A DNA stretch of 64,000 bases from the IMG/VR virus record IMGVR_UViG_3300022217_000228, positions 1-64,000 of that record; one strand, written 5' to 3'. Shown here in pieces: positions 1 through 64,000 of the stretch (position 1 is the stretch's first letter; each line of letters opens with the position of its first letter). The notes below the pieces were generated by a model. It saw only the letters and a list, made by a program, of their open reading frames with translations, had not been told where the DNA came from and ran no database searches. Source of the stretch: a virus (Duplodnaviria > Caudoviricetes). The translations under genes were made by a program, and so were the position numbers.

Positions 1-90
1 CGCTATGCCACATCCCTGAAAATATTGTGGGTTGTCTACTCCGTGATCGACTATTTCATAGTCGCTGATTATTTTGTTTGTTGAATCCAT
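1..90 (-). CDS. Hypothetical protein, N-terminal part (MDSTNKIISDYEIVDHGVDNPQYFQGCGIA...), runs off the left edge
   Basis: ATG at 90 with GGAGG RBS and an upstream promoter; frame open to position 1. Confidence 0.6.
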   Translation of the reverse strand, partial: MDSTNKIISDYEIVDHGVDNPQYFQGCGIA

Positions 91-131
91 GTGATCCTCC
101 TTGGTGGTTGGTTTGATTTGCTTACACCTAA

Positions 132-160
132 AAGATAACACAACCCGCTTGCGATGTCAA
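132..160 (-). promoter_or_regulatory. Sigma70-type leftward promoter
   Basis: TTGACA-17 nt-TATCTT on the minus strand. Confidence 0.7.
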
Positions 161-237
161 TAGTTTTTTTTCATGCTATATATAGGTTCGGAAGAAAGTG
201 TGTTTTGTGGTGAACACGAAAATAATTAAAATAGTTG

Positions 238-266
238 TTGCTTTTTTATTGATATGATGTTAAATT
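238..266 (+). promoter_or_regulatory. Sigma70-type rightward promoter, divergent from the previous one
   Basis: TTGCTT-17 nt-TAAATT with TGn extension. Confidence 0.5.
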
Positions 267-286
267 AAGGATAGTTCTTTTAAATA

Positions 287-382
287 TGCATCACAAAAAA
301 CAGGGTATATACAGCCCGTATTTTTACACCTTCCCTTCCGTGATGCAGAGGGAAGGGGAACTGTGAGGATACGGGTTTTTTT
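287..382 (+). terminator. Terminator or attenuator-like leader structure
   Basis: CCCGTAT(315-321)/ATACGGG(369-375) followed by T7; nested CCTTCCCT/AGGGAAGG stem; competing TGCATCAC/GTGATGCA pairing. Confidence 0.5.
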
Positions 383-396
383 AATGAGGTGGTGTT

Positions 397-543
397 ATGA
401 ATAGGGACAAGGAGCTGTTAAAGCGGATCCACGAGAGTATTATCTTAAACTGGGATGATGTGCCGGAAGAGCTGCATGCGTTCTCGGTTAATATTGATAA
501 TGTGTGTAAAATAACAAAGTCTAAAGAAGAGCTGAGTAATTAA
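397..543 (+). CDS. Small hypothetical protein (48 aa)
   Basis: ATG with GAGGTGG RBS; below the ORF-track size cutoff. Confidence 0.5.
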   Translation: MNRDKELLKRIHESIILNWDDVPEELHAFSVNIDNVCKITKSKEELSN

Positions 544-626
544 ATGCCTATCACAGGGTGTTATTGTGTGAACAGTCGATGTGTGATGCATCGGCTGTTT
601 TAGTTTTATAGGGTGCACTGACAAGG

Positions 627-1160
627 ATGATTAAGCAAAATTATACTAGGCTTGATAAAATCAGGCTCGCATATAAAATGAGAAACAATCCTACTGAAGC
701 CGAAAAGGCATTATACACAGCATTAAAAAACGCAAAAATAAAACACTATCGCCAATATTTAATTGAAGGTTATATCGTAGACGCCTATCTCCCGGAGAAG
801 AAAGTAGCCATAGAATGCGATGGTGGGTATCATAACATTGCAGCACAACAGTTTTATGATATTGATCGAGATAACGCTTTGTTGAAGAAAAATATCACTA
901 CTCTACGGTTCACTAATGAAGAAATACTTCAAAATCCAATGGTGATCGTATCGGCAATTAAGAAAAGATTTAAAATAAAAGCTCGAACACGACCAATAAA
1001 AAGAAAAAAAAGTAAAAGAAATACAATCACTTCTTATAAAGAAATGATATTAATTAAAATAAGGTGTGCAGAAAGAACTCAATTATTTGAAAAAATGAGT
1101 AAAATGCCATCTTCTGTGTTTGTGGACTGCAGTACTACGCTAGCTAAAAAATTAGCGTGA
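627..1160 (+). CDS. DUF559/Vsr-like endonuclease-domain protein
   Basis: MRNNPTEAE, YIVDAY, IECDGGYH, RDNALL, LRFTNEEI motifs. Confidence 0.85.
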   Translation: MIKQNYTRLDKIRLAYKMRNNPTEAEKALYTALKNAKIKHYRQYLIEGYIVDAYLPEKKVAIECDGGYHNIAAQQFYDIDRDNALLKKNITTLRFTNEEILQNPMVIVSAIKKRFKIKARTRPIKRKKSKRNTITSYKEMILIKIRCAERTQLFEKMSKMPSSVFVDCSTTLAKKLA

Positions 1161-1416
1161 GCTCACTCTAAGAGTAATATATCCGGGCTCCTGCAGGTTG
1201 CTGGCAATACAAAGTATCGTAATGCCGACATTCTCCAGCAAAAACTGAGCAGCATACATAATGGCTGCAGGTGCGGACAACCCGCCAGTGGAGAACGTGA
1301 TAGCAAGGGCTGATGTTCCCAACATCACCGCTGATTAACTGTTTAAATCAACGGGGGACTAGGGGGCAATGCGTCTCTTTATAATCCATAACCCAACACA
1401 ATGACTGGAGCCAATA

Positions 1417-1662
1417 ATGACTAAGAAAAACCGCGTGTTCCTACCACCACAAACGTCGTATGTATGTGGGCATGGCGATGGCAGAGGAAACCTACTAATG
1501 GGACACGAAGAAGTAATCACAATGATCGAAAAAAACGGAGTAGAATACATGACTCACGCCGAATATGGACCATGTTCATACTGTAATGACGCCATGGATG
1601 AGAGAATAGAAAAACAAATCAACGAATATACAATGACTGAAACCACCTATGAAACAAAATAA
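1417..1662 (+). CDS. Hypothetical protein with Cys motifs
   Basis: ORF with GGAG RBS; CxxC near the C-terminus. Confidence 0.5.
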   Translation: MTKKNRVFLPPQTSYVCGHGDGRGNLLMGHEEVITMIEKNGVEYMTHAEYGPCSYCNDAMDERIEKQINEYTMTETTYETK

Positions 1663-1916
1663 ATGCATGTACTGCGAAACAGTAGGAGAAGCCAATTGTC
1701 CACACCATGGATCAGACTCAATAGAACAAGGTCTCAAAAATGAAAGAAAAGCAAAAAAACTACCTAAAAAGAATATATGTCCCAAATAATAAAAAACTCC
1801 CGTCGTTTCCCTACACCGATCCCCATTGAAATACTAACTAAAACTTGATTTTTAAACACTTTTAGTATATTATTATAATATAAACCGTAGGTACTAGCTT
1901 AACCGAAGAGGCTATC

Positions 1917-2561
1917 ATGTATAGCAAAAAATCACCCCGTACCACAAAATATAGAAAAAGAAGAAAGAAAAACCCAAACAAAAACCTGCAACGTAAATAC
2001 GAAATCGTCGAAAATGACGTCCCCGAAATAGATATCATAGACGATGAAAACTTCGTCCATAACCTCAAAGTACCAGAATATATAAAAACACCCGCCCACT
2101 TTGGGAATACATCAACATATAATAAAAACATCGCCCAACAAATCATTATAGACGTAGCTTCAACCAATAAACCTGTAGATAAAATAGCCGAAGAATACGG
2201 CGTGGCTGAAAGAAAACTATACGTGTGGATGTCGATTAGTGAACCTCTAAAACAGGTTTGGCTTCGAGCATTAGAGTGTAGAACGATTGTTTCAGCCTCA
2301 AGTATGGAGAACGATATTAGCCAGCTTGAGACAGTTTGTAATGATAGAAATGAGGATCCGCGGTATCAACATGCTCTTTCTGGCTCATTTGATCGTAAGT
2401 GGAGGCATAGAGAATGGTTTATGGCCAAGCTCAACCGTAAGCTGTTTGGAGACTCTAAGGATATAGGTGTGAATATAACAGTCAATACTGTTGAACTACG
2501 TCAAGCAGCATGGGACAAGCACAGAGTACAAGAAGCAGAGTATACAGAAGCGAATGAATAG
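1917..2561 (+). CDS. terS: Terminase small subunit (Sf6 gp1-like)
   Basis: HTH region YNKNIAQQII...KLYVWM, helical region, and WFMAKLNRKLFGD resembling the KW..SKL.PK.YGD motif. Confidence 0.75.
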   Translation: MYSKKSPRTTKYRKRRKKNPNKNLQRKYEIVENDVPEIDIIDDENFVHNLKVPEYIKTPAHFGNTSTYNKNIAQQIIIDVASTNKPVDKIAEEYGVAERKLYVWMSISEPLKQVWLRALECRTIVSASSMENDISQLETVCNDRNEDPRYQHALSGSFDRKWRHREWFMAKLNRKLFGDSKDIGVNITVNTVELRQAAWDKHRVQEAEYTEANE

Positions 2562-2747
2562 TGTCTATCAATAGTGTCCAAATGCCACTATCCTATAAGT
2601 TAACCTACCACATTGCTATTTAAAGCTCATACGAGTCAATTTGAGGTGCGCATAATATTTTAGTATGTAGACTCAATTGTGTATACCACATAACTATTCC
2701 AACTAAATATAATTACTTATACAACACTACATGTGACACACTACGAG

Positions 2748-2780
2748 AGGTACGGGGGGGGGCGATTCCCCCCATGGGTC
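2748..2780. other. G9/C6 motif after terS, candidate packaging-initiation region
   Basis: GGTAC-G9-CGATT-C6-ATGGG in a non-coding stretch just downstream of terS, between blocks of opposite skew. Confidence 0.35.
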
Positions 2781-3048
2781 AACGCCTCATTCTCTTATAT
2801 ATATACCCTCTTCTCCAACAGCTCGTAATTTTCATCAGCAGCTATGTAAACCACCACATGTAAAGAATGTATTATACAGACAGTATTGCTTGGGATTAAT
2901 TTTTCTTGACTTCTATAAAAATACTGTGTATACTTATAAATATGCACATGTTTAATATATGGAGGTATTATGGTTGTGATGCAACTTGTTCATCGATATG
3001 TTGAGGATCATGAGGTAAACAATGAGGAGTATAGTGAGTTACTGAATT

Positions 3049-3612
3049 TTGCTATATGGGCTGATGAGGCGGGTGTGTATGAAAAGGCGTTGGATGAAGC
3101 GTAGTAGTAACAGGGTTTCGTCATCTTCTCATGGTGATATAGTTAAGTTGTACAGTGAGGATATGGTGTCTATGATAGAGATAGCTAGTCGTTATGGTGT
3201 GACACGTATGGCTGTGTGGAAGATATTGAAGAAGTGTGGTGTTGATACGAGCAAGGCTGCTGCTAATGTAGCTACGAAGTGTGAGTGGTGCGGTGAGGGG
3301 TTTAAGTTGCTTCGTTGTTATTATAGGAGTAGGCTTCATCATTTTTGTAAGCCTGAGCATTATTATAAGTGGTTGAACCGGTCGATAACGCCGTATATAA
3401 AGCACCGTTATAGTTTAAAGATAGCCCGTAAGATAGTTGAGGAGCATTTCTTTATTGAGCCTGGCCAAGTGGTTCATCATGAGAACCGTGATCAGACTGA
3501 TAACAGCCTATCAAATCTGCGTGTTTTTGACTCCCAAGGAGACCATACAAGATATCATCGCGGCTTTGACGCTAAACCAGTTTGGGACGGCAGACAACCA
3601 ACCCCTTGTTAA
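3049..3612 (+). CDS. HNH endonuclease with N-terminal HTH and Zn motif (true start probably downstream)
   Basis: VVHHENRDQTDNSLSNL...HTRYH; CEWC...HHFC. Confidence 0.75.
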   Translation: MLYGLMRRVCMKRRWMKRSSNRVSSSSHGDIVKLYSEDMVSMIEIASRYGVTRMAVWKILKKCGVDTSKAAANVATKCEWCGEGFKLLRCYYRSRLHHFCKPEHYYKWLNRSITPYIKHRYSLKIARKIVEEHFFIEPGQVVHHENRDQTDNSLSNLRVFDSQGDHTRYHRGFDAKPVWDGRQPTPC

Positions 3613-3768
3613 CCACTGTTTTCTCTTTTTCTAACCGGTAGCATAAATCCTCAAACTTCTCCACCGAATAACTTTGTTATATATCAGCGACTTAACATTA
3701 TTTTTGTTGGATTAAAAATTAGCGGTAGCGTAAAAAAGTTCAAAAAACTATGTAAACACCTTGAGTTT

Positions 3769-4050
3769 TTGTTATATTACGTGTATACTTATGGTAGGAG
3801 GATTATGGAAAAGAAGTTTGTATTAATTGAATGGCTTGATAGTAAAGGATGCACGAGTGGGTGGGAGTTTTTTGAAGATATTAAACCGCAGCTTCCATCT
3901 AATTGTATCACAGTTGGGATTATTATTAATGATTGTAAGGAATATATAGAAGTTGCTCAATCTATGGATGTAGATAAAGATGATGAACAAGTAATGGGTA
4001 GAATGGCTATACCGAGATGTTCGATTAAAAAAGTTAAGAGATTGCGTTAA
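3769..4050 (+). CDS. Phage hypothetical protein (likely start near 3805)
   Basis: VLIEWLDS...TVGII...IPRCSI pattern; GGAGG RBS before the internal ATG. Confidence 0.7.
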   Translation: MLYYVYTYGRRIMEKKFVLIEWLDSKGCTSGWEFFEDIKPQLPSNCITVGIIINDCKEYIEVAQSMDVDKDDEQVMGRMAIPRCSIKKVKRLR

Positions 4051-4296
4051 ATGCTTTCTTATTACCAGTTTTTAGATGAGCTTTGTAAGAGGCACCATTC
4101 AGAGATGTTTTCCATTTTAACTTTTGTGGTAAATCGATTTATTCGTGATAAGAATCTTGATTTTGACCATATGGTTAAGTTTATCAAAGAGATGGGATAT
4201 ATGTTTAATAATAACAAAAATGATAGCCATCCAATAATACCGCTGGTAAGACGACAAAGGCGTATAAAGAGAGTGTTGAGGATTCGGAGAAGGTAA
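4051..4296 (+). CDS. Hypothetical protein
   Basis: Abuts both neighbours (translational coupling). Confidence 0.6.
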   Translation: MLSYYQFLDELCKRHHSEMFSILTFVVNRFIRDKNLDFDHMVKFIKEMGYMFNNNKNDSHPIIPLVRRQRRIKRVLRIRRR

Positions 4297-4568
4297 TGAA
4301 AGCCGTATTAATCCGCGGTAAGCTGATCAAGCTTGATGAAGAGGATTACCATTTGGTAGGTAATTACCGGTGGTGTCTCAATAAGGGTAAGGAAAATTTG
4401 AGTTGGTATGTGGTTCGAGGGAAGCGGGTGAATAAGAAGCTAATACGTGTATTTCTACATAGAGTGGTTGCCGGCGCCAAACCAGGTGATAGAGTAAGTT
4501 TTATCGGTAATGATACGCTGGATATGAGGAAGAAGAATCTGAGAAAGAACGGGAAACGTTTAATATAA
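4296..4568 (+). CDS. Degenerate HNH-family protein without AP2 domain
   Basis: LDEEDY..V..YRW, FLHRVVAG, VSFIGNDTLDMRKKNL; catalytic His absent. Confidence 0.65.
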   Translation: MKAVLIRGKLIKLDEEDYHLVGNYRWCLNKGKENLSWYVVRGKRVNKKLIRVFLHRVVAGAKPGDRVSFIGNDTLDMRKKNLRKNGKRLI

Positions 4569-4581
4569 ATAAATTAAAAGT

Positions 4582-4614
4582 ATATATTTCACATAATCAG
4601 TAGTTGGTGTCAAG
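4582..4614 (+). other. attI-like cassette entry site A
   Basis: ATATATTTCACA-9 nt-GTTGGTGTCAAG directly before the first + strand cassette; same 12-mer at 49297-49308. Confidence 0.55.
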
Positions 4615-4647
4615 TTTTTGAACTTTTAATTTGGAGGAAATTTTACT

Positions 4648-4956
4648 ATGTGGAGATTATTGGAAGTCGGTGAAGTTCGTCAGAGAGATGATGAATATAT
4701 ACTCAATGCGAATCCGTGGGAACCTATTGGGTCAATCATCGGAATACCGTTTAAAGATGGTGACAACCCGGTGCGCCGTAAAATTTCGGATAATTCGGAG
4801 GTTCAAAAACCAACCGCTAACATCGACTATACGGCGGTGCTTAAAAAGGAACTGAATCAATGGATTAATTCAGCGCCATCAGTTGTTGCCGAGAAAGATA
4901 TTCATCAATTTGCAGCGCACCTCAATGCCGTGATAAACAAACGGCACTGCACATAG
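4648..4956 (+). CDS. Cassette-borne hypothetical protein, translated through its attC
   Basis: GGAGG RBS; PTANIDYTAV is encoded by the hairpin left arm. Confidence 0.7.
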   Translation: MWRLLEVGEVRQRDDEYILNANPWEPIGSIIGIPFKDGDNPVRRKISDNSEVQKPTANIDYTAVLKKELNQWINSAPSVVAEKDIHQFAAHLNAVINKRHCT

Positions 4957-4973
4957 TCGAGAACCGTTGTGCG
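4814..4973 (+). other. attC-like site
   Basis: CCGCTAAC-ATCGACTATACGGCGGTGC ... GCACTGCACATAGTCGA-GAACC-GTTGTGCG. Confidence 0.8.
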
Positions 4974-5004
4974 AAATGTTTTTTTGAGAGTATAGGAGTT
5001 TGCC

Positions 5005-5235
5005 ATGACACTAAAAGAAGCATTTGATTTTTTGCAACAGAGGCATCGTGTTGTAGAAACCGAAAGCGATACCGAATCAAAATCATGGCAAGCTCTGAAG
5101 TCAGCGGTATTCGCTCAACAGCACTTAACAGGCGATAAAAACGAGCCGGAGGACATTACGCCCTGTGAACATGAGTGGAGGGCGGCGTGTACTCAGGCGA
5201 TTTGTAGGAAGTGTGGAGAAATATCAGATGATTAA
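5005..5235 (+). CDS. Cassette-borne hypothetical protein with Cys-rich C-terminus inside the attC loop
   Basis: AGGAG RBS; CEHEW...CRKCGE lies in the loop. Confidence 0.7.
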   Translation: MTLKEAFDFLQQRHRVVETESDTESKSWQALKSAVFAQQHLTGDKNEPEDITPCEHEWRAACTQAICRKCGEISDD

Positions 5236-5273
5236 CGACGGCGTAACGTCTTTTATCGCCGAACCGTTGGCCA
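5121..5273 (+). other. attC-like site
   Basis: CACTTAAC-AGGCGATAAAAACG ... CGTCTTTTATCGCC-GAACC-GTTGGCCA; same family as 63827-63992. Confidence 0.8.
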
Positions 5274-5277
5274 TAAT

Positions 5278-6048
5278 ATGAAAACACTTACAGCAGGACC
5301 ATTTTTATCAGAATTCGGATGGCTTATATGCTGCTGGATACCAGCCATCCGCAGATATAGCCGAAAGTTTGACGAGACTACAGTTGTATGCAGAGCAGCA
5401 CATGATTATTTGGTGGAGGATTTCGCTGGTGGTATTATACATCATGATAAAAAAGGGTTGCCAGATAGGTGGCTTTTGAATGGCAAGGAAACTCATATTC
5501 ATAAGCTTACTAAAAGGATGCTCGTTGGGGCCACTATCGTAGAGCCCACACAAAAAGTGTGCACCCAATGGAAACGTGAGTATTTTAAGTACGGTAAGAA
5601 ATATGAGGAATGCGCATATGATTTGGTTATCCATGCCCGGGCGTGCACGAAGTACGGTCAAAGATCGTGGAATTATCCGAAGCCACGATACAGAAAAGTG
5701 CTTGAAGCCCTGAAACCACAGAGAGTATGCTGCATAGGAACCGAAGCCAACTATATTGAAGGCACCGAGGACAAGAGAAACATACCATTAAAAGAACTAT
5801 GCGACATCCTGGCAAGCAGCAAAGTGCTGTTGTCGCCATCGAGCGGTCCTGCCCACCTTGCCTCTCTCTGTGGTTGTCCTCACGTAGTTATGACCGATAA
5901 CAAGTATCAGAAGTCGATCGGTGGGACGAATAGAGATAGATATAAGCGATTGTGGAATCCATTCCATACGAAGTGTAAAGTACTCGATAAAGATAACTGG
6001 CAGCCCCCTGTAAAAAAAGTTGTTAAAACTTTGGAGAAATTCTTATGA
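5278..6048 (+). CDS. GT9 (heptosyltransferase)-like glycosyltransferase
   Basis: LKELCDILASSKVLLSPSSGPAHLASLCGCPHVV matches the GT9 C-terminal motif. Confidence 0.7.
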   Translation: MKTLTAGPFLSEFGWLICCWIPAIRRYSRKFDETTVVCRAAHDYLVEDFAGGIIHHDKKGLPDRWLLNGKETHIHKLTKRMLVGATIVEPTQKVCTQWKREYFKYGKKYEECAYDLVIHARACTKYGQRSWNYPKPRYRKVLEALKPQRVCCIGTEANYIEGTEDKRNIPLKELCDILASSKVLLSPSSGPAHLASLCGCPHVVMTDNKYQKSIGGTNRDRYKRLWNPFHTKCKVLDKDNWQPPVKKVVKTLEKFL

Positions 6049-6281
6049 AAAGGTTACCAAGAGCAGATAAAAACGCCTTATTTAAATTAATAAGCGAATT
6101 AATGTCATGTGGGTTTAGAGGGTCAGCACAACGTGTTGTTGATGAAAACATTGATGAATATATAAGAGCGCAAATAAATGGTAATGAGTGGAAGTTCAAG
6201 TGTCCAAGATGTGGATGTAGATTTGCAAACGAAATAAGTAGTAAGTACTATTGTTATAATTGTAATGCTGAAATGCCATAG
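6045..6281 (+). CDS. Zn-ribbon hypothetical protein
   Basis: CPRC...CYNC. Confidence 0.65.
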   Translation: MKRLPRADKNALFKLISELMSCGFRGSAQRVVDENIDEYIRAQINGNEWKFKCPRCGCRFANEISSKYYCYNCNAEMP

Positions 6282-6317
6282 TTATGAAAATAACCTTCTG
6301 CTGTCAACACAATTATT

Positions 6318-6872
6318 ATGAGTGAATACCGCTTAATAAGTGACAAGCTGGTTAAAGCAAGCTTAATCACACTGAATTATCAATTTATTCCAACACTTAC
6401 TCATAACAGTATCTGGAATTTTGACATGAGTTTGCCGAATAGCCCACAAGTTGAATGTGCAAAACTTCTTCTAAGGCATGGTAGAAACTGGGGTAAGCTT
6501 AAATATTGCAGATATGCAGAGGATAGACGACATAGATACCGATGTGGTATCCATAAATGGACTGAAAAAGCCATTAAAGAACACATATTAGGCTCTCGGT
6601 ATGACATACTCATGAGTATAAAGAAGCGTGGATTTAGTAAAAAACTGAACGCAAAGCAGCCGATCACAGTGTTAATAGCTCCATTTTGGGCAACACGGTT
6701 TAATTTTAATGAAGAATGGCTTAACGGCCCAGAGATTTATCACGGTGGACGTCGATGTGCAGCTCTATACGCACTAGGGCATAAAACCGTACCGGTTCTG
6801 TGGGCTAAAGATAAACATCCTGGATCGTGCAAGGGTGGGAAATTTGAACAGAAGGTGCTGAGGTTTATATGA
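6318..6872 (+). CDS. ParB/sulfiredoxin-like domain protein
   Basis: EIYHGGRRCAALYALGHKTVPV resembles the ParB-N motif. Confidence 0.45.
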   Translation: MSEYRLISDKLVKASLITLNYQFIPTLTHNSIWNFDMSLPNSPQVECAKLLLRHGRNWGKLKYCRYAEDRRHRYRCGIHKWTEKAIKEHILGSRYDILMSIKKRGFSKKLNAKQPITVLIAPFWATRFNFNEEWLNGPEIYHGGRRCAALYALGHKTVPVLWAKDKHPGSCKGGKFEQKVLRFI

Positions 6873-7120
6873 CATCATATCAGAAATTAAAGAAACGTAT
6901 AGAGTGGTTAGAAGATATATGCGATAGATACGCTTGTTCTATTAATAATGCAAAAAATAAAGTTTGTGAAAATCCTAGTGTAATATTTGCTTCAACTATG
7001 TCTATTGGTTCTATTCTTCGTACTCAAAAATTGGAAAAAGATCCATATAAATTAGTAGAGATTATATGTAGTATTCCAATACGCCATCAACTTTTTTGTA
7101 ATAGAAAAAATAATGATTGA
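6869..7120 (+). CDS. Hypothetical protein
   Basis: Start/stop overlaps with both neighbours. Confidence 0.6.
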   Translation: MTSYQKLKKRIEWLEDICDRYACSINNAKNKVCENPSVIFASTMSIGSILRTQKLEKDPYKLVEIICSIPIRHQLFCNRKNND

Positions 7121-7871
7121 AGTCAGCGTAATAATCCCAGTATATAACTACGCCAAATATCTTACCGATGCTGTTCTAAGTGTTTCACGTGAAACACTTA
7201 GCGTGCAAATAATAATAGTGAATGATTGCAGTACCGACAATACCGATGACGTTGTTACAGAGTTATGTAGGCCGTTTAAGCTGCCTGAAGTCCGTATAAA
7301 ATATATAAAGCTCGAACACAACGGTGGAGTATCAGCAGCAAGAAACAGAGGACTCATCGAAAGTATCGGTGAATACATTACTTTTCTCGATGCCGATGAT
7401 ATGAGAGTGCCAGGATCTCTCGAACTTCAAAGAAAATTCCTCGATGAGCATAAAAAGCATGATGTCGTATGGGGACAAGCGCTTGAAATACGTGGAGATA
7501 TAGGCTACAACAAAGCAGTTAATAAGATAAGATCATTGAGGATCCATCCATCAGAAGTTAATCCGCAGACAGTAATGTATAGACGCAGTGTATTTGAACG
7601 GTTCGGCGGATGGTATGAGATGCTGCGTTCCGGGGAAGATAAAGAAATGAGTATGCGTCTTGGCATTCATCCCGAATCTCCATTCAAACTGGTTAAAGCC
7701 AAGAAGTTAAAATCACCGATAGCATTCTACCGCAAACACCCGCTCGAAAAGCACAAGCTTAGAAAAGCCGATTCGGATTGGAAAAAAGAGACGAAACGAA
7801 TACAAAAAGAACGAATTAAACAACTAAAACGTGAAGGAGTAACACGAGAAAATACTCCGTTTCCGATATGA
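7113..7871 (+). CDS. Family 2 glycosyltransferase
   Basis: VSVIIPVYN, IIVNDCSTD, GVSAARNRG, FLDADD, GED. Confidence 0.95.
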   Translation: MIEVSVIIPVYNYAKYLTDAVLSVSRETLSVQIIIVNDCSTDNTDDVVTELCRPFKLPEVRIKYIKLEHNGGVSAARNRGLIESIGEYITFLDADDMRVPGSLELQRKFLDEHKKHDVVWGQALEIRGDIGYNKAVNKIRSLRIHPSEVNPQTVMYRRSVFERFGGWYEMLRSGEDKEMSMRLGIHPESPFKLVKAKKLKSPIAFYRKHPLEKHKLRKADSDWKKETKRIQKERIKQLKREGVTRENTPFPI

Positions 7872-8704
7872 AAATACATAAGATGGGATTCGATATAGTT
7901 CACGGGTGTCAACTTAGGTGCGTGGGATGTCCTATATCTACATTAAAACCTAAAATTAGATATGTTTCTATTACTAATTTTTATAAATGTCTTATAAATC
8001 TTGATGTCAGTGAAATATTCAAATTAAGGCTTTATAATTATGGCGAACCATTATTGCACCCAGAGTTATATGAGATTTTAAGAGCTATCGCAGTTCAATC
8101 ATGGAAAGTTAAAAATGTTGAAATAACAACAAATGGACAGTATTGGAATACAGAAAGATTTGTAGAGGCATTTAGGCTTAATGTTGTTACTCAACTGTAT
8201 GTATCATGTGATGGCGATGCAACTCCGAAAGAATACGAACGCTTGCGCCCTCCGGCCAAATGGAAAAAGCTGATTGATTTTTTAAAGGAAATGAAAAGAT
8301 TGCGAGATGAAGTATGCCCTGGCATGTTTCTTGGAACACGTACTATCTGTACCGATGAAAAAGCTCAAAAGCGTTGGAAAAAACTGTTACGCCCATTGGG
8401 ATATACCACTGAATTCAGACCATGGGGAACACGTGCCGATGCAATAGAACAGCCCTGGGGAAAGGTTAAAGTACCTAAAGGAATATGCACGTATCTAACG
8501 AAAGAAAAGGGTAGAAGGCTATATGTGGATTATGACGGCACTGTAGTGCCATGCTGTGTTCATCCACGCGCTGGAGTATTAGGTAATTTACTTGAAAATA
8601 AATACAGTGAAATACTCGAAGGAAAACCACGGAAAAAGTTTATTTCAACCATGAAAAAAGGAAGAAAACATATTCCAGCTTGTGTAGGATGTCAGGAGAA
8701 ATAG
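7868..8704 (+). CDS. Radical SAM protein with SPASM/twitch domain, paralog 1
   Basis: CQLRCVGC, YNYGEPLLHP, VDYDGTVVPCC, CVGC. Confidence 0.92.
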   Translation: MKIHKMGFDIVHGCQLRCVGCPISTLKPKIRYVSITNFYKCLINLDVSEIFKLRLYNYGEPLLHPELYEILRAIAVQSWKVKNVEITTNGQYWNTERFVEAFRLNVVTQLYVSCDGDATPKEYERLRPPAKWKKLIDFLKEMKRLRDEVCPGMFLGTRTICTDEKAQKRWKKLLRPLGYTTEFRPWGTRADAIEQPWGKVKVPKGICTYLTKEKGRRLYVDYDGTVVPCCVHPRAGVLGNLLENKYSEILEGKPRKKFISTMKKGRKHIPACVGCQEK

Positions 8705-9607
8705 ATGATAGTAGCCGGAGTACAGACAGGGCAAATAAGGGGTGGGTCCGCAAGAATCAGATACTATACGTTCATGAAGCACCTCAAATGCGATAAAACT
8801 GATGACTTGGAAAAGGCAGATGTTGTCTATTTTCAAAAGAAATCTTCCAAAGATATTATCAAATTAGCGCGAGAGTTAAAATCCAAAGGGAAGAAAATAG
8901 TCTATGATTGTGACGACGGCGATGGAGATAGAGACAGGAAAGACAGAAACGATCCTGCAATGTTCAAGATTGCCGATGCGATCACTACCGATACAGATGC
9001 ACGTGCAAAACAGTTTCGAAAGAAAACAAATACTCCTGTGTATGTAGTACAGGATTGTATTGATTACGATATAGACCCTACTGATCATATAGAAATAAAG
9101 CCTACAATAGAAACGATCGGTACTTTTGGGACGCATAAGGTTCTTGAAGCTACCTTTAATATGATAAAGCATATTCCTCGCTGTAAAAATCAATATTACA
9201 TAACTGATAGAAATATAAAGAAATACGATAAACATGGCTGGAGGTTAATCCATTGGGGCTTAATTACATTTGTGGATAACCTTAAACTGTTTGACCTGTG
9301 TATTTTGTTGCATCCTAAAGACAAAGTTGGGAATCTAAAGTCAAACAATAGGCTACTTGTATGTATGGCTCTCGGTATACCAACAATTGTTTCAGATACT
9401 GCTGCTTATTCAAAAACAATGTGTCTTGTTAATATATATGGTTGGGATATAAAGATAAAAAAAGCAATTGATTTGATATCTGACTATGAAACAAGAAAAT
9501 ATTACTCTATAAGAATGAGTCAATTTGCTTGGGGAAGATATTCGCCTGCAGAATCAGCAAGACAACTCGAACAAGTATTCAGGAGACTATATGATTCAAG
9601 TCTTTAA
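8705..9607 (+). CDS. GT-B (GT4-like) glycosyltransferase
   Basis: ADVVYFQK, KIVYDCDD, KSNNRLLVCMALGIPTIVS. Confidence 0.7.
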   Translation: MIVAGVQTGQIRGGSARIRYYTFMKHLKCDKTDDLEKADVVYFQKKSSKDIIKLARELKSKGKKIVYDCDDGDGDRDRKDRNDPAMFKIADAITTDTDARAKQFRKKTNTPVYVVQDCIDYDIDPTDHIEIKPTIETIGTFGTHKVLEATFNMIKHIPRCKNQYYITDRNIKKYDKHGWRLIHWGLITFVDNLKLFDLCILLHPKDKVGNLKSNNRLLVCMALGIPTIVSDTAAYSKTMCLVNIYGWDIKIKKAIDLISDYETRKYYSIRMSQFAWGRYSPAESARQLEQVFRRLYDSSL

Positions 9608-10685
9608 ACCTAGTTTAAGAACAGCGAAAATAATGCCTGAAATAGAAAAGGCATTGGAAAGCGGTTGGATTGGATTAGGGCCAAAAGTTGCTGAATTCGA
9701 GAAAGAAATAGAGAAATATATTGGTGGGGGAGTGTATTGTTGCGCTTTGAATAGCTGCACCTCTGCTCTTCATTTGGCTGTGAAGGCACTCAATTTACCA
9801 CCTAAATCTCGAATATTAACCACCCCTATTACCTTCATATCTACAAATCATGCGATTTTATATGAAGGACATGAGCCTGTTTTTTGTGACGTAGAACCTC
9901 GAACCGGCAATATAAATGCTGTAAGTGTTGATAAGGCCATCTCTTATTATAAGCCAGATGCGATTATGGTCGTTCACATTGGCGGTTATCCCTGTGATAT
10001 GGAGGCTATAAACACTATCGCGGCAGGCGCACGTATTCCAATTATAGAAGACTGCGCTCATGCATTTGGGGCGAGATATGAAGGCTGGGCGTTGGTAGGG
10101 AATAGCCAGAATACCTGCTGCTTTTCATTTCATGCTGTTAAGAATTTGCCGGTCGGTGATGGCGGAGCAATTGTTTCCAAAGATAAAAACCTTATAGAAT
10201 GGTGTAAAAAACAACGATGGCTCGGTATAGATAAAGATACTATTAGCAGAAGCCATAATGGCTACTCGTGGGAATACGATGTTGAAGAGCTCGGGTATAA
10301 GTATCATTTATCTGATATTGCGGCGATAATAGGACTTGAACAAATAAAACATATCGAGGCTGATAATTTTCTAAGAGAAGCGTTTGCAAGTGAATATGAA
10401 TTTAATATGCCTGATATGGGACCAGAATATTCAAATAAGCGCCTAAGTAGCTATCATTTCTATCCGATGTTTTTCGAAAAAAGGAATGAAGTGTATGAAA
10501 AATTGATAAAAGCTGAAATCTATCCCGGAATGCACTATAAGATGAACAATAAATATAAAATTTATGAAGAATGCAAATGTATGGACTTGAGCGGTGCGGA
10601 AGAGTACGAACGAACGGAATTGACGTTGCCATTGCATTTGGATTTAAGGGTTGAGGATATAAGAAAGATTGTTGAAACCATATGA
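9525..10685 (+). CDS. DegT/DnrJ/EryC1/StrS-family PLP sugar aminotransferase (likely start 9591)
   Basis: SGWIGLGPKVAEFE, NSCTSALHLA, IEDCAHAFG, FSFHAVKNL (PLP lysine), GYKYHLSD. Confidence 0.95.
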   Translation: MLGEDIRLQNQQDNSNKYSGDYMIQVFKPSLRTAKIMPEIEKALESGWIGLGPKVAEFEKEIEKYIGGGVYCCALNSCTSALHLAVKALNLPPKSRILTTPITFISTNHAILYEGHEPVFCDVEPRTGNINAVSVDKAISYYKPDAIMVVHIGGYPCDMEAINTIAAGARIPIIEDCAHAFGARYEGWALVGNSQNTCCFSFHAVKNLPVGDGGAIVSKDKNLIEWCKKQRWLGIDKDTISRSHNGYSWEYDVEELGYKYHLSDIAAIIGLEQIKHIEADNFLREAFASEYEFNMPDMGPEYSNKRLSSYHFYPMFFEKRNEVYEKLIKAEIYPGMHYKMNNKYKIYEECKCMDLSGAEEYERTELTLPLHLDLRVEDIRKIVETI

Positions 10686-11605
10686 AACTTTACATTGATT
10701 ATAAAATAAACGATTCCGGCAAAGGAAAGTTTCTTGCAAGGCTTATTCCATGTCTAGAGAATTTGGGAGTAAAGTGCTCGTTTGATGATAAAGAAGCCGA
10801 TGTGGCATTAGGTGTGAGAAGATGGCGCAGCAAGCTGAAAATGCCGAAGGTGCTGCGAGTTGATGGTATTCATATGAGTAAGGATAAAACCACATATTAT
10901 AAAAACAATCTTACCAAAAATTCAATTAAGAAATCAAATGCGGTTATATGGCAATCGCGGTTTTGTAAGGATATTATCATACGGGCATTTAAACTTAAGC
11001 CGAAAAAAGATTTTGTGATATTTAATGGGGCAAATCCGGATGATTATAATGTTAAATCTATAATTATAGATAATAAAAAACATGTTATAATGTCTGCACG
11101 TTGGAAAGACCGTCCGTGGAAAAGGCTAAAGGATTGTGTTAAGGTTGCAAAAGAAGTCAGGAAACATGAAGATATTATTTTTTTGATTGCTGGAAAGGTA
11201 AACAGTACAATCAACGAGAGTGGAATAAAGACATTGGGATATCTTAACGAAGAAATATTAAGAAGATATCTTGTTGGCTCAGATGCCATGCTCAACCTTT
11301 CTTACTACGATTGGTGCCCTAATGCAATGGTAGAAGCGTTGTGTGCAGGGGTTCCTGTGGTATGCAATAACGCCAGCGGAGCAAAGGAGCTAATCGATCC
11401 CGAAAGCTGTGAGGTGGTAAACTGCGATTCTGAACGTAAATCAAAGATAAGAAACCGGGATAAACCTCCTCATGTAGATCCGGTCACTGTTTCCGAAGCG
11501 CTTTTAAGGGTATTACACAGTGGCAAAAGAGCCAATGTTCCGCACCTTCATATTGAAACGATAGCACAGCAGTATAAAACCGCGTTTGAAAGTGTGTTGA
11601 AATGA
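10682..11605 (+). CDS. GT4 glycosyltransferase
   Basis: VIWQS, VIFNG, DWCPNAMVEALCAGVPVV. Confidence 0.9.
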   Translation: MKLYIDYKINDSGKGKFLARLIPCLENLGVKCSFDDKEADVALGVRRWRSKLKMPKVLRVDGIHMSKDKTTYYKNNLTKNSIKKSNAVIWQSRFCKDIIIRAFKLKPKKDFVIFNGANPDDYNVKSIIIDNKKHVIMSARWKDRPWKRLKDCVKVAKEVRKHEDIIFLIAGKVNSTINESGIKTLGYLNEEILRRYLVGSDAMLNLSYYDWCPNAMVEALCAGVPVVCNNASGAKELIDPESCEVVNCDSERKSKIRNRDKPPHVDPVTVSEALLRVLHSGKRANVPHLHIETIAQQYKTAFESVLK

Positions 11606-12174
11606 GTAAAAAATTTTGGACTGATACGAAATTAAGCGATATTCAAAGTAACATAAAACATCGACAGGGAGTACGCGATTTTCAAACCTCCTATAGTCAT
11701 TGCAGAACAACGATTATAAGAGATTACATCGAAAAATTAATATCTCAAGGCAAAATTAAGCCATCCTTTACACTTATAGATTTGTTCTGCGGAGATGCAA
11801 TAATAATAAGGTTGCTGAAAGAACATTTTAAGAGAGCAACAGTAATTGGTGTGGATATAAACGAGATAAGAGGGCATGAAGGAGCAATTGGCGCTGGTGT
11901 GGAAATAAAATATCAGTATGTTCATGATTATATAAAGGATAGAAAAGAACCAGTAGATATTGTTTTAATGATGAATACCTACAGGAATATCAAAGCTTCT
12001 GGAATGACAAAACAGGAATTTGGGAAAATAAATAAATGGCTGTTTAAATATGTAGCTCATCCAATAGTTACTACATCAGATATAAAAAAGGCAAAGAAAT
12101 ACGGTTTCAACCCTCTTATAATCGGTAAGGGTGAGGGATCTTCAAAGATGGTCGATTTGAAAGGACAGGGATGA
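11602..12174 (+). CDS. SAM-dependent methyltransferase
   Basis: LIDLFCGD...VIGVDIN. Confidence 0.75.
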   Translation: MSKKFWTDTKLSDIQSNIKHRQGVRDFQTSYSHCRTTIIRDYIEKLISQGKIKPSFTLIDLFCGDAIIIRLLKEHFKRATVIGVDINEIRGHEGAIGAGVEIKYQYVHDYIKDRKEPVDIVLMMNTYRNIKASGMTKQEFGKINKWLFKYVAHPIVTTSDIKKAKKYGFNPLIIGKGEGSSKMVDLKGQG

Positions 12175-12998
12175 AACTACAGCGTCTTGGAATAGATATA
12201 GTAAGCGGCTGCAATCTCAGATGCGTAGGGTGCCCTAATTCTACTCTTAAAAGGAAGATTGAGTTCACTACTCCAGATAATTTCAACCTCATTCTTTCCA
12301 ATATAGATGTGAAACATATCGAGTATTTGAAGTTATATAATTTTGGGGAAACATTATTATATCCTAATTTAAGTGAGATTTTAGAAATTATTAAGAAACA
12401 GAGATGGGGTACAAAACACGTTGAAATTGCTACTAATGGGCAGATAATCAATGAAAGAAATATTAGAGCGATTTTTTATCGTAATGTAATTACTAAACTT
12501 GGAGTAAGCTGTGATGGCGACTGTACACCAGAAGAATATGAAAGGTTAAGACCGTCAGCAAAGTGGAATCAACTTGAAGACTTCCTTGGTGTAACAAATG
12601 CTATTTATTGGCCTTTAAACACGATAACAAAGCGTGTCCTTAAAATTATTTGTACCGGAAATAAAGAAAAATGGAAAAAATTCGCTAAACAATATGGTTA
12701 TGGTATTGAATGGCGCAAATGGCGTAAAGCCCCTAACTCTGTTAAATATGAGAAGGCCAAATTAAAGGTTCCTAATTACTCTTGCAAGCATGTAGAAAGT
12801 TCTCGGATACGTTGTTATGTTGATTGGAACGGTGATGTGGTACCTTGCTGTAATCATCCTAAAGCTACAGTATTTGGTAATTTAAAAGAACAAAAATTTT
12901 CTGAAATATATCACGGAAAGAAAAGAAAAGCATTTATAACATTATTAAATAAGGATAGAAAAAAGCATAGAATATGTGGAAGATGTGAAGTAAGATGA
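12171..12998 (+). CDS. Radical SAM protein with SPASM/twitch domain, paralog 2
   Basis: CNLRCVGC, YNFGETLLYP, VDWNGDVVPCC, CGRC. Confidence 0.92.
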   Translation: MKLQRLGIDIVSGCNLRCVGCPNSTLKRKIEFTTPDNFNLILSNIDVKHIEYLKLYNFGETLLYPNLSEILEIIKKQRWGTKHVEIATNGQIINERNIRAIFYRNVITKLGVSCDGDCTPEEYERLRPSAKWNQLEDFLGVTNAIYWPLNTITKRVLKIICTGNKEKWKKFAKQYGYGIEWRKWRKAPNSVKYEKAKLKVPNYSCKHVESSRIRCYVDWNGDVVPCCNHPKATVFGNLKEQKFSEIYHGKKRKAFITLLNKDRKKHRICGRCEVR

Positions 12999-13471
12999 GT
13001 CAAGCAAAATTGTATATGGCAGATAAATATGTTGATAAATGTTACTATGATAATAAAAAGAATAGGCTTTCTTCAGTAATGATGGAATTAGCAATGATCG
13101 GTCGTTTTAAAAGCCGTCATGCACCAAAAATAATAAAATATCTCAACAATGGGTACCGCATGAAACGCTATGATTATGCTCTTGGAACAACCAAAAAGCT
13201 GACTCGTTCCTGTCCTAATTTTTTAGACGAAATTAACGAAATTGAATGTGATTTAATAGATAATGGAATTAATCATCGAGATATCAACCCGGGTAATTTA
13301 CTGTATTGCGAAGATGAAAGCTCCTTGGTATTGATAGATTTTTATTGGGCCATTCCATTGGAAAAGGATGCTCAAAGAATTGGAAAGTTAAACAAATATT
13401 ATGGAAGAGATAAGAAAGCTTTTAAAAGATTGAGAAAAGAATATGGGAAAAGTAATAAGCCAGTTAGCTAA
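12995..13471 (+). CDS. Small kinase-like (APH/Kdo-kinase fold) protein
   Basis: HRDINPGNLLY and LIDF. Confidence 0.7.
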   Translation: MSQAKLYMADKYVDKCYYDNKKNRLSSVMMELAMIGRFKSRHAPKIIKYLNNGYRMKRYDYALGTTKKLTRSCPNFLDEINEIECDLIDNGINHRDINPGNLLYCEDESSLVLIDFYWAIPLEKDAQRIGKLNKYYGRDKKAFKRLRKEYGKSNKPVS

Positions 13472-14360
13472 AACCAAGATTGATAACTACAGCATATTTC
13501 CAGAACGACTTACTCTTGAGGAATGCGGGGAGTATCATTTCCATTATCGGAGTATTCGCATCGCATTTACCAAGCATGAGTACAAGGATTTTATTAGTCT
13601 TACAAAGTATGATTCGAAAGACAAAAAGAAAATTTTTCTCAAAAAGGTTATGAGTTCAAATGGAGATGTGATAGACAAAAATCGTTTGGTAGTTGAGTTG
13701 AGTAAAAATACGTACATCAAACACAGGGACGACACAGCAAAAGAAGCGGACTTCTTTAAGGATAAAGCTTATATCCATGTTCATTATCGCAATATTAGAT
13801 TAGAATTTCCTATCCATGAATTTATTCAAATAGCTCAAACCTTTGATGAAGCACGAAAAGCATTACCACTAAAAACCGTCAACGACATGTTCTATGCTAT
13901 TGACGATATCACATATGTTGTAATAAGAAACTTTGATAATTTGCCAAATTCAGTTAAGCTTGGACCGCACAGTGATTTGGATTTGCTATTTGCTTCAAGG
14001 CATGATGTAAATAAATTTATTCACATAACACATGCTGAAAAAACTTTCAAGGAAGAATATCGGGTACAGCACAAAGTAGCTATCGGAAAAGACTACATTC
14101 TCTGCGATTTACGGGTAATCGGTGACATGTATTTTCCGTTGCCTCTATGCGTTGATATGATAAACATTCGGATTCGGCACAAATGTTTCTGGGTTCCATC
14201 AGAACCTACGCATTCAATAGCCTTGGCGTACCATGCACATATACATAAAAAGCGCCTAACAAACGATTATCGCAAAAGAGTAAGGTATTCAAAATGTGAT
14301 ATACTGAATATGATTGAACCAACGAAACCTAAAGATAGATCTGTTGGATATAACCCATGA
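13443..14360 (+). CDS. Nucleotidyltransferase-like protein with duplicated N-terminal module
   Basis: YVVIRNFDNLP...HSDLDLL; repeated YHFHYRSIRIAF / YIHVHYRNIRLEF. Confidence 0.6.
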   Translation: MGKVISQLAKTKIDNYSIFPERLTLEECGEYHFHYRSIRIAFTKHEYKDFISLTKYDSKDKKKIFLKKVMSSNGDVIDKNRLVVELSKNTYIKHRDDTAKEADFFKDKAYIHVHYRNIRLEFPIHEFIQIAQTFDEARKALPLKTVNDMFYAIDDITYVVIRNFDNLPNSVKLGPHSDLDLLFASRHDVNKFIHITHAEKTFKEEYRVQHKVAIGKDYILCDLRVIGDMYFPLPLCVDMINIRIRHKCFWVPSEPTHSIALAYHAHIHKKRLTNDYRKRVRYSKCDILNMIEPTKPKDRSVGYNP

Positions 14361-14884
14361 ATACATACGTTAAAAAAGAAATAGTACGATTAATAAAACA
14401 ATACTATTCAAAGAACGAATTGAACGATACATCTTATAGGCTTCTCGATGTAGGATCTCTTGATATAAATGGAACCATTAAAAACAAAATACCGAAAGCA
14501 TGGGAATATGTAGGAGCTGATATATTGCCTGGTAAGAATGTTGATGCTTTAATGCTTTATCCATTTAAACTTCCTTTTGATAATAACACGTTTGATTGCA
14601 TTGTAAGTAGTTCGTGTCTTGAACATTGTACTAACCCATTAAAACTGGTACCAGAAATGGCGCGAGTTCTTAAGCCAAAAGGATATATGTTTATTGTAGC
14701 TCCATTTATATCTCCAAGACATGAGGTACAAGAGGATGGAACGATACTGAAGGATTGCTGGAGATTCCTTCCGAATGGATTTGATTACCTTTTTGAAGCT
14801 GCCAATATAAAAAAATTGCATACATACAACCATAAACGAAAAGCCAACAGAGTTTATTGCTGGGGAATAGGAAAAAAGGAATAA
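14357..14884 (+). CDS. Class I SAM-dependent methyltransferase
   Basis: LLDVGS, FDCIVSSSCLEH, RVLKPKG, DCWRF. Confidence 0.9.
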   Translation: MNTYVKKEIVRLIKQYYSKNELNDTSYRLLDVGSLDINGTIKNKIPKAWEYVGADILPGKNVDALMLYPFKLPFDNNTFDCIVSSSCLEHCTNPLKLVPEMARVLKPKGYMFIVAPFISPRHEVQEDGTILKDCWRFLPNGFDYLFEAANIKKLHTYNHKRKANRVYCWGIGKKE

Positions 14885-14891
14885 TAATATA

Positions 14892-15485
14892 ATGCTTGAT
14901 AAGACTACATATGAGATACTATCATCAAAATGGGTTGGTAAAGTATACCAGAAATGGAAAAAACTTAAAAAGAGGCTTCCTATGATAGAACGAAATCTGG
15001 ACTTCTTTAGAGGTACTAAAGTTCTTGAACTCGGTGCCAATGCTGGAATATATGCCTTTGTTCTATACCATTATGTAGAAAGCTACACAGGAATAGAATG
15101 CGATAAACATTATTACGATCAATCACTTCATACACTTAAAGGAAAGAAAAGAGTAACATTAATAAGAGATACGTTTGAAAATGTTGATATTGAATCACTG
15201 GATTTCAATCTGTTTCTTGCCAGCTACGTCCTTCATCATCTTAATAAAAAAGAAGTATATAAGCTCGGCAGAGTATTTGATATATGCAGTAAGGTTGCTA
15301 TTAGTACAAGAAGCGGAGACCCTCTTAAATACGGACATGATGAGCTTGGTTTCGATCCTCTTCCTAAGTGGGAGAACAGCAGAATAAAAAAGATGCTCGA
15401 TGAACGTGGGTATAAAAGTGAGTTGTCGTTAAAAAGCAAAATTGATTACAATGGCATTTATTTTATATTAGCGGAGAAAGAATGA
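14892..15485 (+). CDS. Class I SAM-dependent methyltransferase, paralog of 52756-53820
   Basis: VLELGANAG, YTGIE, SYVLHH. Confidence 0.88.
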   Translation: MLDKTTYEILSSKWVGKVYQKWKKLKKRLPMIERNLDFFRGTKVLELGANAGIYAFVLYHYVESYTGIECDKHYYDQSLHTLKGKKRVTLIRDTFENVDIESLDFNLFLASYVLHHLNKKEVYKLGRVFDICSKVAISTRSGDPLKYGHDELGFDPLPKWENSRIKKMLDERGYKSELSLKSKIDYNGIYFILAEKE

Positions 15486-16075
15486 TAACCATTAAAGGCA
15501 CTGCAAGAAAGATACCGAAGGGTGATTATAAGTGCCCTAACGATGGTATTCACCGGAAAAAGAAAAGCGGACGAATACGCGGGTTCTGGGCCGCTAAGAT
15601 ATCAAACGCCTATCTCTATTATGGGAACTGGTCATATTATTTAAAAAGTGATGAGCTTGGACTGAAAGTTTTTTATTCTTTTAAATTCAACGAGACTACA
15701 AAAACGGACAAAGAAGTTCAAGCTACAATCGATATGATGAATGATCTTCATGAATTTTGCCCAAAGATATACTATAAAGACACGGTAAAAACTGATATAA
15801 GGTTTAAGGAAAGACACTGTGTTGCAGAATCCCCAGCGATTAGCATGCAGCATATACACTACCCTGAGAGGGTATGGCTTAAATTTGCCAAGGGTAAGCC
15901 ATACGATTGGAATGCAGATAATCATCCCGCTCATTCAACACAGGGTTTTAGAGCTTTTAGGGCTTTACTCGAAGAATACACTAGAGATATTGAATACAAC
16001 TTTGACAGTTTTTCTATCGGTAATATCGTTTGGTGTACGGTGGAGAAGCGTTGGTACTTGGTGGATGTGAGATGA
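15482..16075 (+). CDS. Putative kinase-fold protein, paralog of 52461-53072
   Basis: LGLKVFY, SIGNIVW, WYLVD; the fold call is tentative. Confidence 0.45.
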   Translation: MITIKGTARKIPKGDYKCPNDGIHRKKKSGRIRGFWAAKISNAYLYYGNWSYYLKSDELGLKVFYSFKFNETTKTDKEVQATIDMMNDLHEFCPKIYYKDTVKTDIRFKERHCVAESPAISMQHIHYPERVWLKFAKGKPYDWNADNHPAHSTQGFRAFRALLEEYTRDIEYNFDSFSIGNIVWCTVEKRWYLVDVR

Positions 16076-16692
16076 TAGTCGGATTAATGGCACTCTGCAG
16101 ATTCCCGTATTATGTAAGATGTTTAGATTCATTATGTGAGTTAGTTGATAAAGTATATCTAAGATTCGATGGGATTACCGGAGATTATCGATTATATGAA
16201 GCTGCTCCAGGAATATGTGGAAATAAATTCGGGTCAATGTTTATTGGCAATACTATCTGGAATGCCTATAACTGGCGTGAAGAACTTCTTCGTTCAATAG
16301 ACGATGTTAAACCTGAACTCGTGTTATTTCCCGATGAGGATGAAATTTTTGGATTAGGAATTGAAGATGATATCAGAAGGTTCATGAAAAGCGACAAGCA
16401 GCAGCTTGCCTTTAATTACCAGCATCCTGCACCAACTGTAGATGGGTGGGAGCATAAGAAGCCCTACCCATCAGCACCTCACATCAAAGCGTATAAATGG
16501 AAAGAAGGATTAACATACATACCATACAAGAAGCGTGCAAGTCTTAGTAATTATGGCAAACTCAATTTCAAATTAGCGAAGAGTAAAATACTTCATTATT
16601 GCTTCTATACACCTGAATTGAGAAAGAATAAACTATGGAGTTGCCCGGAAAAGAAAGAATGGGCTAGAAAAATTGCAAAGAAACAAAAATGA
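16030..16692 (+). CDS. GT-A (GT2-like) glycosyltransferase (likely start 16072)
   Basis: RCLDSLCELVDKVY, VLFPDEDEIF, ILHY. Confidence 0.7.
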   Translation: MVYGGEALVLGGCEMIVGLMALCRFPYYVRCLDSLCELVDKVYLRFDGITGDYRLYEAAPGICGNKFGSMFIGNTIWNAYNWREELLRSIDDVKPELVLFPDEDEIFGLGIEDDIRRFMKSDKQQLAFNYQHPAPTVDGWEHKKPYPSAPHIKAYKWKEGLTYIPYKKRASLSNYGKLNFKLAKSKILHYCFYTPELRKNKLWSCPEKKEWARKIAKKQK

Positions 16693-17171
16693 AACCACTC
16701 CTACTATCCCAGAGAATTTTTTGCCTATTAGACGATAAAGATTATAATTGGCTTCACCACTGGAAATGGAGTATTGGTGGAACAAAAAACCGACGTTACG
16801 CACGTAGGAAGTTATCACATCCAAGTAATGGTAAAAAAGAATTTATATATCTCCATAAAATTATAGCTGGTGTTACCAATGATTTTACAATACGCTTCAT
16901 AGATAATAATCCGCTCAATTTACAACGCGATAATATATGTATAAAAAACCTCGCAAATGAAGACGTGTCGTGGAGAGGATCAAGTGGTGTATCTAATTAT
17001 ATCGGTGTCAAATGGGATGCCTATTATGGATTGTGGAGAGCAGAGATAAATGGATTGGTTGTAGGCTATTATGCAGAAGAAATGACGGCAATATTAGCAT
17101 ATAATACCAAAGCAAAAGAAATGTTGACTAATGAATTAAGATTGAATGGCACAAATGAGTTTGCAACCTAG
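16689..17171 (+). CDS. HNH-AP2 protein with degenerate HNH site
   Basis: LDDKDY..L..WKW, YLHKII; AP2-like SNYIGVKWDAYYGLWRAEI. Confidence 0.75.
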   Translation: MKPLLLSQRIFCLLDDKDYNWLHHWKWSIGGTKNRRYARRKLSHPSNGKKEFIYLHKIIAGVTNDFTIRFIDNNPLNLQRDNICIKNLANEDVSWRGSSGVSNYIGVKWDAYYGLWRAEINGLVVGYYAEEMTAILAYNTKAKEMLTNELRLNGTNEFAT

Positions 17172-19227
17172 ATATACCAACAAGTTAAAAGAGCTTCCCC
17201 CTGAAGCTTATGAGTATTACATGACTCACCCTGTGGAATTCGCACAGGAACAAATACTTGGGCTTTCACCTGATGATGTTAAGAAGGATCGGCTCTATCG
17301 GCGTTTAGAACCGCAAACCAAGTCTATTCTTTATAATATAGGGAAACATGATTATGTGTCGGTGTTCTCAGGCCGGGGATGCACAAAAACCACATCGCTT
17401 GCCCTTGCAGCAATCTGGTGGATATGGACTCGCAATGACGCCAAGGTTATGGCAACTGGTCCTAAATTCGAACAATTAAAAATTACACTTTGGGCAGAGA
17501 TAGCCAAGTGGCTTGATAAATCATATGTGAGTGATGAAGTGAAGCTAACAAGCGAACGCATATTCCATATCGATCCCAAGATGCATTCATTCGGTCAGAT
17601 AATGACATCTAAGGAAAAAGATAACATGGCCGGTGTTCATGCCACTCACGTATTGTGGCTCATAGATGAAGCGTCGAATGTCGATCAGGATATTATCGAC
17701 GCAATCTTTGGTGGTATGACAGACCCAGAGAGTAAGGTTGTGATGACCGGTAATCCAACCAGAGCATCAGGTCCATTCTTTGATTCTCAAAACAAATTTA
17801 GAGACCAATGGAGGTGCCTGAGATTCAGCTCAGAAGATTCTGCGCTTAAGAATAAAGTGTGGTTTTCGAGGATGCTACGGTATCCAAAGGAGTCTGATAT
17901 ATTTAGAGTTTATGTATTGGGCTTACCACCACTTGGAAACCCAAAGGCCATTATATCACTTGCAGATTGCCACGCTGCTGTCAATCGTGAAACTCCTGCT
18001 GAAGACTATCTTGAAATGGGTGTGGATCCTGCAAGGGAAGGAAATGATTTAACAGCCATAGCAATACGCAGAGGCATGAAACTTCTCGAAGTAAGGGTAT
18101 ATCCTAAGACTAAGGGCCCGGAAGTAATTGGATATACGCTTAAAATGCTACGAGAATACCGTGCAAAGACAGGTATTAAAAGCAGGGTAAAGATAAAGAT
18201 TGATGACCATGGGCTCGGCGGTCCGATCGGTGATGAGATGGCTTTGAATGAAATTGATAACATTGAAGTTATTCCATGCTTGTTTGGCGGTAAGGGTGAC
18301 GATCGATATACAGATCCAGCATCAATAATGTGGTTCGGACTTGCTGATATAATAAACGATGTAGAACTCTGTAACGATGAAGAACTCATTGAGGAGCTAT
18401 CTACTCGTGAATGGAATCCTTCTTCCGGTGGAAGAATGCAGGTTGAGCCTAAAGCTAAATACAAAGAAAGGCTTGGAAGAAGCCCGGATAGGGCAGATGC
18501 AACAGTATTGTGTTATTACGGCGGAGCAAAGAAAGTCTTTGAACTTCCTGATATTATCGGTGAAAAAGAAAACGATTTTGAAATAGATTGGAATTACGAA
18601 CACCTGACTGATGCATCGTATGGCGGTATATTCATGATAGATGTACTACACTATGCAGCACTTGTATTTAATAAAGACTTGTCATTCAACGGATTAGCTG
18701 CAGTATATCAATACTACTCAGATAAGCTATGGATTTATGAAGAGTTTTACCAAGACAGGCCAGAGCCTGATGTTATAGCTCGTGTGGTTAGAGCACTTAC
18801 TCATAAGGGGTTATACGATGATGACAGAGAAGTGCGAATAATTGGCAACGAACACATGTTCAGGCCAGATGGTGATCGTAGGCCGCTCTCAGACGTGCTT
18901 ATACATGAGAAGCTATATATATCAGAACCATTGAGATACGATGAATATGGGGCAATAGCATTTGGCTCTAAGATGTTTTCTGAAAATAAAGTAACACTAC
19001 ATAGAAAACTCACGCGTGCACGTCCTGCAATAAGCCTTTGGTCTGTAAAAAAAGGAACGCCTGAAACCGATGAGAATGGATACTGTAAGGCATTTTTACT
19101 TATATTAAGTGAAGTGAGGAGAAGGGTAAAAGAACGAAAGACAAAGAGAACGCCTAAAGATTATTCTCCAGTACATGTGAAATCGAATGAGAGAGAAAAA
19201 AATATGAACTCTTGGTGTGGGAGATAA
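17146..19227 (+). CDS. terL: Terminase large subunit with extra C-terminal domain
   Basis: Walker A SGRGCTKT, Walker B LIDEAS, TGNPT, nuclease motifs GVDPAREGND and SPDRADA. Confidence 0.95.
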   Translation: MAQMSLQPRYTNKLKELPPEAYEYYMTHPVEFAQEQILGLSPDDVKKDRLYRRLEPQTKSILYNIGKHDYVSVFSGRGCTKTTSLALAAIWWIWTRNDAKVMATGPKFEQLKITLWAEIAKWLDKSYVSDEVKLTSERIFHIDPKMHSFGQIMTSKEKDNMAGVHATHVLWLIDEASNVDQDIIDAIFGGMTDPESKVVMTGNPTRASGPFFDSQNKFRDQWRCLRFSSEDSALKNKVWFSRMLRYPKESDIFRVYVLGLPPLGNPKAIISLADCHAAVNRETPAEDYLEMGVDPAREGNDLTAIAIRRGMKLLEVRVYPKTKGPEVIGYTLKMLREYRAKTGIKSRVKIKIDDHGLGGPIGDEMALNEIDNIEVIPCLFGGKGDDRYTDPASIMWFGLADIINDVELCNDEELIEELSTREWNPSSGGRMQVEPKAKYKERLGRSPDRADATVLCYYGGAKKVFELPDIIGEKENDFEIDWNYEHLTDASYGGIFMIDVLHYAALVFNKDLSFNGLAAVYQYYSDKLWIYEEFYQDRPEPDVIARVVRALTHKGLYDDDREVRIIGNEHMFRPDGDRRPLSDVLIHEKLYISEPLRYDEYGAIAFGSKMFSENKVTLHRKLTRARPAISLWSVKKGTPETDENGYCKAFLLILSEVRRRVKERKTKRTPKDYSPVHVKSNEREKNMNSWCGR

Positions 19228-19266
19228 TATGTCTAAAATGCTCGAAATAGATATCAAGGTAAAGTA

Positions 19267-19647
19267 ATGGAAAGATATAAAGTAGATAACAATTTCATCG
19301 AATACGAACAGGTGTACGTTGATTCGATATTCAATATTCCTATCGTAGACAAATCTGGTAACGTGCTTGCCCGTGCAATACTCACTCAGAATGTTAGACA
19401 AGATACCCCAGGAAAGTTCAGTGAGGTGGTTATTCTTACCGATATCATTGTATACGATCCAAATGATAGAGGCAAAGGGCTCGGTGATAAAATCATGGGA
19501 TTCATCACTTCATGCGGCAGATTTGAAAAGATAGTTACCGGTATATCAACCAAAGCCGGGAGAGAACTTTGCCTAAAATGGGGATTTAAATACGATTTTA
19601 TTAAAGAAAAGAAGTTTTTAATATGGGAAAAGAAAAATGATACTTAG
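19267..19647 (+). CDS. GNAT-family acetyltransferase
   Basis: DRGKGLGDKIM acetyl-CoA motif; LKWGF. Confidence 0.75.
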   Translation: MERYKVDNNFIEYEQVYVDSIFNIPIVDKSGNVLARAILTQNVRQDTPGKFSEVVILTDIIVYDPNDRGKGLGDKIMGFITSCGRFEKIVTGISTKAGRELCLKWGFKYDFIKEKKFLIWEKKNDT

Positions 19648-20113
19648 TGGAAGAACCGATGAGCCTATAGATAGTTCTGGCAATATACCAAAATCTTTGG
19701 ATGAATATATAAATAGTCCTGCTGCAATTAAATCAGCAAAAAAAGCTATTGAAATGTGCCTTTCCGATAAGGCTGTTGTAAGAGCTGTAGTTGTAGATAA
19801 GAATAACTTCAAAGTAAAAGTATCTAAAAAAATGTGTAACAAAACGATATTCGTAGGCGATTGTCTTATTAGTATAGGTAAAGTAACATTTAATGAACAA
19901 AGAAGAATTGATAGTATAAAAAAAAATAATAAGGGTATAAAGAATATTGCCTTCACTATGACAAATAGAAAACTGATTAAAAAGCTATCAGGAAAGGAAG
20001 TCGACAATAAAACTGTTGACAAGACTAACCAAGAAACAATAAAGCCATGTAGCGAAACAAGCCAGAGTTGGGAAAGATATCGGGAAGCCAGGGTAGAATT
20101 TCAAGAAGATTGA
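19637..20113 (+). CDS. Hypothetical protein
   Basis: Coupled ORF. Confidence 0.6.
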   Translation: MILSGRTDEPIDSSGNIPKSLDEYINSPAAIKSAKKAIEMCLSDKAVVRAVVVDKNNFKVKVSKKMCNKTIFVGDCLISIGKVTFNEQRRIDSIKKNNKGIKNIAFTMTNRKLIKKLSGKEVDNKTVDKTNQETIKPCSETSQSWERYREARVEFQED

Positions 20114-20125
20114 AAGGAGACTGTA

Positions 20126-20260
20126 ATGCCGTTAACAAAAAAAGGTTCTAAAGTTATGAAAAATATGCGTAAAACTTACGGTTCTACGAAAAAAGCTGAA
20201 GAGGTGTTCTATGCTTCAAAAAATAAGGGGAAGCTTAAAGGAGTGTGTGGGAAAAAATAA
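20126..20260 (+). CDS. Small basic phage protein (MPLTKKG...VFYAS.NKG type, 44 aa)
   Basis: AAGGAG RBS; resembles a small ORF type common in uncultured phages; it takes up the annotated 20211 start of the next ORF. Confidence 0.75.
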   Translation: MPLTKKGSKVMKNMRKTYGSTKKAEEVFYASKNKGKLKGVCGKK

Positions 20261-20261
20261 T

Positions 20262-21248
20262 ATGGCTAAAGTATGCTTTTCTTCCGTATGCACTGCAGAT
20301 AGTTATTCATACTATATCCCGCTCTTCATATACACAACGAAGAAGGCTTATCCTAATGCGACAGTAAAGGTATTCGTTAAAGGAAAACTCAAAAATGATA
20401 TCAAAGAAGCACTTAAATTAATACCATACAAAGGATGGGAAGTATTAGAAAGTTGTTTTGCTTCATACCCGAATAAACCATTCATAACCAATTGCTTAAG
20501 ATTTCTTATTGATGAGAGGTATTACAAAGGATATGACTATGTTTTCGTTAAAGACATAGATTTTCTTATCTTTCCGCACAAAGTCTCTCATTACAAATAC
20601 TTTTCAAGACGTATTAAAAATCTTCCTTATTTCGGCGCAAAAGGTCCATACAGACGACCGAGAAGATACCACATAAATAGGGGGGGTTGGAAAGGGAATT
20701 TCACCAGAGTGGCTGGAGGTTCATTCTCATTCAAGAATCCTGCATGGTTTCGAAAAACAGGAAAAATACTCAAAGAATACAGACGTTATTTGAAGCACAA
20801 TGAACACGATAAATATGATAGCCACCCTCCTGGATCATATCGAGAATGCGATGAAGTAATGCTGTTCCGTATTATAAAGAAATCGGGACTTCCTACTCCT
20901 AGGAGAAAGAATAAAAACGTGTATGGCAAACGTGCACCTAAAACATACAGAGATATTCACTTAGGCGACTTTGGAAAAGCACGACATTCCTATAGAAGAA
21001 TATCGAAAAGACTAACTCTTGAAAACGTGAAAAAGTACGCAATACTTGAGAAGGATCCAATATGGAGAAAGCTACGAAAGAAGATGAGAACAAGCGCAAG
21101 GGTGAGGGAAGCGATTCGTCGACTAAGGAAGTATACAAAACGCCGCTTGAATTTATCTTCCTTATCCGTGGGAGGAACTGCGCAACCACAATTGAAAAAT
21201 GCATCCGTTCAATTAGAAGACAAACCTACAAGCACTGGCACGCAATAA
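20262..21248 (+). CDS. Putative GT-A glycosyltransferase
   Basis: LRFL...YDYVFVKDIDFL (DxD motif), DE near the C-terminus; the ORF track starts it at 20211. Confidence 0.55.
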   Translation: MAKVCFSSVCTADSYSYYIPLFIYTTKKAYPNATVKVFVKGKLKNDIKEALKLIPYKGWEVLESCFASYPNKPFITNCLRFLIDERYYKGYDYVFVKDIDFLIFPHKVSHYKYFSRRIKNLPYFGAKGPYRRPRRYHINRGGWKGNFTRVAGGSFSFKNPAWFRKTGKILKEYRRYLKHNEHDKYDSHPPGSYRECDEVMLFRIIKKSGLPTPRRKNKNVYGKRAPKTYRDIHLGDFGKARHSYRRISKRLTLENVKKYAILEKDPIWRKLRKKMRTSARVREAIRRLRKYTKRRLNLSSLSVGGTAQPQLKNASVQLEDKPTSTGTQ

Positions 21249-21859
21249 TAGTACTCGATGCTCCTACCGATAATTCTGAGCAAATCACAAAATCACTCAT
21301 AGAAAACGATAGTCGATTTCATCTTACTGTTAACAAAAGGCAGCTTGGTGTCTGCGGAAATATGTATCATATAATAAGATACACGTCAAAAACATTTCTC
21401 CCGTATGATTCCAATGTTGGAGTAGTAGTCGATGCTGATGATTGGATAAGCAAGGATGCTTTAAGGACGGTTGAAAAGGTCTTTAGAAAACATCCTGACG
21501 CGTTGATCACTCATGGCAGCTATAAAAAAATGTCACGAGGACGACGAACGAAAATAAGCAGGCCATATCCGAAGCACGGAAACATCAGAAAATTACCATG
21601 GCGCGGATCCCATATGAAGACAATTAAATGGAAAATTCTTAAAAAAGCTAGACCTTCGTGGTTTCAACACAAAGGGAAGTGGCTTGGTGCCGCAAGTGAC
21701 TTAGCATTAATGTTTAATTGTGTTGAAATCAGTGGGTTAAATAAAACAAAACATGTGTACAAAGTTATTTATTACTGGAATGACAATACCACTAAAAGGA
21801 AAAGAATGTTGGAAAAGAAATGTGAGAAGGTATTGAGAAATAAGGTTAAGAACACATAG
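21062..21859 (+). CDS. Family 2 glycosyltransferase
   Basis: KCIRSIRRQTY, IVLDAPTDNS, VVDADDW, ASDLALMF. Confidence 0.88.
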   Translation: MEKATKEDENKRKGEGSDSSTKEVYKTPLEFIFLIRGRNCATTIEKCIRSIRRQTYKHWHAIIVLDAPTDNSEQITKSLIENDSRFHLTVNKRQLGVCGNMYHIIRYTSKTFLPYDSNVGVVVDADDWISKDALRTVEKVFRKHPDALITHGSYKKMSRGRRTKISRPYPKHGNIRKLPWRGSHMKTIKWKILKKARPSWFQHKGKWLGAASDLALMFNCVEISGLNKTKHVYKVIYYWNDNTTKRKRMLEKKCEKVLRNKVKNT

Positions 21860-22286
21860 AATAATATTTATGAATATCGGCAACAGTTTCTCTTATTTCT
21901 GTCCCTGAGAAGCCACAACTACGAGGCATGTGCTCGTGTTCTATACCAAGTTTATCAAAATTTTTTAAAACCTCTTCATTCCCTGAAACATATATTGCAT
22001 CATTAACATTAATATCAAAATCACTGAGTAATGATAAATATTCTTTTTTTGTTATTTTAGCAAAATGAATGTTGTTTACTATTGCAATCACTCTGCCCTT
22101 TGAATTATGCTCGAATATCCTTTCAACAATCGATTTGACTTCATCAGCAGTTAATGTTCTATCCTCATAATCAAGAATAACTACCACAACGCTGGAATAT
22201 TTATCCAGTAATTTTAGTATTGTTAAGACGTGGCCAATATGGATTGGCGAGAACCTTCCAGAGAATATAGCTACTTTCCCGTTCAT
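21846..22286 (-). CDS. HxGH cytidylyl/adenylyltransferase
   Basis: FSGRFSPIHIGH, SGTEIR. Confidence 0.85.
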   Translation of the reverse strand: MNGKVAIFSGRFSPIHIGHVLTILKLLDKYSSVVVVILDYEDRTLTADEVKSIVERIFEHNSKGRVIAIVNNIHFAKITKKEYLSLLSDFDINVNDAIYVSGNEEVLKNFDKLGIEHEHMPRSCGFSGTEIRETVADIHKYYSMCS

Positions 22287-22402
22287 ATCGCCTTAATTAT
22301 CTCTATAACCATATGAATAATCCACAATATAAGTGCTCCACCCCAACCAAACATTGCTATTTTAACAGCTACCGGCTTATTTAGTATTGTTTTTGGACAC
22401 AT
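22283..22402 (-). CDS. Small membrane protein (39 aa)
   Basis: ATG overlaps the upstream stop; one hydrophobic segment. Confidence 0.45.
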   Translation of the reverse strand: MCPKTILNKPVAVKIAMFGWGGALILWIIHMVIEIIKAI

Positions 22403-22572
22403 TATTTAACCCATATATCCTTTATAAAGTTTAATATCATAACTACAAGAGAGCTAACGGCAAATGTTACAAACCACCACATTTTATCTTTAAGGCTTTT
22501 AATATCATTAGTTATATTTTTATGTCGTTCTTCGCACAATTCTTTGTTGAATTTACTTTCTTCATCTCCCAA
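22402..22572 (-). CDS. Holin/XhlA-like small membrane protein (56 aa, TTG start)
   Basis: Charged coiled-coil N-terminus (LCEERHKNI...LKD) followed by one transmembrane segment; lies at the end of the virion operon. Confidence 0.45.
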   Translation of the reverse strand: MGDEESKFNKELCEERHKNITNDIKSLKDKMWWFVTFAVSSLVVMILNFIKDIWVK

Positions 22573-22575
22573 AAT

Positions 22576-25500
22576 CTACTCACTCTCTTCTTTAGTTCCT
22601 TCAGATACCATCCTTTGATAAACCATTATAGCTGCATCTTTTTTAGGAACCCCCGAATCTTTCAATATGTTGAATATTTGATTGCTGCTTAAACCTGCTA
22701 CCATAGCATCTTTTAAAGTATCGACATATTTATTTAGTATTTTCTGCCGTTGTATTTCTGAAAATACTCTTCCTTCAGAGATACCGTGACTCTTTAGAGT
22801 GTTGGTTACGCTTTTCAAATCTCCGGTTAAAAGAAATCTTTTGCGCAATTTGCTGACAATCTTATTTTCTCTGATTTTCTCTCGTTCAGATATTCGTTCG
22901 CCTTTATACTTAAGTCTCGCCGCTTCGGTTAAATCACGTCGGAGTTGAAATGATTTGTATTTAAGGGAGCGTGCAACATTTAATCGAGATACTCTGACGC
23001 CTGTGGATTGTGCAATAGCCTCTGTTTTTAAATCATACTTCTGTCCGTACTTGCCAGCACCTTCCTTAGTTGCTTGGTACATTCGTTTCGCCCCAGCTAT
23101 TGCTCCAGGGGTAATAGCGTCGGCAAAATGAGCAGCAGCCTTTGTCATCTTTCCTTCAAGGGCATCCTCAGTATTCCAAACTTGAGTACCGTCTTTCTTT
23201 TTGTTTCTGCTGATATCAAGTAGCTTCTGAGTCATTAAATCCTCAGAAAGGAATGGTGAGAACGCTTCAGAAAGTGATTGAATAGCCTTTTGGTCTACAT
23301 CTTCTCCACGCATTGCAGCTATTACTACATTCTTCATATAAGAATGAGGATCGGTATAACCCAAATCAATATAATTCTGCTCCCCTTCTTTACCTTTTCC
23401 TGTATATATTATTTGAGAATTCTGAGACCATGGACCCATAAATGTCCTGTATGCTTCATCTTTCTTTCTGTTTGTTCCGGTAAGGTACCTAGCTCCTGCA
23501 GTAGCAGCACCTGTTATGGTAGCAGCAGTTAATATCCCTGCCAACCGCTTTGCACCAATAGCCTGCAATCCGGGAGTTTTTAATTCTGTCATTGCCAATT
23601 TAGTTGTATTTGCAGCCGTCCTTATTACTTCTGCAGGGAAGGATACGAAAGAGCCAACGAATGGGAACTTCCTCAGCGATCGAACAAGTTCAGGTATCAT
23701 TTCATAAGTTGGATACGTGTTTCTTACTATATTGGCCACATGTTCTTTGATTTCTTGTTCGGATGCTCCCGGCATTGCCTTCTTGTATCTCTTCAACTCG
23801 TTCTCATATGCAAATACCTTCCAAACGTCGTCTTCTGCACCATACAGCTTCTCTATGCCTTTAATCACTTTCTTTGCAGCTCTACGTTTCCCAGTGCCAA
23901 TCATCATATCAATGTCACCTTGAGTAACATCTTTTACTATGTCTTTGATCTCACCGTATCGAGCACCAGTTCCTATTACCCCAAGCTCGGTTAGTTCACG
24001 CAGATACCTTTTCTGTTCTGCTGTTCCTTTATTTGCAAAATCCTTAAATGTTGATGCTATTGCCTTGGGTGCTTTTGTAACATCTACATGGCCATTCATA
24101 ATGGCAAAACCAGTGTTTCCCGTGACATTTCTAAGGTGAGTCATTGGGGACAATATTGTCTTTGCATACTTTGCAGTGCTTGAAACGCCTATAAGCCCAC
24201 GTAGCCACGCTGGATCTACGGTACTACTCATAGTTTTTTCAAAAGCTTCTTTAATTTCTTTGGTAGTATACAATCCACTCAAGGGCTTCATTGAAGGAGT
24301 TACTTCGCCACTTATTGGAACGCTGTAACTCTTTCCTTGTTGAACGATCGGTTTCTCGTGAAAATATTTACCGAGCCCTTCGGCTTTAACATCATTAAGA
24401 AACTTGTGGTTGGCAATTAAAGACGCCATTTTAGAAACTGATTTAGCATAATTTACATCAGCATCTTTGTATTCTCCCCACAATGACCGTATCTCAGCAG
24501 GTATTTCTTTTCGGTGTTTTAAGACATCAAGTTTTTTGCTACCCAATTTGCCTTTTGCAAGCATAGCTATAGGAGCATCTTCTTTGTATAACAATTCATC
24601 TATTCTTCCATTAACTTCAGCTTCAGATAAATCTGGGTGTTCATCTCTGATAAAAGCCTTTGCCCTATTCCTAACAGGTTCAGGAACTTTCTTTGCCCAA
24701 TCAGGATCATCAAACACACGGTACGATCTGTGTGTGTAAAAACCCATATTCTCGGATACTTTACCTTCTAAATCACCAGCAATAACTCCCTCATCTATAA
24801 GTTTTTGAGACAAGGCGTCAATATGATTGCGCATATTTTTAACTACAGGCTGTAACTCAGGTTTTAGCTCTTCAATAGGCTTCTCGCCTTTTAATGCAGC
24901 ATCGAGTTCGAAGGCTTCTTGACTGGATAACCTTGATTTACCATAAGCTTTTGTAGCCTTTGATTTGAATTCATTTACAGTGTGTTCGATTTCTTTTAAC
25001 TCAGCATTTATCCAATGCTCTTTTTGCATCTTTCTACGGAATACTTCTTTAGGTAGGCCACCGCGAGTGGTGAGTTGTTGCTGCATTATTTTGCCAAGTT
25101 CATTTCTGGCATCTTTGGCAACACTTAAATTAACAGAACCGCGCTCACCGATTCCCTCGGGAACCATTGCGGTTTCAAATTGTTCAGGACGATCTAAACG
25201 GTCTATTTCGTCAGTAATAGCTTTAGAAAATGGAGATGGTTTGGAAAGTGTAGATTTTAATTCTTGGAAGGTGTCGCTGTATTTTTGTTCAACTGGAGCG
25301 CCTCGTCCCACAGCTCCTTCGCCCGCTGGCGCACCTGTGGGTTCGGGCTTTGTATAAGGCGGTATAGCTTCTGGGCGTAGTTCTCCTGCTGCTGGGGCTC
25401 GGGCTGTGCCCACGGGCTGCGGTTGCGGTTCACTCGGTTGCTCATACTCTTTAATATAACCCTCTTTGCCGGTTATGTCAACTGTTGTTTCTATATCTTC

Positions 25501-26922
25501 CTCTGTGGCTGGTGCTCTTACATGCCTAGTTTCTACCATTTCAGAAGGTAAAACTTCTCCTTCAAATACTTCTTTTGCTATATCTTTCCTAAACTCAGTC
25601 TTTTCAAATTCTGGTTTTTGTGGTTCAATAACTGGTTTTCTGCTCGGAGTTCTTGCCTTTTCCAAAGATTCCTTAATCAGTTGATTTAATTTATCGCTCC
25701 GTTCTTTCGGCATTTCAATCTGAATGTCTTTTATTTTACCTTGTCCAATAAGTTTTTTTAATTCATCTCTTTGTGCTGCTTGTTCAAGTTTGAATGTTTT
25801 TCCCGCGGCAACATCACGTATTGCAAATCCTGCAGCTGAGGCGAGGCTCACCACCTCGTTCTTCCACCACTCTTTTGACCCAACATCTTCTCCTCGAATT
25901 TTGCCTGCAGCAACATCATAAACAAGATCAGTTAATGGTTGTGCAATAAGCTGTGCAACTCCTGGTGGAGCAAGTACTTCTGGAATAACACTTATCAAAC
26001 CACCGCCGCTTTGCTGTGCAACATCCTTCATTGCCTCGCCAAGATCTTTTCTACCTATATTCTGTTCAGCAGATATTGCCCCTGTAGTAAGCACACGAGA
26101 AAGCGCAGTCTTTAATAACGGTGATTTTGCGATAGGGGCAATCTTATTAAGTGCGGCGCCGACAAGACGACCGCCAACTATTGCCTGTGCAATTGTTCCC
26201 GTTATTTGTCCTGCAGCAAATCGTATAGGGGCAGCCTGCCTTACCTTTTCAAGTTCTTCCTTCGTCTCTTTCGGGAAAAAAGTAGGAATTGGAGTAGACT
26301 GCAATATTCCAAATGCAAGAGCATTTGCTTCGCGATCTTCTTTAAGCAATACTTCCATTTCTTTTCTAACATGAGCTTGTTCTACCCATGGCAATTGCTT
26401 CATTAACTCTATCCCACGTTCTTGTGGAATAGATTTAAGCTCAAGAGCTCTTGCACGCGGGTCATCGATAGTAATAAATCGCGATTCCATGGCAGCAACT
26501 TTTGGATCCAGACTAAGTTGTATAAGAGGAATCTCTGTTGGTGGTTGCTTGGCTGCAGGTTGTTTAGATATACCTTCTGGTTCTCCGAATTCTCGTGTTA
26601 CACCGAAAGATATTTTCTCTTCCGGAGTTTCAAACTCACGCGAAACACCGGTAGATAAAGGCAATGCCCGCTGTTCTACCGGTGGTTCTTCAGGTTCTTC
26701 TTTTGCTGTAATGGATTCATAGAGCCCCTTTGCAGCTTCTACTCCAGCACCTATTCCTTCTTTCGCACGTTCTAATAGAGAAGGTTTTTCTTCTATTATA
26801 CCTTTGCCATACTCTGGGTATTTTGTCAGGATTTTGGTAACAAGAGTTTCATCATCTACAGAAGCATAAGATGGATACTTCGCTTTGATTTTCTGAGCAA
26901 ATTCACTTCTTGTATAATTCAC
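22576..26922 (-). CDS. Large internal virion / DNA ejection protein (1448 aa)
   Basis: Size, last position in the virion module, N-terminal FAQKIKAKYPSY..VDDETL motif, helical composition. Confidence 0.6.
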   Translation of the reverse strand: MNYTRSEFAQKIKAKYPSYASVDDETLVTKILTKYPEYGKGIIEEKPSLLERAKEGIGAGVEAAKGLYESITAKEEPEEPPVEQRALPLSTGVSREFETPEEKISFGVTREFGEPEGISKQPAAKQPPTEIPLIQLSLDPKVAAMESRFITIDDPRARALELKSIPQERGIELMKQLPWVEQAHVRKEMEVLLKEDREANALAFGILQSTPIPTFFPKETKEELEKVRQAAPIRFAAGQITGTIAQAIVGGRLVGAALNKIAPIAKSPLLKTALSRVLTTGAISAEQNIGRKDLGEAMKDVAQQSGGGLISVIPEVLAPPGVAQLIAQPLTDLVYDVAAGKIRGEDVGSKEWWKNEVVSLASAAGFAIRDVAAGKTFKLEQAAQRDELKKLIGQGKIKDIQIEMPKERSDKLNQLIKESLEKARTPSRKPVIEPQKPEFEKTEFRKDIAKEVFEGEVLPSEMVETRHVRAPATEEDIETTVDITGKEGYIKEYEQPSEPQPQPVGTARAPAAGELRPEAIPPYTKPEPTGAPAGEGAVGRGAPVEQKYSDTFQELKSTLSKPSPFSKAITDEIDRLDRPEQFETAMVPEGIGERGSVNLSVAKDARNELGKIMQQQLTTRGGLPKEVFRRKMQKEHWINAELKEIEHTVNEFKSKATKAYGKSRLSSQEAFELDAALKGEKPIEELKPELQPVVKNMRNHIDALSQKLIDEGVIAGDLEGKVSENMGFYTHRSYRVFDDPDWAKKVPEPVRNRAKAFIRDEHPDLSEAEVNGRIDELLYKEDAPIAMLAKGKLGSKKLDVLKHRKEIPAEIRSLWGEYKDADVNYAKSVSKMASLIANHKFLNDVKAEGLGKYFHEKPIVQQGKSYSVPISGEVTPSMKPLSGLYTTKEIKEAFEKTMSSTVDPAWLRGLIGVSSTAKYAKTILSPMTHLRNVTGNTGFAIMNGHVDVTKAPKAIASTFKDFANKGTAEQKRYLRELTELGVIGTGARYGEIKDIVKDVTQGDIDMMIGTGKRRAAKKVIKGIEKLYGAEDDVWKVFAYENELKRYKKAMPGASEQEIKEHVANIVRNTYPTYEMIPELVRSLRKFPFVGSFVSFPAEVIRTAANTTKLAMTELKTPGLQAIGAKRLAGILTAATITGAATAGARYLTGTNRKKDEAYRTFMGPWSQNSQIIYTGKGKEGEQNYIDLGYTDPHSYMKNVVIAAMRGEDVDQKAIQSLSEAFSPFLSEDLMTQKLLDISRNKKKDGTQVWNTEDALEGKMTKAAAHFADAITPGAIAGAKRMYQATKEGAGKYGQKYDLKTEAIAQSTGVRVSRLNVARSLKYKSFQLRRDLTEAARLKYKGERISEREKIRENKIVSKLRKRFLLTGDLKSVTNTLKSHGISEGRVFSEIQRQKILNKYVDTLKDAMVAGLSSNQIFNILKDSGVPKKDAAIMVYQRMVSEGTKEESE

Positions 26923-28379
26923 TAAAATAGCCCTAACGGATCTTCGGTTGGAGTCGCCGCCGGCTGTCCGGTTCCTTGTATTACTCCATAAACCTGATCC
27001 TGTAATTGCTGCATCTCACTTAAAACAGCCTGTATTTCCTCATCAGGTGGCTTTGGAGCACCTTTAGCTTGTGCAACAGCTCCTACTTCTTCAGGGAATG
27101 CATAGGCAAGAGCTATGCGCTTCTGCGGGTCTCTTAGAATAGCTCGTGCGGCATCAGCTATTCCACTTGTTTGCTTCATTACTTCGACACCATATTCACC
27201 TTCAATAACTTTATACAGATTTGGGAATTGCTGTTTAGCCATATTTTTAACTGCAGCTTGCAGCTCTTTACCTAATTTCCAATCTGGTGTTACTGTTGGT
27301 TGTCTTGGCGCCCTTTTTCTGGCATCTTCCTCTTTCATGCGCTTCTGCCATTCCGTAAGAGCGGTATCCCATGAACTCTGCTGCTGCTCTTCTTTATTTA
27401 TTAACCGGTCTATCTCAGTATTCATTCTACCGAGAAATTCTGGATCATCTGCAAGCTGCTGTGGTATATCAAGCTCCGTTGCAATTCGTTCTATCTCAAG
27501 CATCAAGTCAGTTTGCTTTCCACTTTCAATCTGACGTGGATCAAGGTTTTGTGTTTTTATAACCGTTTTAGTTAAATTGTCCAGCGTTCTCTTTTTAGTC
27601 CTTAGCCCCTCTACTGCATTTTGGCTCTCAATAATAGCAGTATGGAAACCAGACTCCTTGCTCACACCAGTCATTGTCCTAATATTTTTCTCACGCTGCT
27701 TATTTTCCTGCTCACGTTGCTCTTCATACATTTTTAGTGGCTGTTGAAATACCTGTTCAGTAGATTCAACCTGCTTACCGAGTGTTTCAGGAACCATTTC
27801 TTGTGCTGCCGGAGACAGTTGTGCGAATTCACGCTGGTATTCTTCACCTCTGATAGGCCGTCGCTGTTCCTGCATCTCCATAGGAACTTCACCAGCTCGT
27901 TCTGGAGCAGCTTGTGCAGGAATCGGTGGGCCTTCCGCCTGTACCTGCCGTTGTTCAGTTATAGGCTGCTGCATTTTACCTGTAAATCCTGCAGCTTCAC
28001 TCTTGGTTGCCAATCCTTCAAGATATTTATCAGCACGTTCAGCGCTACCTAATAACAGCTTTATGTTCTGCTCTGGGCTTAATCCCTGCATAGGTTTTTT
28101 AATAAACCTTTTAGCCTGAACCATAGCTTTAAGAAAATTACCTTCAAGTGACGGATCACTATTTTTAACATCATCAGCAAACTGATAAAGTGATTGCCCA
28201 TACAAATCATTGACTTCCTTATCAATGTTTTTTCTTTTAACTATCTCAGGTATTTTCTGTGCAAAATCAATAAGGTTTGAACTAATACCACTAGCAGTTC
28301 CACCAATAATATTAGCTTTCGCATATGCAGCCTGCATAGGGTCATATCGGATAGGCATATTATCCCCGCAATCCGGCAA
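26922..28379 (-). CDS. Putative internal virion protein
   Basis: Q/E-rich, ends in DPLGLF; position in the ejection cluster. Confidence 0.5.
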   Translation of the reverse strand: MPDCGDNMPIRYDPMQAAYAKANIIGGTASGISSNLIDFAQKIPEIVKRKNIDKEVNDLYGQSLYQFADDVKNSDPSLEGNFLKAMVQAKRFIKKPMQGLSPEQNIKLLLGSAERADKYLEGLATKSEAAGFTGKMQQPITEQRQVQAEGPPIPAQAAPERAGEVPMEMQEQRRPIRGEEYQREFAQLSPAAQEMVPETLGKQVESTEQVFQQPLKMYEEQREQENKQREKNIRTMTGVSKESGFHTAIIESQNAVEGLRTKKRTLDNLTKTVIKTQNLDPRQIESGKQTDLMLEIERIATELDIPQQLADDPEFLGRMNTEIDRLINKEEQQQSSWDTALTEWQKRMKEEDARKRAPRQPTVTPDWKLGKELQAAVKNMAKQQFPNLYKVIEGEYGVEVMKQTSGIADAARAILRDPQKRIALAYAFPEEVGAVAQAKGAPKPPDEEIQAVLSEMQQLQDQVYGVIQGTGQPAATPTEDPLGLF

Positions 28380-28725
28380 GTCTGTTTATAAATAAATTTT
28401 CGAGTTGTGCGTTTTTGTTTACCACTTGAGTCAATCTGCTTACTTGATCTCTGAATCTTGTGTGAGCTTCTTGTTCTTGATACATTCCAAGTTCTCGTTC
28501 TTTTAATTTTGTAGAAACATCGAATTGCCTTCTTCCTTCTCTAATCTTTCTCTTTTCAAGTTTTTCTTTGCTTATTCTAGCTCTTTTTGCCTCTTCAAAC
28601 TCACCAAGATACATCTCTTTCGATTCTCGTCGTCCCTTTTCAATCTCACGACTTTGCATAGAACCACTAACCACTTCGGTTCCAACACCAATTAATCCGC
28701 TTATTATTGCTGCTGCAATAGACAT
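28360..28725 (-). CDS. Putative small ejection protein
   Basis: Gly/Ala hydrophobic N-terminus followed by coiled coil. Confidence 0.5.
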   Translation of the reverse strand: MSIAAAIISGLIGVGTEVVSGSMQSREIEKGRRESKEMYLGEFEEAKRARISKEKLEKRKIREGRRQFDVSTKLKERELGMYQEQEAHTRFRDQVSRLTQVVNKNAQLENLFINRLAGLRG

Positions 28726-28741
28726 ATGTTACCTCTTCGTA

Positions 28742-31636
28742 TTAAGCAAGAACATAGTTCGTATACGATCCATCTTTATCTTTTAACTGTAATTGTATTG
28801 ATCCAGGTGATTCTATTATTTTTACAAGTTGACCAGAGACTTTTTTAGTACCTTCATCACCAAACCCTATTACTTCTGCTCCCCCAAGTTCATATGTTTT
28901 AAATTCCATTAGCTTACCTACTGACTTTTCAAGTACTTCCTTAAATTCTCCATCCAATTTTGTAGTTCGTTTTCCCCACATATCTAGATCATAATTTACA
29001 TTGTTAAAAACAAATTCCTTACTAGGAAGCTCATAGTAATACTCTGAGTCTTTAACATCATCCGGATTGCTCTCATATGCAGCAGTGAGTTTTTCGTAAT
29101 TATCTTTTGTAAGCAAGTCGGAGTATTCCTCAATTTCTATACTTTCTAGGGGGATCGTTGATGGCAATTCAGGGAGTAACTTCAGATACTCATCATATGA
29201 CTTAGGCTTTCCTGCTTTAATCCAAGCGTCTAAAGTAACATCTTCATCACCCGGAATAGTCCCATAAAATGCATCAAAGGACTCTGCTATACCTCTTTCA
29301 CCAGCCCCTCCTTCTCCAACAACATTCCCGGCATTATCGATAGTGATAGTGTCACCACTCATTATGTTTTTATACACATAGTTTTTCTGCTCATCAACTG
29401 AGTATCCCTTGTCGGCATTCTCACCAAGATATTTATTGGCATCAGCTATATTGTCGAAGGCTTGTACAAGGTTACCACTGGCATCAGTTACCTGATACGA
29501 AGGAGTAATATCAAATTCAAGCTCTCCGGTTAATCCTGCAGTAAGGGTATCTCTGATAAGCTGCTGAGTATCTTCATCAAATGATTGAAATGCCTTTGAT
29601 TCTGTTATTGCATCCCATTCCTCATCAATAGCGTTTAACTTCAATCCTTCAAACATTTCTACTGCATTCTCTTCAGTTATACCAAGATCTTCAATAAGAT
29701 TTAAACCTTCTGCAGACTTCTTAGCCTCATCCCATGTGCTAAATGTAGAGGCAAGTGTTGCTAAATCCGTCATACTCTGCGCATATCTATCTGCTCCAAC
29801 ATCCTGAATAAGCTGGTTCATATCAAATGATATTCCGGGGAACACCCCTTCAAGTACCCTTTCGGCTTCAGCAATATTCGTCGGATCCATAGTCTGCAAC
29901 AACATATTCGCACCACCCAGTGTCTTCTGCCACTGTGATTCACCGTATGGTGTGGCACCTAATATGTTCTGGAAATCATCAACAGATAAATCAAGTCCAA
30001 ATGCGTCATTAATCTGATCAAGTGATCCTCCCCTACCAACCATGTTGGATATGGAATTAACCCGTTGATCGCCAAGCTCCCCTATCAACCTGCTAATAGT
30101 TGCCTGTTGCGCCTGTCCTTCATAAGTGTAATCACGCTTTATTCCCATATATTGCTCTGCATTTAAATTCAATCCGGATGCTGTATTAGCTGCAATAAGA
30201 TCGGAACCTTGGTTAACAGCGGTAACAAATGCCTGCAGTCTATTGGAATCAACACCCAATCTCGCCGCTTCATTTCCAATATCCATCCCCTTGAGTTGTC
30301 GAGCTTTGTATTCTCGGGCAATTTCATAGTCTTCTCTTGTAGCATCAGGATATTTCTGCTGCCATGATTCGAATGAGGTAGTCTGCGCATCATCTGCCAT
30401 ACGTGTAAACTGTTGATCACCGTATTTTTCTCTCTCGAATTCTAATTGTTTTTCAGCCATCTCAAAACCAGCTTCTGCCCTTGCTTCTCCCGGTATTTGT
30501 CTGGCTGCGGTAAAAGCCCTTTCACCTTCCTGTTTCCTAAGATCACTAATAAGCTGGCTTTCCTGTGAACCTATTTGTCTGCCTAATCGTGCCGATTCTG
30601 TAGCGGCTTCGCGTCCTTGAATGCCATACTGTGCCATTTCCTGAGTTAATGCGCCCTTTGCTGCTGCAGCTTCACCGGCAAATCGTTCTCGTTCACCTGC
30701 TCGAATAGCTGCTTCTCTCGGGCTTTCAACATCAGCGTAGCGTTCTAACCGCTGCAACCCACGTTCCCGATATGGCTCGTAAATGTTTTCATCCGGAGTT
30801 GTAGCTGGAGCCTCTGCAGGAGTTGGTGTCTCAACAGGAGCAACCTCTTGTGGCTGCTCTCCATAGCTAAATGCACCACGGCGTGTACCGCTCGTTGCTG
30901 GTTGGGCTGTTGCACCAGCCGGTTCCTGTGCTTCACCGTAACTAAATGAACCCCTTCCACTTGTTGCCGTCTGAGCAGTGGGTGTTTGAACAGTGGGTTT
31001 TTGAACAGTGAGTGTTTGAGCAGGAGCTTGTGGAGCAATCTTAGGCGCCTCTCGCACAGGCATATCCGACCCAACTGGTTTAACAGTTACAGATGGCGGT
31101 GCGATTGTTCCCGGCGTCCTTGATATCGTCTGTTCCATTTGTGGTGCTATTGTTGTCGTTATAGGAGAACTTTTATTAGTAATTGCATCTATATTACTCT
31201 TTCTACTAAATCCTTCCTTGAATTCTTCGTTCGCGCTTTGATCTGAAGGAGTGTTCAGTTTCTCGCTAAATACTCTGTCTCTTGGGTGTGTAATGGTTCC
31301 ATATTGGTATCCTCTCATTCCGGATTTCTGCTCAATATCTTGCAGGTTAGCTTGTCCACCCACTTGAGATGCAGGTGTAACACTGAACTCTCCATTCTGC
31401 TCGACATCTAAGCGCTCACCCTCATGCACGGTACGCGGACCTTGATTGGTATTAAGAATACCTGTCGGTCGTTCAGGCTGCAATTGGTTATCATTGCCAT
31501 AGCCGGTGGAAAAAGAATTTTGGCCGTTAACACCGATAACTCCCAACTGATTCCAAAGCGAATTTATATTATCTCGCTGTTTGTCTTCTTCTGTTTTCTG
31601 GTTACGAGCCAGAAATGGATAGTTGCTTGTAGGCAT
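28742..31636 (-). CDS. Putative internal virion protein (964 aa)
   Basis: P/T-rich linker and helical body; position. Confidence 0.5.
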   Translation of the reverse strand: MPTSNYPFLARNQKTEEDKQRDNINSLWNQLGVIGVNGQNSFSTGYGNDNQLQPERPTGILNTNQGPRTVHEGERLDVEQNGEFSVTPASQVGGQANLQDIEQKSGMRGYQYGTITHPRDRVFSEKLNTPSDQSANEEFKEGFSRKSNIDAITNKSSPITTTIAPQMEQTISRTPGTIAPPSVTVKPVGSDMPVREAPKIAPQAPAQTLTVQKPTVQTPTAQTATSGRGSFSYGEAQEPAGATAQPATSGTRRGAFSYGEQPQEVAPVETPTPAEAPATTPDENIYEPYRERGLQRLERYADVESPREAAIRAGERERFAGEAAAAKGALTQEMAQYGIQGREAATESARLGRQIGSQESQLISDLRKQEGERAFTAARQIPGEARAEAGFEMAEKQLEFEREKYGDQQFTRMADDAQTTSFESWQQKYPDATREDYEIAREYKARQLKGMDIGNEAARLGVDSNRLQAFVTAVNQGSDLIAANTASGLNLNAEQYMGIKRDYTYEGQAQQATISRLIGELGDQRVNSISNMVGRGGSLDQINDAFGLDLSVDDFQNILGATPYGESQWQKTLGGANMLLQTMDPTNIAEAERVLEGVFPGISFDMNQLIQDVGADRYAQSMTDLATLASTFSTWDEAKKSAEGLNLIEDLGITEENAVEMFEGLKLNAIDEEWDAITESKAFQSFDEDTQQLIRDTLTAGLTGELEFDITPSYQVTDASGNLVQAFDNIADANKYLGENADKGYSVDEQKNYVYKNIMSGDTITIDNAGNVVGEGGAGERGIAESFDAFYGTIPGDEDVTLDAWIKAGKPKSYDEYLKLLPELPSTIPLESIEIEEYSDLLTKDNYEKLTAAYESNPDDVKDSEYYYELPSKEFVFNNVNYDLDMWGKRTTKLDGEFKEVLEKSVGKLMEFKTYELGGAEVIGFGDEGTKKVSGQLVKIIESPGSIQLQLKDKDGSYTNYVLA

Positions 31637-31652
31637 AAGTTACCTCATTAAT

Positions 31653-32090
31653 TTATACACCCAAAAACCATAATCTTCTTGCTTGCGTATTATCACTATA
31701 TATTCTGACATATGTATCTTCATGTGTTATACCTGCATCATATTCACCGATAGTAATATGGTTACTTTCTTTTAATATTCCTTCAATATTATCACCACCA
31801 TCGGTATTCCCGACACGAATTCCAGTATCAATAAATTTGGCAGCAATTATATGCTCTTCTCGTGATGCCGGCATTCCATCGGGTCTACGCAACACGTTTG
31901 GATCATGAGTAAGAACCCAATCCAAATATGCACTACGTGGATAATTTGTAGGTTGACGCAAAAAGGTATCTGGCTGCTCAACACGTGTTGCTGGATCATT
32001 CCTGATCTCAATTATATCGCAATATGCTGGTGCATCTTCTCTGTCTGAATCCAACCACACGTTACTTATTGGATAGCATTTAGTACACAT
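31653..32090 (-). CDS. Hypothetical virion-module protein
   Basis: GAGG RBS; colinear with the operon. Confidence 0.55.
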   Translation of the reverse strand: MCTKCYPISNVWLDSDREDAPAYCDIIEIRNDPATRVEQPDTFLRQPTNYPRSAYLDWVLTHDPNVLRRPDGMPASREEHIIAAKFIDTGIRVGNTDGGDNIEGILKESNHITIGEYDAGITHEDTYVRIYSDNTQARRLWFLGV

Positions 32091-32100
32091 AATAACCCCT

Positions 32101-32271
32101 CTATTTAGGAAACACCCATCTGTTTAATCTATCGATTTCTCTCTGCATTTCTTTCTGTTTTGCAGAGGTTTGTTTTGCAAATTCAATAAGCTGCAGGATA
32201 GCATTAGGATCACTTGGATCAATAATATCCAATTGAATGTTTTGTACTTGCAAGTCGTCTTTTGTGCTCAT
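32101..32271 (-). CDS. Small coiled-coil hypothetical protein (56 aa)
   Basis: Read by eye; fills an operon gap. Confidence 0.5.
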   Translation of the reverse strand: MSTKDDLQVQNIQLDIIDPSDPNAILQLIEFAKQTSAKQKEMQREIDRLNRWVFPK

Positions 32272-32283
32272 ATATGTGTTACT

Positions 32284-32457
32284 TTATTGTTTTGTTCCAC
32301 TATTCTTTACGGTTTTATCTTCCTTTAATTCCTCATTTTCTTTACTTAAATCAGCAATGTTTTTACATAAAAGAGAAAAAATATTATTTAATTCATCAAA
32401 ACTTCGTCTTATTTTTAATTCCAACTGATCTAAACTTACATTATTTTCAGGATTCAT
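32284..32457 (-). CDS. Small coiled-coil hypothetical protein (57 aa)
   Basis: GAGG RBS; fills an operon gap. Confidence 0.5.
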   Translation of the reverse strand: MNPENNVSLDQLELKIRRSFDELNNIFSLLCKNIADLSKENEELKEDKTVKNSGTKQ

Positions 32458-32472
32458 CTTTATACCTCTTTT

Positions 32473-33045
32473 TTAATATTGTGTTTTTATGATAATCAAA
32501 TCTCTCGCGTGAACATAATTATTAAGCCCGGATGTGATATCACAACTTTTCTCCCGTGCATATATAACAAAATTCGATTTTTCTCTCGATGATCTTATCG
32601 GAAATCTCCTATCAAGAAGGCACCCGTTTGGCTCTGAATCATTACGAGTGGATCCCCATGTCGAACCATTCTTTTTAAATGCGGATATAGTATAATCAGA
32701 TCCGTTGTGACACCCAAGCATTAGAGTGCCGGAGTCAACGAATACACCACCGGCGATCAAAATGCCATCATTACCAAATCCTTTATCTGCTGTAACAATG
32801 GTTTCTATCTCCCCGAGAGTGCCATCAGTTATTTTTACGTACTTACATTCTACACCGTTTTTATCGTTCATGTCATAAACGGTCATCAACAGCTCGTAAT
32901 CCTCTGTAATATCCAATATAGACCAGTGTGCAATAGTTGATCCATCACAAATCATCATCCCATCTGTTGATTTGTACAGCAATTTAGATGCGTGTGTCTG
33001 TATGATGATAGAACAAATGAGTAAAAGTATTTTAAGTAGCTTCAT
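32473..33045 (-). CDS. Hypothetical protein with signal peptide
   Basis: MKLLKILLLICSIIIQTHA N-terminus; GGA RBS. Confidence 0.55.
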   Translation of the reverse strand: MKLLKILLLICSIIIQTHASKLLYKSTDGMMICDGSTIAHWSILDITEDYELLMTVYDMNDKNGVECKYVKITDGTLGEIETIVTADKGFGNDGILIAGGVFVDSGTLMLGCHNGSDYTISAFKKNGSTWGSTRNDSEPNGCLLDRRFPIRSSREKSNFVIYAREKSCDITSGLNNYVHARDLIIIKTQY

Positions 33046-33058
33046 TTATTCCTTCTCT

Positions 33059-33364
33059 CTAAGTTGATGGATCTTCGTTAATTGCATCTATATACATTGC
33101 CTTTAATTCTGCCGCTATAAGATTATTCAATGTGCTGTAATTTAATACTGCGGTGTATATTTCATTGTTTGTCCATGGATCAACGCTTCCTGTGCCCAAA
33201 AAAATTAGTGGTCTTCTAATCGGGACACTTAACTCTCCATTTCCGGCATTTCCCTTGCAATGAATACGTGCTGCATGGTATAAATTGGTCTCGTGATTCT
33301 GCGCCGGTATATCAAAACGAATAGTAATATCTTTCAATTTAGTTGCCGTATAATCCTTTGGCAT
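33059..33364 (-). CDS. Hypothetical protein, possible fibre chaperone
   Basis: Directly follows the tail fibre gene. Confidence 0.5.
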   Translation of the reverse strand: MPKDYTATKLKDITIRFDIPAQNHETNLYHAARIHCKGNAGNGELSVPIRRPLIFLGTGSVDPWTNNEIYTAVLNYSTLNNLIAAELKAMYIDAINEDPST

Positions 33365-36300
33365 TAAGTACCTCCAATATGTATTACTGATAAATTGACA
33401 GCATGCACTGTAATTGTCGGTGTCCCCGCATCTGTTGTTCTTATGGCAACTTCTATTGTTGAATTATCAGCCAAATCTAGTATCGCAGAAGATCCAACGT
33501 GCTCTTCTTCACTTGCAAACTTATTTTCCACATGGCATTGACCTGCTGCATCTGCCGCTCCGGATCCGTTTATTTCAATACCTATTTCAACATGATCATT
33601 CGCTGCATCGTTTTCAAAGCAGCACGAATAGCTTACAAAAAACATACCTGGCTCTGTTACTGTTAACTCACCGCTTCCGTCATGTGTAACATTATGTAAA
33701 TTTCCATCGTTCATATCAGCATCAGAAATATTATACCATGTGTTCTGCACTGCATTGACTTGGACCCATGCGATGTGATTGCCATAACACGACCCGAAAG
33801 GAAGGCCGGCACCACCGACGAACTTCATGTCTCCATCTGATTCTATGTTGACATAATTCGTGGGGGCACCTGCCGAACTGTCGCCAATTCTCACCGATCC
33901 ATCTGCAAACATATCAAGAAAAGTATCGGCTTGTGAATATATACCTATCGCAGTATCTCTAAATGAAACCTTGGAATCAGTATCTAATAAGACAACACCT
34001 GCGCCGACAACCTTCGGATTAACAATTAAATTCGTTCCATTATAATGGATTTTTATATCTTGACCAGCACCTAAAACGAGACCGTAAGAATCAGAATCGA
34101 TTTGCACATCACCAAACAGGCGAGTAATTGTAGTTGATACGTTTCCTATAGCCGTTGTGTTGCTTCCTAAACCATCGGCACCATACCCTATTACAACTTC
34201 ATTTGTTTCGCCGTCACCGGCTGGATATGTATAAGACCCTAGAAATACCGAATCTTCACCCGAAGTATTATTTCCTCCACCAACTAGATACCTACCAGCC
34301 TGATAACCTATGCCGACATTGTGATCAGTATCTACTATCGAATACAATGCCCTACCACCTATGGCAATGTTTGCAGTGCCACTTTCTAATTCGCGCAAGG
34401 CAGTTATGCCTATTCCAAAGTTGAAACTACCATCATCGCAATCATAAAGAGCCGATCTACCTATTGCAACATTATACTCGCCGGTAGTGTTACTATATAA
34501 ACCGGCATAACCGATTGCTATGTTTGAACTTCCAGTCGTATTTGTAACCAGTGAGTCCCTACCGATTGCACAGCAGTAATTAGCTTCTGTTAAGTTAGAT
34601 AGCGCCTGGGATCCAATAGCTAAGTTATTATAACCTTTAGTTACTGAAAGTAATGCCCTGTATCCTACACCTAAATTATAAGACGAATGAGAAGTCGCTG
34701 TTGCAGTGCTCCCAGTTGTAAAATTCCCAGCATCTTCTCCAAGAAATAAATTTCTTCCATCAGGAATTGCACCGCCGCCAGTTGGGTGATGGAAATCGTG
34801 TAAAAACCTGTTACCGCCTTTGTAGATTACTCCTGTAACGGACGATGTGGTACTTACAGTATATAACGAAAGATTAAGTGAAATCCCTGAATCCGGAACG
34901 TGAGTTAATGTCACATCCTGGTCGTCTCCTAAGTAGATTACAGAGGCATCAGCAAGATAAAGGTCGGAAAATTCTAGAGAAGCTGTCCCTAATGCTGCTC
35001 CATCGGAAGCACTTGGGGATATTGTATCGGTAAACTTTACAGTTTGATCTGAATCTATCAGTACACTTACTGCACCACCAGAAAAAAGCCTGATAGTATC
35101 AGGCCATGTCGAGTCGGCGTCACCATACAACCAGATACTACCACCACTATTATAATCATCTTTTGCATTTAGAATTAATGCTTCACGGTTTGCAACAACA
35201 TAGTTCAATATCGTAGATTGACAGTTTCCCTCAAGTGTTATCACGGGGCTTGAAGACGTATCTGTAATATGAAGCAATGTGTCTGGACTTATCTCATTTA
35301 TCCCAACCCCATCGATTGTAATCCTCGCCATTTCCGTTCCGTTAAGGGTAGTTGTATTGGCCGCAGCATGAAACCTGATATTTGTAAATGCATTCATAAA
35401 TGTTGAACCACCACCGATAAACAAAGCACTCTGGGTAAGTTGTGACGAACCAACAAACCACGTGAGAGGTTCCTCTGCATTCGTATAATGTGGACTTCCT
35501 GCTCGAAAGTATTTTGATGTTAAATTTGTTCTAGTGTTCAATTGGTCGTCGGCACCAACTATAAGCCCAATAGTGCCATCACAAACATCTAACTTACCAA
35601 GTGGAGTAGCTGTAGCTATCCCTACATCACCATTGTCGAACTGGAATTCTCCAGCTCCAACCAGCTGAGAATCAAATACAAAGTTTGTTCCGTTATAACG
35701 TATTTCAGCGTCTTGTCCTGCGCCAAAAATAGCACCATATGCATCAGAATCTATCTGAATATCATAATTTGAATGGGCAGTACCAGCATTGTCAATATAA
35801 AATCTTGTAGCTGGTAGTGCGGTTGTATTTGCTGCCGTAGCAAGTATAATCTGTGTTGCCGCATTTAAACCTTCGTTCCCACCGGTTCCTATTGTAATAC
35901 TATTTGCCGCTACTGTACAATGACCCGCAATGATTCCCATTCCAGGCTCATCAGTATCATATTGAGGCATGCCTATGTGACTACGTTTAGTAACATTATC
36001 TGTTCGAGTAATAGCATTTTCATCAGCACCTATATAAAGAGTTTGCTCTCCATCAGAAACATCCAATGTGCCTAATGGGGTTGCTGTTGATACCGAAACA
36101 TTATCAACGAATAGCGTGTTTGTGTTGTAATTATACGTAAAAGCTGCTTCTGCACCCATTGCTCCAGCAAGATTATATTGAACTTCCATGTCGGCACCTG
36201 CTACTGCGGCTACTCCAGGAGCTATCCATCCTAAATTACCTGCACCATCAGTATAAATTATCTCGTTAACAGCACCATCAGCAGCGGGGAGTTGCCATAA

Positions 36301-36483
36301 GCTATTTACAATCATGCTTAACTGCTCATCCCAAGTAAGCAGTTGATTGTCAGTAGGTTGAGTGATTGTGGCTTTGGAAGATGCAAGCCTGGCGGTTATT
36401 GTTTCCAGCTCGTTTATAGTAGCTTCAATATCTTTTACGGCCCTAATCAAGTCTCGCATGTTATTTACAATTGATCTAATCAT
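33364..36483 (-). CDS. Tail fibre / receptor-binding protein (1039 aa)
   Basis: G/T/N-rich mosaic with NIAIG/NVAIG trimeric beta repeats and VGIATATPLGKLDV repeats. Confidence 0.8.
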   Translation of the reverse strand: MIRSIVNNMRDLIRAVKDIEATINELETITARLASSKATITQPTDNQLLTWDEQLSMIVNSLWQLPAADGAVNEIIYTDGAGNLGWIAPGVAAVAGADMEVQYNLAGAMGAEAAFTYNYNTNTLFVDNVSVSTATPLGTLDVSDGEQTLYIGADENAITRTDNVTKRSHIGMPQYDTDEPGMGIIAGHCTVAANSITIGTGGNEGLNAATQIILATAANTTALPATRFYIDNAGTAHSNYDIQIDSDAYGAIFGAGQDAEIRYNGTNFVFDSQLVGAGEFQFDNGDVGIATATPLGKLDVCDGTIGLIVGADDQLNTRTNLTSKYFRAGSPHYTNAEEPLTWFVGSSQLTQSALFIGGGSTFMNAFTNIRFHAAANTTTLNGTEMARITIDGVGINEISPDTLLHITDTSSSPVITLEGNCQSTILNYVVANREALILNAKDDYNSGGSIWLYGDADSTWPDTIRLFSGGAVSVLIDSDQTVKFTDTISPSASDGAALGTASLEFSDLYLADASVIYLGDDQDVTLTHVPDSGISLNLSLYTVSTTSSVTGVIYKGGNRFLHDFHHPTGGGAIPDGRNLFLGEDAGNFTTGSTATATSHSSYNLGVGYRALLSVTKGYNNLAIGSQALSNLTEANYCCAIGRDSLVTNTTGSSNIAIGYAGLYSNTTGEYNVAIGRSALYDCDDGSFNFGIGITALRELESGTANIAIGGRALYSIVDTDHNVGIGYQAGRYLVGGGNNTSGEDSVFLGSYTYPAGDGETNEVVIGYGADGLGSNTTAIGNVSTTITRLFGDVQIDSDSYGLVLGAGQDIKIHYNGTNLIVNPKVVGAGVVLLDTDSKVSFRDTAIGIYSQADTFLDMFADGSVRIGDSSAGAPTNYVNIESDGDMKFVGGAGLPFGSCYGNHIAWVQVNAVQNTWYNISDADMNDGNLHNVTHDGSGELTVTEPGMFFVSYSCCFENDAANDHVEIGIEINGSGAADAAGQCHVENKFASEEEHVGSSAILDLADNSTIEVAIRTTDAGTPTITVHAVNLSVIHIGGT

Positions 36484-36489
36484 AATAGT

Positions 36490-38763
36490 CTAATACATTG
36501 CGCACGTTGTATTGCCATGGTTTTCAATGACATCGGTATAAATAAACCGTACTGCATTCGCTGTGAGCACTGAACCGATTACCCTCGGCTCAAATCCAAT
36601 TACCTGCCCACCGAAGAAAACTATCGGACTTGCGTATGATAAATTCTGGCTCAAATATCGAGTGTTTGATATAGTGTCATTTTCATATACATCAATAACA
36701 TCACTATGCCTTACAATTGTAATCATAGTCCAGTTGGTAAGCTGCGACGTTAAAGGAACTATCCAATCATTCGTTCCATCATTCCATCGTAATTCCCATT
36801 CAGAATCAACCTGAACAAGTTGTATTGTCAAGATTGCATTACTCATTATAGTACATGGGCTTACAGGCGATCGAACCCATAACACAATGCTTAATGTTCC
36901 TGCAGGTATGCTTTCGTTAATGCTCATGCTATCGGTTGTTCCGAATGCAAGTGCAGACCTGTCATGTCCATCGGGCCCTTGTGCTACACCTGTGAAACTT
37001 CCGGTCGTTATCTGATTGCTTCCTTTATCCCACGGCATAGTATGAGAGCCGTCATCTATATTAACCAAGTCAACGCTTCTTCCAACCCAGATCAATGTAG
37101 TGCTAAGTAGTTCAACCCACGTTTTTTCACTCATCTGCTTTTCATCCGGAGCTGCTGCAGTATCTATTTCTTGATACCATTGTTCAACATCAACCAACCT
37201 CCATGGGGCACCGACCAATCTCAAACCGGATTGTATGCTCTCGTCCTCTATATGCCTGTCGGAAACTATCTGCGCCCTTCTTCGAAAATAACGCACCACT
37301 GCCCTGTCAACCGGGCTTGACTCGGTTCTGAAGTACATGCTTGCCAAGAATTCATTGGTAAATCCATGCGGACCATAACTCCCGGTATTACGCCTATCTT
37401 TAAACCATGGCTTTAAGTTTGCACTGGATTCTGAATGTCTTAACTTTGCTGTTGGACTATCTGAAGGAACGTTTTCACGGAAAAGAATATCTGATTCAAT
37501 CTGAGTGCCGCCATAGTCTTCATTCTCTCCATCAACCCAATGATCTTCTCTTCCAAGCCAATAATGTTTGAATGAGTTACAGTCAGTTACGATAACGCGT
37601 TCTTCATCTTGAACAGTGAACAACTTACATGTTCCGACAAGACCTATGGCATTTGGGTAGTCGTCTCCGTTGTATTCACTCCAACCAATACCCTGTTTCT
37701 TTTCCTGCGGTATTCCAAACCGATATATGCGAGTTGATTTTGTGACGTTTCTACCACCGGAACTATAATCGTTTTCATAAACATATATCGTTACTGAAGA
37801 CGTTGACGTGTCTCCGCCCGAATCGGTAACAGTCAACGTTACCTCATATTCACCCGGCATATCATATGTATATGTTGGATTTTGATCTGTTGAAATATTT
37901 CCGTCCCCAAAGTCCCACTCCCAATTAGTTATATGGTAAGCGTTTAGGTTGGGTGTATTTGGGACATAACCGCTTGTATCTGTAAAATCCACTTCAAGAG
38001 GAAATGCACCATATTCGGGGGAATAAGTAAAACTAGCAGTCAGTAGCCTTAATGCAGCCCACAATGGCACATAACCATCAGGAGCACCAAGAGAAAAAAG
38101 ATGGTACGTATTTTCATCAAAATCAGGCGCATCGTTATTTGAAAATTCATATGTTATATCGGTAATATTCGTATAGCTACCATCTGTAAAATCAGCTTCG
38201 TTTGCCCTGTTTGTGTATATGTTATTTACAGATATAGCACTACCGTTTCTCAGAGCATTTTCTGATACTGATATAACTGTACTGTATTCCCCTCCTCTAT
38301 CAAGAACAGCATATGCGCCTGATAGAAGATTGAATGTGCACCTTACAGGAGGATAAACTCTGAAAGTAATGTAAGTATTAGAATTTAAATTAAAATAACA
38401 ATGTTGGGCTCTGTTGATATAGATATAGTCGGCATCGCAAAATAGAATACCGTCGAAAAGGTCGGCTCTCCTATAATCGATTCTGTTTGCTCTTATCCTC
38501 CATGGGGTATTTGCTATACCACCATCTGTATATTCATTTAAATACCATGCTTGCGGATCATCAAGATCTATTTGATCATCCCATGAATACATGTAAAATA
38601 TACGATCATTTAGTATTAGATTTACTGCACCATAATCGTGGCTACCTCTTAAAAAAACGTTGTCACCAGCAAGAACTGCAGCCTGCCAATCAGAATGTCC
38701 GTAAGGATTATCTCGTGTTCCTGCCCCGGAAGCTCTGTCTAAATCAACAAATAAGTTTGCCAT
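36490..38763 (-). CDS. Tail-associated protein with PKD domain and LamG-like C-terminus
   Basis: WEWDFGDG...NPTYTYDMPGEYEVTLTVTD; WTMITIVR...VYEND. Confidence 0.7.
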   Translation of the reverse strand: MANLFVDLDRASGAGTRDNPYGHSDWQAAVLAGDNVFLRGSHDYGAVNLILNDRIFYMYSWDDQIDLDDPQAWYLNEYTDGGIANTPWRIRANRIDYRRADLFDGILFCDADYIYINRAQHCYFNLNSNTYITFRVYPPVRCTFNLLSGAYAVLDRGGEYSTVISVSENALRNGSAISVNNIYTNRANEADFTDGSYTNITDITYEFSNNDAPDFDENTYHLFSLGAPDGYVPLWAALRLLTASFTYSPEYGAFPLEVDFTDTSGYVPNTPNLNAYHITNWEWDFGDGNISTDQNPTYTYDMPGEYEVTLTVTDSGGDTSTSSVTIYVYENDYSSGGRNVTKSTRIYRFGIPQEKKQGIGWSEYNGDDYPNAIGLVGTCKLFTVQDEERVIVTDCNSFKHYWLGREDHWVDGENEDYGGTQIESDILFRENVPSDSPTAKLRHSESSANLKPWFKDRRNTGSYGPHGFTNEFLASMYFRTESSPVDRAVVRYFRRRAQIVSDRHIEDESIQSGLRLVGAPWRLVDVEQWYQEIDTAAAPDEKQMSEKTWVELLSTTLIWVGRSVDLVNIDDGSHTMPWDKGSNQITTGSFTGVAQGPDGHDRSALAFGTTDSMSINESIPAGTLSIVLWVRSPVSPCTIMSNAILTIQLVQVDSEWELRWNDGTNDWIVPLTSQLTNWTMITIVRHSDVIDVYENDTISNTRYLSQNLSYASPIVFFGGQVIGFEPRVIGSVLTANAVRFIYTDVIENHGNTTCAMY

Positions 38764-38764
38764 A

Positions 38765-41302
38765 TTATTTCGCAGTCATCCAAAACACATGTCCCAATGT
38801 TCTCCCGTAAGCACTTGCACCAAGATTCCAGCACTCTTTGAAATCCTTTGCAATTATATCCTGCTCGGTGTCTCGATCGAAGGTAAGATCTTCGCCATAC
38901 TTTTTATTTACCAACTGCCGTACACTCATATCCTGACAAACAAGTTCGAAAGTACCGTAATCAATTTCCTCAATACTTCCCCAGTCAACAGCACCGATAT
39001 ATTCATCGACTATATCAGCATGAAGCACTCCGTACCACTCACCAAATTCAGGCAAGTCTTTGATATCCGGGTTATTAGTTGGGCCTCCCCATAAACTGTT
39101 GTTACACCATACGAGAAAGTAATTTGGGGCTTTTTTAATAAAATTAATAGTTCCTTCAATCTTGTCCATTATCTGTCTTGTCTGTAAATAATACCCTGCA
39201 TTATATTTTGCATCACTTGGCATATCACAGTAATGAATAAGAGAATCGCCGCGGCGTGCAGTAATCATAAATCCCGGAACAATTCTAAGTATATTACAAT
39301 TTGGCATTGCTTCTTTATACCGCATATTAAGAAGTCCTATGTGCTTTTCATCCATACGGTTACGCAGTGTTTTATCAGTGGTTATATCGGTTATTACTCT
39401 ACATGTAGGATCGAGTGTTATTCCCTGTGTTTCCCTTGTTACGCTATCATGAACTTGTACCCTGTTGCCTGAAAGCACTCTCACTATTATAGAGCTATAA
39501 TCGGTTGACCAATATATTGTTTTTCTCTCGTCGCATTCAGTATTAGAGAACACATCATCATTAAGCTCAGTTTCTAAAGTAACAATGTTACCACTTTGGG
39601 ACGCCCTCATTACTCTACCGCCGCCGATCGCACATGCTTGTAACGCTTTATTTCCACCTTCGTAATATTCACTACCTACCCTTACTTGTCTGATAGATAT
39701 GTATTCTATTATTGTATAAACTTCTCCATCTTCAAACCTAAGAGGTGTCCCCTCGTCTGCCTTTTCAAAAGAACCTATTTCGGCAGTAACTATATTATTA
39801 CTCATACTTGCATAAAAGGCACCAGCTACTCGATAGTCACCACACCATGTTATTTTATTAGGAGGAAGCTCAACCTTATTATCAGTTGTTCGCGGATCCG
39901 CGCCGTTTTCACTTATATCAGTTGATCGCCAAAGGCTGTAGTGACTCCAATGCCATTCATAATTTCCCTGATCTCTCGGGATATACAGTATCCCTACTTG
40001 ATTTGGGCTGGTTGGAGGCCAGTCATCATCAATCGTGGCACTATCTTCTTCAGTCCCTTTAATGATTGAAGAGACATCAGTTCCGCTCGTTCCTGCGCCA
40101 AGATAGCTTATTGTGGAGTTGCTTTCTTCGCCTGTTGTGAATACAAAATGATCATTATCCGTGTATTCAACCTGTATCCATGGGAATAGAGTATTTATAG
40201 ACTTTTGAAGAGCAGTAGCTACTTCCGCCATATTCTGCACGTTTTCACCAGTAGTACTCATATCAACTAGAAATTCTGCAGCATCATCATTATGGGTAAA
40301 TTTAAACGATGCACCTGGAGCTGCTATTGTTCTGTAATATCCAGGATCTCTATTAGTATCAGACAATCTCGCACATATTAATCGACAACCTGTCTGTGAA
40401 GCAGTATCATTATTTCCAATAGGCTTTTCAGTCCAATACGTTGTATAATCTCTGTTTGGAGTGACTTCGAGATTAAGCCGCGTCGTACCACTTTGCTGTA
40501 GCAATGTTGCTCCAACAGTTGTTCTACTTCTTAAACCATACCCTCCAAGCCTACACATGGAATAAAGGTAATCATATCGTTTTTTATGGACTCTCCTACG
40601 AGTTCTTCCTTCGAGAAGGACATCAGGAATTGGGCCGTTTGCACGCCAAAGGATTCTAACATTATCGTAAAAACTTAATTTGAATATTCCATTCGAATTT
40701 CCTAACATGCTGTAATCGTCAACATCATCATAATCAGATATTACATTGGAAGGCATTCTTCTTGAAACACATAGGCATTCATTCCAACGTGAATAAGAAA
40801 TAGGACTTGTGTATATTCGTTTTCCCCATTGCCATATTTTCCTCTTCATTCTTTTATGGAAGCCGTTAGTATTTAATCGCCCATGAATATAACAACCAGA
40901 TGTTGAATTTCTATTACCTGATAGAGATACTCTTACTTGATCACCGGAAAGATACTCAATTATTTCATCGTGATAATATCCATCATCGGTAGGCCATGCA
41001 ATATGTCTACTGACAAATCCTTGAGTGAAAATGTCATCATTGCAAGTAACGATGTCATCAACTTTCTCCATCGTGTAAGTGTCTTCATCATTATTACAAT
41101 CGTCCCTCCAGATGGGAGGTTGTAGTTCAGACCATAACCACGATGCAAGCCTTGGTTGTATCTCAGTATCGTAACAGTGAGCATTAACCAAGCCGGCAAC
41201 AGATGTGTCGGGGATGTCTTCATGAGGAGCGTTTTTAACCAGCCCTCTACCAAAGTTATGCTGTTCCCAATTCTTCAGGTTGTCATCAGATTGCCTACTC
41301 AT
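38765..41302 (-). CDS. Putative tail nozzle / tubular protein (845 aa)
   Basis: Follows the adaptor-like gene; FGRGL N-terminus; beta-rich. Confidence 0.5.
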   Translation of the reverse strand: MSRQSDDNLKNWEQHNFGRGLVKNAPHEDIPDTSVAGLVNAHCYDTEIQPRLASWLWSELQPPIWRDDCNNDEDTYTMEKVDDIVTCNDDIFTQGFVSRHIAWPTDDGYYHDEIIEYLSGDQVRVSLSGNRNSTSGCYIHGRLNTNGFHKRMKRKIWQWGKRIYTSPISYSRWNECLCVSRRMPSNVISDYDDVDDYSMLGNSNGIFKLSFYDNVRILWRANGPIPDVLLEGRTRRRVHKKRYDYLYSMCRLGGYGLRSRTTVGATLLQQSGTTRLNLEVTPNRDYTTYWTEKPIGNNDTASQTGCRLICARLSDTNRDPGYYRTIAAPGASFKFTHNDDAAEFLVDMSTTGENVQNMAEVATALQKSINTLFPWIQVEYTDNDHFVFTTGEESNSTISYLGAGTSGTDVSSIIKGTEEDSATIDDDWPPTSPNQVGILYIPRDQGNYEWHWSHYSLWRSTDISENGADPRTTDNKVELPPNKITWCGDYRVAGAFYASMSNNIVTAEIGSFEKADEGTPLRFEDGEVYTIIEYISIRQVRVGSEYYEGGNKALQACAIGGGRVMRASQSGNIVTLETELNDDVFSNTECDERKTIYWSTDYSSIIVRVLSGNRVQVHDSVTRETQGITLDPTCRVITDITTDKTLRNRMDEKHIGLLNMRYKEAMPNCNILRIVPGFMITARRGDSLIHYCDMPSDAKYNAGYYLQTRQIMDKIEGTINFIKKAPNYFLVWCNNSLWGGPTNNPDIKDLPEFGEWYGVLHADIVDEYIGAVDWGSIEEIDYGTFELVCQDMSVRQLVNKKYGEDLTFDRDTEQDIIAKDFKECWNLGASAYGRTLGHVFWMTAK

Positions 41303-41985
41303 TAAAATGCCCTTTTAACACAAAATGACGATAGTCCCTGCTCTCCATCGTCTAATTCAGTCCAATATTTAGGCTTTAGTACTGTTTCGATATATTTAGT
41401 AACGGCAAGTTGTTTCTTATGATCATTGATTGCATCAATAAGAGACATGGTAGCCTGCATGAGAAGCTGCTCTGCTGCAGGGCTCGGGCATTCATGCTGT
41501 ACGCGTGGACTTGTTATTTCTGTTGGGAGCCTATAACTTATTCTTCGAAACAAGGATGACGTGCCCCCGGGATTAACACCCCTAAACATAAAAGTGGCCG
41601 GAGTGACACTTCCACTTCCGGCTACTCTTGCAGGCGTACTTTTTATATTAACGACACGAAGGTATTCCAGACCTTCAAAAATGAACTCCTCAGTTCTCCA
41701 GTCACTTGTCCATGCATTAGGCAACGCCTGATCACCGTCTATCACAATATGTTTTACCTGCCAGACAGTAGTAGGACAAGTATATTGGAATTCATTGTTA
41801 CGTGTTGTTACGTATGGAAAATCTCCCGTCGCTGAGTCATAGAGTAAATTCTGTTCTCTTTCCGCAGTATTAAGAAGCCGGTGCGCCTGATTGTACAGTG
41901 GCAGGATTCCTTTTTGACTTCCCTCCGGGTTCCATCCGTGGCACTCCAGCGCTATCCACGTCAGATGTTGATTCGTCGACGCCAT
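41302..41985 (-). CDS. Putative head-tail adaptor
   Basis: Size and position between capsid and nozzle genes. Confidence 0.45.
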   Translation of the reverse strand: MASTNQHLTWIALECHGWNPEGSQKGILPLYNQAHRLLNTAEREQNLLYDSATGDFPYVTTRNNEFQYTCPTTVWQVKHIVIDGDQALPNAWTSDWRTEEFIFEGLEYLRVVNIKSTPARVAGSGSVTPATFMFRGVNPGGTSSLFRRISYRLPTEITSPRVQHECPSPAAEQLLMQATMSLIDAINDHKKQLAVTKYIETVLKPKYWTELDDGEQGLSSFCVKRAF

Positions 41986-42592
41986 CTATATCATCTCCCT
42001 TTTTTGGCCGCCCTCTTCTCCCAGGCGATTTTTGAGATACTTCCTGTTTTTCAATTTCTTCCAGCTTCTTTAAATCAGCAGCAATTCTGCGTTCGATTTC
42101 TTCTTTAGGACTAAGTTCTGTTTTAAACGGTTCATCTTTTATTTTTTCAATCTCTTCAGCTAATTTTGAATCAACAACAACGAGTTCACGATGTGTTGAA
42201 ATGAAATGTCTGTTCCAGTTGTCAGGATCATCCCAGATATCGGCTTCGATTTCACCGGTAATAGATTGCCTAAAAAGCAGCGCACGTGCTCCTGGCCGTG
42301 CCTGCCATTCTGTTTTTCCAGTACTAACATCAGTCTTCTCATATGCTTCTACATCTCTAAGGCCATGAATTCTTATGTTAAAACAAACGCCTTCGCTATC
42401 AATTTGCGGTATTGCTCTGCCTTCATAACGAACCTTTATGAACTTTTCGCCTTTCCGCCTGAGATTTTCAATGTTTTTTAGGTGTTCTCTGTCCTGTTGA
42501 GATTTAAAAAAATCCGCTAACTGATTCATGTTAATCCTTTCTTTTGGTGGATACAAAGACAGGGGTATTAACCCCCTGTCTTCACAATTCAA
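41870..42592 (-). CDS. Hypothetical protein after the capsid gene (true start probably near 42530)
   Basis: AAAGG RBS before MNQLAD; RRGRPKK tail. Confidence 0.6.
   Translation of the reverse strand: MNCEDRGLIPLSLYPPKERINMNQLADFFKSQQDREHLKNIENLRRKGEKFIKVRYEGRAIPQIDSEGVCFNIRIHGLRDVEAYEKTDVSTGKTEWQARPGARALLFRQSITGEIEADIWDDPDNWNRHFISTHRELVVVDSKLAEEIEKIKDEPFKTELSPKEEIERRIAADLKKLEEIEKQEVSQKSPGRRGRPKKGDDIDGVDESTSDVDSAGVPRMEPGGKSKRNPATVQSGAPAS
42556..42582 (-). terminator. Intrinsic terminator after the capsid gene
   Basis: AAGACAGGGG/CCCCTGTCTT stem followed by TTTGT. Confidence 0.65.
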
Positions 42593-42604
42593 TATTATGC
42601 AGTA

Positions 42605-43894
42605 CTATGCATTCTCTACACGGCCAAGCACAACCAGTACTGAGCCGAAATACTCACGCTGCGCACCGGTAGGATCAACAGGTGTGGTATCAAACTGTAG
42701 ATGCTGATATCCACGATTACCTGCATAACCGACACCATTACGCACATTGTAATCCCAATCCTGAGAAATCATATGCATCTTCTCAGGTTCCATCAGATAC
42801 AATGAACCTGCACCATGAAGGATAGATGCATCACGTACCAATGGATTCTCAAGTTGTCTCTGGTCGTTTGCAGTAGGCCACATATAACCAGCTTCCAGGC
42901 CAAAAGGCTCTGCAGTACCACTCGGGATAAGAGTAGCGAGTCTGTCGTCACGAACAATGTAAATTGTTGCACCGGCAGCGCTTTCCCATTTCCCTTGTAT
43001 ACCATACCAGTTCTGTACTTTATGATCTTTGATATCATCAACACGAGTATAACGACTTCCAAGCGTATCGATGAACCGAGGATTGGTAAATCGTGCCGCT
43101 TGAAGCTGTGATATCGTTAGAACAAAAGCCTGATTTCCTTCGATTGATAACGGCCATAGCCGACGCAGAAATGCAAACCGAACAAGATCATCCATTACCC
43201 TACCGGAAAGCATTTGTGCTGCAGTCTGCGGAAATGTTCCGGTTCCACCTGAAGCAGTATCCATTGCACTAACAATTCGATTGGTATACGTTGCCCAGTT
43301 GGGATGGAATTGCGGTTGATGGAAAATGTCTGTTGCGCCATTGGCAACATAGCAATGACGGTTCCATTGGGCAGGACATACGTTTTGAGTCGAGCCTGCC
43401 ATGAGATTCCAACCGTATGTTTCTATCAATCCCATGTGGATTTCAAGATCTTCCTCTGCCGCTGCATGAGGCGCCAAATCCTTAGCATGGGTTTCATAAA
43501 GCTTATAGAATTCTGCATCAAGCTTATGCTCACCATAACCAGGCTTGTCCTGAAATACGATACGATAGTTATTACGATACAGTGTACCATTTTTCACTAT
43601 CGGTGGTATTTCAGTTCCCATTGCAACTGCATTACCGCGGAGAATATTAGCATCGACTTCCATCTTAAGACCGACGCGTACATTATTTGCGCCGCCGATC
43701 TCTTCCGGAGCCAAGCGAACAATAACGTCGCTCGGCATGGATAGCTCCTGCCGTTTATAGATTATCCTTTCACCGGTAATATTTGCATATATCGACTTTG
43801 GAATAGCTCTCCTGCGGAGAGTATTGCTGAACTTCCTTACAACAAGACTTCCGCCAGAAAGAGTATTCAAACTAGTATAATTTCTTACACCCAT
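42605..43894 (-). CDS. Major capsid protein (N4 gp56/DUF4043-like)
   Basis: 429 aa after the scaffold gene; GGANNVRVGL...ILRGNAVAMGTE resembles this family; AAGGAG RBS and downstream terminator. Confidence 0.75.
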   Translation of the reverse strand: MGVRNYTSLNTLSGGSLVVRKFSNTLRRRAIPKSIYANITGERIIYKRQELSMPSDVIVRLAPEEIGGANNVRVGLKMEVDANILRGNAVAMGTEIPPIVKNGTLYRNNYRIVFQDKPGYGEHKLDAEFYKLYETHAKDLAPHAAAEEDLEIHMGLIETYGWNLMAGSTQNVCPAQWNRHCYVANGATDIFHQPQFHPNWATYTNRIVSAMDTASGGTGTFPQTAAQMLSGRVMDDLVRFAFLRRLWPLSIEGNQAFVLTISQLQAARFTNPRFIDTLGSRYTRVDDIKDHKVQNWYGIQGKWESAAGATIYIVRDDRLATLIPSGTAEPFGLEAGYMWPTANDQRQLENPLVRDASILHGAGSLYLMEPEKMHMISQDWDYNVRNGVGYAGNRGYQHLQFDTTPVDPTGAQREYFGSVLVVLGRVENA

Positions 43895-43953
43895 ATGTTA
43901 CTCCTTTTCAAGTTAAGTTTTGTTGCGATTCTACTTCGCTCTACACCTGAATA

Positions 43954-45537
43954 TCAGGCAACTTGCTTCCAATGATCTTCGACATCAGGAACAGGTAGTT
44001 TGAGTGTTTCACATGCTTTCTTAACGGCGTTAAACATATCCCATCCACGTTTATCGCCATTACGTAACAACCGTTCCATTTTTTCTTCATCAACGGTCAT
44101 ACGCCCTTGTTTTTCACCAAGGATTTCAAGAGCCTGGTCTTCACTCATATCCTGTCCTTCCGGTGGAGCACCAGTGGGAGAAAGGGTAGGAGATGATGTA
44201 TCTCTCTTTTGAATAGATTCATTCAAACTCTGCTGCCCTTGTTTCTCAGCCTCAATGATTTTCATCTCATTTTCAAGCGTACTTAATCCACCTGAGTCTT
44301 TCATATTTTGAAAAGCTGCGCCAAAATCAGGAAAGGTTATTTTGTTGCCACGAAAATCTTTGACAGGAACTCGTCTTCCAGAGCGTGAATCAATTTGTTC
44401 TCCACGTTGTCTCCAGTATACATTCATTAGAATACCGTAGTTTCGAATATCATTACCATTGATTCCGAAATCTGCAGGGTTAATACCTTCCTGCTCACAT
44501 ATTCTAGTAAGTTCGCTGTCATTGGCATTATAAGCACTTACAAGCTTGTTGACCTCATCAAAGTTCTCTGGGTTTCTTCCATACACCCTCCGTGCCATAC
44601 TTATAATAGATGACTCAACATCATTACGATCGTCGGCATAAAGCGGCTTTGAAGTCTTCAGCTCTGGATGTTTAACCTGTAAGTCAGCTAATCCCCTTTC
44701 AGCAGCCTTTTGTTCATGTTCAGCTTTGCGTCTTGCCTCACCCACTTTGGTAGTTTCAGACACGCTCCTTATATTGTCTTCAAGGCTTTTGTACCTTTTT
44801 TCTGCATTTGTTCGATAGTTGGTAAACTCAGTTTTTACACTATCGAGTTCGCCCAACGTTTCTTCAAGTGCATTAACAGTGCCTGAAATTGCTTTCTGAA
44901 GAGGTTCAATTTCATCCCCTTCATAATTGTTAAGCTTAGATACTTGCTCATTAATAGTATCGAGTCGGCTACTAAGCTCAGAGCGTTTTTTAGTACTCAT
45001 AGGTTTTGATTCTATGGTACTCTTAACTTCCTTTGAAGCAGCCCTCAATTCCTGAAGCTCTCTTTGGAGTTCTGGAACTGTTTTGGCTGTGTTTTCAAGT
45101 TCTGCTATACGCTCTTCATATACATGCAATTTTCCTTCAGCACTATTCGCATAACGGCGTGCATGTGCCGTTTGCTTCAGTATTTCAGGAGCGCTTTTGT
45201 AATTACGTATCGATTCATCAAGATCACTTCGTTTTACCTTGCCGAGAGTTGAAAAATCAATGTAATCGTCCTCACTTTCTACCGTTTCAACAGACTGTTG
45301 TGGCTCTTTCTGTGTTACGGTTGGCTCTTCTGTTGGCTCATTGGGGAGAACTTCAGAAGCCGCTTCTTCAGAAATAGACGCATTGCGTATTTCTTCTTCT
45401 TTGAGTTCCTGCTCATGCTGCCACTCCTCGATATTAGCTGTACCCTTGGGGGGTTCATCAGGAAGTTCGGCTAAAGCAGTGTCTCGTTCTTCCTCGTTTT
45501 TAAAAACGAGTTCTTTTGCTTCATCTGGCATCTTCAA
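43954..45537 (-). CDS. Capsid scaffolding-like protein
   Basis: Acidic N-terminus and long coiled coil, between portal and capsid genes. Confidence 0.6.
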   Translation of the reverse strand: MKMPDEAKELVFKNEEERDTALAELPDEPPKGTANIEEWQHEQELKEEEIRNASISEEAASEVLPNEPTEEPTVTQKEPQQSVETVESEDDYIDFSTLGKVKRSDLDESIRNYKSAPEILKQTAHARRYANSAEGKLHVYEERIAELENTAKTVPELQRELQELRAASKEVKSTIESKPMSTKKRSELSSRLDTINEQVSKLNNYEGDEIEPLQKAISGTVNALEETLGELDSVKTEFTNYRTNAEKRYKSLEDNIRSVSETTKVGEARRKAEHEQKAAERGLADLQVKHPELKTSKPLYADDRNDVESSIISMARRVYGRNPENFDEVNKLVSAYNANDSELTRICEQEGINPADFGINGNDIRNYGILMNVYWRQRGEQIDSRSGRRVPVKDFRGNKITFPDFGAAFQNMKDSGGLSTLENEMKIIEAEKQGQQSLNESIQKRDTSSPTLSPTGAPPEGQDMSEDQALEILGEKQGRMTVDEEKMERLLRNGDKRGWDMFNAVKKACETLKLPVPDVEDHWKQVA

Positions 45538-45800
45538 TTGCCTTTCTTGGTTGCAGGTGGCTCCTCTTAAGTAGTTGGCTACTCATAAGGCTGCTTCCCT
45601 ATTAACAATCATTTATATAAAACACGCCACTACTTCTTTTTTGGAGAAGGTAGCGGCATAAGAAAAATCAAATCTAAGGGTGGATCCGGTTCGCTGTCAT
45701 ACGTGTTCTCCTCACATCCGCCGAGAGTTTTATAACGATTATCCAGATTTTCCTGAATAGGAGTAGGTTCGATTTTTAATTTTTCCATAATGGCACCCTT

Positions 45801-47957
45801 CTATCCCGGTATTGCAGGAGATTCATTTCCAAGTCTGTTTATATTCTGAACTCGCTGTTCTCTTTCCGTAGGCATTGATTGTTCTTGTGCAGGTCCGACG
45901 CTCATTGCTGCAGGTGTTGCTTGTTCTGGAATACTTGGCTGTTGTGCCCCTCCCTGCATTTTGGCCTGCATATTCTGCATCATTCCTTGAAGCTGCATCT
46001 GCATCGATTTCGCTTCCATTCCCTGTGCTTTTAATCCCTCGATTTGGGTGAACAGCGACAGTATATCACGCATTTCTTTAAGTGTTCGCATGCGCTCAAT
46101 CTTCAACTGCTCTTCCGGTGTTCTTTCTATGGTACTGAGAAGATCGTATGTGAGCATCTGGATTTCCTCTTTAAACAATTCCGGATGAGCAGATAGCATC
46201 TTGGTTGTATCGAATAGTTCAAGCCTTTTCTCCATGCGTTTTGTCGGAGAAGATTTTGAAAGCCGAACAACAACTCTTGCGCGTGGAAGATCGCTTATTG
46301 AGTTTATATAAACCTTTTCCCTGCCTCCATTTTGATTCGTTCTAAATGCAGGAACATTGAATTCAACCTCTCCGCTACCGCCGGCCATAGGGATTTTACG
46401 ATACAAATCTTTGTACGAGATTTGAGCTTGGTTGTACCATGCTTCTGCCTTATCCATAAGGAATTGCTGCCAAGCACCGTATAGGCGTAGTGTTCCGAGC
46501 TTTGTGATTTCATGGCGCAATTCAAGAAGAATGCCAGATTGATCCCTTTCGGCAGCCCCTTCGAGTGCAGGAGTAACAGGCGTTACTCTATCAAGCAGGT
46601 CGATTATTTCATTAACCTGTCTAAAAATGTGCTCCGGAACTTGTCCAACTGGAAATAATGCAGCTACATTATCAGGAGGGCCATCAACGGCATGAACGTA
46701 ATCAGGACGGGTTTTATTCTGCATTATTTTTTGAACACCCTGTTTGCCGCCAACTTTGTTTTGATCAACAAAGGTTGCTCCTGAAGCGGCAGCAGCAATA
46801 ACGTCATCCATCTTTGATTGTCGATAATTAAGTGTTCTGTTTAAATCGAGGCCGTATTCGAATACGCCTTTTCTTATACCAAACATTTTGTTGGAAGAGA
46901 ATTCGAATAGACCTATCATCCCAGGTTGTGTAGGATGTTTTCCTCTGACGAAAACCAAATCAGGTGCAATTCCGGTTAGATCAGGTGATATAATACCATA
47001 ATAAAGAATATTGTCTTCATACGGAAATTCTCTTATATCTGACCAGGTTATACCCGTTTTTTCCTTAAAATCACGTACTTGATCTTCCGTTACTTTTAAT
47101 GGAAATGCAAACCACTCGCCAGTTTGCATTTTTGCATGTAGGCGAGTGGTTCTTAGCTTTTCAAGCCAACGGTATTCGGTAACGAGATAGCGTGATCCAC
47201 TTTTTGTCGGCAGGTTTTCCCATGCCCGTACATCATCGCCTTCATTGGCGTAATCATAGCCTATCGCAAAATCACGTTCGGCGAGTTTTCTTACACTATC
47301 ATCGCGGCAATCAAGCTCTTCTATCATCATTTCCGGAGTGAGGTATCCGTCTATCATGGCCTTACGCCAGTTTCGTATCTCGTTGTCCTGCCAAAAAGGA
47401 TCCGAAAGAACGGTTCCATCCGTGCAGTGCTTGAAACTTATTGCACCTGTTCGTCTGATATCATAATCAAGACACATCATTTGTACACCGGAATGTAGTA
47501 ACCCCGACATATTTGACTGATTATCTGCTGTTTCATACTTGTACTGATCTTTATCGGCGAAATACCAATGCTTTATAGAGTCTATGAGCGTGTTTTCGTC
47601 TATATCCAATGCTTTAAAATCGAAATCGAAGCGTTCTGACATCAATGAGCCACTTAGGGTTTCCATTTTTTGTTTTAATATATTTATACTTGTTGGGTGA
47701 CGATCGGCGTTTAGTAGTTGGTTGCGTTCTGTTTCAGGCCACATTCCTCCGTTAATATCCATGAATGCCTGCATTGCATCATAATATCGTTCTCTTGAAT
47801 CTTGATGACATGCAAGCCAGCGTGTGTGGAGATCTTCGACATGCCGAACGAATTCCCCATCAGATGAGCGCATCCGCATGGAGGTTTTAGTGTTTATGTT
47901 AGCTTTTTCTATCGGGAATTCTATGTCGGAAGTGAGATGTAGTGGATACTTGTTCAT
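45801..47957 (-). CDS. Portal protein (P22/podovirus-like)
   Basis: 718 aa; FMDINGGMW, SINILKQK, Q-rich C-terminal extension; first gene of the head module. Confidence 0.8.
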   Translation of the reverse strand: MNKYPLHLTSDIEFPIEKANINTKTSMRMRSSDGEFVRHVEDLHTRWLACHQDSRERYYDAMQAFMDINGGMWPETERNQLLNADRHPTSINILKQKMETLSGSLMSERFDFDFKALDIDENTLIDSIKHWYFADKDQYKYETADNQSNMSGLLHSGVQMMCLDYDIRRTGAISFKHCTDGTVLSDPFWQDNEIRNWRKAMIDGYLTPEMMIEELDCRDDSVRKLAERDFAIGYDYANEGDDVRAWENLPTKSGSRYLVTEYRWLEKLRTTRLHAKMQTGEWFAFPLKVTEDQVRDFKEKTGITWSDIREFPYEDNILYYGIISPDLTGIAPDLVFVRGKHPTQPGMIGLFEFSSNKMFGIRKGVFEYGLDLNRTLNYRQSKMDDVIAAAASGATFVDQNKVGGKQGVQKIMQNKTRPDYVHAVDGPPDNVAALFPVGQVPEHIFRQVNEIIDLLDRVTPVTPALEGAAERDQSGILLELRHEITKLGTLRLYGAWQQFLMDKAEAWYNQAQISYKDLYRKIPMAGGSGEVEFNVPAFRTNQNGGREKVYINSISDLPRARVVVRLSKSSPTKRMEKRLELFDTTKMLSAHPELFKEEIQMLTYDLLSTIERTPEEQLKIERMRTLKEMRDILSLFTQIEGLKAQGMEAKSMQMQLQGMMQNMQAKMQGGAQQPSIPEQATPAAMSVGPAQEQSMPTEREQRVQNINRLGNESPAIPG

Positions 47958-48232
47958 GTCATATCTTCCATTATATATTCTACTGATTTATTTTCATCCA
48001 TTAATCGTACAGATCTTACGCCTTCTGAAACAACGGCGACACTATCAAAATTAAAGTGTTGTGTTATTGGCAATAATTTAGCAGTTATACCACCATTTTT
48101 ATTTATATCAACCTGTACCCATCTGTTGCATTTTCTGTCACCACAATGCACCCAAAACCTCTTTTGGTGTGGATCATATGCTATAAGTATCTTGGGATAT
48201 TGGTGGTTCGGACAATTAATTCGCACTTTCAT
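47954..48232 (-). CDS. Small Zn-binding protein upstream of portal
   Basis: CPNH...HCGDRKC. Confidence 0.6.
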   Translation of the reverse strand: MKVRINCPNHQYPKILIAYDPHQKRFWVHCGDRKCNRWVQVDINKNGGITAKLLPITQHFNFDSVAVVSEGVRSVRLMDENKSVEYIMEDMT

Positions 48233-48328
48233 CTACTATAATAATAGTACTTAAGCGCAAAAATAAATAGTGACGCTACTCCACAGGTAGCATGATTTTA
48301 AAAACTAACTATGTAAACGGTAGGAAAA

Positions 48329-48994
48329 CTAGGTGCCGGAAACAATTCTCCAGGTGCGTTGATTATCCCATTTTTGGATAATGCAAGCTACCTGTTTTCT
48401 GCTGCTTCCGCCTTGGGGGATTGGCCAACATGGGTATTCCCAATCCAATACGTGGCCGAATTTTTCGGGGATTTGCACTTTAATCTTTTTGAAGTCTACC
48501 CACATTAATTTATTAACGTAATCAGACGGGATGCCGAGGGCTATCGCTTCGGTTTCATCGTTATATCCCCATCTGTTTGAATCGAATTTTGATTCTCTTA
48601 CCCATCTGCCGCTTTTGGACCACCACCAGAATCCTTGAAAATTGAAACCTATCCAGTGACAGAACTTTGCTCTCTTTGCCCCGCGCCTTAGTGTAAACCA
48701 TGTGGCCATATCAGTATCTTTTCTTCTCGCTACTTTCTCGCGGGAGAAAAACATGTTCTTTTCCCTGAGGTATTCTATATAATCATCAAGTTGTTTCTTG
48801 GTGATACCATCAGCATGGATGCACATATCGATGTCGTTGTCATGGCCTATAAAATCGTTTTCGCGTATGATACCGAGAAGAAGGCCGAAATTAACGAAGA
48901 GTTTATCTTTTATACCAGCTTTTTCTGCGCATTCGTAGCATATGGACAGATCCTCTGTAGCGTACAATTTTCTCTGATAATCAAAAAAAGCCAT
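48329..48994 (-). CDS. LicD-family nucleotidyltransferase-fold protein, paralog 1
   Basis: FVNFGLLLGIIRENDFIGHDNDIDM; KVQIPE...LDWEY. Confidence 0.85.
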   Translation of the reverse strand: MAFFDYQRKLYATEDLSICYECAEKAGIKDKLFVNFGLLLGIIRENDFIGHDNDIDMCIHADGITKKQLDDYIEYLREKNMFFSREKVARRKDTDMATWFTLRRGAKRAKFCHWIGFNFQGFWWWSKSGRWVRESKFDSNRWGYNDETEAIALGIPSDYVNKLMWVDFKKIKVQIPEKFGHVLDWEYPCWPIPQGGSSRKQVACIIQKWDNQRTWRIVSGT

Positions 48995-49005
48995 TAATGT
49001 CCTTT

Positions 49006-49136
49006 TTCACAACGGTCCGCGAATATGTGCAGTGCTGGAGCCATCCGGCTTATTTACGCGCCTTTGGGCTGGTGCCGAAACCCGCATAATCCAACTTAGT
49101 AGCACAACCAGCATTGCATATATTCGCTGTTGTATG
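49006..49136 (-). other. attC-like site of a solitary cassette
   Basis: CATACAAC-AGCGAATATATGCAATGCTGG ... CCAGCACTGCACATATTCGC-GGACC-GTTGTGAA. Confidence 0.85.
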
Positions 49137-49283
49137 TTGAAGGAGATTTCCTCCATAGTGTAAAAGCGATATGTTAATTATTTTTCCCGGACGGAACGGC
49201 CTTATCCGATGTTCCGTATATTTGATAATTAACTCTCGGATGCGATATCGCATTACAACCATAAAAGAAATCTCCTTTTGCAT
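49050..49283 (-). CDS. Cassette-borne hypothetical protein (likely start 49262)
   Basis: AAGGAG RBS just after the entry core; HTTANI is encoded by the hairpin arm. Confidence 0.6.
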   Translation of the reverse strand: MQKEISFMVVMRYRIRELIIKYTEHRIRPFRPGKIINISLLHYGGNLLQHTTANICNAGCATKLDYAGFGTSPKARK

Positions 49284-49308
49284 ACAACTATATTAGTGTG
49301 AAATATAT
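49277..49308 (-). other. attI-like cassette entry site B
   Basis: ATATATTTCACA-8 nt-GTTGTATGCAAA. Confidence 0.55.
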
Positions 49309-49347
49309 TATTCAAGTAATGCACTACATAATTAGAACAATGTCATT

Positions 49348-50049
49348 CTATTTCAAGCCTTTACAAGTCTTAATTTTTTTCACCCACGGAGTCATACTCT
49401 GTCCTTTATAATACTCCCTGAACCGCCACGATGGCGAATACCAGGTGTCAAGCAGGTGTCCGATTGCAAAAGGGAGTCTCATGGTTAATCCCGATTCAGA
49501 TCCGAATACTGGCATTTTCCAGGTACCTAACTCAGTTAGCATGAGTTCGCGTCCAGGCTTACCAATCTTTCTTTCCTTCTCTATTACTTCCTGAGATGGG
49601 AGAAGCCATTCTTTCTTCACCCCTTTGAACACATATTCCGGTGGAACCTTCTGTCCGGTTTTCTTTGTATCATATGTGTGATACAGCAACTCTCCTACTG
49701 GGACCCAGAAGTACACGTCTATAGTTGGGGTGCCTTTTAGGAAATCCTCACCGGGTTTAAGGTGCACGTTAAAACACTTGCCGTTAATGTCATTAACACA
49801 CATCTTTTTGGCCTTGTATCCATGGCCTGTGAATGAGTTGATAAGCTTGTTTTCATCACAAGCGCCATAAATGACACCGATATCAATATCATAATTGAGG
49901 GAGAAAGTTTTATCACAAATGTATTCGAGCATTCCGCCAAAGCAATGGCACCACCATACTTTATGGCCCATATTATCTTCCATCATATCCATTATGTTTG
50001 TAACACTATCAAGAACCATTTTGGCGAGTTCAACTTTTTCATCAACCAT
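49348..50049 (-). CDS. LicD-like nucleotidyltransferase-fold protein, paralog 2
   Basis: CFGGMLE...YDIDIGV, IDVYF, MRLP...LLDTWY. Confidence 0.7.
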   Translation of the reverse strand: MVDEKVELAKMVLDSVTNIMDMMEDNMGHKVWWCHCFGGMLEYICDKTFSLNYDIDIGVIYGACDENKLINSFTGHGYKAKKMCVNDINGKCFNVHLKPGEDFLKGTPTIDVYFWVPVGELLYHTYDTKKTGQKVPPEYVFKGVKKEWLLPSQEVIEKERKIGKPGRELMLTELGTWKMPVFGSESGLTMRLPFAIGHLLDTWYSPSWRFREYYKGQSMTPWVKKIKTCKGLK

Positions 50050-50329
50050 ATAGGCTCCTCATTTTTCTATCCATATACGGCAATTCATTTTTTAATTGAT
50101 AGACAAGCCAATCTCTTATACTCATAGGTAACTCAAATTTACTATGCTTGAACAACTTTTTCTCGCCATCTTCAAATGTTAAAACATATTCAATAGATGG
50201 TTCATATATTGAGTCTGATATTGATACTTTTTTTAATTTGTGCTCAGTAATATTCAATCTATTAATTGATATAATAGTTGCCTTAAACTGCATATCTGAA
50301 TATCTTAAATCAAAAGGAAGTTTAGCCAT
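50042..50329 (-). CDS. Hypothetical protein
   Basis: Coupled ORF. Confidence 0.6.
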   Translation of the reverse strand: MAKLPFDLRYSDMQFKATIISINRLNITEHKLKKVSISDSIYEPSIEYVLTFEDGEKKLFKHSKFELPMSIRDWLVYQLKNELPYMDRKMRSLYG

Positions 50330-51254
50330 AAATTATCAACTCCCGGAGATGTTTTGCCGCTACTGGAATTGATAACTCGTTATCATAAGTTTCTCTGAGT
50401 TTTAATCGTTTATATGCAAGATCAGATTTTTTAATCGCTACAGCTACAGTATGCCAGAATGATTTTGAATCCACTGTTCGAACCGGATACTTCTCTTTCC
50501 AAAATTGACAAGAATCTAAGGCGATAACCGGAATGCCGCAGGCCAGTGACTCTGGAATTATTCGTGGGCATGAATCTTCGCTTGTGTATGGGGCAATAAT
50601 CACCTTGCATTTAGATATCGCTCGTGGCATTCGATCGTGCTGTATGTATTTTACCGAGAAGTTTGAAGGAGATCGGCAGGCGTGTCCCATTTGGAGAATT
50701 TTCAAGCCTTTCGGAGCAGTTTTATGCACCCATGAGACACGCTTCCGCTTATCCTTCGGCCATATTGCGGAAAATCCTACATCGTATTTTTTTTCGACAG
50801 TACGTGGAAAAAACTGTGGAGTTGCAGGTTTAATGAATAATTTCCCATTCAATCCGCGCTTTCTGCATTTTCTAACCTGTTCTTCGCTGTCACAGAGGAT
50901 CAGATTGTATTTAATACCGTCCTTTGGGATACATCCGTGGTTGGCACCGTAGTAGACTTTCTTAGCTCGTGGATATTTTTTTAGTAAAGGAACGTATTCT
51001 TTGAATCCTCCACGAGCAATAACTATATCAGGACAATCAGCTTTATATCCTTTAAAAGATTTAGTTCCAGATTCAACAAAATTAGAACGATAATAAACTC
51101 TCCTATCATCATTACTATATAAAACCCTACCATAATCTTCTTCACTGACCACTCCGGCAAACAGATGGGTCCACATGTCCGTGCACTCATCGAGTGAGTT
51201 CCAGGCACATTCTTTATGCCGTTCCATGCGGCCTCTAAGAAATAGCCAATTCAT
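50322..51254 (-). CDS. GT4-like glycosyltransferase
   Basis: EDSCPRIIPESLACGIPVI. Confidence 0.8.
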   Translation of the reverse strand: MNWLFLRGRMERHKECAWNSLDECTDMWTHLFAGVVSEEDYGRVLYSNDDRRVYYRSNFVESGTKSFKGYKADCPDIVIARGGFKEYVPLLKKYPRAKKVYYGANHGCIPKDGIKYNLILCDSEEQVRKCRKRGLNGKLFIKPATPQFFPRTVEKKYDVGFSAIWPKDKRKRVSWVHKTAPKGLKILQMGHACRSPSNFSVKYIQHDRMPRAISKCKVIIAPYTSEDSCPRIIPESLACGIPVIALDSCQFWKEKYPVRTVDSKSFWHTVAVAIKKSDLAYKRLKLRETYDNELSIPVAAKHLRELIIYG

Positions 51255-52180
51255 AAAACTCTTTCGAAAAATGTTAGATACTGCCGTGCTATGTTATCTA
51301 TATACAAATCTTTGGCAAATATATTGTCATGTTTCCAAGTTAGTACACTTTTCATGGCATTGATAAGCTCTTCTTGGTTTATTTTTGGTGGTTTGTCGAG
51401 ATTGATTGGTTTGTATTTGAAAGGCTTATCCTTTAGCACTTTACCGTATCGCAGTATCTCTTTCGTTCCACCTTGATCGGTGCAGATTACCGGTAGCCCG
51501 GCTATTTGGGCCTCTACAACGCTATTCGGCGATGCATCCACGTATGTTAAATGGATCATAGCGTTGCATTTACAGTAAAAATTAGCTATAGTATCATCAT
51601 CACATAGTCCACAGAATATTACATTGTGTGATAAATATTTTTTCCATATACCTTGACTATCTCCTAATATATAGATATAACTATTTGCTATATTTGCATC
51701 ATTGAATGCTTTAACAATTTGCTTAAGCCTTTTTTGTTTCAACCAAACACGAGTACTTGCCATAAAATTTATTCTATCATCGTCATCATGGGAAGGTATA
51801 TTATACTCTCTCGGATCAGCCCCATTAAAAATAATCGTTTCCGGCTTATCTGGATGGCACACGAGCTTGTGGTAGATTTTCTTCGAATACTTTGATTGGT
51901 AGATTATGGCATCTGCCTTCTTGATACTCTGGGCCTTTTCGTGGTTGATTTTGCGGTAGTTCATTTGAGTTGAGATACAGGCCGGACCAACGCGGAGAAC
52001 TTGTTTTCTTGCCTTGTTGGAATAATGGCAGCGGCCCACATTTAAGGCAATATCAGCCTTGGCTTTTGGATCCTCAGTAATATTAACACCCATCTCTTTC
52101 CAAGCTCTAACAAGGCGGTTTGCGAACTTTGATTTTCCCGTTTTCCCACGTAGGTAATGGCTATTTATTTGGATTCGCAT
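51251..52180 (-). CDS. GT4 glycosyltransferase, paralog of 10682-11605
   Basis: IIYQS, IIFNG, DASPNSVVEAQIAGLPVI. Confidence 0.9.
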   Translation of the reverse strand: MRIQINSHYLRGKTGKSKFANRLVRAWKEMGVNITEDPKAKADIALNVGRCHYSNKARKQVLRVGPACISTQMNYRKINHEKAQSIKKADAIIYQSKYSKKIYHKLVCHPDKPETIIFNGADPREYNIPSHDDDDRINFMASTRVWLKQKRLKQIVKAFNDANIANSYIYILGDSQGIWKKYLSHNVIFCGLCDDDTIANFYCKCNAMIHLTYVDASPNSVVEAQIAGLPVICTDQGGTKEILRYGKVLKDKPFKYKPINLDKPPKINQEELINAMKSVLTWKHDNIFAKDLYIDNIARQYLTFFERVL

Positions 52181-52392
52181 AATACCGGAACCTTACCATC
52201 GTTCCATAAATAATAATATTTATCACCAATTTTTATAGGCTTTAACCGATTTTTCTCGGCCCATCTTATTAGTGCATCTAGCTCTTCATTGCTTAATTTA
52301 ACGTCTGGTTCATGTTTTATTTTCATTAGATAATATCCAACCAAACAAATAAAAAGGGCAGGGGTGAGAAGCTCGAAAAGAAACCGCCCCAT
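52165..52392 (-). CDS. Small membrane protein
   Basis: N-terminal transmembrane segment. Confidence 0.5.
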   Translation of the reverse strand: MGRFLFELLTPALFICLVGYYLMKIKHEPDVKLSNEELDALIRWAEKNRLKPIKIGDKYYYLWNDGKVPVLCESK

Positions 52393-52460
52393 TTAACGGA
52401 TAGACCGACCCTATTTTTAATCATAATGAGTTTTCGAGCCTCATCTATAATATATCGTCA

Positions 52461-53072
52461 TTAATCATCGATGTCAATATAATAATACCGCCTTCTCTTG
52501 GTGTCATATGTAATATCGCCCATCTTCAGCGAACCGGTAGTTTTCAACCCTGCAGCTTTCATCTTTCTTTTTACCTTGGCTACAAATCTCAAATACCCCT
52601 CTGGATTATGTTCTGGATGCTCTTTCTGATCAAGGCAATTGAAATCATATGGATAGCCCCTGAGATAATCATTCCATGCTTTTTCATGGTAGTGTATATG
52701 GCGGGTTTTTACCCCATATGCTTTGGCTCGATGTCTCGTATTTTTATACAGAATATTAATCTGTACTGTTATTATCTTCTCCGCCGGTGGAGATAGGCCT
52801 AGTGCGTGAAGTTTGTTTTGCTTTCGAAACATTCTTCTTACGTACCGGAGCTTTTGCGCTTTTTTCCATGCCAGGCTGTAGTAAACTTGGATCCCGACGT
52901 TTTCGCTTTTTCTTTTGTAAATCTTCACTCTTCCCTTCAACAGGAGTTCTTTCCCGAGCAGAAGTCCGTGGCATCCTTTTAGACGACCTTCTTTGTCTGT
53001 TTGATGTACCCGATCTGCTGGTGGTTTTAGTTTTACCCTCGGTATCTGTTTCGCCACCCCTCGTATCTCCAT
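52461..53072 (-). CDS. Putative kinase-fold protein, paralog of 15482-16075
   Basis: VGIQVYY, YDF...HPEHNPEGY, MGDITY, YYID. Confidence 0.5.
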   Translation of the reverse strand: MEIRGVAKQIPRVKLKPPADRVHQTDKEGRLKGCHGLLLGKELLLKGRVKIYKRKSENVGIQVYYSLAWKKAQKLRYVRRMFRKQNKLHALGLSPPAEKIITVQINILYKNTRHRAKAYGVKTRHIHYHEKAWNDYLRGYPYDFNCLDQKEHPEHNPEGYLRFVAKVKRKMKAAGLKTTGSLKMGDITYDTKRRRYYYIDIDD

Positions 53073-53820
53073 CGGCTTCTTCCTTTTCTTTTGTATGCAT
53101 AGTTATGTTATCGATTGTATTTTTTGCATCTTCTAATACGGGTTGGGGTATTAGTGGTTTTTCTTCAGCTCCTTTAGTCTGATTTACAAGCATTTGTTTT
53201 CCACTTTCAACACGCTTTTCCCCAATAATAAAGTGAAATTTTTCATTTGGTCCCCATTCAAGTTTAACATAAAATCCATTCCTTGCCAGGAACTTAGCTA
53301 CATTCTTCGGGTGCCAAAAACCGTAACTATTATGCGTCCGTCGTCCCTTTTTATTTCTCTTAGCATAACGACTCTGAACGACAACTACATCCAGCTTCGG
53401 CAGAATCTCTTTCTCGAACATCTGCACTTCTTTGTCGCTGAAGTGGTAGAGGACGTATGAGAGGTACGCGGCATTGACACTTATTTTGAAGTCACCGCGT
53501 TCGGCACGTTTCATATATGTTTTGATACTCATGTTCAGGAAAGCCGTGTTCTTTGATTCAATCTGCTTTTGAGTTTCAAGCGCTTGGTTCCAATATCCTA
53601 TTTCAGCTTCCACGCCGGTATAGTTCTTTGCTACTTGTGCAATATGATACGCAGCGAGTCCGGCATTACAACCTACTTCGAGAACGTTTTTATCCTTAAA
53701 GACATCAATGTGTTTCAGCAGCATCGGGAATCGGACTTTGTACCGATCAAACTTTTGATACGTACTGCTGTGTTTTCCCCAGTTTTTCGTCAGTTCTTTG
53801 TATTGGTCTTTGGTTAGCAT
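52756..53820 (-). CDS. SAM-dependent methyltransferase with long basic tail, paralog of 14892-15485
   Basis: VLEVGCNAG, YTGVE, SYVLYH. Confidence 0.85.
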   Translation of the reverse strand: MLTKDQYKELTKNWGKHSSTYQKFDRYKVRFPMLLKHIDVFKDKNVLEVGCNAGLAAYHIAQVAKNYTGVEAEIGYWNQALETQKQIESKNTAFLNMSIKTYMKRAERGDFKISVNAAYLSYVLYHFSDKEVQMFEKEILPKLDVVVVQSRYAKRNKKGRRTHNSYGFWHPKNVAKFLARNGFYVKLEWGPNEKFHFIIGEKRVESGKQMLVNQTKGAEEKPLIPQPVLEDAKNTIDNITMHTKEKEEADGDTRGGETDTEGKTKTTSRSGTSNRQRRSSKRMPRTSARERTPVEGKSEDLQKKKRKRRDPSLLQPGMEKSAKAPVRKKNVSKAKQTSRTRPISTGGEDNNSTD

Positions 53821-53878
53821 ACTTTCTCCTTTTTTATCAGTATATATTAAACATTTTTCTGTGACATCATTTTGGCGT

Positions 53879-54841
53879 TCACTTCACCACCTCAATCAAT
53901 TTCTTCATACACTGTTCTCTGCTACCTATTTTACTTAATATAAGCTCTTTGTGGGCTTCGTTCAAGGAATTATCGGCTTCTTCAATTGCTTCAACTGCGC
54001 TATCTACGTCGAGTGCTTTGTATTTCAATGCTGTTACGCCATCTATGCAGTGATCGCTGCAGCCGGCAAGAGAAGCATCCGGATAAACTATTGCACAACC
54101 ACAAAGAGCAGCTTCTATAGGAACATTATGTAGTCCTTCTTTTGTACTCGTGCACACCCATGTTCCAACTAAGTTGTACATTCGAATTAAATCGCTGTAC
54201 TGTGCGTTTTTCACAAACCAATCAAATCTCTTCTTCGTGAACACTTTTATTTTATGATTAAGATCGACTCCGTAACCATAGTATTTGTACTTTTTCCCAA
54301 GTTTTTTTATTACTTCCATGGCGAATTCGAAGTGTTTGCGTTTTTTGCTGGAAACGAGGAATCCAATGCTTTTTGGTTCGTGGAGTTTGAGATCGCGCCA
54401 TTTTTTCAGATCCACACCTTGGTACACTACATCTACCGGTTCAATACCATGGCGCATAAACCACGTATATAGATCCTCGCTATTTACTATTACTTTAATC
54501 TTTGCAGCTTTTTTTAGAATTTTTCTTTTTGGCATGCTGTGGTTCTCAACTAATCTGCAGTACCAATAGGCCTTAGCTTTTTTCGGCATTGTTTTTAGCA
54601 TAGGGTCAATGTCGCTTACTGAGCATGCTATGCATACATCGGTATCAGAAGGAATGTGTCTTAATGGTTTTTTATGTTTAATCCACGTACATTTATCTGA
54701 ATGAGTAACTATATGTGTTTTATGCCCCAGCTTAGTAAGAGTTTTACATGACATTATTATGGTTTTAGAACCACCTGTTTTATTAAGACCGCCATAATAG
54801 TGATGTTGACATGCAAATATTATTTTCATACTTTTATCCAA
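53879..54841 (-). CDS. GT4 glycosyltransferase
   Basis: STKEGLHNVPIEAALCG (E-x7-E). Confidence 0.88.
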   Translation of the reverse strand: MDKSMKIIFACQHHYYGGLNKTGGSKTIIMSCKTLTKLGHKTHIVTHSDKCTWIKHKKPLRHIPSDTDVCIACSVSDIDPMLKTMPKKAKAYWYCRLVENHSMPKRKILKKAAKIKVIVNSEDLYTWFMRHGIEPVDVVYQGVDLKKWRDLKLHEPKSIGFLVSSKKRKHFEFAMEVIKKLGKKYKYYGYGVDLNHKIKVFTKKRFDWFVKNAQYSDLIRMYNLVGTWVCTSTKEGLHNVPIEAALCGCAIVYPDASLAGCSDHCIDGVTALKYKALDVDSAVEAIEEADNSLNEAHKELILSKIGSREQCMKKLIEVVK

Positions 54842-55263
54842 GCTATTTTTTTAGCTTTTTCCAGAGTGATAGACTTTCCTCTTCTGAATTCTATTGTCGG
54901 ATATTTAAACATGATGCAGTCTTGTTTGTGCACCCATAAAACGAAAGACCAGTGATTGCAAGCGTGCCACGATAAAAAATTTTTGACTTGATCGTCTGAT
55001 AACCTACTGTGAAAAAGTTTATCACTATCGCATAATTTTACTTCGATGAATGCCGGAAGCCAAAAACCATCTTGCGGGATAGAGCAGATGAAATCACACG
55101 GTGTCCCCCCGGTGTGAACAACTCTATTGTACTTTTTAATGAACACCTTTTTTGTTTCCAGCTTATGCACATTTTCGAAGCTGTTTTCTTTGAAAAACCA
55201 GCGCGCCCGATCTTCTCCGAATTTACCGAGTTTCTGAGGGTTGACTAGTTGCATTTTCATCAA
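54826..55263 (-). CDS. PD-(D/E)xK Holliday junction resolvase-like protein
   Basis: GKFGED, PCDF, FIEVK. Confidence 0.7.
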   Translation of the reverse strand: MMKMQLVNPQKLGKFGEDRARWFFKENSFENVHKLETKKVFIKKYNRVVHTGGTPCDFICSIPQDGFWLPAFIEVKLCDSDKLFHSRLSDDQVKNFLSWHACNHWSFVLWVHKQDCIMFKYPTIEFRRGKSITLEKAKKIAWIKV

Positions 55264-55615
55264 ATAAATCGATCGTTGTATTGTTGTTATTTGAATTTCT
55301 ATTATTCATATGTTTTAACAGATCAAGTCTTAGGTGGCAACGTTGACACAGAGCTATTAAATTTTGTTTAGTACTATTCATTTTATTTCCATCAATATGA
55401 TGCACAGTAAGAACTATTTTAGTTTCTTTAAAATCGACACCACATTCGTCTAATGTTTCTGTATATTCCCATGGATGCGAATAATCACTATTAAACCTGC
55501 CGACAATAATACCGTTTGGAGCAAAGCACAGCTCACACTTATTACCAGCATCTTTGATTACCTGTTTTGATAGCCATTTCCAATTTTCTGGATATTCTTT
55601 GTAATCTATTGGCAT
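55223..55615 (-). CDS. HNH endonuclease-family protein
   Basis: CELC, LTVHHIDGNKMN...NLIALCQRCHL. Confidence 0.85.
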   Translation of the reverse strand: MPIDYKEYPENWKWLSKQVIKDAGNKCELCFAPNGIIVGRFNSDYSHPWEYTETLDECGVDFKETKIVLTVHHIDGNKMNSTKQNLIALCQRCHLRLDLLKHMNNRNSNNNNTTIDLFDENATSQPSETR

Positions 55616-55654
55616 CTTATTTCATCCACCACGTTAAGGTTAATATTATTGCAT

Positions 55655-55885
55655 TCATGCCGGTGTGGATTCGTTGTCATATTTTGTCAATTCAACTACT
55701 ATAGGCTCACTATTGAGATATCTTCTTAATTGGCTGGCACACCGAAAACAAATGTGTATATTGTCGGTACAACCATAACCACCGATAGTGAAATCATATA
55801 AATTGCTAAAATGTAGGCCATACAGCTTTGTTGGTTCGATGTCCTCATTGCAGATGTTACACCTATACAGTTTTTTCATTGCCAT
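55655..55885 (-). CDS. Zn-finger hypothetical protein
   Basis: CNIC...HICFRC; GGAG RBS. Confidence 0.65.
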   Translation of the reverse strand: MAMKKLYRCNICNEDIEPTKLYGLHFSNLYDFTIGGYGCTDNIHICFRCASQLRRYLNSEPIVVELTKYDNESTPA

Positions 55886-55989
55886 TGATTACTCCTATTT
55901 AAATACTCCCGGAGACTTTCACCGCCGGGCCGGTGTCCCACTTTTGTTTTTATAACCTCGTTCAAAGTGTGGCTTAATGTCGAGGTGTA

Positions 55990-57030
55990 TTATGACAAAA
56001 TCATTTCTGCTTCGACATAGGAAGCACGCAACTCAGAAACATGATTAGTCGTCATTTTCTTTTTTAATTCAGGAGTTATTTCTTTTCCGAGTTTTTTTAA
56101 ATCGTCCAGAGATTCGCACAATACAATTCTCCCTTTGTATTTTTTAAGAATTGTGGTAGATTCAGACTCTTTTAGTGCGTCTTCTTTGGTTATTTGTTCG
56201 GCGTCTATTGCTGCTGTTTCATCTTCTGATTTCATGGCAGCCTGCTTACCGCCAAGAAGAGGAAGAAGTGGCTTGATAAGGTTGTCATAATTAGGCGAAA
56301 TTATTGTACGACCTGATAGTATCCCGGTGCGATCCTTCTCAGCAAATGCTGTGATTGATGCCAAACCACCCTTTTTGTCTTTAGTTGACTCCATGTGCAT
56401 TAGAATGTGTGGCTCGTATGGTGTTTCACCTTCTGCCTTCATTTTAGTGCCAATGTTTTTTAATTCGCCTGTTTCTTCATCTTCTTCGAAGTCGTTGCCC
56501 TGTCGACCGCATATAATCACATGCATTGGAGAAGAAAGAAGGTAATTGATTAATTCTTTATAGGGTTTTTTGATTTTTCCCCAAGCATGAAAAGGAATCG
56601 TACCTGCTGATGTAATTTTTCCTTTGTATGCCTGTTTTGACGCTTCCCAGATGTGAGTTATAGAGTCTATGATTATTATTCCATACTCATTTGGATTAAG
56701 TCCTTTTACGTCGCTAATTACTTCTGTAATGGAGCGGGTATAATTAGCATCAAAATCAAAGGCTCTCGGGTGTACTTTTCTTTCCTCCACATCCTTGCAG
56801 TAAAAATCTGTTCCACGCTCAGTATCAACAAATGCTATTCGTTTTCCGGTAAACGCTGCTAATCCTTCGGCACATAGGAGCGCCGTAAATGTTTTCCCGC
56901 TTCCTGATTTCCCATAAAAACCGATTTTTAATGCTGCTTGCTCTGCCTTTGCTTTTCTAAATCCAGCCATAATTAAATCCCTTTCACCTATTGCATAATT
57001 GTAAATGGACAAATCTTTCTTTAATCTCAC
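55990..57030 (-). CDS. AAA-family ATPase, Sak4-like phage recombination protein (likely start 56970)
   Basis: YGKSGSGKT, FVDTERG, IIIDSITH, HVIICGR. Confidence 0.85.
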   Translation of the reverse strand: MRLKKDLSIYNYAIGERDLIMAGFRKAKAEQAALKIGFYGKSGSGKTFTALLCAEGLAAFTGKRIAFVDTERGTDFYCKDVEERKVHPRAFDFDANYTRSITEVISDVKGLNPNEYGIIIIDSITHIWEASKQAYKGKITSAGTIPFHAWGKIKKPYKELINYLLSSPMHVIICGRQGNDFEEDEETGELKNIGTKMKAEGETPYEPHILMHMESTKDKKGGLASITAFAEKDRTGILSGRTIISPNYDNLIKPLLPLLGGKQAAMKSEDETAAIDAEQITKEDALKESESTTILKKYKGRIVLCESLDDLKKLGKEITPELKKKMTTNHVSELRASYVEAEMILS

Positions 57031-57114
57031 AAAACGATTTTACCCACTGCTTATCAGATTTTCTTTTAACCACGATTCCACAGTGTACACACCTGTATTT
57101 TCTGATTCGTATTT

Positions 57115-57303
57115 TCATTGCTGTGTTATAGGCTGTTGGCAAGATTCCTCATTTCTTAAAATGCGAGGACAATCACCCTCTTCACAACGATGTGTTTCGT
57201 TAATTCTCGACAAACAAACATAGCCCAAATTACCCCCATGACAGCGTTCACGCGCATTACAAAACCATTTGAATTTATCGAAATCTTCATTTAATAGAAG
57301 CAT
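57115..57303 (-). CDS. Last cassette gene, Cys-rich; followed by a degenerate attC
   Basis: GGAG RBS; inverse core GCCTATAAC at 57125-57133. Confidence 0.65.
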   Translation of the reverse strand: MLLLNEDFDKFKWFCNARERCHGGNLGYVCLSRINETHRCEEGDCPRILRNEESCQQPITQQ

Positions 57304-57332
57304 TTTACTCCAATCGTTTTGAATTGCCTATT

Positions 57333-57468
57333 GCCTACAACGTTTGCGAAATGTGCGCCGTTAAAACCTATAGCCACAATGAGGACACGATTCAACGGTA
57401 TCCACCTTGATTAACTTACGACAACCAGGGCACGGCTCTTTTAATGGCGCACTTTCTGCTGTTGATGG
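57333..57468 (-). other. attC-like site S1
   Basis: + strand: GCCTACAAC-GTTTGCGAAATGTGCGCC ... GGCGCACTTTCTGCT-GTTGATGG. Confidence 0.88.
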
Positions 57469-57645
57469 TTGTGCTACGGGTTCCACAGTGTAATCAGCGC
57501 TCGACAGGAAATTTTCCAACCCTCGTAATTCTGCCTGTGCTGCCCGTTCACAACCGAGTTTAACTTCATTACCTGCTAATTGTTCAACAGCTATACTACT
57601 GGAAATAACCTTTAATCTGGACTCGATATATTCTGATAGTTTCAT
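57361..57645 (-). CDS. Cassette gene with C-terminal Zn ribbon inside the attC loop
   Basis: CPGC...CPHC. Confidence 0.7.
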   Translation of the reverse strand: MKLSEYIESRLKVISSSIAVEQLAGNEVKLGCERAAQAELRGLENFLSSADYTVEPVAQPSTAESAPLKEPCPGCRKLIKVDTVESCPHCGYRF

Positions 57646-57680
57646 AATTGCGTTTATCCAATCTATTTAAGAGTAGCATT

Positions 57681-57857
57681 TCCACCAACGGACTAGGCAT
57701 CCGCCCGAAGTTGCCGTTCTAAAAATTCGTGATACATTTCTGCCATAAAAACAACATCATCTTTAATGCCACCTGCTCCAATTTCCCACAAATATTCAAT
57801 AAATGATTCCTTATTGTCTTCCCATAACGGCAATTTTGGGCTGCCTGGGTTGGTGGA
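57681..57857 (-). other. attC-like site S2
   Basis: TCCACCAAC..AGGCATCCGCCCGAAGTTGCCG ... CGGCAATTTTGGGCTGCCT..GTTGGTGGA. Confidence 0.88.
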
Positions 57858-57986
57858 TGCGTTTTCGACCTTAGTTAAAGCTTCTTTTATGCGATACCAC
57901 GAATCAATAACTTTTTCTGGGTGACAAATATATTTAAAACTTGAGTCTATCGTTTTTATGTCATCAGTAAGCATAAAAGACTCCAA
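57693..57986 (-). CDS. Cassette gene, related to 63546-63797
   Basis: Shared STNxGSPKLP and RQLRAxA. Confidence 0.7.
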   Translation of the reverse strand: MESFMLTDDIKTIDSSFKYICHPEKVIDSWYRIKEALTKVENASTNPGSPKLPLWEDNKESFIEYLWEIGAGGIKDDVVFMAEMYHEFLERQLRADA

Positions 57987-58000
57987 TCAACTGAACGTTT

Positions 58001-58076
58001 CCACCAACGTCTTGGCATACCAGAAGTGCGTCAGCATTTGGGAGAGGCTTCCGAACCTGCTATTGTTTGTTATAGG
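58001..58076 (-). other. attC-like site S3 (short, weaker pairing)
   Basis: CCACCAAC..TGGCA..GAAG ... CTTC..TGCTA..GTTATAGG. Confidence 0.65.
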
Positions 58077-58083
58077 CTGTTTG

Positions 58084-58617
58084 TCAACCATCCTTATTAT
58101 CCTTTTTGGAGGCGGTCTTAGCATTAGCACAAAAATCTAACCATCCTTCCTTATTACCTGTTTTCAAAAATGGCTCTGCTGCGGCTAATACCTGAAGCGC
58201 GTTCGTGTAATATGTAAGACCTTCTCCGTGACTGCCCCAAAGGTTAGTAATTCCAAGGCAGGAAGCTAACGCCGATATCGTTGCCCCATGAGCAGACTGT
58301 AGAACATCAGAGCCGTTTTTGAATATCCAATCGAGGTTAGATTTTTGTGTAGCTTCTTCTTTCTCCTCATTTCCCCATTGCTGCAATAGATCCATACGAT
58401 CCGATTGAATTAATTCTAATTGTTGCTCGTAATACCATGACGATTCGCCTCTACCTTTTATATGAATGGTATATTGTTGCGATTCGCGTTTACCGCCTCC
58501 ATATTGGTCTTTATATGACCCAATTACAATAGCGTAACAGTCTGATTCAAAATGTGACATCGTGGGACCGAGGTCTTTTATTACGTGAACAAAGTCTCCT
58601 TTGTGATATTTTTGCAT
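58084..58617 (-). CDS. Cassette gene, hypothetical with SH3/KOW-like N-terminus
   Basis: KGDFVHV...AIVIGSY...SWY; GGAGG RBS. Confidence 0.75.
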   Translation of the reverse strand: MQKYHKGDFVHVIKDLGPTMSHFESDCYAIVIGSYKDQYGGGKRESQQYTIHIKGRGESSWYYEQQLELIQSDRMDLLQQWGNEEKEEATQKSNLDWIFKNGSDVLQSAHGATISALASCLGITNLWGSHGEGLTYYTNALQVLAAAEPFLKTGNKEGWLDFCANAKTASKKDNKDG

Positions 58618-58658
58618 TAGTAGCCTCCAAAACTACAATATAAAACGGTTGATAAATT

Positions 58659-58796
58659 GCCTATAACGGTTTGCGAAATGGCCGAAGTAGTGCACCCGCC
58701 GAAGCTCCCGTTGAGCTTGCACTGTTTATGTCGGGTTAGTGCGCGGCCCACGTCGGAAGTATCGAGTGCACTATTTTGACCTTTCGCTGTTATTGG
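58659..58796 (-). other. attC-like site S4
   Basis: GCCTATAAC..GCGAAATGGCCGAAGTAGTGCAC ... GTGCACTATTTTGACCTTTCGC-T-GTTATTGG; the ORF stop TAA lies in the inverse core. Confidence 0.9.
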
Positions 58797-58999
58797 CATG
58801 TTGTTGCCGATTCTATAGCCAACTTTTTTCGCTGGCGTTTATATTTAATACCTTTCCAACTTGAACAAAATCCATCGCTACTAGTACGAGTATCCTGTAA
58901 ATCACAGATACCAGGATTGGCGAATTTATCGTTTACCCATTTAGTATACCAAGTACAAGAACCGCATCGTTTTTTATGTATCAAAGCGAAAAACTCCAA
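58790..58999 (-). CDS. Cassette gene, small Cys-rich protein
   Basis: CGSC...C...C; GGAG RBS. Confidence 0.7.
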   Translation of the reverse strand: MEFFALIHKKRCGSCTWYTKWVNDKFANPGICDLQDTRTSSDGFCSSWKGIKYKRQRKKLAIESATTCQ

Positions 59000-59018
59000 T
59001 TCTCAAGAGGCAATAATT

Positions 59019-59097
59019 GCCCATAACGTTCGATGCTACCAGACGTTTTAATGTTCCGAAGGACAAGCGTCAGCGCCGCTGGTAGCATTTGTTGGCT
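59019..59097 (-). other. attC-like site S5
   Basis: GCCCATAAC..ATGCTACCAG ... CTGGTAGCAT-TT-GTTGGCTG. Confidence 0.85.
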
Positions 59098-59287
59098 GCT
59101 GTGCAGCGTGTTCCGCCATTGCTGCGGCGCATCTATCGGAAAATCGATTAAGCGCCGACAATACTCCAGGTTCCAAACAGATACGATCTGTAGGGTTTTC
59201 ATGATCATTTGCATGTAACCAGATAGCGTATCCATCAAAAAGACCATAGACACCATCTCCGAGATAATCTTTCATTACAAATTCCAT
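59048..59287 (-). CDS. Cassette gene, phage-type hypothetical (ORF track extends it upstream to 59455)
   Basis: KDYLGDGVY...ICLEP; AAAGG RBS. Confidence 0.7.
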   Translation of the reverse strand: MEFVMKDYLGDGVYGLFDGYAIWLHANDHENPTDRICLEPGVLSALNRFSDRCAAAMAEHAAQQPTNATSGADACPSEH

Positions 59288-59321
59288 TGCGCCGCCTTTC
59301 TGTAAATTTAAGAGCTGCATT

Positions 59322-59423
59322 GAACACAACGTTTCCAGGTTTGGTGAAGTGCCGCGTGTTTTTGCGGCATTTGCCGAAGGCCGAAGTGAGCTTGCGAACG
59401 GAGCACCAAACCTGTGTTGTAAG
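59322..59423 (-). other. attC-like site S6
   Basis: GAACACAAC..CAGGTTTGGTG ... CACCAAACCTG-T-GTTGTAAG. Confidence 0.88.
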
Positions 59424-59451
59424 CTGTAAACCTGCCCCTGCCTTTTGCCTT

Positions 59452-59700
59452 TCACGCCGCCGCCTTCTTTTTGTTCTTTTTAAAATATTCCTTCAGTATC
59501 ACGGATACTGTCTTGTTTCCCGATCTCTCATCCTCTTTCGCCTTTTTATCTATCATCGTCCAAAGGTTTGATTCAAGATAGATGCTTCGTGACGTCATTT
59601 GACTTGTTTTCATATTTTCATCTATTTTGGTGTAAGACATTATGAAATATATAAGACTTCCTCTTGCCTTTGTCCTCACTATAAATATTGCTGCTATCAC
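59452..59700 (-). CDS. Arc/ribbon-helix-helix-like DNA-binding protein (likely start 59640 or later)
   Basis: RSIYLESNLWTMIDKKAKEDERSGNKTVSVILKEYF. Confidence 0.65.
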   Translation of the reverse strand: MIAAIFIVRTKARGSLIYFIMSYTKIDENMKTSQMTSRSIYLESNLWTMIDKKAKEDERSGNKTVSVILKEYFKKNKKKAAA

Positions 59701-60034
59701 ACTTTATTGGAATAGCAATCCAAAGATCATTGTTTTTGTCGGGTTTATTATACTTATCCTGCAAAGTTGTATCGAAATGTTGAAATGTCTTACTATTGAT
59801 ATTGACAATTGGCTCAAGTTTAAACTGTATAGAATTGACATCAAGCTGCTTAGATATCCTTCCAAAAAGGAGAAATACGATGCAAAAGAGAAGAACTATC
59901 GTAATAAGGCTAACAGGAGAGTAGTATTCGCTGAACCTGTCTTGATAATACTGCAAGTCACGGTTTGTCTCGGTACCTTGTTTATTCTCTTTTGGGGAGC
60001 TATTCATTTTTCCTCTATTTTTTAACCTCATCAT
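59618..60034 (-). CDS. Hypothetical membrane protein; an antiparallel ORF (59642-60025, +) is equally open
   Basis: One transmembrane segment, co-oriented with the array; coding strand unresolved. Confidence 0.35.
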   Translation of the reverse strand: MMRLKNRGKMNSSPKENKQGTETNRDLQYYQDRFSEYYSPVSLITIVLLFCIVFLLFGRISKQLDVNSIQFKLEPIVNINSKTFQHFDTTLQDKYNKPDKNNDLWIAIPIKCDSSNIYSEDKGKRKSYIFHNVLHQNR

Positions 60035-60128
60035 GCACTATTAAATAATGTTAAAAATGATTATTCTTTTCAGTATGAAAACGTTGCTTCCTGGCTATCC
60101 GAGAATTATTAATAGCCATTGTTATCAT

Positions 60129-60449
60129 TCATTTTATATTCCTTTTTATTCTAACTTGTCTTTCGGCGGCGTCTTCCTGTCTTCGGGCAGGTTTTTTGCT
60201 TACAACGGGTTGCCGCACTCGCCAGCAGTACCCCACCGGAATAGTTTGCATTACCGGCAGCCTCGCACTTCTCGAACGTAGCGATCTCGTCCCAGAGCTT
60301 GAGGTATTGCTGGCTGCGGCTGTTGTACGATGTAAAGTGAGCTTCCTTAGTGTAAGCACAATCCAGCTTCGGAAGAAGTCTAATTTCACTTTTTGAAAAG
60401 TGCTACGACTTGAAAGTCCACTGTTTGGTTTAATTGTGCTTATTAACAT
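60129..60449 (-). CDS. Cassette ORF reading through the whole of S7
   Basis: RTTAAA in the usual frame; coding status uncertain. Confidence 0.4.
   Translation of the reverse strand: MLISTIKPNSGLSSRSTFQKVKLDFFRSWIVLTLRKLTLHRTTAAASNTSSSGTRSLRSRSARLPVMQTIPVGYCWRVRQPVVSKKPARRQEDAAERQVRIKRNIK
60198..60329 (-). other. attC-like site S7
   Basis: GCTTACAAC..GCCGCACTCGCCAGCAGTACC ... GGTATTGCTGGCTGCGGC-T-GTTGTACG. Confidence 0.88.
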
Positions 60450-60465
60450 GAAAGCTCACTTTATT

Positions 60466-60609
60466 TTGTACAACGGCTTCAGGCACCCGCCTGCCGTGGC
60501 CGATAGAAATCGTCTGCATCTCGAATACAATGATTTGCACCTAAAAGGCAACACTGCCCCTTTTTATTATCACAATCGTCAGGACATGGCAGGCTGCCTG
60601 GGTTAGAAG
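60466..60609 (-). other. attC-like site S8
   Basis: TTGTACAAC..CAGGCACCCGCCTGCCGTG ... CATGGCAGGCTGCCTG-G-GTTAGAAG. Confidence 0.88.
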
Positions 60610-60802
60610 CTGTGGGCTGGGTTCCGCTGCCTTTTGAAATTTTACGAAGTAACGTACCACCAAACATTAACGGATAAACACCTACAGCTTGCCCGGCATA
60701 TAAAAAACTACACTTCCCAGGCTCCTTCAACTCTATTACAACCACATCACCGACTTTAGAGTATCCGTTACCAGCTTCTCTATATCCCGGTATATTAATC
60801 AT
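60479..60802 (-). CDS. Cassette gene with Cys-rich tail in the attC loop (ORF track starts it at 60931)
   Basis: GGAGG RBS before MINIPG; CPDDC...CC...HC. Confidence 0.7.
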   Translation of the reverse strand: MINIPGYREAGNGYSKVGDVVVIELKEPGKCSFLYAGQAVGVYPLMFGGTLLRKISKGSGTQPTASNPGSLPCPDDCDNKKGQCCLLGANHCIRDADDFYRPRQAGA

Positions 60803-60838
60803 AGTAAAATTTCCTCCAATAAATTTAAGAGTCGCATT

Positions 60839-60995
60839 GCTTCTAACGTTTGCGAAACGTGCGCCGTTACTTGAAACACGGTTTATTAGCATAACAATGT
60901 AGATTTTTATTTTTAATAGTACATTCATCATAATAACAACACGGCCTTGCGCTCCATTCTTCGTATTCTAATGGCGCACTTTCTGCTGTTGGATG
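60839..60995 (-). other. attC-like site S9 (same family as S1)
   Basis: GCTTCTAAC-GTTTGCGAAACGTGCGCC ... GGCGCACTTTCTGCT-GTTGGATG. Confidence 0.88.
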
Positions 60996-61166
60996 CTGTT
61001 GCTCGGCGCTCCCCTTGCCCTGCCGGGCTTCACCGCAGTACAATTCCATAACATCAGATACGTATAAATATCCACGCTTATCCCCATGAAAAGCTACCTT
61101 CACACTATTTAAACATGCATCGTTTAACTTATTATCGATTAAAAACTTCTGTTCCTTAGATCCCAT
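60867..61166 (-). CDS. Cassette gene with Cys-rich tail in the attC loop
   Basis: HPTAESAPL followed by CCYYDEC...HC...C. Confidence 0.7.
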   Translation of the reverse strand: MGSKEQKFLIDNKLNDACLNSVKVAFHGDKRGYLYVSDVMELYCGEARQGKGSAEQQHPTAESAPLEYEEWSARPCCYYDECTIKNKNLHCYANKPCFK

Positions 61167-61211
61167 AAAAACTACCTTTTACCCGGCCTTTAACATGGCC
61201 GCCGAGCAATT

Positions 61212-61293
61212 GCCACCAACGGGTTGCAAAACGTATTTAGTGCGGTACGCTCTCATACTGCCTCACCGCGTTGAATACTTTTGCTGTTATGGG
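61212..61293 (-). other. attC-like site S10
   Basis: GCCACCAAC..GCAAAACGTATTTAGTGCGGT ... ACCGCGTTGAATACTTTTGC-T-GTTATGGG. Confidence 0.9.
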
Positions 61294-61968
61294 CTGTAGC
61301 GCCCGATTCCTTATTTAAAACCGCAATGAGCTGTTCTCCGAGAAACTGCGTGTAAGCCGGCGGTATAGCTTGCGTTAACTCTTTCCTCGTCATCCAATCT
61401 ATGCCCATTGCGTTTCTCCACTCAATGACACTTCCCTTTGAGACATCACGCATGACTGTCCCCCATGTTTTCCAACGACCTGCACCACCGGCAACAGAAT
61501 AATAACCCTCTCCGATACGGCGACCGCGGTGTGATGGATGAGGAGGAATAAAAAAAAATGACTACAATCAAAATGGCGATGTCTGAAAACTTTTAAACCG
61601 AACATTAAACCACATAGCGTTATTGACTTATCAAGCGGAGCGCCTGGCACGTTTTCAACTACATATGGTATTCCAATTTTTTTTAATTCCGCAAGTGTCG
61701 GCGTAAGGTAATCAATATATTTTTTACCTCTGTTACGATGGACATTGGAAGCAATTGACCATTTCTGACATGGGGGAGAGGCATGTACTACATCGAATTC
61801 GTGATGATGATCCCGGAGATATTCCAGTGCATCAGATTGGATAAACTCAAATGGATACCGTTTTTGAAAAACAGTATCGACACCTACGATCTGAGTAAAG
61901 CCGGCCCTGAAATAACCCTTCGCTGCTCCACCTCCACCACAGTACAAATCTAAAAGTTTCCAGCTCAT
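61253..61968 (-). CDS. C5-cytosine DNA methyltransferase split by a -1 frameshift at a T9 run
   Basis: LLDLYCGGGG, HASPPCQ, VVENV in the first frame; MGIDWMT...QAIPPAYTQFLG in the -1 frame. Confidence 0.85.
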
Positions 61969-61998
61969 TGCCTATTTATTCTCCAAGAGGGCGGTATT

Positions 61999-62124
61999 GC
62001 CTATAACGTCTGATAAACGGGTGAAGTGTCTACCGGGTTTTTCGGCACACACCGAGAGGGCTGCCACCTTTGACCTCATAGTATTCATTTGTAGAATCAC
62101 ATTTCACCCTTTATTTGTTGTGTA
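61999..62124 (-). other. attC-like site S11
   Basis: GCCTATAAC..ATAAACGGGTGAAGTGT ... ACATTTCACCCTTTAT-TT-GTTGTGTA. Confidence 0.88.
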
Positions 62125-62237
62125 TTGGTTTTGCGCTTCCGCCATTTGGCAAAAACGACACACCAACACCATAACATATTTTTAGAATACTCAGTTGCTT
62201 CTTTACAGCCTATACACGGACACTTATCTTTTGCCAT
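62097..62237 (-). CDS. Cassette gene, 46 aa Cys-rich protein (ORF track starts it at 62462)
   Basis: GGGGA RBS; CPCIGC...WCWC. Confidence 0.55.
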   Translation of the reverse strand: MAKDKCPCIGCKEATEYSKNMLWCWCVVFAKWRKRKTNTQQIKGEM

Positions 62238-62259
62238 ACAATCCCCAAAAGCAAAACTT

Positions 62260-62444
62260 GTACACAACGGTTTAGCAAGGCAGAAGTTTGCGACTACAAT
62301 ATGGGCAAAACTGCATACCGTCAATTGACAAAATTGATTGTACCAATTCACCACAAGATGTATGAAAAAATCCACCATGCTCATTTTCCTTAATTTCCCA
62401 CTCGCAAATTTCCGGAGGCGAAAGCTGCCTTGCTTTGTTAGCGG
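62260..62444 (-). other. attC-like site S12
   Basis: GTACACAAC..AGCAAGGCAG-AAGTTTGCGA ... TCGCAAATTT..CTGCCTTGCT-TT-GTTAGCGG. Confidence 0.88.
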
Positions 62445-62616
62445 AATGTAATGCGAGTTCATTAGCTTTTAAGGCGGCAACTATTTCCCGGTGAAAACCA
62501 CCAAAAAGAGTTCTAAAATATTCACCCTTACCGTCTATCGATAAATCAGATATTGCAGTGTTCAAGTAAGCTCCGAGCCTACCATTCCCTGGATCGCACA
62601 TATTTGATATATCCAC
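62272..62616 (-). CDS. Cassette gene with Zn-ribbon domain in the attC loop
   Basis: CEW...TSCG...FCPYCS. Confidence 0.75.
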   Translation of the reverse strand: MDISNMCDPGNGRLGAYLNTAISDLSIDGKGEYFRTLFGGFHREIVAALKANELALHSANKARQLSPPEICEWEIKENEHGGFFHTSCGELVQSILSIDGMQFCPYCSRKLLPC

Positions 62617-62653
62617 TTATTGCCGCCTTTATAATAAATCTAAGAGCATTATT

Positions 62654-62736
62654 TCCGCTAACGGATTGGCAAAGAGCCGAAGTGCGGTACACTCTCATAT
62701 TTACTTACCCGCATTTTGGCTTTTGCCTGTTAGCGG
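62654..62736 (-). other. attC-like site S13
   Basis: TCCGCTAAC..GGCAAAGAGCCGAAGTGCGG ... CCGCATTTTGGCTTTTGCC-T-GTTAGCGG. Confidence 0.92.
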
Positions 62737-62752
62737 TTGTTTTGACCGCATC

Positions 62753-63109
62753 CTAATTATCCTTTCGGCGAACGGCGGTTACACACTCTCGATACTTAAC
62801 CATCCAATCGCCACAGTCTTCATGTGCCCACGGATCATCTTTATACTGTTCGTACAAGATGGAATCATGTTTCTTTAAATCATCTATAGTTGCATTATAG
62901 GCAAGAGGACAATCCCATGAATTACAGCATCCTGGCTCCTGCTTGTTCTTGAATTTAGACGCACAACCATAACCGCCGTTTGGTATATTATCACCTGTAC
63001 AAAATAATCCGCATTCTCCAGATAAATTATCAATGTCTATTAAAACTGGTACTATGTTTCTATATGCCATATTTTCTCCAGTGAGCCGAACTACAATCTC
63101 AGCGGTCAA
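62753..63109 (-). CDS. Cassette gene, Cys-rich hypothetical (possible start 63070)
   Basis: CGLFC, GYGC, CCNSWDCPL; stops before its attC. Confidence 0.7.
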   Translation of the reverse strand: MTAEIVVRLTGENMAYRNIVPVLIDIDNLSGECGLFCTGDNIPNGGYGCASKFKNKQEPGCCNSWDCPLAYNATIDDLKKHDSILYEQYKDDPWAHEDCGDWMVKYRECVTAVRRKDN

Positions 63110-63113
63110 AATT

Positions 63114-63277
63114 GCCGCTAACGGTTTAGGTTAAAAGAAGTGCCGCCATAAAGCAGCGTTACATTCTATACCACCACGCGAAAGGCAAAAGCTGCATCCA
63201 GCTACCGGACATTCGGAACATGAGGGCGGCATTTGCGGAGCCGTAGCGTTAGCGGAGCTTTTAACCTTTGTTGTGTG
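63114..63277 (-). other. attC-like site S14
   Basis: GCCGCTAAC..AGGTTAAAAG-AAGTGCCGCC ... GGCGGCATTT..CTTTTAACCT-TT-GTTGTGTG. Confidence 0.88.
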
Positions 63278-63502
63278 GGCGCTTCGCCGGACTGGTTTTG
63301 TTGACTCCACATTATCCAGTGATTCTATGAAAGCTGCTACTTGACGCAAGCAATCGGGACGCCACCAAGTTAGATCGTCGCTTATTAGACACCACCTTTT
63401 CTTTCGGCTTACCCACTCTTTATGTATACGGCCGATTGCAACTGTACGATAACCAAAAACTGTAAACCCTTTATCGTCCGCTTCTATTTTTAGAGCTTTC
63501 AT
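63131..63502 (-). CDS. Cassette gene, phage-type hypothetical with Cys-rich tail
   Basis: IGRI..W...WC...CLRQVAAFI; CSEC...CSFC in the loop. Confidence 0.75.
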   Translation of the reverse strand: MKALKIEADDKGFTVFGYRTVAIGRIHKEWVSRKKRWCLISDDLTWWRPDCLRQVAAFIESLDNVESTKPVRRSAHTTKVKSSANATAPQMPPSCSECPVAGCSFCLSRGGIECNAALWRHFF

Positions 63503-63533
63503 AAATCACCTTTAATATGGTTCAACAAAACTT

Positions 63534-63679
63534 GCGCACAACGTCTCAGGCACCCGCCCGAAGTTGCCGACACAGTTCATCGTAAAACTGCTGAGTTACC
63601 CACCTATGACGATCCTCTGCACCAGTAGCCTCAAACATCTCATCGTGTGTCGGCAATTTTGGGCTGCCTGTGTTGGTGG
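63534..63679 (-). other. attC-like site S15 (same family as S2)
   Basis: GCGCACAAC..CAGGCACCCGCCCGAAGTTGCCGACAC ... GTGTCGGCAATTTTGGGCTGCCTG-T-GTTGGTGG. Confidence 0.92.
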
Positions 63680-63797
63680 AAGTAAATTTTTCCTCCACCA
63701 GTTTTTTTATGCGGCCCCAAGCCTCCATCGGCCACAATTTGCCATAGCTAATGACCGCCTCTTCAACATCGGTAATATCCCCTTTGGTTATAAGCAT
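63546..63797 (-). CDS. Cassette gene, related to 57693-57986
   Basis: GGAG RBS; STNTGSPKLP, RQLRAGA. Confidence 0.7.
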   Translation of the reverse strand: MLITKGDITDVEEAVISYGKLWPMEAWGRIKKLVEEKFTSTNTGSPKLPTHDEMFEATGAEDRHRWVTQQFYDELCRQLRAGA

Positions 63798-63826
63798 ATA
63801 CTACAATCTCCAGAGAAAAATTTATT

Positions 63827-63992
63827 TCCACCAACGGATTGGCGATAACAGAAGTTACGCCGGTTGATAATTACTAAGACAATCTACCGAATTAATTTTC
63901 CACATACAATTAAGACCACCAACGCATCGTGAACAATTAGGCGTAATTTCCCCTTCGGGCAAGGCTTCCGCCGTGTTATCGCCTGTTGTAAG
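63827..63992 (-). other. attC-like site S16
   Basis: TCCACCAAC..GGCGATAACA ... TGTTATCGCC-T-GTTGTAAG. Confidence 0.88.
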
Positions 63993-63998
63993 CTGTGC
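63855..63998 (-). CDS. C-terminal part of a cassette gene entering from the right edge
   Basis: LTTGDN...EITPNCSRC...C...C resembles HLTGDKN...DITPC of 5005-5235. Confidence 0.5.
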   Translation of the reverse strand, partial: AQLTTGDNTAEALPEGEITPNCSRCVGGLNCMWKINSVDCLSNYQPA

Positions 63999-64000
63999 TG

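Follow-up and report, generated by a model that had tools for sequence, protein, structure and literature searches.

How did a run of small gene cassettes come to be strung along one strand of a phage genome, with hairpins between them? The window (the whole 64,000-nt stretch analysed, from a 73-kb phage record) carries most of an array of 19 small gene cassettes, all on the minus strand (Table 1). Three of its units, with entry cores at positions 64233, 64523 and 64888 of the record, lay outside the initial annotation. The hairpin interiors of this main array gave a median z of −3.0, and the segments between hairpins 0.1. The initial annotation had read the complementarity between the entry core of a unit and its own inverse core as the trace of insertion from circles opened at G/TT.

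Table 1. Cassette loci of the phage record (window positions equal record positions; the window ends at 64,000)
Feature	Position	Strand	Description
attI-like motif, main array	64908-64895 (record)	-	outside the window
Main array beyond the 64,000-nt window	to 64888 (record)	-	units 17 and 18
Main array, units 0-16	57108-64000	-	whole array (units 0-18): 19 entry and 19 inverse cores alternating, 18 hairpins between
Unit 16	63835-64000 (whole unit 63835-64232, record)	-	only the 151-nt hairpin part inside the window
Unit 16 ORF	64223 to 63855	-	reads through hairpin
Unit 15	63542-63834	-	entry core GTTGGTGGAA; own inverse core TTCCACCAAC at 63672-63681
Unit 15 ORF	63797 to 63546	-	83 aa, through 131-nt hairpin
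Unit 14	63122-63541	-	123-aa ORF (63502 to 63131), through 149-nt hairpin
Unit 13	62662-63121	-	ORF (63109 to 62753), then 68-nt hairpin; outer pairing 21 nt
Unit 12	62268-62661	-	114-aa ORF (62616 to 62272), through 170-nt hairpin; both cores GTTAGCGGAA
Unit 11	62007-62267	-	small Cys-rich ORF; 111-nt hairpin
Unit 10	61220-62006	-	C5 cytosine DNA methyltransferase (Pfam DNA_methylase), then 67-nt hairpin
Unit 9	60847-61219	-	99-aa ORF, through 142-nt hairpin
Unit 8	60474-60846	-	107-aa ORF, through 129-nt hairpin
Unit 7	60206-60473	-	longest ORF at most 11 aa; 117-nt hairpin; body strongly structured (z −4.6)
Unit 6	59330-60205	-	largest unit; ribbon-helix-helix ORF (59610 to 59452); 87-nt hairpin
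Unit 5	59027-59329	-	sole unit with non-matching cores (GTTGTGTTC vs GTTGGCTGC); 65-nt hairpin
Unit 4	58667-59026	-	69-aa ORF; 123-nt hairpin
Unit 3	58008-58666	-	177-aa ORF (58617 to 58084); 62-nt hairpin
Unit 2	57689-58007	-	paralogue of unit 15; ORF through 161-nt hairpin
Unit 1	57341-57688	-	94-aa ORF, 121-nt hairpin; hairpin loop encodes C-terminal zinc ribbon
Unit 0	57108-57340	-	inverse core and start of inner arm present
attI-like motif TATATTTCACACTA	49294-49307	-	ends 5 nt before crossover G of solo cassette
Solo cassette	49013-49287	-	between ordinary phage genes
Two-unit satellite array	4604-5266 (units 4604-4966, 4967-5266)	+	strand opposite main array; between ordinary phage genes
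attI-like motif TATATTTCACATAA	4583-4596	+	ends 6 nt before first crossover G (4603) of satellite

The 16 core pairs reported earlier were all present as written, eight of them perfect and seven with one or two mismatches, and the pair at 59330 was indeed the lone exception (3/6 matching). Over the 6 nt after GTT in the 19 units, own pairs matched at 96/114 positions against 55.4 ± 5.3 for shuffled cores (z 7.7), a score reached in 0/200,000 shuffles. The cores that close the hairpins in place, said to match worse, did so at 52/108 positions, which equals the shuffled mean and is thus chance level. We observed that the complementarity is longer than first reported, extending over 18–24 nt in 11/19 units and invariably interrupted by a 2-nt mismatch (positions 10–11); positions 13–24 alone gave 136/228 matches against 59.6 ± 7.7 (z 9.9). 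Upon folding, the mean ΔG was −23.7 for the circularised site, −20.5 for the site in the array and −19.7 with the cores of other units, the own core giving the best fold in 13/18 units (p 5e-4 and 8e-6). Both checks proposed with the initial annotation, the shuffling of cores and the folding of circularised sites, support the proposal that the units were once circles opened at G/TT, and the G/TT boundaries on the ORF-sense strand were confirmed independently by the solo cassette, the satellite array and the ORF stops, which in 10 units lie 4–27 nt upstream of the exit core. On sequence grounds, the scar of circular cassettes cut at G/TT is confirmed as real and is stronger than first described. 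The principle is not new: by standard definition, integron cassettes cross over at G/TT, and a cassette's own site is whole only in circular form (ACID paper, PMC2674596). The suggestion that the near-perfect matches point to recent insertion does not follow: the 22-nt pairing is the same in arrays of unrelated phages, and because the circular site needs this pairing to fold, purifying selection accounts for the matches equally well.

Many of the ORFs, as read from the sequence, are translated through their hairpins. The zinc ribbon of unit 1 corresponds to Pfam UPF0547 (residues 72–94; 30.3 bits, cut-off 29 bits). The methyltransferase gene of unit 10 is interrupted by a frameshift close to nine consecutive A residues (61550–61558); a homologous cassette occurs in phage contig L026, and the hairpin of the unit is 81% identical to a site in contig L032, to which the hairpin of unit 5 is also similar (83%). 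Unit 15 has an outer pairing of 21 nt, and its hairpin is 90% identical to one in contig L040. Candidate ORFs overlap on both strands in unit 6 (59618–60034). The protein of unit 3 has 112 relatives, and those inspected belong to compact phage contigs without hairpins. Unit 0 has no 3′ arm, exit core, fold or partner arm; the last site of the array is therefore truncated, and at least that end of the array is no longer functional.

The solo cassette reads TATAG/TTGTATGC, a 70-aa ORF, CATACAAC, hairpin and GGACCG/TTGTGAAAAAGG. A 14-nt attI-like motif, TATATTTCACAYNA, has three copies in the 73 kb, against 0.015 expected, one ahead of each array and each 5–7 nt ahead of the first G/TT of that array. 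We consider that the array is probably a phage-borne gene-cassette array of the integron type, whose units would have been inserted from circles by a tyrosine recombinase acting at G/TT. Read along the minus (ORF-sense) strand, a unit opens with TT and what remains of the entry core; a leader carrying a ribosome-binding site and the ORF come next, then the inverse core and the hairpin, and a G closes the unit. In the circle, the inverse-core side and the entry-core side would be paired, forming an outer stem of ∼22 bp around the hairpin. The recombinase would have cut the ORF-complementary strand at AA/C (G/TT on the ORF strand), and the cut strand would then have been joined to the attI-like site or to another cassette site. 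Joining at G/TT would have placed the 3′ half of that stem at the unit's start, which would account for the offset complementarity. The enzyme would most likely belong to the small Xer-like recombinases whose genes lie directly upstream of same-type arrays in other phages; it would either be provided in trans or have disappeared from this lineage. The array may or may not still be active.

In this record we found no match to IntI, Phage_integrase or the Y1 transposase (TIGR02249, PF00589, PF01797), and a profile made from the phage recombinase family likewise gave nothing. Two assemblies of one sequencing run give the genome in different circular permutations, so it appears complete. Arrays of matching type occur in unrelated phage contigs: L022, L024, L026, L028, L029, L032, L034, L039 and L040. 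In L026, L032, L034 and L039, a Xer-like recombinase of 266–290 aa, on the cassette strand, ends 7–50 nt before the first G/TT; no recombinase adjoins the array of L040, and the family member in L038 has no array downstream. The cassettes of L026, L032 and L039, checked base by base, show the 22-nt pairing with the mismatch at positions 10–11, as here, and share with the window array a one-sided bulge beside the cut and AAC/GTT hairpin sites. Whole hairpins of this phage share 81–92% identity with hairpins of L032 or L040, whereas the neighbouring genes differ; the arms of the second satellite hairpin are 90–92% identical to an L032 site. The array-linked recombinase scores 125 bits with the IntI model (cut-off 265) and is ∼50 residues short in the region aligned to VchIntIA 175–263, where IntI has its specific insertion. 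Its alignment with P. abyssi XerA (4a8e) covers the entire protein, and its scores with the XerA and IntI models are about equal, both below the cut-off. Since the enzyme is absent from this genome, its identity is drawn from the association in other contigs, which points to this small Xer-like family as the most likely candidate. We found no description of Xer-linked phage cassette arrays in the literature searched.

The absence of a recombinase gene would also fit ordinary bacterial integron cassettes, a CALIN captured from a host and still serviced by the host IntI. The overall layout is integron-like, and 17 CALINs are known from 10,705 phage genomes, with IntI1 recombining five phage attC sites (Qi et al. 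2023, PMC9892861). The structure of the sites makes this origin unlikely. AAC and GTT are invariant in the cores, the typical core being GTTRNRGGC (e.g. GTTATAGGC, GTTGTAAGC); the integron consensus GTTRRRY / RYYYAAC in its strict form fits few of the phage cores and fails in most. The bulged bases of the folding strand lie on the AAC arm in 18/18 sites and in the solo site, with an asymmetry that ranges from +2 to +15 and has a median of +4. The canonical aadA attC scored in the same way gives −1, and in the bottom strand of attC, the one that recombines, extrahelical bases are found on the arm that faces the AAC triplet (Nivina 2016). The bulge geometry of the phage sites is mirrored relative to that of canonical attC, and the attC covariance model of IntegronFinder may miss such sites or call them on the other strand. 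The spacer is one-sided, with 4–5 nt on one arm and 0–2 nt on the other. A further argument against bacterial cassettes comes from the peptide STNTG[SG]PKL, encoded by this site family: in one genome each of 185,579 prokaryote species it gave five pattern matches, none of which encoded a relative. Moreover, the same site families adjoin the non-IntI Xer-like recombinases in other phages.

A second possibility is that the array was built in a recombinase-encoding phage and arrived here as a block, being now a static relic into which no unit was ever inserted in this genome. The missing recombinase gene, the truncated distal site, the frameshifted cassette gene and the contigs of the only sequencing run holding this DNA, which contain no alternative junctions, all agree with this. 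We nevertheless judge it decidedly unlikely: cassettes stand at three loci (19, 2 and 1 units) on both strands, 8–52 kb apart, each starting with the same 14-nt motif, so that repeated targeted insertion fits better than one block transfer, and over 22 nt the unit ends still pair well.

The crossover might instead lie at the inverse core, with the ORF-sense strand folding and the unit made up of a hairpin and the start of the next gene. The offset complementarity is symmetric and fits either reading, so the strand to be read was decided from other evidence. On the ORF-sense strand the bulges have the canonical geometry, and the homology of unit 15 with L040 breaks exactly at the inverse core, a hint that exchange may also take place away from the exit-core G/TT. 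The ORF-complementary strand folds better (mean ΔG −23.7 vs −21.3, a difference of 2.4 kcal/mol; p 4e-4), with G:T pairs visible in its folds; for attC, the bottom strand is more stable by 2.12 kcal/mol, also with G:T pairs (Nivina 2016). Several observations speak against a crossover at the inverse core: in the solo and satellite cassettes the gene body adjoins the attI-like motif and the hairpin is at the opposite end, cutting the units there would break up 10 ORFs, including the zinc ribbon that scores above the Pfam cut-off, and the paralogy of units 2 and 15 spans the inverse core. Terminators or regulatory stem-loops, with matches made by duplication, are opposed by hairpins lying within coding sequence, by unit-specific pairing (p < 5e-6) and by an inner 6-bp helix that is the same although 17 different hexamers make it up. 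We regard this whole group of explanations as very improbable. Hairpin elements of the IS200/IS605 or REP type were rejected, there being no Y1 (PF01797) match and unit-specific offset pairing at G/TT not being known from them.

Returning to insertion from circles, the G/TT scar is known in principle; less ordinary are a phage genome without a tyrosine recombinase, mirrored sites, attI-like motifs, ORFs that read through the sites and a Xer-like enzyme found elsewhere. The chances seem to us about even that phages own an integron analogue that works without IntI. It would use a small Xer-like recombinase that lacks the insertion by which IntI reads extrahelical bases, and the folded sites through which it moved cassettes would be of mirrored polarity and have an outer stem of 22 bp. 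Both the cassettes and the families of sites would circulate among unrelated phages, and enzyme-less phages such as this one would keep several attI-like docking sites to be loaded in trans. As the frame in which ORFs cross the sites is fixed, C-terminal peptides encoded by the hairpins could in addition be swapped if exchange took place at the inverse core.

Comparable systems are known among phages. CTX phage is reportedly integrated by XerC at dif as folded single-stranded DNA, so that single-strand exchange on a folded hairpin by an enzyme of the Xer type has a precedent. What CTX inserts is an entire phage genome, and its target is a site in the host chromosome; here small cassettes accumulate as an array within a phage genome. 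The PeSLs of T4-type phages, said to be 'mobile regulatory cassettes', resemble the array in their small accessory genes, their location in phage hyperplastic regions, their repeated flanking stem-loops and their presumed modular shuffling. They are promoter and stem-loop repeats that act via homology and are not known to have AAC/GTT boxes or unit-specific offset pairing, while the pairing here is unit-specific.

With classical integrons, especially the sedentary chromosomal ones, the array shares co-oriented promoter-less cassettes of one gene and one recombination site, hairpin sites with an AAC box at one end and a GTT box at the other, site families common to unrelated cassettes, and an entry site heading each array. 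As in integrons, the gene-complementary strand folds better and carries G:T pairs, and the crossover would be at G/TT with the own site complete only in the circle (PMC2674596), as the sequence here suggests. It departs from them in having no IntI, and in that the array-linked enzyme found elsewhere lacks the IntI insertion and is encoded on the cassette strand. The bulge and extrahelical base are on the AAC arm instead of the GTT arm, the spacer is a one-sided bulge of 4–5 nt where the central spacer of integron sites is two-sided and unpaired, and the outer stem has ∼22 bp compared with 7. Many ORFs run through the site, and the host replicon is a phage. Also close are the phage CALINs of Qi et al. 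2023 (PMC9892861). They were detected by attC models, in phages that are virulent or uncharacterised, have at least two sites each and were recombined by IntI1. Like them, the present loci are clusters of cassette sites without an integrase and with a DNA methyltransferase among the cargo; unlike them, they comprise 19, 2 and 1 units, have mirrored geometry and carry three copies of an attI-like motif.

All AAC and GTT boxes of the main cassette array were mapped on the plus strand. Its units, numbered 0 to 18 and lying on the minus strand with units 17 and 18 beyond the window, are each described by a GTT box at the start of the unit (entry core), an AAC box 5′ of the hairpin (inverse core) and a GTT box after the hairpin (exit core); the last unit of the array in the reading direction, unit 0, is without its 3′ arm. 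According to the initial annotation, in 15 of 16 units the entry core agrees with the inverse core of that unit once the latter is reverse-complemented, and each of the sixteen core pairs listed there was found in the sequence as written. In a permutation test that scored the six bases after GTT of the unit-start box against the reverse complement of the unit's own inverse core, we observed matches at 96 of 114 positions, whereas shuffled pairings gave 55.4 ± 5.3 (z 7.7), with no score as high in 200,000 shuffles. The boxes that close the hairpins as placed in the array matched at 52 of 108 positions, which is exactly the shuffled mean. The unit-end match extended over 18–24 nt in 11 of the 19 units, with a constant two-base mismatch at positions 10–11, and positions 13–24, which the initial annotation had not used, gave 136 matches out of 228 (shuffled pairings, 59.6 ± 7.7; z 9.9). 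The effect of the offset pairing is larger than was originally stated.

When the units were circularised in silico, the mean folding energy of the site changed from −20.5 kcal/mol in the array to −23.7 kcal/mol in the circle, and to −19.7 kcal/mol with the cores of other units; the unit's own core gave the best fold among the 19 cores in 13 of 18 units. Both the shuffled cores and the circularised folds came out on the side of the offset pairing, which is confirmed as an observation, and its interpretation as a trace of circular insertion is supported. The further proposal that good core matches denote recent insertion was not borne out, as selection for a foldable circular site accounts for them equally well.

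The offset pairing is symmetric and compatible with units on either strand, and alone it cannot set the boundaries of the units. The reading direction and the boundaries could be fixed because of four independent lines of evidence. First, a solo cassette and a satellite array of two units in the same genome are flanked by ordinary phage genes, and in both the gene body lies next to the entry point and the hairpin at the distal end. Second, in ten units the ORF crosses the hairpin and stops 4–27 nt before the exit core. Third, the hairpin loop of unit 1 codes for a zinc ribbon that scores above the Pfam cut-off. Fourth, the paralogy between unit 2 and unit 15 extends across the inverse core. 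A unit read on the ORF-sense strand therefore consists of TT and the rest of the core, the leader, the ORF, the inverse core, the hairpin and G, in this order; the same layout is the exact definition of the integron cassette (PMC2674596). In both satellite units (4800-4975 and 5105-5275), the GTT box closing the hairpin mismatches the entry core, and a second box, 7–10 nt outside it, matches (GTTGGTTTT, GTTGAGCGA).

The structure of the sites was taken from per-site folds and fixed-register counts. A MAFFT alignment of seven sites with RNAalifold returned no structure, the loops being misaligned, and a first stem search of the ORF-sense strand could not tell it from shuffled sequence. The hairpin interiors had a median z of −3.0 against shuffles, as compared with 0.1 for the gene segments. 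No mismatch interrupts the 6-bp helix adjoining the boxes in 14 of the 18 sites, and this helix occurs with 17 different hexamers; therefore, it is the structure that is conserved and not the sequence. By 2.4 kcal/mol, the ORF-complementary strand has the more stable fold, and it also has the G:T pairs, a stability advantage and a use of G:T pairs that are likewise found on attC bottom strands (Nivina et al. 2016). In attC, it is the arm facing the bottom-strand AAC triplet that carries the extrahelical bases. An aadA attC of a Salmonella plasmid, taken as control from the third plasmid locus (the first two being truncated class 1 structures), had an asymmetry of −1, in agreement with this rule. 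In contrast, all 18 phage sites and the solo site have a 4–5-nt bulge and a single extra base on the AAC arm, with asymmetries of +2 to +15 (median +4), so that the position of the extrahelical bases is reversed. Because of this AAC-arm bulge and the roughly 22-bp outer stem, the cut would be placed at the inner end of the long helix, next to the one-sided bulge. An unbiased but noisy geometry scan of other arrays, with 46 positive against 23 negative values on the bottom strand, supports the mirrored geometry without settling the point.

The same bulge geometry agrees with another reading, in which the units are read on the plus strand and cut at the inverse core. This reading was rejected because it conflicts with the layout of the solo and satellite cassettes, with the positions at which the ORFs stop and with the two paralogous units. 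A 138-nt hairpin of unit 15 (63539-63675) is 90% identical, from the inverse-core AAC to the exit GTT, to one in L040 (5129-5266), a contig of an unrelated phage; the two share neither the inverse-core box nor the entry core, nor the N-terminal part of the coding sequence, and the homology ends exactly at the inverse core. Owing to this break and to R-box types that recur across phages, some exchange may take place at the inverse core, besides that of minus-strand units cut at G/TT (the slash marks the crossover).

Three copies of the motif TATATTTCACAYNA, and no more, are present in the genome (0.015 expected), each of them 5–7 nt before the first G/TT of one of the three arrays. We read it as a putative attI-like entry site. 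At L040:4585-4670, the array begins just past a tRNA-gene-like sequence with the entry point TACTATGGAGAG/TT, which is similar to the entry of another viral contig, L032 (GCGTATAGTGGAGAG/TT), and has no adjacent recombinase. In contig L038 (3075-3185), a member of the recombinase family described below stands without a downstream array, and a lone GAAC-GTTGTACGCAAT about 50 nt past its stop codon may be an empty entry site.

Arrays with the same hairpins were found in nine other viral contigs (L022, L024, L026, L028, L029, L032, L034, L039 and L040). Most of them show the unit-end offset pairing, and in L022, L026, L032 and L039 it was verified at the level of single bases; as in the present phage, the cassettes of the last three pair over 22 nt and mismatch at positions 10–11. 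Whole hairpins of this phage are 81–92% identical to those of L032 or L040, and the adjacent genes are unrelated. The protein family of units 2 and 15, which also has members in phage contigs unrelated to this one, is conserved only in the stretches encoded by the site arms (...EEKFTSTNTGSPKLPT... and ...YDFICRQLRAGA-stop), with unrelated N-termini and loops, and hence it is really the site family read in one frame. Its motif had no relative in one genome each of 185,579 prokaryote species. In exact DNA scans of IMG/VR, the shared 22-nt hairpin arm gave no match and the leader pattern 14 matches, all in ordinary coding sequence.

Immediately upstream of the array and on the same strand, L026, L032, L034 and L039 carry a tyrosine recombinase of 266–290 aa whose stop codon is 7–50 nt before the first G/TT. 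These recombinases form one family (45–100% identity) and can be aligned end to end with Pyrococcus XerA. Compared with VchIntIA, they are about 50 residues short, exactly at the IntI-specific insertion, and they reach the cut-off of neither the IntI nor the XerA model.

The present virus record comprises 73,346 bp with portal, terminase and virion genes. It recurs, circularly permuted, as a contig of a second assembly of the same run, and therefore the genome appears to be complete. We found no integron integrase, tyrosine recombinase or Y1 transposase in this genome, and the profile of the array-linked recombinase family had no match in it. Two candidates adjoining the array were rejected: a 346-aa ORF considered as integrase is an AAA_24 ATPase, and an 86-aa ORF upstream is not a recombinase remnant. 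The ATPase has two relatives, in L002 and L003, which have nothing else in common with the phage, and thus no empty-site comparison was available. Just upstream of the array (record 65285-65512) is a 75-aa ORF made almost wholly of Gly-Ser/Tyr/Asp repeats, within which the contig of the second assembly breaks. The portal protein had no match among 50,697 cultured phage records, and hence gave no clue to the host. The contigs of a single sediment-metagenome run, the probable source of this DNA, are blind to rare forms and contained no unit-skipping or circularising junctions.

Each unit would once have been a circle, with a fold in the strand that complements the ORFs. A tyrosine recombinase would have cut this strand at AA/C and, in the manner of integrons, exchanged one strand with the entry site or with the site of another cassette. 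This recombinase would belong to the Xer-like family and either act in trans or have been lost by the present lineage.

Cassette arrays and cassettes of the phage and of related arrays
Feature	Position	Strand	Remarks
Main cassette array	57125 to 64888 of the record (extends 888 bases beyond the window)	minus	19 gene-bearing segments and 18 hairpins
Solo cassette	49013-49287	minus	
Satellite array	4604-5266	plus	two units
RtcB cassette	L039:7920-8720		related array
Lar-type restriction-alleviation protein cassette	L022:9676-9891		related array
C5 methyltransferase cassette	L026:8296-9072		related array

Most of the cargo genes code for small proteins of unknown function; the products that can be recognised are a C5 methyltransferase with a frameshift, a zinc ribbon resembling NrdR and a ribbon-helix-helix protein. 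The methyltransferase cassette shifts frame at a run of nine A (61550-61558; T9 on the coding strand), and its two ORFs (61968 to 61399 and 61453 to 61253) jointly align with the intact 258-aa homologue of L026; the change of frame may reflect a sequencing error or a phase-variable tract, or the gene may be a pseudogene. Unit 7 (60206-60473) has no ORF longer than 11 aa and a strongly structured body of 153 nt (z −4.6 against shuffles), and may be a non-coding or decayed cassette. The largest, unit 6 (59330-60205), carries the ribbon-helix-helix ORF (59610 to 59452) and, at 59618-60034, overlapping candidate ORFs on both strands, the plus-strand one resembling a membrane protein; it could be a two-gene module, for example a toxin-antitoxin pair. 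A 177-aa cassette protein (58084-58617) has 112 relatives, all metagenomic, and those inspected lie in tightly packed phage gene blocks with no hairpins; therefore, the cargo appears to be drawn from the general phage gene pool. With DNA methyltransferases, the restriction-alleviation protein and RtcB among it, the cargo of this array and its relatives would fit a putative role in counter-defence.

As a principle, offset pairing is already known from textbook integron biology. CALINs in phages are also known, as rare and small arrays (17 in 10,705 genomes; PMC9892861). Within the literature outside subscription journals, we found no paper that describes mirrored sites or phage arrays linked to a recombinase other than IntI. 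Here the pairing sets the crossover point and the unit boundaries of a cassette system in phage genomes that is not driven by an integron integrase and whose sites violate the presumed strand-choice rule of integrons. If the link to the Xer-like enzymes holds, phages would have a dedicated route for trade in small accessory genes, and single-stranded cassette recombination would have evolved or persisted without the IntI-specific domain, which would be relevant to the origin of integrons from Xer enzymes. The offset pairing thus brings to light a novel form of integron-type system.

Follow-up and report, generated by a model that had tools for sequence, protein, structure and literature searches.

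Cassette ORFs that read through attC-like hairpins and encode linker-plus-tail peptides in a phage genome

In integrons, the ORF of a gene cassette normally ends before its recombination site, so a phage array in which ORFs continue through attC-like hairpins raises the question of whether these hairpins also encode protein. We addressed this using a 64,000-nt stretch (the window, positions 1-64000 of the 73-kb phage record IMGVR_UViG_3300022217_000228). A sequence-only reading had noted that most ORFs of the array at its right end cross the inverse core and that many loops encode Cys-rich, putatively zinc-binding tails. It inferred that the sites are dual-coding and that the variable loop acts as a slot for a second protein module. 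The arm peptides and Cys motifs that it listed are all present in the sequence where it placed them. The observation is confirmed, and it generalizes to other arrays.

Positions 57.1-64.9 kb hold about 19 attC-like hairpin sites bounding one-gene cassettes, and there are three further cassettes at two other loci (Table 1; cassettes are numbered C01 onward and their sites S01 onward). On the coding strand, each site comprises [ACAGC-N4-AAC], then 0-3 nt and the L'' arm, the loop, the L' arm (with a 1- or 3-nt bulge and an ACTTC motif), and a 4-6 nt spacer followed by [G|TT-N4-GCAAT]. A custom finder hits only array sites in the 73-kb genome (although it misses S03 and S18), and cassette ends are complementary over 15-34 nt. 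The motif TATATTTCACAYNA occurs exactly three times in the genome, each time with 8-9 nt between it and the first G|TT of an array.

Table 1. Cassettes and hairpin sites, in window coordinates.
Feature	Span	Strand	ORF	Site	Remarks
C01	57334..57645	-	57361-57645 (94 aa)	S01, 57334-57468, 133 nt	Read through; arm encodes QPSTAESAPL; loop encodes a CPGC-x13-CPHC zinc ribbon; stop ends 19 nt before the G
C02	57682..57974	-	57693-57974	S02, 57682-57856, 173 nt	Read through; arms encode STNPGSPKLP and RQLRADA; loop helical, no Cys; TAG stop in the spacer
C03	58001..58617	-	58084-58617 (177 aa)	S03, 58001-58077, short	ORF ends 7 nt before the site; classical layout
C04	58660..58999	-	58790-58999 (69 aa, Cys-rich)	S04, 58660-58796, long	ORF stops in the AAC box; loop is itself base-paired and is not read by the cassette ORF
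C05	59020..59287	-	59048-59287	S05, 59020-59098, short	ORF crosses the arm (QQPTNATSG) and stops in the loop
S06 and its cassette	59323..60199	-	59452-59610 (minus strand); 59642-60025 (plus strand)	S06, 59323-59424, short	Ribbon-helix-helix ORF (minus) ends before the site; membrane ORF on the opposite strand (plus)
S07 and 140-bp cassette	60199..60470	-		S07, 60199-60329, long	No convincing ORF; flanked by a 34-nt inverted repeat; the only ORF here runs past GTT
C08	60467..60805	-	60479-60805	S08, 60467-60610, 141 nt	Read through; arm encodes ASNPGSLP; loop encodes CPDDC..CC..C; TGA stop in the spacer
C09	60840..61166	-	60867-61166	S09, 60840-60996, 154 nt	Read through; arms are those of S01 (HPTAESAPL) but loop unrelated (CC..C..C..C)
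C10	61213..61968	-	61253-61968 (C5 DNA methyltransferase)	S10, 61213-61294, short	Frameshift in an A9 run at about 61545-61559; last 17 residues or so encoded by the site
C11 (mini-cassette)	62000..62237	-	62097-62237 (46 aa, Cys-rich)	S11, 62000-62125, long	ORF stops 17 nt into the site
C12	62261..62616	-	62272-62616	S12, 62261-62444, 182 nt	Read through; arm encodes SANKARQ; 54-aa tail has C..C..CPYC..C; TAA stop in the spacer
C13	62655..63070	-	62753-63070 (Cys-rich)	S13, 62655-62736, short	ORF ends before the site; classical layout
C14	63115..63502	-	63131-63502	S14, 63115-63278, 161 nt	Read through; arm encodes HTTKVKS; loop encodes CSEC-x4-CSFC..C
C15	63535..63797	-	63546-63797 (83 aa)	S15, 63535-63679	Read through; paralogue of C02 with near-identical arms and a diverged helical loop; TGA stop in the spacer
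S16 and tail of C16	63828..64000	-	63855 to about 64190-64223 (beyond the window)	S16, 63828-63993, 163 nt	Read through; arm encodes LTTGDN; loop encodes CSRC..C..C
S17, S18 and head of the array	64.2-64.9 kb				Outside the window
Solo cassette	49003..49307	-	49053-49262 (70 aa)		Order: attI-like motif (49286-49307), G|TTGTATGC, ribosome-binding site, ORF that reads through the arm (HTTANI), hairpin, G|TT; directly upstream of the next gene
Two-cassette array	4583..5268	+	4648-4956; 5006-5236		Behind an attI-like motif (4583-4605); both ORFs read through their sites (PTANID; LTGDK.., CEH..C..CRKC)

In 8 of the 11 long sites (121-182 nt) of the main array, the cassette ORF runs through the arm and the whole loop, and the stop codon ends 3-19 nt before the G of GTT. 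The exceptions are S04, S07 and S11. In short sites (74-99 nt), the ORF stops in the loop (S05, S10, S18) or before or at the box (S03, S06, S13). Across nine arrays, 39 of 44 long sites are read through, against 25% of control frames (binomial P = 9e-19). Of the 39 stops, 27 end 1-8 nt and 12 end 19-36 nt before the G, and only 1 of the 44 long sites has an ORF that runs past GTT. One arm family (NTGSPKLP...RQLRAGA) is open in the same frame in 55 of 55 metagenomic copies (38 distinct loops), with the stop directly after the L' arm. A profile search finds 288 representative proteins at E <= 0.001.

It should be noted that the ORFs do not all cross AAC in one frame, as the sequence-only reading had claimed for most of them. 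Among the ORFs of this genome that read more than 6 nt past AAC, the split is 8 (xxA ACx), 5 (AAC as a codon) and 1 (xAA Cxx), and across nine arrays it is 15, 34 and 11. The frame is fixed within an arm family only.

Dual coding is supported at two levels. At the DNA level, the arms are complementary and are 100% identical, synonymous positions included, in phages of 29-56% GC, although the loops are unrelated. At the protein level, the same stretch keeps its frame open and has its stop just before the crossover, and the codon log-likelihood ratio is +0.15 per codon in the ORF frame (compared with +0.22 in phage genes) and negative in the other frames. Cys content is 8.4% in site-encoded tails, 3.1% in the heads (G|TT to AAC box), 5.0% in other array ORFs and 1.4% in long phage ORFs. 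Six of the eight read-through loops have 4-5 Cys, whereas S02 and S15 have 0-1. The S01 loop hits the Pfam zinc-ribbon family UPF0547 at 30.3 bits (cut-off 29). AlphaFold2 predicts helix, then coil, then a ribbon for C01 (block-mean pLDDT 82-86), and four helices for C15 with the arm-encoded residues 40-50 as coil. Arm-encoded peptides are 62% A/T/P/S/Q/N. Most cassette proteins here are orphans (a search with C14 found only itself), so selection on loops was measured on relatives' cassettes rather than on this window's own loops. In those, pN/pS is 0.06-0.44, and although this rests on few substitutions per pair, one comparison (L033 against L060; L numbers are used here for relatives and other phages) shows 10 synonymous and 2 non-synonymous changes (P = 1e-5).

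The idea of the loop as a slot is also supported. The same arms carry helical or zinc-ribbon loops, and the C02 head family occurs with a helical loop here and with a zinc-ribbon loop in L032. In addition, one head occurs with two unrelated tails, and the DNA homology ends at the AAC box. For short sites, however, the tail looks like a mere extension, because methyltransferase homologues end about 17 residues earlier.

We therefore consider it likely that this is a phage-borne, integron-like gene-cassette system in which the recombination site lies inside the gene. Each cassette runs from a TT-box leader with ribosome-binding site, through the ORF head, the AAC box plus L'' arm, the loop, the L' arm and the unpaired spacer, to the G. 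The AAC box and L'' arm are read as a flexible linker rich in Ala, Thr, Pro, Ser, Gln and Asn, the variable loop encodes a C-terminal mini-domain of 25-45 residues (a zinc ribbon, another Cys-rich knot or a helical hairpin), and the L' arm encodes the last 5-8 residues. The stop codon sits in the unpaired spacer 1-8 nt before the G|TT crossover, or just before L'. The same 120-180 nt would thus serve both as a folded single-strand recombination site, constrained as DNA, and as the last third of a small protein, constrained as protein. The arms are conserved adapters, and because heads and loops occur in different combinations in different phages, the loop works as an exchangeable protein module.

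Neither translation nor recombination has been demonstrated directly, and it is by inference that the proteins are made, that the Cys tails bind zinc, and that the products are early accessory (host-takeover or counter-defence) factors. We also infer that cassettes are moved at G|TT by a small Xer-like tyrosine recombinase. This phage has no tyrosine, serine or Y1-HUH recombinase, so the enzyme would act in trans, or the array may be frozen. In the relatives L034 and L020, Xer-like genes of 298 and 268 aa lie just upstream of the arrays, each followed by CGTATAAY-AAG-WAG|TTG, which resembles the three entry sites here. Importantly, bulged bases lie on the L' arm in 51 of 56 asymmetric sites, which mirrors canonical attC, so integron rules may not transfer.

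Of the alternatives, the one that survives best, although we consider it unlikely, is that read-through is a by-product of compaction. In this case, the sites are real recombination sites and the ORFs do run through them, but only because of pressure to waste no DNA in a phage. The tails would be tolerated or weakly useful extensions, and head/tail combinations would arise from ordinary illegitimate or homologous recombination at the conserved arms, not from a dedicated module-exchange role. Consistent with this, the methyltransferase cassette gains only an unconserved tail that attC-free homologues lack, and short sites give tails of only 2-15 residues. However, long loops are found almost only where they are coding (39 of 44), contain recognizable zinc-ribbon ligand patterns conserved across diverged copies, show pN/pS below 0.5, and are predicted as folded units.

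It is less likely still that these are not recombination sites at all, but RNA-level or DNA-level regulatory hairpins (terminators, translational couplers) or in-frame selfish palindromes such as the Rickettsia palindromic elements, with a coincidental resemblance to cassettes. The lack of a recombinase in this genome, the bulge geometry and the absence of any Rfam match are in keeping with this. Against it are the invariant AAC/GTT boxes, the offset complementarity of cassette ends, the solo cassette between G|TT junctions behind the same entry motif as the arrays, and the recombinase genes that abut arrays in relatives. Also, the same cassette lies behind a different upstream neighbor in two phages (another cassette's site in L016, non-cassette sequence in L017), and on the mRNA strand the arms carry A.C mismatches rather than G.U pairs, and the arm duplex is weaker by 1.3 kcal/mol on average. 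Finally, although one cassette gene has a homopolymer frameshift and the contig is a metagenome assembly with a single supporting run, the possibility that ORFs extend through the hairpins by chance or through sequencing or assembly errors is contradicted by the read-through statistics and by the same architecture in independent assemblies from many samples.

The closest known systems include integron gene cassettes with their attC sites. As in integrons, the cassettes are one-gene, promoterless and in one orientation, with an entry site at the head of each array, and the sites are imperfect hairpins with AAC...GTT boxes, an L-box stem, an unpaired spacer and a variable loop. Also shared are crossover at G|TT (inferred here), cassette first bases that complement the cassette's own inverse core, and a G:T bias that makes the non-coding strand fold better (PMC5027507). 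However, in integrons the ORF normally ends before attC or overlaps it by 15 bp or less (the ACID rule, PMC2674596; in R100 the aadA1 stop lies 2 nt before R''), whereas here whole sites are coding. The bulges are on the arm next to the crossover box, the spacer is asymmetric (0-3 nt against 4-6 nt), no IntI is present, and the recombinases of relatives lack the IntI-specific insertion. The L' arm searched was found in 1 of 185,579 bacterial and archaeal species genomes.

Arrays of attC-type sites without an integron integrase (CALINs) have been reported in virulent and temperate phages, where DNA methyltransferase cassettes occur too (Qi et al. 2023, PMC9892861). The arrays highlighted there have few sites (the TJE1 example has 3 attC sites and 4 ORFs), as opposed to about 19 plus three outliers here, and ORFs reading through the sites are not mentioned in the parts of that paper that we searched.

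Coding attC sites have so far been reported only as engineered constructs (Nivina et al. 2020, PMC7439510), in which the hairpin arms are made to encode unstructured peptide linkers and the sites are embedded inside an enzyme gene while staying recombinogenic, the principle being that attC is constrained by structure, not sequence. Those sites have loops of 3-21 nt and were tested with IntI1. Here the arrangement is natural, the loop is 60-130 nt and encodes a domain, and the stop codon is placed in the spacer.

In Rickettsia palindromic elements, a palindromic DNA element likewise appears to be translated as part of a protein (Ogata et al. 2000), but those appear to be near-identical selfish insertions at internal positions of conserved genes. 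Here the element is always the 3' end of a cassette gene, has a variable protein-constrained loop, and carries recombination boxes. Lastly, translation can enter or cross attC in fused integron cassettes and in short ORFs inside attC, and loss of attC fuses neighboring cassettes (PMC8876359). A relative (L119) shows such hairpin-deleted junctions, but the integron cases are rare accidents or short coupling peptides, not a systematic linker-plus-domain design.

The record, a single 73,346-bp IMG/VR virus sequence, is 96% complete by CheckV, and IMG/VR classes it as linear although its first bases recur near its end (see the table below). It encodes a portal protein, glycosyltransferases, and a Sak4-like annealing protein that lies directly downstream of the region of interest. 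The portal protein had no match among isolated phages. We found no tyrosine recombinase, integron integrase, serine recombinase, or Y1 HUH transposase in the 73-kb genome, and no match to PF00589 or TIGR02249. The one DNA sequencing run found for the sequence, which is probably the source sample, showed only the source contig and no joints.

In the main array, small minus-strand ORFs are separated by imperfect hairpins (sites labeled S01 to S18, with their cassettes C01, C02, and so on). On the coding strand, each site reads ACAGC-N4-AAC, then 0-3 nt, then the L'' arm, the loop, the L' arm (with a 1- or 3-nt bulge six pairs from its base, and an ACTTC motif), and a 4-6 nt spacer ending in C, followed by G|TT-N4-GCAAT. 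AAC and CGTT are invariant in 21 of 21 aligned sites, and arm duplexes of -13 to -25 kcal/mol were found in 17 of 18 sites. The two ends of each inter-site segment are complementary over 15-34 nt, as a circular cassette intermediate would give. A motif of about 14 nt, TATATTTCACAYNA, occurs exactly three times in the genome, each time upstream of the first G|TT of an array (the main array, a solo cassette, and a two-cassette array on the other strand) with 8-9 nt between. It is an attI-like entry site, with no recombinase gene beside it. The solo cassette is a complete unit between two G|TT junctions, placed between a promoter-like sequence and the ribosome-binding site of the next gene. This is, therefore, an integron-like cassette array with canonical polarity (entry site, G|TT, gene, hairpin).

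A covariance model of the sites could not be built; MAFFT did not align the arms across loops of 20-130 nt and RNAalifold found no pairs. We used a purpose-built arm-duplex finder instead, which reports only these sites in the whole genome, although it misses S03 and S18. A looser version of the finder, applied to loci of Sak4-like relatives (L001-L014), gave only noise with no strand bias. Rfam gave no match.

Coordinates of features in this phage and in related records (L handles denote loci; L015 is part of the same genome)
Feature	Coordinates	Strand	Description
Repeated contig ends	window 1-137 and genome 73210-73346		First 100 bases or more of the contig recur at 73,210, about 137 bases from its end
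Main array	about 57.1 to 64.9 kb	-	Small ORFs separated by hairpin sites
Entry motif, two-cassette array	window 4583-4605	+	attI-like
Entry motif, solo cassette	window 49286-49307	-	attI-like
Entry motif, main array	L015:888-908 = genome 64888-64908	-	attI-like
Lone AAC-type box	57118-57135 (within window 56984-57142)		At the ATGA stop/start overlap between a 62-aa ORF (57115-57303) and a 44-aa CxxC ORF that precedes the Sak4-like gene
Atypical cassette	window 59432-60199		Ribbon-helix-helix ORF (59452-59610, minus strand) and opposite-strand 127-aa membrane ORF (59642-60025); terminator-like hairpin follows at about 60176-60198
Cassette with no convincing gene	window 60199-60485		140 bp, flanked by a 34-nt inverted repeat; its long site is S07
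Frameshift	window 61545-61559		In a run of nine A; splits the C5 methyltransferase cassette gene (C10)
Example sites with L' bulges and longer L' spacer	window 62655-62736, 63535-63679		
Repeat ORF	L015:1285-1512 (genome 65285-65512)	-	75 aa, almost entirely Gly-Tyr-Gly-Ser-Gly-Asp repeats; just beyond the array
Xer-like recombinase, L034	L034:10226-11122		298 aa; immediately upstream of a cassette array in a related phage record
Xer-like recombinase, L020	L020:4143-4949		268 aa; immediately upstream of a cassette array in a related phage record
Fused cassettes	L119:2500-4150		Related phage; methyltransferase and three small ORFs between the same glycosyltransferase and LicD genes

The sequence-only reading had proposed that ORFs are translated through the sites and that many loops encode Cys-rich tails, and every peptide and Cys motif it listed is present. 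In eight of the 11 long sites of the main array (S01, S02, S08, S09, S12, S14, S15, and S16; 133-182 nt), the cassette ORF crosses the AAC box, the L'' arm, and the entire loop. Its stop codon ends 3-19 nt before the G of GTT, either in the unpaired spacer (with TAG, TGA, or TAA as its first bases) or just before the L' arm. Short sites (74-99 nt) are entered for 10-13 codons (S05, S10, and S18) or not at all (S03, S06, and S13). It should be noted that S04, S07, and S11 are long sites that are not read through. The loop of S07 has a protein-like frame with no start codon, so it may be a stranded tail, and the lone AAC-type box, which has no convincing partner arm, may be a decayed last site or native sequence. 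Cys makes up 8.4% of site-encoded residues, 3.1% of the heads (the ORF portions that precede the site), 5.0% of other array ORFs, and 1.4% of long phage ORFs, and six of the eight loops have 4-5 Cys. The suggestion that the ORFs cross the box in one frame holds only within an arm family, and all three frames occur.

Several lines of evidence indicate that the sites are coding. In-frame codon usage inside them is gene-like (+0.15 log-likelihood units per codon, against +0.22 for phage genes) and is strongly negative in the other frames. The S01 loop (C01 residues 72-94) matches the Pfam zinc-ribbon family UPF0547 (PF10571) at 30.3 bits, above the curated cut-off of 29, whereas other tails give only sub-threshold zinc-ribbon hits. 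AlphaFold2 models C01 as a long helix, a low-confidence linker that includes the arm-encoded residues, and a beta-hairpin ribbon with block-mean pLDDT 82-86. With an alignment of 25 sequences, C15 is modeled as four helices, in which the arm-encoded STNTGSPKLPT is the only long coil and the L'-arm residues end the last helix; Foldseek of this model against PDB found nothing at E <= 0.001. Arm-encoded peptides are 62% Ala, Thr, Pro, Ser, Gln, or Asn, which is linker-like.

The arrangement is not confined to this phage. Searching for the C02/C15 arm gave cassettes with the same arms in other viral contigs of 29-56% GC and in one metagenome-assembled bin, all in one-orientation arrays of 2-13 sites. 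An exact 22-mer of the S01/S09 arm had no match in viral contigs, and C14 has no relatives in an index of 5.8 billion proteins. Over nine arrays (69 sites), 39 of 44 long sites are fully read through, whereas 21 of 88 other sense frames and 34 of 132 antisense frames, used as controls, are open (P = 9e-19). Of the 39 stops, 27 end 1-8 nt and 12 end 19-36 nt before the G, and only one of the 44 long sites has an ORF that runs past GTT. In metagenome contigs, the same 19-mer arm was found 77 times, and in all 55 copies with the partner arm on the contig (38 distinct loops), the frame NTGSPKLP...RQLRA(G/S/D)A is open and the stop follows the L' arm directly. A profile search of 1.84 billion representatives found 288 proteins at E <= 0.001.

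The sites are constrained at two levels. The arms are 100% identical, synonymous positions included, across these phages, while the loops between them are unalignable. Loops fall into protein families: a helical class ending in a conserved aromatic/acidic motif before RQLRA, a CxxC...CPxCG ribbon class, and a second Cys-rich class. Related loops differ mostly at synonymous sites, with pN/pS of 0.06-0.44. For example, locus L033 against L060 shows 10 synonymous and 2 nonsynonymous changes (P = 1e-5), and L016 against L017 shows 3 synonymous and 1 nonsynonymous change in the loop. Thus, the loop peptides are under purifying selection.

The proposal that the loop acts as a slot for a second protein module is also supported. 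C02 and L032_692 (from locus L032) share a head family (35% identity, E = 2e-6) and the same arms, but C02 has a helical loop and L032 has a zinc-ribbon loop. L034_13002 and L038_5887 (from loci L034 and L038) share a head (72% identity), with DNA homology that starts at G|TT. By eye on the MAFFT alignment, it ends at the AAC box, although blastn carries the match 21-23 nt further on weak matches. The tails that follow are unrelated, one helical and one Cys-rich. The blastn blocks between arrays are of three kinds: whole cassettes, arm pairs without loops, and 35-60-nt leaders. The loop therefore behaves as an exchangeable slot, and the head as a second one. Overall, the dual-coding and slot interpretation is supported, although expression, zinc binding, the recombinase, and the swap mechanism are inferred.

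Not every tail is a module. The C5 methyltransferase cassette (C10) ends about 17 residues later than most of its 1345 homologs, one of which (P0008) sits in an ordinary phage operon with no hairpin, and the C-terminal fragment of the C10 methyltransferase had no PDB sequence match. Read-into-site tails at short sites therefore look like incidental extensions. The frameshift in this gene could be a sequencing error, a pseudogene, or a phase-variable tract. In the related phage L119, the hairpins are deleted and the AAC-box arm is joined straight to the next cassette leader; these are fused, immobilized cassettes.

We considered a reversed-polarity model, in which the crossover is at the AAC box and the cassette is a hairpin plus the next head, but rejected it as the main insertion route because of the solo cassette, the three entry motifs, and the absence of a matching downstream AAC box. 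It survives only as a possible second crossover. In that tentative scenario, the hairpin arms would be in-frame exchange junctions, and the recombinase, or recombination guided by the conserved arms, could cross over at the AAC box as well as at G|TT. Protein heads and hairpin-encoded tails would then be re-paired site-specifically, giving phages a natural combinatorial library of two-module mini-proteins, and the mirror-image bulge geometry (see below) would be what allows the coding strand to be recombined.

An interpretation as in-frame palindromic selfish elements of the Rickettsia type, with near-identical copies inserted at internal positions of otherwise conserved genes, does not fit, because the sites are always at the 3' end, with the stop in the spacer, and the loops are unrelated between copies.

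Compared with the canonical integron attC site, the boxes, stem, spacer, offset complementarity, entry site, and G:T bias match, although the boxes fit RYYYAAC / GTTRRRY only loosely and the spacer is asymmetric (0-3 nt against 4-6 nt). The non-coding strand arm duplex is 1.3 kcal/mol more stable on average, in 53 of 69 sites. However, three defining features do not match, and we therefore call the sites attC-like. First, bulged bases lie on the L' arm, next to the crossover box (the same arm as AAC on the non-coding strand), in 51 of 56 asymmetric sites. This mirrors canonical attC, the geometry of which we confirmed on the R100 aadA1 attC and in Nivina et al. 2016 (PMC5027507). Second, there is no IntI. 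In the related phage records L034 and L020, the small Xer-like recombinases (43% identical to each other) are each followed by CGTATAAY-AAG-WAG|TTG, which resembles the three entry sites here. Both score below the curated cut-offs of the XerC, XerD, and IntI models. The recombinases beside related arrays match TIGR02249 in two stretches (profile positions about 4-180 and a second stretch), and the related IntI model NF011946 is matched at positions 254-316; we read the gap between as pointing to absence of the IntI-specific insertion. Third, the ORF/site overlap, 97-162 nt in eight sites of the window, far exceeds the 15 bp or less assumed for integrons (PMC2674596).

CALINs in phages have been described (PMC9892861), and coding attC sites have been engineered as peptide linkers (PMC7439510), but we found no description of natural sites whose loops encode protein domains. 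The sites described here suggest a large pool of tiny predicted zinc-ribbon and helical proteins in phage early regions whose tails are modular, and they change how cassette arrays should be annotated. They also suggest that a structure-specific recombination site can be written inside a gene in nature, with the arms serving as a disordered linker and the loop as a folded domain, which is the design principle proposed and engineered for synthetic attC sites in 2020.
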